From the NCBI GenBank assembly GCA_002794465.1, contig MTSL01000136.1, positions 1 through 7,639 of the forward strand: 7,639 nucleotides of DNA. The letters are read 5' to 3'. Below, piece after piece: positions 1 through 7,639 of this stretch (within the stretch, counting starts at the first letter, position 1; each line of letters opens with the position of its first letter). The position numbers and the translations under genes were made by a program. The stretch is from Paramicrosporidium saccamoebae KSL3. Lineage: Eukaryota; Fungi; Cryptomycota. The notes below the pieces were generated by a model. That model was not told the origin of the DNA. It did no database searches and saw nothing but the letters and a program-made list of their open reading frames with translations.

Positions 1-460
1 TTTATGGAAGAGTATGGACAGGGATTTGATATGCCTAATATCTGTTTGCCGTATGCCATGAATGAGTTTTCGAAAACTCTGTCGCTGCTTATAGTATAGT
101 CTCGGAATTTGGCTAATTTATAGAGAAAATATTCAGAGAGGGCCGCACTTGTGGATCCAGTGGCAAAGACCAAGCAGGAGCGAGATGCTGTCCAGGATCT
201 TGTAGTCTTCAACATTGGTACTCGAAAGAGTCTTTCCCTAACCTCCTCTAGATAAGCTACAGATAAAGAGCTCTCTCGAGGATGCTCGGAACACGGCGGC
301 TATTGAATTTCATCGAAGGAGTATGATATTAAGAAGAGCAGCGTGGTTCAATAATGGACGACTGATTGTTGGAGGAATAGTTGGCATGGCTTTACTAATC
401 TACATTTGGCTTGGCATGTTCTGTGGCCTACCGGGATGGGAGCATTGCATCGCGCATTGA
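1..460 (+). CDS. VAMP7: VAMP7-like longin R-SNARE, 5'-truncated; join(<1..93,124..217,252..460)
   Basis: Spliced translation ...FMEEYGQGFDMPNICLPYAMNEFSKTLSLLIRKYSERAALVDPVAKTKQERDAVQDLVVFNIDKLQIKSSLEDARNTAAIEFHRRSMILRRAAWFNNGRLIVGGIVGMALLIYIWLGMFCGLPGWEHCIAH*. LPYAMNEFS matches the VAMP7 longin end (LPYAMNSEFS). It is followed by a SNARE-like NID helix, a C-terminal TM segment and the VAMP7-type lumenal CGxxxWxxC tail. Stop TGA 458-460. Confidence 0.85.
94..123 (+). other. Spliceosomal intron 1 of VAMP7-like gene (30 nt)
   Basis: GTATAG...GCTAAT-TTATAG; removal eliminates in-frame TAG 97-99 and keeps the frame. Confidence 0.85.
218..251 (+). other. Spliceosomal intron 2 of VAMP7-like gene (34 nt)
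   Basis: GTACTC...CCTAAC-CTCCTCTAG; removal restores the NID motif and the frame leading to the TM domain. Confidence 0.85.
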
Positions 461-543
461 GTCATTTTGGGTGAAAGGATGTTGTGATTGCAAGTTGAAT
501 TGTTAAAGATTCATTCTTTCCATCGGCCGTCTTTGCCAATTGT

Positions 544-2586
544 CTAGTTGATCACCTCACTGGCTCCCAACTGCGCGCCCTTGTAGATACTGTCCAGCTG
601 TGTTGCTGATATAGAAGGTCTCACCAGAATGGCAGCCTCAATTAGATCGTCAAATCCAACTGAAACGGTTTGGTCTGCGAGCAAGGATGATTTTGTTTCT
701 CTGGCCCTTTTTACAACCTTTCCCAGGGCAACTTTCATTGATGTATGGCAAATGGACGCCAAATCGGCAGGTGATAGTGTCTTTGGCAGAGTTTTGGCCA
801 GCGCATCAAAATCAACATCCACTCCCAGCAAGTAAGACGTGGACGATGCACGAAGGATCGCGGCCTGCTCCATCGAAGTTTGCGGTATTCCCAAATAAAG
901 TCTTTTATCAAATCGACCAGGACGTAGGAGGGACGGATCTAATAGATCGGGTCTATTGGTAGCACCGATGAGAAAGACTCCGCTTCCATTCTCATCCCAT
1001 GTCAGAGCGTCGATTTCAGTGACGAGTTGTGAAACAAGCCGATCGGTTATTCCTCCAGCATCACCATCTTTCCCCCGGGCTACCGCAATGGAATCAAGCT
1101 CATCAAAAAATAGAACGCAGGGACGACAGGCCTTGGCGCGAGCAAATACATCTCGGATATGGGCCTCGGATTCGCCGACATAAACGTCCAATAGCTCCGG
1201 CCCTTTAATGGAGAGGAATGAGAGATTAAACTCTGTAGCGACCGCCTTGGCCAGTAGCGTCTTGCCTGTACCGGGAGGTCCGAAAAACAAGATACCGCAT
1301 CTTCTGCCAAGCTGCGAGGGAATACGATGGTTCTCAAAAAGACAGGTCTGAAATGTTTCAATCAGTGTCTTTTTTGCAAAATCCAACCCTGCAACATTTT
1401 CCCACAGGACTTGGGGGATCCGCGAGCTCTCACTACAGGACATTTGCTTGCGGACCTTTTTCATGGCAGCGGCAGGGCTAATAGATTCAATATTCGATAA
1501 GGACAGGGCAGAGTTGGCCATGACTGTGTCAAAGCAGACTGTGCCATCTGCATCAACCGCGCATGCGAGGTCTTCAATAGGAACCTTCCATGTCCGAGTG
1601 ATCACTTTCATAAACGAGTCATCAAAAACTCCATCATAGAGCACCATAACTGCACATGGGGATTTTGATTCATAAAGAGATACCTTTCTTAGCAACGAAT
1701 ATGCGTGCCGCGATGTCCGATTCAATGTCAACACCCAAATAACATGGAATGGCAAACTTACAATCTTTGTGGGATCTTCGATTGGGAATGGAAGAGTGGA
1801 AATCCCGATTGCTGCGCAGGCATCCTGGACTATGGCTTTGCTGATACGAATGGGTCCGGATAGCCCAAAGATATGCACGCCATCTTGTTGTGCCAATTTC
1901 ACCATACAATTTTTAATTTCCTCACTTGTGCCGGTTCCAGACTGTGCACGTAATGGCGGTAATTTGGCAATAGAGGTTACTGGCAGAATGCAAATCTCAC
2001 AACTTTGAGTATCTACAAATCGCTCAACAGGACAGTGATCTATAATCAAAGGAATGCTTGACATGCCGTCAATCGAGACCCAGAAAGAGGACCCCTCTAG
2101 CACAACGGCGCTGATAGGATTTAACTTTAGAGCCCTCTCAATCATCTGATGTATATCAGGATGCAAAAGCGCCAGCACAGTAGTAGAGTTATTGATGGGT
2201 CTCACGCTCAAAGTACTTGCACATTGAACGGGGGCGGGGTCGCAAGGCAAATAGGATGGGAGGTGGGCAAATGAAACGTCAAGTTCAATATGAGACTCGG
2301 TTGTATAAATCCCAAAATAACTCCACAGGGTACTCGAGCTCAGCTGCATTACTTTCTCAGTCATACAAGAATTGACTTTAAGCCATCTTCCCTTCTCCGA
2401 ACATTGCGTCGTCGCACGAAGCCATCGGGACGGAAACATTCCCGCTCCCGTGTTAATCGTCCCAAATTCCGCCTTGTCGGTGACATTTATGTGCCAGCAT
2501 CCATCGGTTGCTTCGATAATACAATTCCGTTCGATTGCTTTCCCATTTTCTCCAAGCGTAATGACAGGACAATCCCAAAGGTTCAT
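544..2586 (-). CDS. PEX6: Peroxisomal biogenesis AAA+ ATPase Pex6 (680 aa, no intron needed)
   Basis: The D2 domain has Pex6-type context: IPQVLWENVAGL, RRCGILFFGPPGTGKTLLAKAVATE (Walker A), SIKGPELLDVYVGESE (pore loop), CVLFFDELDS (Walker B), GDAGGITDRLVSQL, GATNRPDLLDPSLLRPGRFDK (SRH/Arg fingers). A degenerate D1 lies upstream. An in-frame stop lies 11 codons upstream of the ATG at 2586. Confidence 0.88.
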   Translation of the reverse strand: MNLWDCPVITLGENGKAIERNCIIEATDGCWHINVTDKAEFGTINTGAGMFPSRWLRATTQCSEKGRWLKVNSCMTEKVMQLSSSTLWSYFGIYTTESHIELDVSFAHLPSYLPCDPAPVQCASTLSVRPINNSTTVLALLHPDIHQMIERALKLNPISAVVLEGSSFWVSIDGMSSIPLIIDHCPVERFVDTQSCEICILPVTSIAKLPPLRAQSGTGTSEEIKNCMVKLAQQDGVHIFGLSGPIRISKAIVQDACAAIGISTLPFPIEDPTKIVSLPFHVIWVLTLNRTSRHAYSLLRKVSLYESKSPCAVMVLYDGVFDDSFMKVITRTWKVPIEDLACAVDADGTVCFDTVMANSALSLSNIESISPAAAMKKVRKQMSCSESSRIPQVLWENVAGLDFAKKTLIETFQTCLFENHRIPSQLGRRCGILFFGPPGTGKTLLAKAVATEFNLSFLSIKGPELLDVYVGESEAHIRDVFARAKACRPCVLFFDELDSIAVARGKDGDAGGITDRLVSQLVTEIDALTWDENGSGVFLIGATNRPDLLDPSLLRPGRFDKRLYLGIPQTSMEQAAILRASSTSYLLGVDVDFDALAKTLPKTLSPADLASICHTSMKVALGKVVKRARETKSSLLADQTVSVGFDDLIEAAILVRPSISATQLDSIYKGAQLGASEVIN

Positions 2587-2648
2587 GCGCCGACAACTAT
2601 TAACTGGATCCTGATTGGCTCAAAGTCGACCTTTGTTTGAACCTTGTC
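2587..2648. promoter_or_regulatory. 62-bp divergent promoter between PEX6 and MTQ2 with a CCAAT box (AGCCAATCAG on the minus strand, 2611-2620)
   Basis: Head-to-head ATGs at 2586(-) and 2649(+). CTGATTGGCT at 2611-2620 matches the NF-Y/HAP consensus RRCCAATSR and sits near the middle of the gap. Confidence 0.6.
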
Positions 2649-3392
2649 ATGCTACCCACTCCCGATTTGGCGCATCTTTCTCATCGTGATTTTGAATGTG
2701 TATATGAACCCGTAGGTATTCCATGTGTTACTGGGCCTCACTTTGCGTAGAGGATACGTTTTTAATGCTCGACGCGTTGGAGCAAGACGTGGAAGAGCTA
2801 AAACTAAAGAAGCCTTTGCTTTGTCTTGAGATAGGGTACTGACTAGTTCCTCAAGTTCTCAACTACTAGGTCTGGAAGCGGCTGCACAATTACTTTTTTG
2901 TCAAGGATACTGCATCCGGTGGTTTGTGTAGCCACCGACCTGAATCCAGCCGCCACACTAGCTACCATACGGACTGGTGAACGAAATTTAGCCTCGGTCG
3001 ACTGTCTTTTAACATCACTCAGCAATGGGATCCAAAGCCGAAGTCTATTTGATATAATTGTTTTTAATCCACCATATGTCCCTACTGAGGAGCTCTGTGA
3101 GATGGCCGCGCGTCCAACACATGAAAACATTCACGGCTGTGAACCGGAAGACTTGTTGGAGGCAGCCTGGGCAGGCGGTGCCGATGGCCGCTACTGGATC
3201 GACAAGGTTCTTCCCAGTATTGATGGTCTCCTCTCGAAACAAGGAACGTTCTATATGATTGCCCTACAGGCGAACAAACCGGAAGAACTGATGGCTTGGG
3301 CGCGTCGAGATTGGGACCTCGAGTCGAAAATTGCCTTGAAGAGAAAAGCCGGAATAGAAGATTTAGTAGTCTTAAAGTTCTGGAGGTCCTAG
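2649..3392 (+). CDS. MTQ2: HemK2/MTQ2/N6AMT1 eRF1 glutamine methyltransferase; join(2649..2715,2751..2835,2870..3392), 224 aa
   Basis: Spliced N-terminus [33 protein letters not shown] (family motif VYEPxEDTFLxLDALE), SAM motif LEIGSGSGC, DLN, NPPY, AAWAGGxxGR and GTFYMI. Exon total 675 nt is in frame. Confidence 0.95.
2716..2750 (+). other. Intron 1 of MTQ2 (35 nt)
   Basis: GTATTC...CTCAC...GCGTAG; joins VYEPV|EDTF. Confidence 0.92.
2836..2869 (+). other. Intron 2 of MTQ2 (34 nt)
   Basis: GTACTG...CTCAAC-TACTAG; joins LEIG|SGSG. Confidence 0.92.
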
Positions 3393-3398
3393 ATTTGT

Positions 3399-3415
3399 AA
3401 TAAAAACTCTTTATT
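3399..3415. terminator. Opposed polyadenylation signals for convergent MTQ2 (AATAAA + strand, 3399-3404) and glycogen synthase (AATAAA - strand, 3410-3415)
   Basis: Sequence AATAAA-AACTC-TTTATT starts 6 nt after the MTQ2 stop. Confidence 0.55.
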
Positions 3416-3508
3416 GGAATTCCTGGCTTGTTGTACATTAGTTTTCATGTCATGAGCACTCGCATCAGCATTAACTCTCACGCCATCAGTCCCCGCCCCA
3501 TGACACTG

Positions 3509-5575
3509 TCATCCCACAATCTCAGAGTTGAGGCTCATATTTGTAAACGCCTCCAAATCAAAGTAGGGGACGGAATCGGCAGAATCGGGCTCCTGCTTGG
3601 GCGATCCAAACGTTGATCGGATGGTAGAAGCGGGCGAAGCAGATGCGGGACGTGGAATCTTTTCCGGCTCGGACATGTCAACGAACGGAATCTCTTCGCT
3701 CGACTTTTCGAATAATTCTGGATACACACGACGAAGAGCAAGTTGTCGGGCTTTTCGATACTCAATTTCCATCCTCTTCCAATCTAAAAGATCGCTGAGC
3801 CGCTCAGTTCGGTTGCGCATGTTGATCCTTTGACGTCGTGATTTTTGACAAAAGTGCATAAAATACTCAGTTAGCTGGTTGACAGATTCCTCCACTGACT
3901 TTAGTCGGCGATCGACAATGTAAATTCCGTAATCCGCCGGGTTCTCTACGTTTTCTTCAATAAAACATCCAAATCCTGACAAATTTGTAGTGACAGATGG
4001 AATCCCCATCACGGTACACTCTGCCGGTGTATATCCCCATGGTTCATAATAGGAAGGGAACACTCCCAAATGGCACCCACGAACAAACTCCTCATACTCC
4101 ATTCCAAGCACTGGATTATGAGAATTGAGGAATTCGGGGTGAAACACCACCTTTACACGATCATGGCGAGAGTTGAGCAGCTGTAAGCGGCGCAACTCCA
4201 TTAAAATGGGATCTGCGCCACTGTCAACCATGTTATGAGTCACTACGGGGGGAAGCGTGTCTCTACGCAGAGCAAGTAAATGTCTTTTCAGAGTCACAAC
4301 GTCCTCTTCAGCCAGCATATCTTCTGTGGGCAAGATTGCGCCTCTAAATATTAAATGGTTGATCGGCACACCACCTTAGTGCACTATCGAAAATCCGCTG
4401 TCCGACTCTTTCAGTAATCTTTTCAACAACATCATGAAGCTGCTTCGTGACGGCTTGTCCCTTGAGGGCTTCTACATTGTAATTGTTAGTGGCAGCGGGC
4501 ATGATGATGAATGCCACAACGTTCATGGGACTGTTGTACTGTTTCAATTTGAAATTTAGCCCTACGAATCAATCAGCATAATGGGCTTACGGGCAAGTGC
4601 CTCCAGGTACAAATCGACACCTTTGTTGCGAAACTCGTAGCGGCCAGCAGTGAAAAAATACAGAGTATTATCAACTTCAAAGTCATTGTGTCCATAAAAG
4701 TGGCCCTGAACGAATGCGTGAATCTTTTCCTTGTTCTCGTTGTGCTTATTGTGAAGCTCGTGTAGCGTGCTAAACTTTTGGCTGTTGAGTCCATTTGGCA
4801 AAACGCCATCCGGTTTACGCTTCAAAAGATGCTCAGCTTCATAGGCAGTGATGTGGGAAACGGTGGTAAATACGTCGGCACAATGCGTAGCGGCTCTCTC
4901 CAAGCAATATCTATGATAAATGCCTCGCTTCCCAGCCTCTTCGTCTTCGTTAAAGCTCTTGATTCGGTTGTAAAAGTCGACATTTCCAGCGCATAGATAT
5001 CTGCCCAACAGGGTTGCATGAGTTGTAAAAATGGTAGCAATACGCAGATTGCGCTTCTTGACCAAAATACTCCCTACTGCTGACATCCACTCATGAAATT
5101 GTGCAATTATGGGCAGATTGGGCTCCAAATACGAAAATTCGCCCAGGAACCATGCGACGGTGTATCCTAGAAGGATTGCATCATTCATTTCGCGATCATT
5201 GGATGGAGATGGAATCGCCGACTTTTCCCACAGGTCGGCCTTCCATTCATCCAGTCGGTGTGACACGCTTGCGAGATCAAACAAAAGAACACTTGGCGAT
5301 CCCACCACTAGCCATTTTCCTGTGACGACCCGAATACCTTGCTGCCTCATTCGGTTGATGGTTGAGCAGACCGCTGGGCTCTTTGGCTCGCGCTCCTCCA
5401 CTTCCATCGAGGCCTTTCCATATGAATACGGGCCAATGAGGTAGTAATTCTCTCCATATTCGTCTACTGTCACTGCAGTTTTGGTCTTTATCACTGTGTA
5501 AATTCCACCAACCTTGTTCGCAACCTCCCATGATATCTCAAACAGGCATGGCTCGGAGTTTACGTCCATGGTCAT
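3509..5575 (-). CDS. GSY: Glycogen synthase (GT3 family, fungal/animal type); complement(join(3509..4343,4375..4561,4591..5575)), 668 aa
   Basis: [68 protein letters not shown] (catalytic Glu motif), Arg cluster [21 protein letters not shown] and a C-terminal RPAS phospho-tail. Exon total 2007 nt is in frame. The start could alternatively be the second Met at 5569. Confidence 0.96.
4344..4374 (-). other. Intron 2 of glycogen synthase (31 nt, weak GTGGTG donor)
   Basis: Minus strand GTGGTG...TTTAAT-ATTTAG; joins DSAL-R|GAILP in frame. The alternative donor 3 nt downstream creates an immediate TGA. Confidence 0.85.
4562..4590 (-). other. Intron 1 of glycogen synthase (29 nt)
   Basis: Minus strand GTAAGC...GCTGAT...CGTAG; restores conserved EALAR|LN. 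Confidence 0.93.
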
Positions 5576-5713
5576 TTAATTACCGCGGATATGGGCCCAG
5601 CCCTTATAAGATTAATCGCCATTTTCAGAAATGCCCCCCATTTGATAAATTACCATGGATACCCGTTTTGGAAATCGTCATGCATAAATAGAAAACATGA
5701 ACCCATCGCATTC
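5576..5713. promoter_or_regulatory. 138-bp divergent promoter region between glycogen synthase and the REC114-like gene
   Basis: Head-to-head gene starts, with TATA-like TTATAAG (5604-5610) and short palindromes CCGCGG and TGGGCCCA. Positional inference only. Confidence 0.4.
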
Positions 5714-6640
5714 ATGCTTATATCGCTCCCTGTCGAGAGATACTCCAGGTGCTATCCTCGATACGAAGAACAGTACTCAGACGTCGGCGGAGAGCCATTA
5801 TACATGCTCATGCCCTCCATGCAAGCCTCTCAATCGCAAATGTTCCAGACGGTTGCCCACAGCAATTTATGGACTGCAATAGCCGAAAGCGAGAGCGTCA
5901 AAGTCAATTGGGAGATGACCGTGGCCACGACAGATGCTGTCACTCTCCAGGTAACGGCTTCAGTGCCCGGCACAACTCTTATACTGGTATACAAATGTAT
6001 TGTTATCGTCACTTTTAGGAACGAATCAGATTTCCCGAGACATTCAATGCAGGCTTCAAGGTTTCCCCCAAGCAGAGGAGCCTGGGATTTCGTTATCTTA
6101 AAAACCAGGTAGAGAGGTGCATTCTTCTTCAAAGCTTAGCGTCAATATTTGTTCCAAGTAATCTTTTCAGAGGAATTCCAGTGTCGTCTTTGCTACGATT
6201 CAATGTATCGATTCGGGATCCTAAATCCAATATGGACAACGCCATTCCAATTTGACAACGGCATGGAATGGGCTAGCTCGGAACCGAAGCAATTGGAGGC
6301 CCAGGAACATAGGGTCCCGGAAAACGAGCCAACTGTACCGATTGCACCGATTGTTCTGAGTGATACGGATTCTAACGAAACTACTTTATCCAGTCAAGAT
6401 GAAAGCATAGATTATGCGGCTGCACTAACAGGAATAACAGAGCCGGCCTTGCTATCTGCTGACCTGCCAAACGAAAGACAGATTCAATGCATTCAAGAGC
6501 GCTCCCGCCGAGTCATTCTGAGAGTGGATCCATCCAAAGCGGAAAGATTGAGAGATTCAGTGCAGCGGTATAGTTCGCAGAAATCTGATAACCCAAATGA
6601 CTTTTCGTTTTTATTGGCTGCCTCGTACGGAACTCAATAA
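5714..6640 (+). CDS. REC114: Probable REC114/Rec7-like meiotic DSB protein (N-terminal PH-like domain); join(5714..5986,6019..6108,6140..6640), 287 aa
   Basis: The spliced product shows REC114 signature segments in the expected order: LPVERYSRCYP (cf. human WPLQRYARCIP), NLWTAI (PTWKVF), GTTLILERIRF (GQTLLEGFSL), SLGFRY, and YLFQVIFSEEFQCRLCYDSM (RLFRVQF...CCSCVQKL). These are followed by a low-complexity acidic linker and a helical C-terminus. The length is similar to vertebrate REC114. The assignment is by eye; no HMM was run. Confidence 0.72.
5987..6018 (+). other. Intron 1 of REC114-like gene (32 nt)
   Basis: GTATAC...GTCAC-TTTTAG, phase 0; joins TLIL|ERIRF. Confidence 0.7.
6109..6139 (+). 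other. Intron 2 of REC114-like gene (31 nt)
   Basis: CAG|GTAGAG...CTTAG, phase 0; joins GFRYLKNQ|RQYLFQVIF. Branch-point match is poor. Confidence 0.72.
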
Positions 6641-6641
6641 A
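6636..6641 (+). terminator. Candidate poly(A) signal AATAAA overlapping the REC114-like last codon, its stop and the A of the SDR ATG
   Basis: ...ACT CAA TAA ATG GAA... Confidence 0.4.
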
Positions 6642-7513
6642 TGGAACGTTTACGAAACAAGACTGCTCTCATGTAGGATTCGCATACCAAATGCTATTCA
6701 CTCTTCCAGAACAGGAGCCAGCTCGGGGATAGGAGAAGCGTGTGCATTCGAAATGGCCGCTTTAGGCTGCAACTTGGTTTATGACCTCATAATGACTAAC
6801 TCGGTGGTAGATTCTGTTTGCAAGACGTTTGGATAGACTGAGAGTTTTGAAAGAGACACTGGAAGAGTGCTCTTCTTCAAGTGTTCAGATTCATCAAGTA
6901 GATATTAGGGACAAGGAAGCGATACGGGCAGCTCTAAAGGAATGCTCCGACATTGATATACTCGTCAACAACGCCGGTTTGGCGCTGGGAATAGAATCTT
7001 TTGTCAATACTGATGAAGCAGCATTGGAAGTGGTGGTGGACACTAATATCAAAGGACTAATGTATGTAACACGGGAGGTGCTCCCTAAGATGCTCGCCAG
7101 TGAGAGCGTCTGTACTGTTATCAATATCGGTTCTATCGCTGGAAAACAGGCATATCCGAACGGGTCGATCTATTGTGCGACAAAGCATGCCGTGCATGCA
7201 CTAAGCCAGTCGCTACGAATGGAACTAATCAGCACCAAAGTCCGAGTGGCAGAGATAAATCCTGGTACCAATCGCAGTTGCATCTTGATGACTGCTAGGA
7301 CTTGTGGAAACTGACTTTTCAGTGGTACGTTTTGGGGGCGATTCCGACCGTGCCAAATCGGTTTATTCTGGAATGAATCCCTTGACTGGAAAGGATGTTG
7401 CTGAGATGGTCGTGTTTATTGCAAGCCGACCCGATCATGTTCAAATCAGCGAGATTGATTGCTTCCCCACTAATCAGGCTTCTGCTTACCATGTTCACCG
7501 ATCCCAAGTGTGA
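6641..7513 (+). CDS. NADP-dependent short-chain dehydrogenase, YdfG/YMR226C (3-hydroxy-acid / L-allo-threonine dehydrogenase) family; join(6641..6672,6710..6776,6811..7264,7299..7513), 255 aa
   Basis: MERLRNKTALITGASSGIG (Rossmann TGxxxGxG), ILFARR (basic residues typical of NADP preference), ILVNNAGLALG, GSIAG, YCATK catalytic motif, PGLVETDFSVVRF and FPTNQAS, closely like yeast YMR226C. Exon total 768 nt is in frame. Confidence 0.92.
6673..6709 (+). other. Intron 1 of SDR (37 nt)
   Basis: GTAGGA...ATTCAC-TCTTCCAG; joins ALI|TGASSG. Confidence 0.9.
6777..6810 (+). other. Intron 2 of SDR (34 nt)
   Basis: GTTTAT...GACTAAC-TCGGTGGTAG; joins GCNL|ILFARR. Confidence 0.9.
7265..7298 (+). other. 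Intron 3 of SDR (34 nt)
   Basis: GTACCA...ATGAC-TGCTAG; joins EINP-G|LVETDF. Confidence 0.92.
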
Positions 7514-7516
7514 GCG

Positions 7517-7610
7517 CTATGTTTTATGGCTCCCCAATAAAGAGGTGTTGTGATGTAGAAGATTGATTAGCTGGGTATTTGAGGACAGTGAGATTTGTAT
7601 CCATGCTATT
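7517..7610 (-). CDS. Possible terminal exon of a convergent gene entering from beyond the window
   Basis: Minus strand GCTAAT-CCTAG (branch plus acceptor ending at 7611) is followed by two open frames ending at TAA 7526-7524 or TAG 7519-7517. No recognisable homology. Confidence 0.3.
7536..7541 (+). terminator. Poly(A) signal AATAAA for the SDR gene
   Basis: CCAATAAA 22 nt after the SDR stop. Confidence 0.55.
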
Positions 7611-7639
7611 CTAGGATTAGCAGTGAACAAACCCCCCCC

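Follow-up and report, generated by a model that had tools for sequence, protein, structure and literature searches.

A three-exon gene for a probable Rec114-family protein, concealed within a dehydrogenase annotation in Paramicrosporidium saccamoebae

Gene content of the contig and structure of the Rec114-like gene

The window analysed here is a whole contig of Paramicrosporidium saccamoebae, 7,639 bp in length, and carries five genes. A gene for an AAA ATPase (544-2586, minus strand) is followed by one for an Mtq2-like methyltransferase (2649-3392, plus strand), for which introns of 35 and 34 nt are needed; the resulting model is an open frame and matches the intronless methyltransferase of locus L003 (NCBI assembly GCA_020047435.1). 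Glycogen synthase is encoded on the minus strand (3509-5575, start codon at 5575), and removal of introns of 29 and 31 nt gives an uninterrupted Pfam match over profile positions 1-627 of 639 (1037 bits). A divergent intergenic region of 138 nt (5576-5713) is common to glycogen synthase and the Rec114-like gene described here (5714-6640, plus strand). The last gene encodes a complete short-chain dehydrogenase (SDR) of 255 aa (6641-7513, plus strand; introns 6673-6709, 6777-6810 and 7265-7298). Once these introns of 37, 34 and 34 nt are removed, the SDR has a complete adh_short match from residue 7 onwards (profile positions 1-187 of 195, E 7e-50) and a textbook-like N-terminus (MERLRNKTALITGASSGIG). 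Its ATG at 6641 directly adjoins the TAA of the Rec114-like gene.

Without splicing, the Rec114-like locus offers two open reading frames (5591-6112 and 6149-6640), neither of which gives any Pfam match alone. The spliced model has three exons on the plus strand. Exon 1 (5714-5986, 273 nt, frame 2) encodes residues 1-91 and holds the conserved start, the N-terminal motif 'ERYSRCYPR.EEQYSD..G.PLY.LMP' and the first PH-like strands. Exon 2 (6019-6108, 90 nt, frame 1; ERIRFPETFNAGFKVSPKQRSLGFRYLKNQ) encodes residues 92-121 with the motif 'FP....FKVSPK..SLGFRY', and its frame differs from that of exons 1 and 3. Exon 3 (6140-6640, 501 nt, frame 2) supplies residues 122-287 and the TAA stop at 6638-6640. 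The intervening sequences, intron 1 (5987-6018, 32 nt, GTATAC...TTTTAG) and intron 2 (6109-6139, 31 nt, GTAGAG...GCTTAG), are both in phase 0 and bounded by GT..AG, and joining the three exons gives a product of 287 aa. The seven other introns modelled in the window are 29-37 nt long and five of them end in TAG; with the two proposed here, which also end this way, the count is seven of nine.

An orthologous locus from a close relative is available on a JGI metagenome contig (L001), of which the Logan contig L002 is a sub-sequence. L001 keeps the ATG at 5714, whereas the sequence 5' of this ATG diverges, and in all homologues the start lies 7-8 residues before 'RY'. An upstream in-frame ATG at 5591 was considered as the start and rejected, because it is unconserved in L001 and every homologue has its start where 5714 lies. 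The stop codon is likewise conserved in L001. Intron 1 is 38 nt long in L001 against 32 nt in the window, a difference of 6 nt, and intron 2 is 29 nt against 31 nt; an indel of 2 nt makes the latter segment incompatible with coding sequence. The exon indels (69 and 9 nt) are all multiples of 3, and the L001 protein carries a 23-aa loop insertion.

The pattern of substitution between the two loci is that of a protein-coding gene under strong constraint. Differences at codon positions 1, 2 and 3 number 17, 15 and 80 over the gene, 4, 3 and 26 within residues 1-91, and 3, 3 and 9 within exon 2. The dN/dS ratio is 0.073 at a dS of 0.65 (Nei-Gojobori), with values by region of 0.071 for the PH domain, 0.084 for the linker and 0.052 for the C-terminus. 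The intergenic segment 5576-5690 is 89% identical to L001 (103 of 116 aligned columns), whereas dS in the genes on either side is 0.65.

Searching 1.84 billion representative proteins with HMMER yielded 25 relatives. Junction 1 ('L|E.h.FP') is crossed without interruption in P0004, P0005, P0007, P0022, P0013 and P0019, and in the same six proteins the exon 2 segment is contiguous. Junction 2 ('RY....|..hFQ..F') is crossed without interruption in P0004, P0005, P0007, P0022, P0016, P0025 and P0026. Eight metagenome fragments end in '..hL|V', where V is encoded by GT., and this matches the position of intron 1. A word-indexed search with the family profile A2 returned only four close sequences, already known, and no named relative.

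Gene order extends these comparisons. L003 encodes an intronless orthologue of 307 aa (P0007) and has the same order as the window, namely AAA ATPase, methyltransferase-like gene, glycogen synthase on the minus strand and Rec114-like gene on the plus strand. The divergent pair of glycogen synthase (minus) and Rec114-like gene (plus) is present in the window, L001, L003, L004/L005 (P0004) and L006 (P0024). Judged by sequence and gene order, orthology can be followed over at least five syntenic loci.

The gene model goes beyond what chance would give, because it is backed by the sizes of the local introns, the L001 orthologue, the homologues that lack the introns, the eight fragments that stop at the first of them and a Pfam match that spans all three exons (see below). 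At the level of sequence, these comparisons confirm a real three-exon gene at 5714-6640 (plus strand), which would encode a functional protein of 287 aa held under strong purifying selection. The preliminary description had proposed these exons, two tiny introns and a 287-aa product; its arithmetic is exact, and both the homologues and L001 agree with it. The 90-nt middle exon in another frame that it described is borne out by the orthologues without introns, which contain this segment contiguously.

The deposited annotation of the locus

The public annotation describes the same DNA differently. The deposited protein P0001 (NCBI/UniRef, "Serine 3-dehydrogenase", 453 aa) is 92% identical to the spliced protein over 99% of the query, and can be reproduced exactly from the sequence with introns 5951-6018, 6109-6172 and 6625-6676. 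According to this model, the region would form an extension at the N-terminus of one 'serine 3-dehydrogenase' of 453 aa. It is the annotation on deposit, it is exactly reproducible and every one of its splice sites is GT..AG, but it conflicts with the comparative evidence at each of its three introns. These introns, of 68, 64 and 52 nt, are far beyond the 29-37 nt of the modelled local introns. The donor at 5950|5951 deletes VTASVPGTTLIL, a segment that differs from L001 by just two synonymous changes. The acceptor at 6172|6173 deletes the strand RQYLFQVIFSE, which differs from L001 by one synonymous and one replacement change. Both segments are conserved in the intronless homologues. The third intron excises the stop codon conserved in L001 and thereby joins the gene to the dehydrogenase.

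From the ATG at 6641 onwards the dehydrogenase is complete alone, and the 287-aa protein has no adh_short match within it (Pfam). In L006 a distance of 192 nt separates the Rec114-like gene from the orthologous SDR, which is a gene of its own downstream, and in L003 and L004 other genes, not an SDR, come after the Rec114-like gene. The N-terminus of the deposited model also fails to match PF03525, the Pfam family to which the spliced protein aligns; this match is lost from the spliced protein once the two segments absent from the deposited model, VTASVPGTTLIL (12 residues) and RQYLFQVIFSE (11 residues), are both removed. That the deposited model is the correct one can be regarded as almost certainly untrue. 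As far as the sequence comparison goes, the model is wrong, in that it appears to combine a wrong donor, a wrong acceptor and a spurious intron and so to conceal a Rec114-like gene in a fused dehydrogenase.

The annotation problem is considered systematic. The real introns of this genome are about 29-37 nt long and those of the public model on this contig 52-68 nt. Other small genes may be concealed likewise in this genome.

Family membership: sequence profiles and predicted fold

The sole Pfam family found for the spliced protein is PF03525 Meiotic_rec114 (Rec7 N-terminal domain). Residues 40-134 align with profile positions 16-113, so that the match runs over all three exons. The scores of the window protein, 15.9 bits (E 0.016) at full length and 17.5 bits (E 0.005) for the N-terminal 170 aa, are both below the cut-off of 23.8 bits. 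One relative, P0005, exceeds this cut-off at full length with 25.8 bits, and another, P0004, reaches 23.6 bits. In the search of 1.84 billion proteins P0005 matches the window protein at E 1e-20 and P0004 at E 4e-24. Since they are linked to it at E <= 1e-20, the profile assignment holds for the clade by transitivity and not for this sequence alone. A conserved Trp at about profile position 28-30 is present in all three of the matches (window protein, P0005 and P0004). PF03525 is matched by 5 of 23 clade members (best E 3.2e-6), and no other family by more than one member. The L001 orthologue, with its 23-aa loop insertion, P0007 and P0022 match no Pfam family. One clade member weakly matches PF25349 PH_PHS1 (E 0.13, not significant), a family which we take to be the plant counterpart of Rec114. 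The plant proteins PHS1/AtREC114 (PF25349) share the PH-domain class, whereas a PH_PHS1 match was not seen for the window protein.

Searches directed at solved structures and at the vertebrate family gave no sequence-level match. PF15165 (vertebrate REC114-like) was never matched by any sequence searched. Among PDB sequences, phmmer with the spliced protein found nothing beyond a non-significant match to a fumarase (E 2). Of the family profiles run against the same sequences, A2 found nothing and A4 one unrelated match (E 0.42), and neither found a REC114 chain.

Alignments were made domain by domain, with A4 covering the N-terminal part (23 sequences) and A5 the C-terminal part, and the modelled N-terminal segment comprises residues 1-170. 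AlphaFold2 on A4 gives a beta-sandwich closed by a C-terminal helix at residues 133-145 (pLDDT 84.7, pTM 0.79). The predicted PH-like domain, strands followed by this helix, takes in residues ~1-150 (5714-6226, plus strand, a span that includes the introns). Among 350,542 PDB chains, the top two Foldseek matches are both to the mouse REC114 PH domain (6nxf A, E 5.7e-5; 6nxf B, E 3.3e-4; probability 1.00), and these two chains are the sole matches at E <= 0.001. The next matches are generic PH-like domains, Ran-binding and PTB, at E >= 0.016. The structural alignment with 6nxf has a TM score of 0.68 normalised to the target and 0.51 normalised to the query. Like the mouse domain, the predicted one has two antiparallel sheets that a C-terminal helix closes off (PMC6288613), but the sequences differ, at an identity of only 14%. 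The N-terminal domain is therefore confidently predicted to be PH-like, with the mouse REC114 PH domain as the closest solved structure. ANKRD31, the partner in 6nxf, is vertebrate-specific (PMC10393192), and its interaction with REC114 therefore cannot be assumed for the Paramicrosporidium protein.

Sequence and predicted fold can be compared with the fungal proteins of the family, Rec114 of S. cerevisiae and Rec7 of S. pombe. The likeness consists in an in-order PF03525 match of ~95-110 residues (profile positions 15-127) and in a common layout of N-terminal PH-like domain, disordered linker and short C-terminal helical element (PMC10393192). Set against fungal Rec114, the window protein has at its N-terminus ~39 additional residues (ERYSRCY...PLY.LMP), which are highly conserved and which the profile match does not cover. 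It is also shorter than yeast Rec114, at 287 aa against 428 aa, and adds a terminal DFSFL motif.

These features allow a different reading, in which the protein belongs to a lineage-specific family of PH-like adaptors with a function unrelated to Rec114 and resembles REC114 only as PH-like folds resemble one another. The PH-like fold is widespread, and further down the Foldseek list come many PTB and Ran-binding domains; even so, REC114 ranks first in the whole set of PDB chains and no other protein reaches E <= 0.001. The Pfam score of the window protein itself is sub-threshold, yet an independent sequence method recurrently picks just PF03525, and one member lies above the curated cut-off. 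The adaptor reading could further draw on the distinctive N-terminal motif at residues 1-39, on the unseen Phe that is a hallmark of the C-terminal motif SSM7 and on the distant members that have no C-terminal helix-turn-helix. Against this, the succession of PH domain, disordered linker and short C-terminal helical element is the layout of the Rec114 family. An adaptor of unrelated function is accordingly judged improbable.

The region 5714-6640 (plus strand) very probably holds a functional gene of three exons whose 287-aa product belongs to the Rec114/Rec7/REC114 family. This identity, put forward in the preliminary description, is supported by PF03525 as the sole Pfam family and by the mouse REC114 PH domain as the top fold match. 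The PH-like fold that it had proposed emerged from the AlphaFold and Foldseek comparison, in which the mouse domain ranks first. Its expectation of a REC114/Rec7 profile match held for the fungal family PF03525, weakly for the window protein, and not for PF15165. A mis-annotated gene is recovered in this way, and with it a new member of the Rec114 family in a lineage from which none had been reported.

The C-terminal region and the meiotic context

In described Rec114 proteins, a PH domain with the motifs SSM1-6 comes first and a disordered stretch second; at the C-terminus lies a helix-turn-helix (SSM7) that mediates dimerisation and clamps the N-terminus of Mei4 (PMC6288613, PMC10393192). 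The hallmark of SSM7 is a near-invariant Phe just past the turn (yeast F411; PMC10393192), although the motif as a whole is poorly conserved and hard to recognise (PMC6288613). In the window protein, an acidic, Ser/Thr-rich linker predicted to be disordered (residues 151-231; 6227-6469, plus strand) varies in length among homologues and includes one conserved patch, 'D(S/T)D.ETTLSSQ'; its pLDDT on A5 (AlphaFold2) is below 50 over roughly residues 168-227. It leads into a predicted C-terminal helix-turn-helix (residues 232-249 and 252-268; 6470-6580, plus strand; 'QERSRRVILRV-DPS-KAERLRDSVQRY'), a candidate counterpart of SSM7 with a pLDDT of 81-85 on the same alignment. Together, the linker and the helix-turn-helix would complete an architecture matching that of the Rec114 family. 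A Foldseek search with the low-confidence C-terminal model was uninformative.

The helix-turn-helix is conserved in P0003, P0018, P0021 and P0024 and partly in P0014; it is absent from the more distant members P0004, P0005, P0007, P0016 and P0025. By our reading of A5, the residue following the turn looks like A, I or V in the clade, and the near-invariant Phe is not evident. The C-terminal end carries a further motif, DFSFLLAASYG (residues 275-285; 6599-6631, plus strand), which takes the clade-wide form 'DFSF(L/M).P.S' or 'ENLFTPLSFQEFGY' (A1, A5). The terminal DFSFLLAAS is modelled as short helical turns with a pLDDT of about 61-71.

Two proposals follow from these C-terminal features. The first is that the Rec114 C-terminus has been remodelled in this clade, with a universal terminal 'DFSF(L/M).P.S' / 'ENLFTPLSFQEFGY' peptide in the place of a Phe-bearing SSM7 and several members without the helix-turn-helix. 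This is considered unlikely. If true, compact parasites may build their break-promoting complex without the Rec114(2)-Mei4 clamp and engage another partner via a short linear motif. The C-terminal peculiarities are the sole part of the locus that could prove to be new biology.

The second proposal holds that the protein is a descendant of Rec114 that no longer acts via Mei4, its partner binding having shifted to the terminal 'DFSF(L/M).P.S', so that the break-promoting complex differs. The terminal motif is the only C-terminal element common to all full-length members, and the C-terminal dN/dS of 0.052 would be read as strong constraint upon it. The confinement of the helix-turn-helix to the closest relatives and the lack of a Phe after the turn point in the same direction. 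In the window protein, however, the helix-turn-helix is present, confidently predicted and conserved. A poorly conserved SSM7 is difficult to recognise in any case (PMC6288613), and the distant members may have unrecognised helices or incomplete gene calls. Loss of action through Mei4 is consequently considered very improbable, and the preferred reading remains a member of the Rec114 family with the architecture known for it.

If the protein works as other members of this family do, two copies would pair via their C-terminal helices and hold Mei4 by its N-terminal helix like a clamp, so that a 2:1 complex results (PMC6288613, PMC10393192, PMC10393190). By the same analogy, this complex together with Mer2/IHO1 would bind DNA on the chromosome axis, and the PH domain would be the docking surface for the Spo11-TopoVIB-like core. 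Spo11 would then introduce the programmed double-strand breaks with which meiotic recombination begins.

The genome paper of P. saccamoebae reported Spo11, Dmc1, Hop1, Hop2, Mnd1, Msh4/5 and Rec8, and made the case for cryptic meiosis (PMC5701793). With Spo11 (PSACC_02320), Hop1 (PSACC_01776) and Dmc1 among the genes reported there, a pathway context for a Rec114-like protein exists (PMC5701793). Rec114, Mei4 and Mer2 are absent from the text and the supplementary table of that paper (PMC5701793), and no report of Rec114 in Rozellomycota or Microsporidia was found in the literature surveyed, which covered Microsporidia as well as Rozella and related early-diverging fungi. The preliminary description had guessed at a compacted, possibly parasitic lineage, which suits P. 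saccamoebae, a parasite of amoebae with a compact genome. It had also taken the gene to indicate a sexual cycle; this agrees with the published case for cryptic meiosis but is not news (PMC5701793). Because probable meiosis had already been concluded in 2017, the gain is incremental and corroborates an existing conclusion. The meiotic gene set of this fungal parasite, which branched early, has a reduced genome and has never been seen to undergo sex, would gain a putative Spo11 accessory factor in addition to Spo11 itself. Within the break machinery it is such accessory factors that evolve fast, and lineages of this kind are usually said to lack them. The alignment of about 25 homologues, environmental as well as genomic, together with the conserved synteny beside glycogen synthase, could serve as a seed in the hunt for Rec114 in Rozellomycota and Microsporidia.

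The window protein contains five [ST]Q sites, including an SQ at residue 206, and the conserved patch of the linker includes TTLSSQ. Yeast Rec114 has feedback sites of the ATM/ATR type, and by analogy the [ST]Q sites of the window protein might serve as such sites.

Flanks of the Rec114-like gene

The TAA stop of the three-exon Rec114-like gene (window 6638-6640) directly adjoins the ATG of the dehydrogenase (6641-6643), with 0 nt between them. Stop and start of the two genes abut in the same way in L001, a JGI metagenome locus with a close orthologue, and the genes are separated by 192 nt in L006, an orthologous locus of another relative. Because the stop abuts the start and leaves no intergenic base, the dehydrogenase must either have its promoter or transcript 5' end within the Rec114-like gene or be co-transcribed with it.

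Upstream, the region between the divergent glycogen synthase and Rec114-like genes (5576-5690) is 89% identical to L001 (103/116 columns), a conservation far above that of synonymous sites in the flanking genes (dS about 0.65-0.69). The probable explanation is constraint on a bidirectional promoter or 5'UTR block. After this conserved block, L001 carries a 74-nt insertion immediately before the Rec114-like start codon. In the L001 orthologue, the loop that follows residue 43 of the window protein also holds a 69-nt (23-codon) Pro/Gln/Ser-rich insertion, SQTPISQMPQTPISQAPLLRAPI, at L001 1699-1767 (corresponding to window 5842/5843). The site coincides exactly with the low-confidence residues 43-45 in the AlphaFold model of that protein, and the orthologue with the insertion no longer triggers the Pfam match (PF03525).

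Introns and the public gene model

Nine spliceosomal introns were modelled within the 7.6-kb window, every one 29-37 nt long and seven of them with TAG at the 3' end. They lie in the methyltransferase (2716-2750 and 2836-2869, +), glycogen synthase (4344-4374 and 4562-4590, -), Rec114-like gene (5987-6018 and 6109-6139, +) and dehydrogenase (6673-6709, 6777-6810 and 7265-7298, +). The public model on this contig instead has introns of 68, 64 and 52 nt. Its dehydrogenase is mis-spliced, lacking MERLRNKTAL and the segment ILFARRLDRLRVLKETLEECSSSS, and it continues beyond the third intron before ending prematurely.

Gene order and neighboring genes

The order methyltransferase (+), glycogen synthase (-), Rec114-like gene (+) is kept across several uncultured relatives (L003, L004 and L006; window 2649-7513). 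The gene following the Rec114-like gene is the short-chain dehydrogenase (SDR) in the window, L001 and L006 and other genes elsewhere, and a NatA-auxiliary-subunit-like TPR gene lies farther along in L003 and L006. The syntenic genes of L003 and L004 are intronless, and in L004 the spacers between genes shrink to as little as 21-37 nt.

The small methyltransferase gene (2649-3392, +) has three exons; its product carries the motif FNPPYVPT and shares 38% identity with that of the 227-aa gene in L003, which has no introns. From this motif and weak Pfam matches to MTS and Eco57I, it looks like a Mtq2/HemK-type glutamine methyltransferase. The AAA ATPase (544-2586, -) is a single 680-aa ORF containing one AAA domain at residues 432-566, together with a lid; its N-terminal 430 residues matched no Pfam family, and the L003 orthologue has 655 aa. 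Candidate subfamilies include Pex1/Pex6-like or Cdc48-like proteins. At the contig end (7630-7639, AAACCCCCCCC), there is a run of eight C, which is more likely an artefact of assembly or read ends than a biological feature.

Follow-up and report, generated by a model that had tools for sequence, protein, structure and literature searches.

The stop codon of a REC114/Rec7-like gene directly adjoins the start codon of a classical SDR gene in Paramicrosporidium saccamoebae, an amoeba parasite whose lineage is sister to Microsporidia. Only 8 nt (AATAAATG) hold the stop codon, the presumed poly(A) signal and the start codon. We consider it probable that two separate functional genes abut here as the end-point of intergenic shrinkage, with overlapping mRNAs that would be made independently of each other. 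The window, i.e., the whole stretch of DNA that was analysed, is an entire 7639-bp contig of the P. saccamoebae genome (7.28 Mb, 3750 protein models), and its relevant features are as follows.

5576-5713, no strand: divergent spacer of 138 nt between the ATG of a glycogen synthase gene (5575, minus strand) and the ATG of the REC114-like gene (5714)
5714-6640, plus strand: REC114/Rec7-like gene, 287 aa, with exons 5714-5986, 6019-6108 and 6140-6640
5987-6018 (32 nt) and 6109-6139 (31 nt), plus strand: introns of the REC114-like gene, in a model corrected by homologue alignment
6613-6619, plus strand: ATTGGCT (reverse complement of the CCAAT box), a candidate element within REC114-like Leu-Leu-Ala codons, 22 nt before the SDR ATG
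6636-6641, plus strand: AATAAA hexamer covering the end of a Gln codon, the TAA stop and the A of ATG, presumed poly(A) signal of the REC114-like mRNA
6638-6640, plus strand: TAA stop of the REC114-like gene, at a homologous position in the relatives L001, L003 and L005
6641-7513, plus strand: classical SDR gene (adh_short, 3RKU) of the YMR226C (3-hydroxyacid/serine dehydrogenase) type, 255 aa, with exons 6641-6672, 6710-6776, 6811-7264 and 7299-7513 and introns of 37, 34 and 34 nt
7536-7541, plus strand: AATAAA, 22 nt past the SDR stop, with signal usage as at the junction

The original prediction of a zero-base gap between TAA and ATG, overlapped by AATAAA, holds in the sequence. TAA (6638-6640) and ATG (6641-6643) lie side by side on the plus strand in a shared frame, the surrounding codons being ACT CAA TAA/ATG GAA CGT. 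The same junction (ACTCAATAAATGGAACG) is carried by L001, an independent JGI metagenome contig of ~87% nucleotide identity. Identity to L001 reaches 94.7% within 37 nt on either side of the junction and is 86.9% for the exons (P ~0.025, for a window chosen post hoc), which is a weak hint of extra constraint on these nucleotides.

Both flanking genes are genuine. The upstream protein ends two residues after its conserved C-terminal motif, DFSFL.AASYG, and it does so at the homologous position in three lineages (last residues YGTQ, YGPE and YGSS), which indicates that the stop at 6638-6640 is genuine. The distribution of differences from L001 over codon positions 1, 2 and 3 (17/16/79; 79/112 at third positions), also within the last 150 nt before the stop (2/3/13), shows that the REC114-like gene is under purifying selection as far as its stop codon. 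Upstream of 5714, similarity to L001 collapses, with a 74-nt insertion in the latter, and this loss therefore supports 5714 as the start. The corrected exon model is equally valid in L001, with introns of 38 and 29 nt. An alternative model with introns of 68 and 64 nt, which is that of GenBank, was rejected: it had no Pfam match, and homologues showed 12 and 11 residues to be missing from it.

The SDR ATG at 6641 proved correct, as the spliced protein matches YMR226C from residue 2. Its N-terminus MERLRNKTALITGASSGIG appears only once the 37-nt GT..AG intron (6673-6709) is removed. Residues 2-252 of the 255-aa splice product align with yeast YMR226C (3RKU, E=3.9e-64); the protein also matches 3ASU (E=7e-47) and Pfam adh_short (E=7.4e-50), and it has TGASSGIG, NNAG, GSIAG and YCATK, the cofactor and catalytic motifs of a classical YMR226C/YdfG-type SDR. 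L001, L005, L008 and L012 retain exon 1 with its phase-2 intron; L003 ends inside exon 1.

The members of the REC114/Rec7 family act in Spo11-dependent DSB formation and carry a C-terminal helical segment that binds Mei4. The label REC114-like, a guess when it was first given, is now backed by PF03525 in homologues and by the structure comparison. The window protein itself scores below the PF03525 gathering score of 23.8 (E=0.016, 15.9 bits), and its membership is transitive because the threshold is reached in the homologue P0007 (E=1.3e-5, 25.8 bits) and phmmer links the proteins (E=2e-14 and 2.3e-12); the homologue P0005 comes to 23.6 bits against the same gathering score (E=6.4e-5). The family profile retrieved noise alone among PDB sequences (E>=0.7). 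The AF2 model has 10-residue pLDDT block means of 79-95 for residues 51-140 and of 51-71 for residues 21-50. With this model, the top two Foldseek matches in the PDB were the PH domains of mouse REC114, 6NXF_A and 6NXF_B (E=1.3e-5 and 5.4e-5; TM on target, 0.63 and 0.59), followed by generic PH/PTB domains at E>=2e-3. Helices are predicted at residues 233-248, 252-266 and 277-282, in addition to the conserved C-terminal block. The predicted architecture resembles that of REC114/Rec7 (PF03525, 6NXF) in its N-terminal PH-like beta-sandwich ending in a helix, disordered middle and short, helical, conserved C-terminus. The window protein differs from mouse REC114 in sequence, with 16% identity, and its clade has motifs of its own, ERYSRCYP..EEQYSD at the N-terminus and DFSFL..ASYG at the C-terminus. 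Together, profile and modelled fold support a REC114/Rec7-like assignment of the upstream gene.

The original prediction regarded the arrangement as operon-like and unusual in eukaryotes, and it called for a comparison of synteny and gap length in related genomes. That comparison recovered the pair with spacers of 21 nt (L005), 38 nt (L003), 66 nt (L008) and 294 nt (L012), besides the 0 nt of the window and L001, so that the order REC114-like then SDR is kept in more distant relatives despite the varying spacer. The two genes are not conserved as a tight unit, given this range of 0-294 nt and the absence of SDR from three compact relatives (L009, L013 and L014). A Rad60-SLD gene sits 21 nt after the REC114-like gene in L009 and L014, in place of SDR, and an 81-aa ORF comes after it in L013. 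Abutment is therefore not specific to SDR, and the graded spacers together with the different downstream partner make the zero spacer the extreme of a continuum rather than a specific coupling. The operon-like description was thus overstated for a compacted genome in which spacers are graded and the REC114-like gene adjoins another gene elsewhere. A search with the exon-3 peptide for closer relatives found L001 alone, and a protein-pattern scan of metagenome contigs gave no confirmed match. One further candidate, L011, retrieved from metagenome contigs with a DNA pattern for the C-terminal motif, was discarded as a chance match to a bacterial ATP-synthase locus.

Compaction is evident throughout the locus. 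Within the window, the two divergent spacers measure 62 and 138 nt, the convergent one 116 nt and the tandem one 0 nt, and the spacers of L009 are 21-37 nt long; in both, as in Microsporidia, they leave too little space for promoters and terminators. AATAAA lies 0-25 nt from the stop in 3/3 plus-strand genes (3399, 6636 and 7536; five plus-strand copies in the window), and it overlaps or comes after the REC114-like stop in L001, L003, L005, L008 and L009. The hexamer was not found near the REC114-like stop in L012 or downstream of the minus-strand AAA gene of the window. ATTGGCT occurs in two copies, the second at 2614, 28 nt before the ATG of a methyltransferase gene, and L003 has CCAAT inside its 38-nt spacer. 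The motif count is not statistically enriched in the window and the observation was made post hoc; we regard ATTGGCT as a candidate core-promoter element of SDR, as a lead only. A scan restricted to bacterial signals returned one promoter-like match at chance level (0.6 expected by shuffling) and no terminator-like site.

Such an organization has precedents. Overlapping transcription units are described in Microsporidia (Encephalitozoon cuniculi and Antonospora locustae) and nucleomorphs (Williams et al. 2005 PNAS; Corradi et al. 2008, both as cited in PMC2803860). In E. cuniculi, 5'UTRs are shorter than 7 nt, the use of AAUAAA goes along with transcription overrun, and >80% of analysed loci show overlapping transcription, while head-to-tail contacts or overlaps of CDSs are very rare after re-annotation (PMC2803860). 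The P. saccamoebae locus, from the sister lineage of Microsporidia, shares with microsporidian and nucleomorph units tiny spacers, a poly(A) signal at or near the stop, 3' ends predicted within the next gene and promoters presumed inside the upstream gene. It departs from them in a spacer of exactly 0 nt with three signals merged (AATAAATG), in the overlap being predicted from sequence, and in the many spliceosomal introns (31-37 nt) that the genome retains. Stop and start codons also adjoin on one strand at viral termination-reinitiation sites, such as the UAAUG overlap in influenza B segment 7 and the TURBS-dependent stop-start sites of caliciviruses. These viral sites depend on an rRNA-complementary element farther upstream and on one shared mRNA, whereas the upstream ORF is here a long cellular gene. 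Polycistronic transcripts have been reported by long-read cDNA in fungi and green algae, likewise from tandem same-strand genes and possibly comparable in the sharing of transcripts; their spacers normally span tens to hundreds of nucleotides, and the paired genes may be functionally related or unrelated.

Against this background, overlapping independent transcripts, as in Microsporidia, are the most likely mechanism by analogy and sequence context. The REC114-like mRNA would use the AAUAAA overlapping its own stop codon and would be cleaved ~10-30 nt downstream, i.e., within SDR exon 1. The SDR mRNA would begin close to the 3' end of the REC114-like coding sequence, within its final few tens of nucleotides, and would have a very short leader, so that its promoter elements would be embedded in REC114-like codons. 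Run-on transcripts across both genes probably arise, but they would not be the route to SDR protein. Overlapping transcripts had been one of three original proposals, there combined with mutual interference that could keep the DSB factor off in vegetative cells. The overlap is the best supported of the three by context, namely tiny spacers, AATAAA near plus-strand stops and the microsporidian precedent. The interference is speculative: we judge it decidedly unlikely that AATAAATG is a selected switch rather than passive compaction, in which the embedded promoter of SDR is silenced by meiotic REC114-like transcription and SDR initiation in vegetative cells blocks REC114-like 3' end formation, or in which ribosomes terminating on the REC114-like ORF reinitiate on SDR. 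If this reading were true, 8 nucleotides would place a DSB factor and a metabolic enzyme under reciprocal or joint control; nothing points to a functional link between the two.

A bicistronic mRNA from the REC114-like promoter, with SDR made by termination-reinitiation at UAAAUG and its output coupled to REC114-like translation, would be in keeping with the stop/start adjacency kept in two genomes, with the scant promoter room in the 21-66-nt spacers of relatives and with a GenBank model that joins the genes, possibly from a spanning transcript assembly. Reinitiation after a 287-codon ORF is, however, generally inefficient in eukaryotes without a dedicated upstream element, and RNA folding of 6541-6700 revealed no unusual structure around the junction (z=+0.72). 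Since the same pair is separated by 294 nt in L012, independent transcription is likely ancestral, and a shared mRNA also sits poorly with the different neighbor of the REC114-like gene in L009 and L014 and with the expected restriction of REC114 to meiosis versus a metabolic role of SDR. We therefore hold a bicistron to be unlikely. Readthrough of TAA into an in-frame REC114-SDR fusion protein with its own function, also raised originally, draws on the continuous frames of the window and L001 and on their continuity over the 21-nt spacer of L005. It is contradicted by the out-of-frame ORFs of L003 (38 nt) and the in-frame stops within the spacers of L008 (66 nt) and L012 (294 nt). Moreover, UAA followed by A is generally a strong termination context rather than a leaky one, and a search among 1.8 billion representatives/5.8 billion clusters turned up no natural REC114-SDR fusion besides the chimeric model from this contig itself, which leaves the fusion highly improbable.

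There is hardly any room either for a single spliced gene corresponding to that deposited 453-aa 'Serine 3-dehydrogenase' (P0001), in which an intron at ~6626-6676 removes TAA and ATG. Apart from being the public annotation, it can invoke GT and AG dinucleotides at the required window positions, but the donor GT is not kept in L001, where TCGTACGG becomes TCATACGG. The model translates SDR introns, omits residues 34-56 (ILFARR...SSSS) from the start of exon 3, lacks the KTALI strand before TGxxxGxG and ends prematurely by reading through the last intron. The predictor behind it had been trained on Rhizopus, whereas true introns at this locus measure 31-37 nt, and we find the single gene barely credible. 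An assembly or sequencing artefact could be suspected in a contig this short, which comes from a non-axenic sample and has a poly-C run at its end; yet junction and flanks are identical in the independent JGI assembly, which differs by ~13% elsewhere. The assembly error named at the outset as a possible refutation is thereby excluded, and we give an artefact next to no chance. As to the origin of the joined MAKER model, it could reflect an RNA-seq assembly spanning both genes, which would be compatible with run-on or bicistronic RNA.

In the preferred reading of two abutting, independently transcribed genes, the REC114-like/SDR junction represents no new kind of gene organization. It illustrates that an intron-bearing eukaryotic genome can squeeze two independent genes until stop, poly(A) signal and start occupy 8 nt, with intermediate steps of spacer loss surviving in relatives. 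Two genes are joined in the chimeric 453-aa 'Serine 3-dehydrogenase' that is on public record for P. saccamoebae, and gene prediction in this organism must allow 31-37-nt introns. The N-terminal half of the chimera is a REC114/Rec7-like protein, from a family missing from the meiosis gene set of the P. saccamoebae genome paper; our literature search found Rec114 together with Microsporidia in none of the papers searched. Spo11 is present in the P. saccamoebae genome (PMC5701793), and the REC114-like protein strengthens the case that this sister lineage of Microsporidia has canonical Spo11 DSB machinery.

In Paramicrosporidium saccamoebae, an intranuclear parasite of amoebae that its genome paper places as sister to Microsporidia (7.28 Mb, 46.9% GC, 3750 models; PMC5701793), the stop codon of a REC114-like gene (TAA, 6638-6640) directly adjoins, in the same frame, the start codon of a short-chain dehydrogenase (SDR) gene (ATG, 6641-6643; ...ACT CAA TAA ATG GAA CGT...). 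Inspection of the window, whose GC content (46.6%) is in line with that of the published genome, confirmed the coordinates and the nine-nucleotide junction of the original prediction. The junction ACTCAATAAATGGAACG and the gene order are identical in L001, an independent JGI metagenome contig with ~87% identity in the REC114-like gene and 96% in the glycogen-synthase protein, which excludes the assembly error considered originally. Identity to L001 is 94.7% over the 75 nt centred on the junction, versus 86.9% for exons (P ~0.025, post hoc), and a search for RNA structure around the junction found nothing unusual. The features of the window are as follows.

2587-2648, 62-nt spacer between the divergent AAA-ATPase (ATG at 2586, - strand, start putative) and methyltransferase (ATG at 2649, + strand) genes
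3393-3508, 116-nt spacer between the convergent stops of the methyltransferase (+) and glycogen synthase (-) genes
138-nt spacer between the divergent ATGs of the glycogen synthase and REC114-like genes
5714-5986, 6019-6108, 6140-6640, + strand, REC114-like exons, corrected by homologue comparison (287 aa)
5714-7314, + strand, deposited GenBank model P0001, joining REC114-like and mis-spliced SDR sequence
6636-6641, + strand, AATAAA hexamer overlapping the REC114-like stop and the SDR ATG

Eight consecutive C (7632-7639) close the contig and resemble an assembly or library end artefact; the contig stops short of Rad60-SLD, the gene expected after SDR.

The corrected REC114-like model has introns of 32 and 31 nt and also fits L001, where these differ by +6 and -2 nt. 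A model with introns of 68 and 64 nt, as in GenBank, had no Pfam match and was rejected; 19 relatives found by exhaustive HMMER search, mostly exon-sized metagenome ORFs plus three full-length proteins without introns, showed that 12 (VTASVPGTTLIL) and 11 (RQYLFQVIFSE) residues had been wrongly spliced out. Transitive sequence evidence and predicted fold support the REC114-like label originally proposed. PF03525 (Meiotic_rec114, Rec7 N-terminal domain) matches the window protein weakly, below threshold (E=0.016), and scores 23.6 and 25.8 bits in its homologues P0005 and P0007, the latter above the gathering score of 23.8. An AlphaFold2 model from the family alignment predicts a beta-sandwich plus helix, confident for most of the N-terminal ~150 residues (10-residue block means of 79-95 at residues 51-140, lower at 21-50). 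In the PDB, the model's top two hits both come from the PH domain of mouse REC114 (6NXF; E=1.3e-5 and 5.4e-5), with generic PH/PTB domains far behind. L001 carries an in-frame 69-nt insertion (1700-1770) opposite window 5842/5843, encoding 23 repetitive, proline/glutamine-rich residues (SQTPISQMPQTPISQAPLLRAPI) in the loop ahead of the first well-predicted PH-domain strand; this loop thus tolerates big length changes.

An earlier end of the upstream ORF, also contemplated originally, is contradicted by a C-terminal block (DFSFL.AASYG, then two residues and the stop) kept at the same position in three lineages and by a selection signature throughout. Differences from L001 number 17/16/79 at codon positions 1/2/3 (2/3/13 in the last 150 nt), a pattern indicative of purifying selection over the full gene. 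The REC114/Rec7-like family occurs in many uncultured relatives (P0004-P0020; loci L003-L014), with a motif specific to the clade at the N-terminus (ERYSRCYP..EEQYSD..G.PLY) and another at the C-terminus (Q.QERARRIIL...LR.S.QR...DFSFL..ASYG). VIVL/IVLSDTDS stretches in several members resemble SUMO-interaction motifs. The family is missing from the genome paper's meiosis list (PMC5701793), and the literature searched yielded no paper mentioning both Rec114 and Microsporidia.

Once three GT..AG introns (37, 34 and 34 nt) are spliced out, the SDR protein has 255 aa, matches Pfam adh_short (E=7.4e-50), aligns over residues 2-252 to yeast YMR226C (PDB 3RKU, E=3.9e-64) and contains the TGASSGIG, NNAG and YCATK motifs. 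Its predicted start at 6641 holds, since the preceding in-frame codon is the REC114-like stop and the next in-frame Met lies beyond the glycine motif; five relatives keep the exon-1 peptide (M-x-R-L-x-x-K...), and the four whose sequence extends far enough also keep the phase-2 intron after it. The top database match of the upstream ORF, the 453-aa "Serine 3-dehydrogenase [Paramicrosporidium saccamoebae]" (P0001), is a chimeric model in which the REC114-like gene is joined to a wrongly spliced SDR. It crosses the junction by a supposed intron (about 6626-6676), translates SDR introns, skips residues 34-56 (start of exon 3) and stops within the last intron. A genuine spliced fusion is contradicted by the relatives, and the donor GT is not kept in L001. 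All seven introns examined in the two genes measure 31-37 nt and were overlooked because genes were annotated with Augustus under Rhizopus training (PMC5701793). Two more, of 34-39 nt, were inferred by eye in the Mtq2/HemK-like methyltransferase gene.

The junction hexamer is very likely to be the poly(A) signal of the REC114-like gene, since three of the five + strand AATAAA in the window lie 0-25 nt from stops (3399, 6636, 7536), one for each + strand gene (chance ~1e-5, rough estimate). In the convergent spacer, AATAAA at 3399 (+) and 3415-3410 (-) face each other, so the methyltransferase and glycogen-synthase 3' UTRs should overlap antisense; the context CCAATAAAGAG recurs past the SDR stop (7534-7544). 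A CCAAT-like ATTGGCT 22 nt upstream of the SDR ATG, whose sole other window copy lies 28 nt upstream of the methyltransferase ATG, is a lead only as a candidate promoter element; L003 has CCAAT within its REC114-like/SDR spacer. A perfect CCAAT box (GCCAATCAG, - strand, 2613-2621) sits midway in the 62-nt divergent spacer. In the glycogen synthase/REC114-like spacer, L001 (about 1490-1565, opposite window 5691) has a 74-nt insertion of imperfect CATGCA(T/A)AA(T/C).C(C/T)GCG repeats, possibly a promoter element in several copies; in the window, CATGCATAAATAG occurs once, 22-34 nt ahead of the REC114-like ATG.

The gene order recurs in metagenomic and genomic relatives, as compared in L004, L005, L009, L012 and L013: AAA-ATPase (-), methyltransferase (+), glycogen synthase (-), REC114-like (+), SDR (+), ubiquitin-like Rad60-SLD (+), NatA auxiliary subunit (+) and HLH (-). 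The gap varies from 0 to 294 nt.

Spacer from REC114-like stop to SDR ATG
Window and L001: 0 nt; in frame; AATAAA overlaps stop
L004-L007 lineage: 21 nt; in frame; AATAAA within spacer
L003: 38 nt; out of frame; AATAAA overlaps stop
L008: 66 nt; in-frame stop; AATAAA within spacer
L012: 294 nt; several in-frame stops; no AATAAA near stop

Judged by glycogen-synthase identity (76-79%), the window is roughly as far from L012 as from the L004 lineage, so spacer length follows the compaction of each lineage and not phylogenetic distance. Four of the five distinct lengths (0, 21, 66, 294; not 38) are multiples of three, probably a coincidence (~5% by chance) given that two of these spacers contain in-frame stops. 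The relatives that diverge most (L009, L013 and L014) have all lost SDR. In two of them, L009 and L014, which have the highest compaction and AT content, Rad60-SLD lies 21 nt from the REC114-like gene; abutment is thus not bound to SDR.

Statements on transcripts are inference throughout at this locus. The parsimonious reading is that the two mRNAs would be made independently and overlap: REC114-like mRNA would be cleaved 10-30 nt past AATAAA, inside SDR exon 1, and SDR mRNA would start inside the final REC114-like codons with a very short leader. The same pattern has been mapped by experiment in Microsporidia, where 5'UTRs are <7 nt, AAUAAA is used with overrun, and transcription overlaps at the majority of loci analysed (PMC2803860). 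Readthrough of the TAA into a REC114-SDR fusion, one of the original proposals, is contradicted by relatives that are out of frame (L003) or carry in-frame stops (L008, L012). Termination-reinitiation on a bicistronic mRNA is possible but finds no positive support, and the operon reading, like mutual interference between overlapping transcripts, has a small probability.

Spacer-less genes and transcripts overlapping their neighbours are already known in compacted eukaryotic genomes. To conclude, this locus adds a clean case from the lineage sister to Microsporidia, one for which evolutionary intermediates exist. The analysis also yields a corrected gene model and, for this clade, a REC114/Rec7-like family; other models of the P. 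saccamoebae genome may be affected, its introns being much shorter than the predictor assumed.
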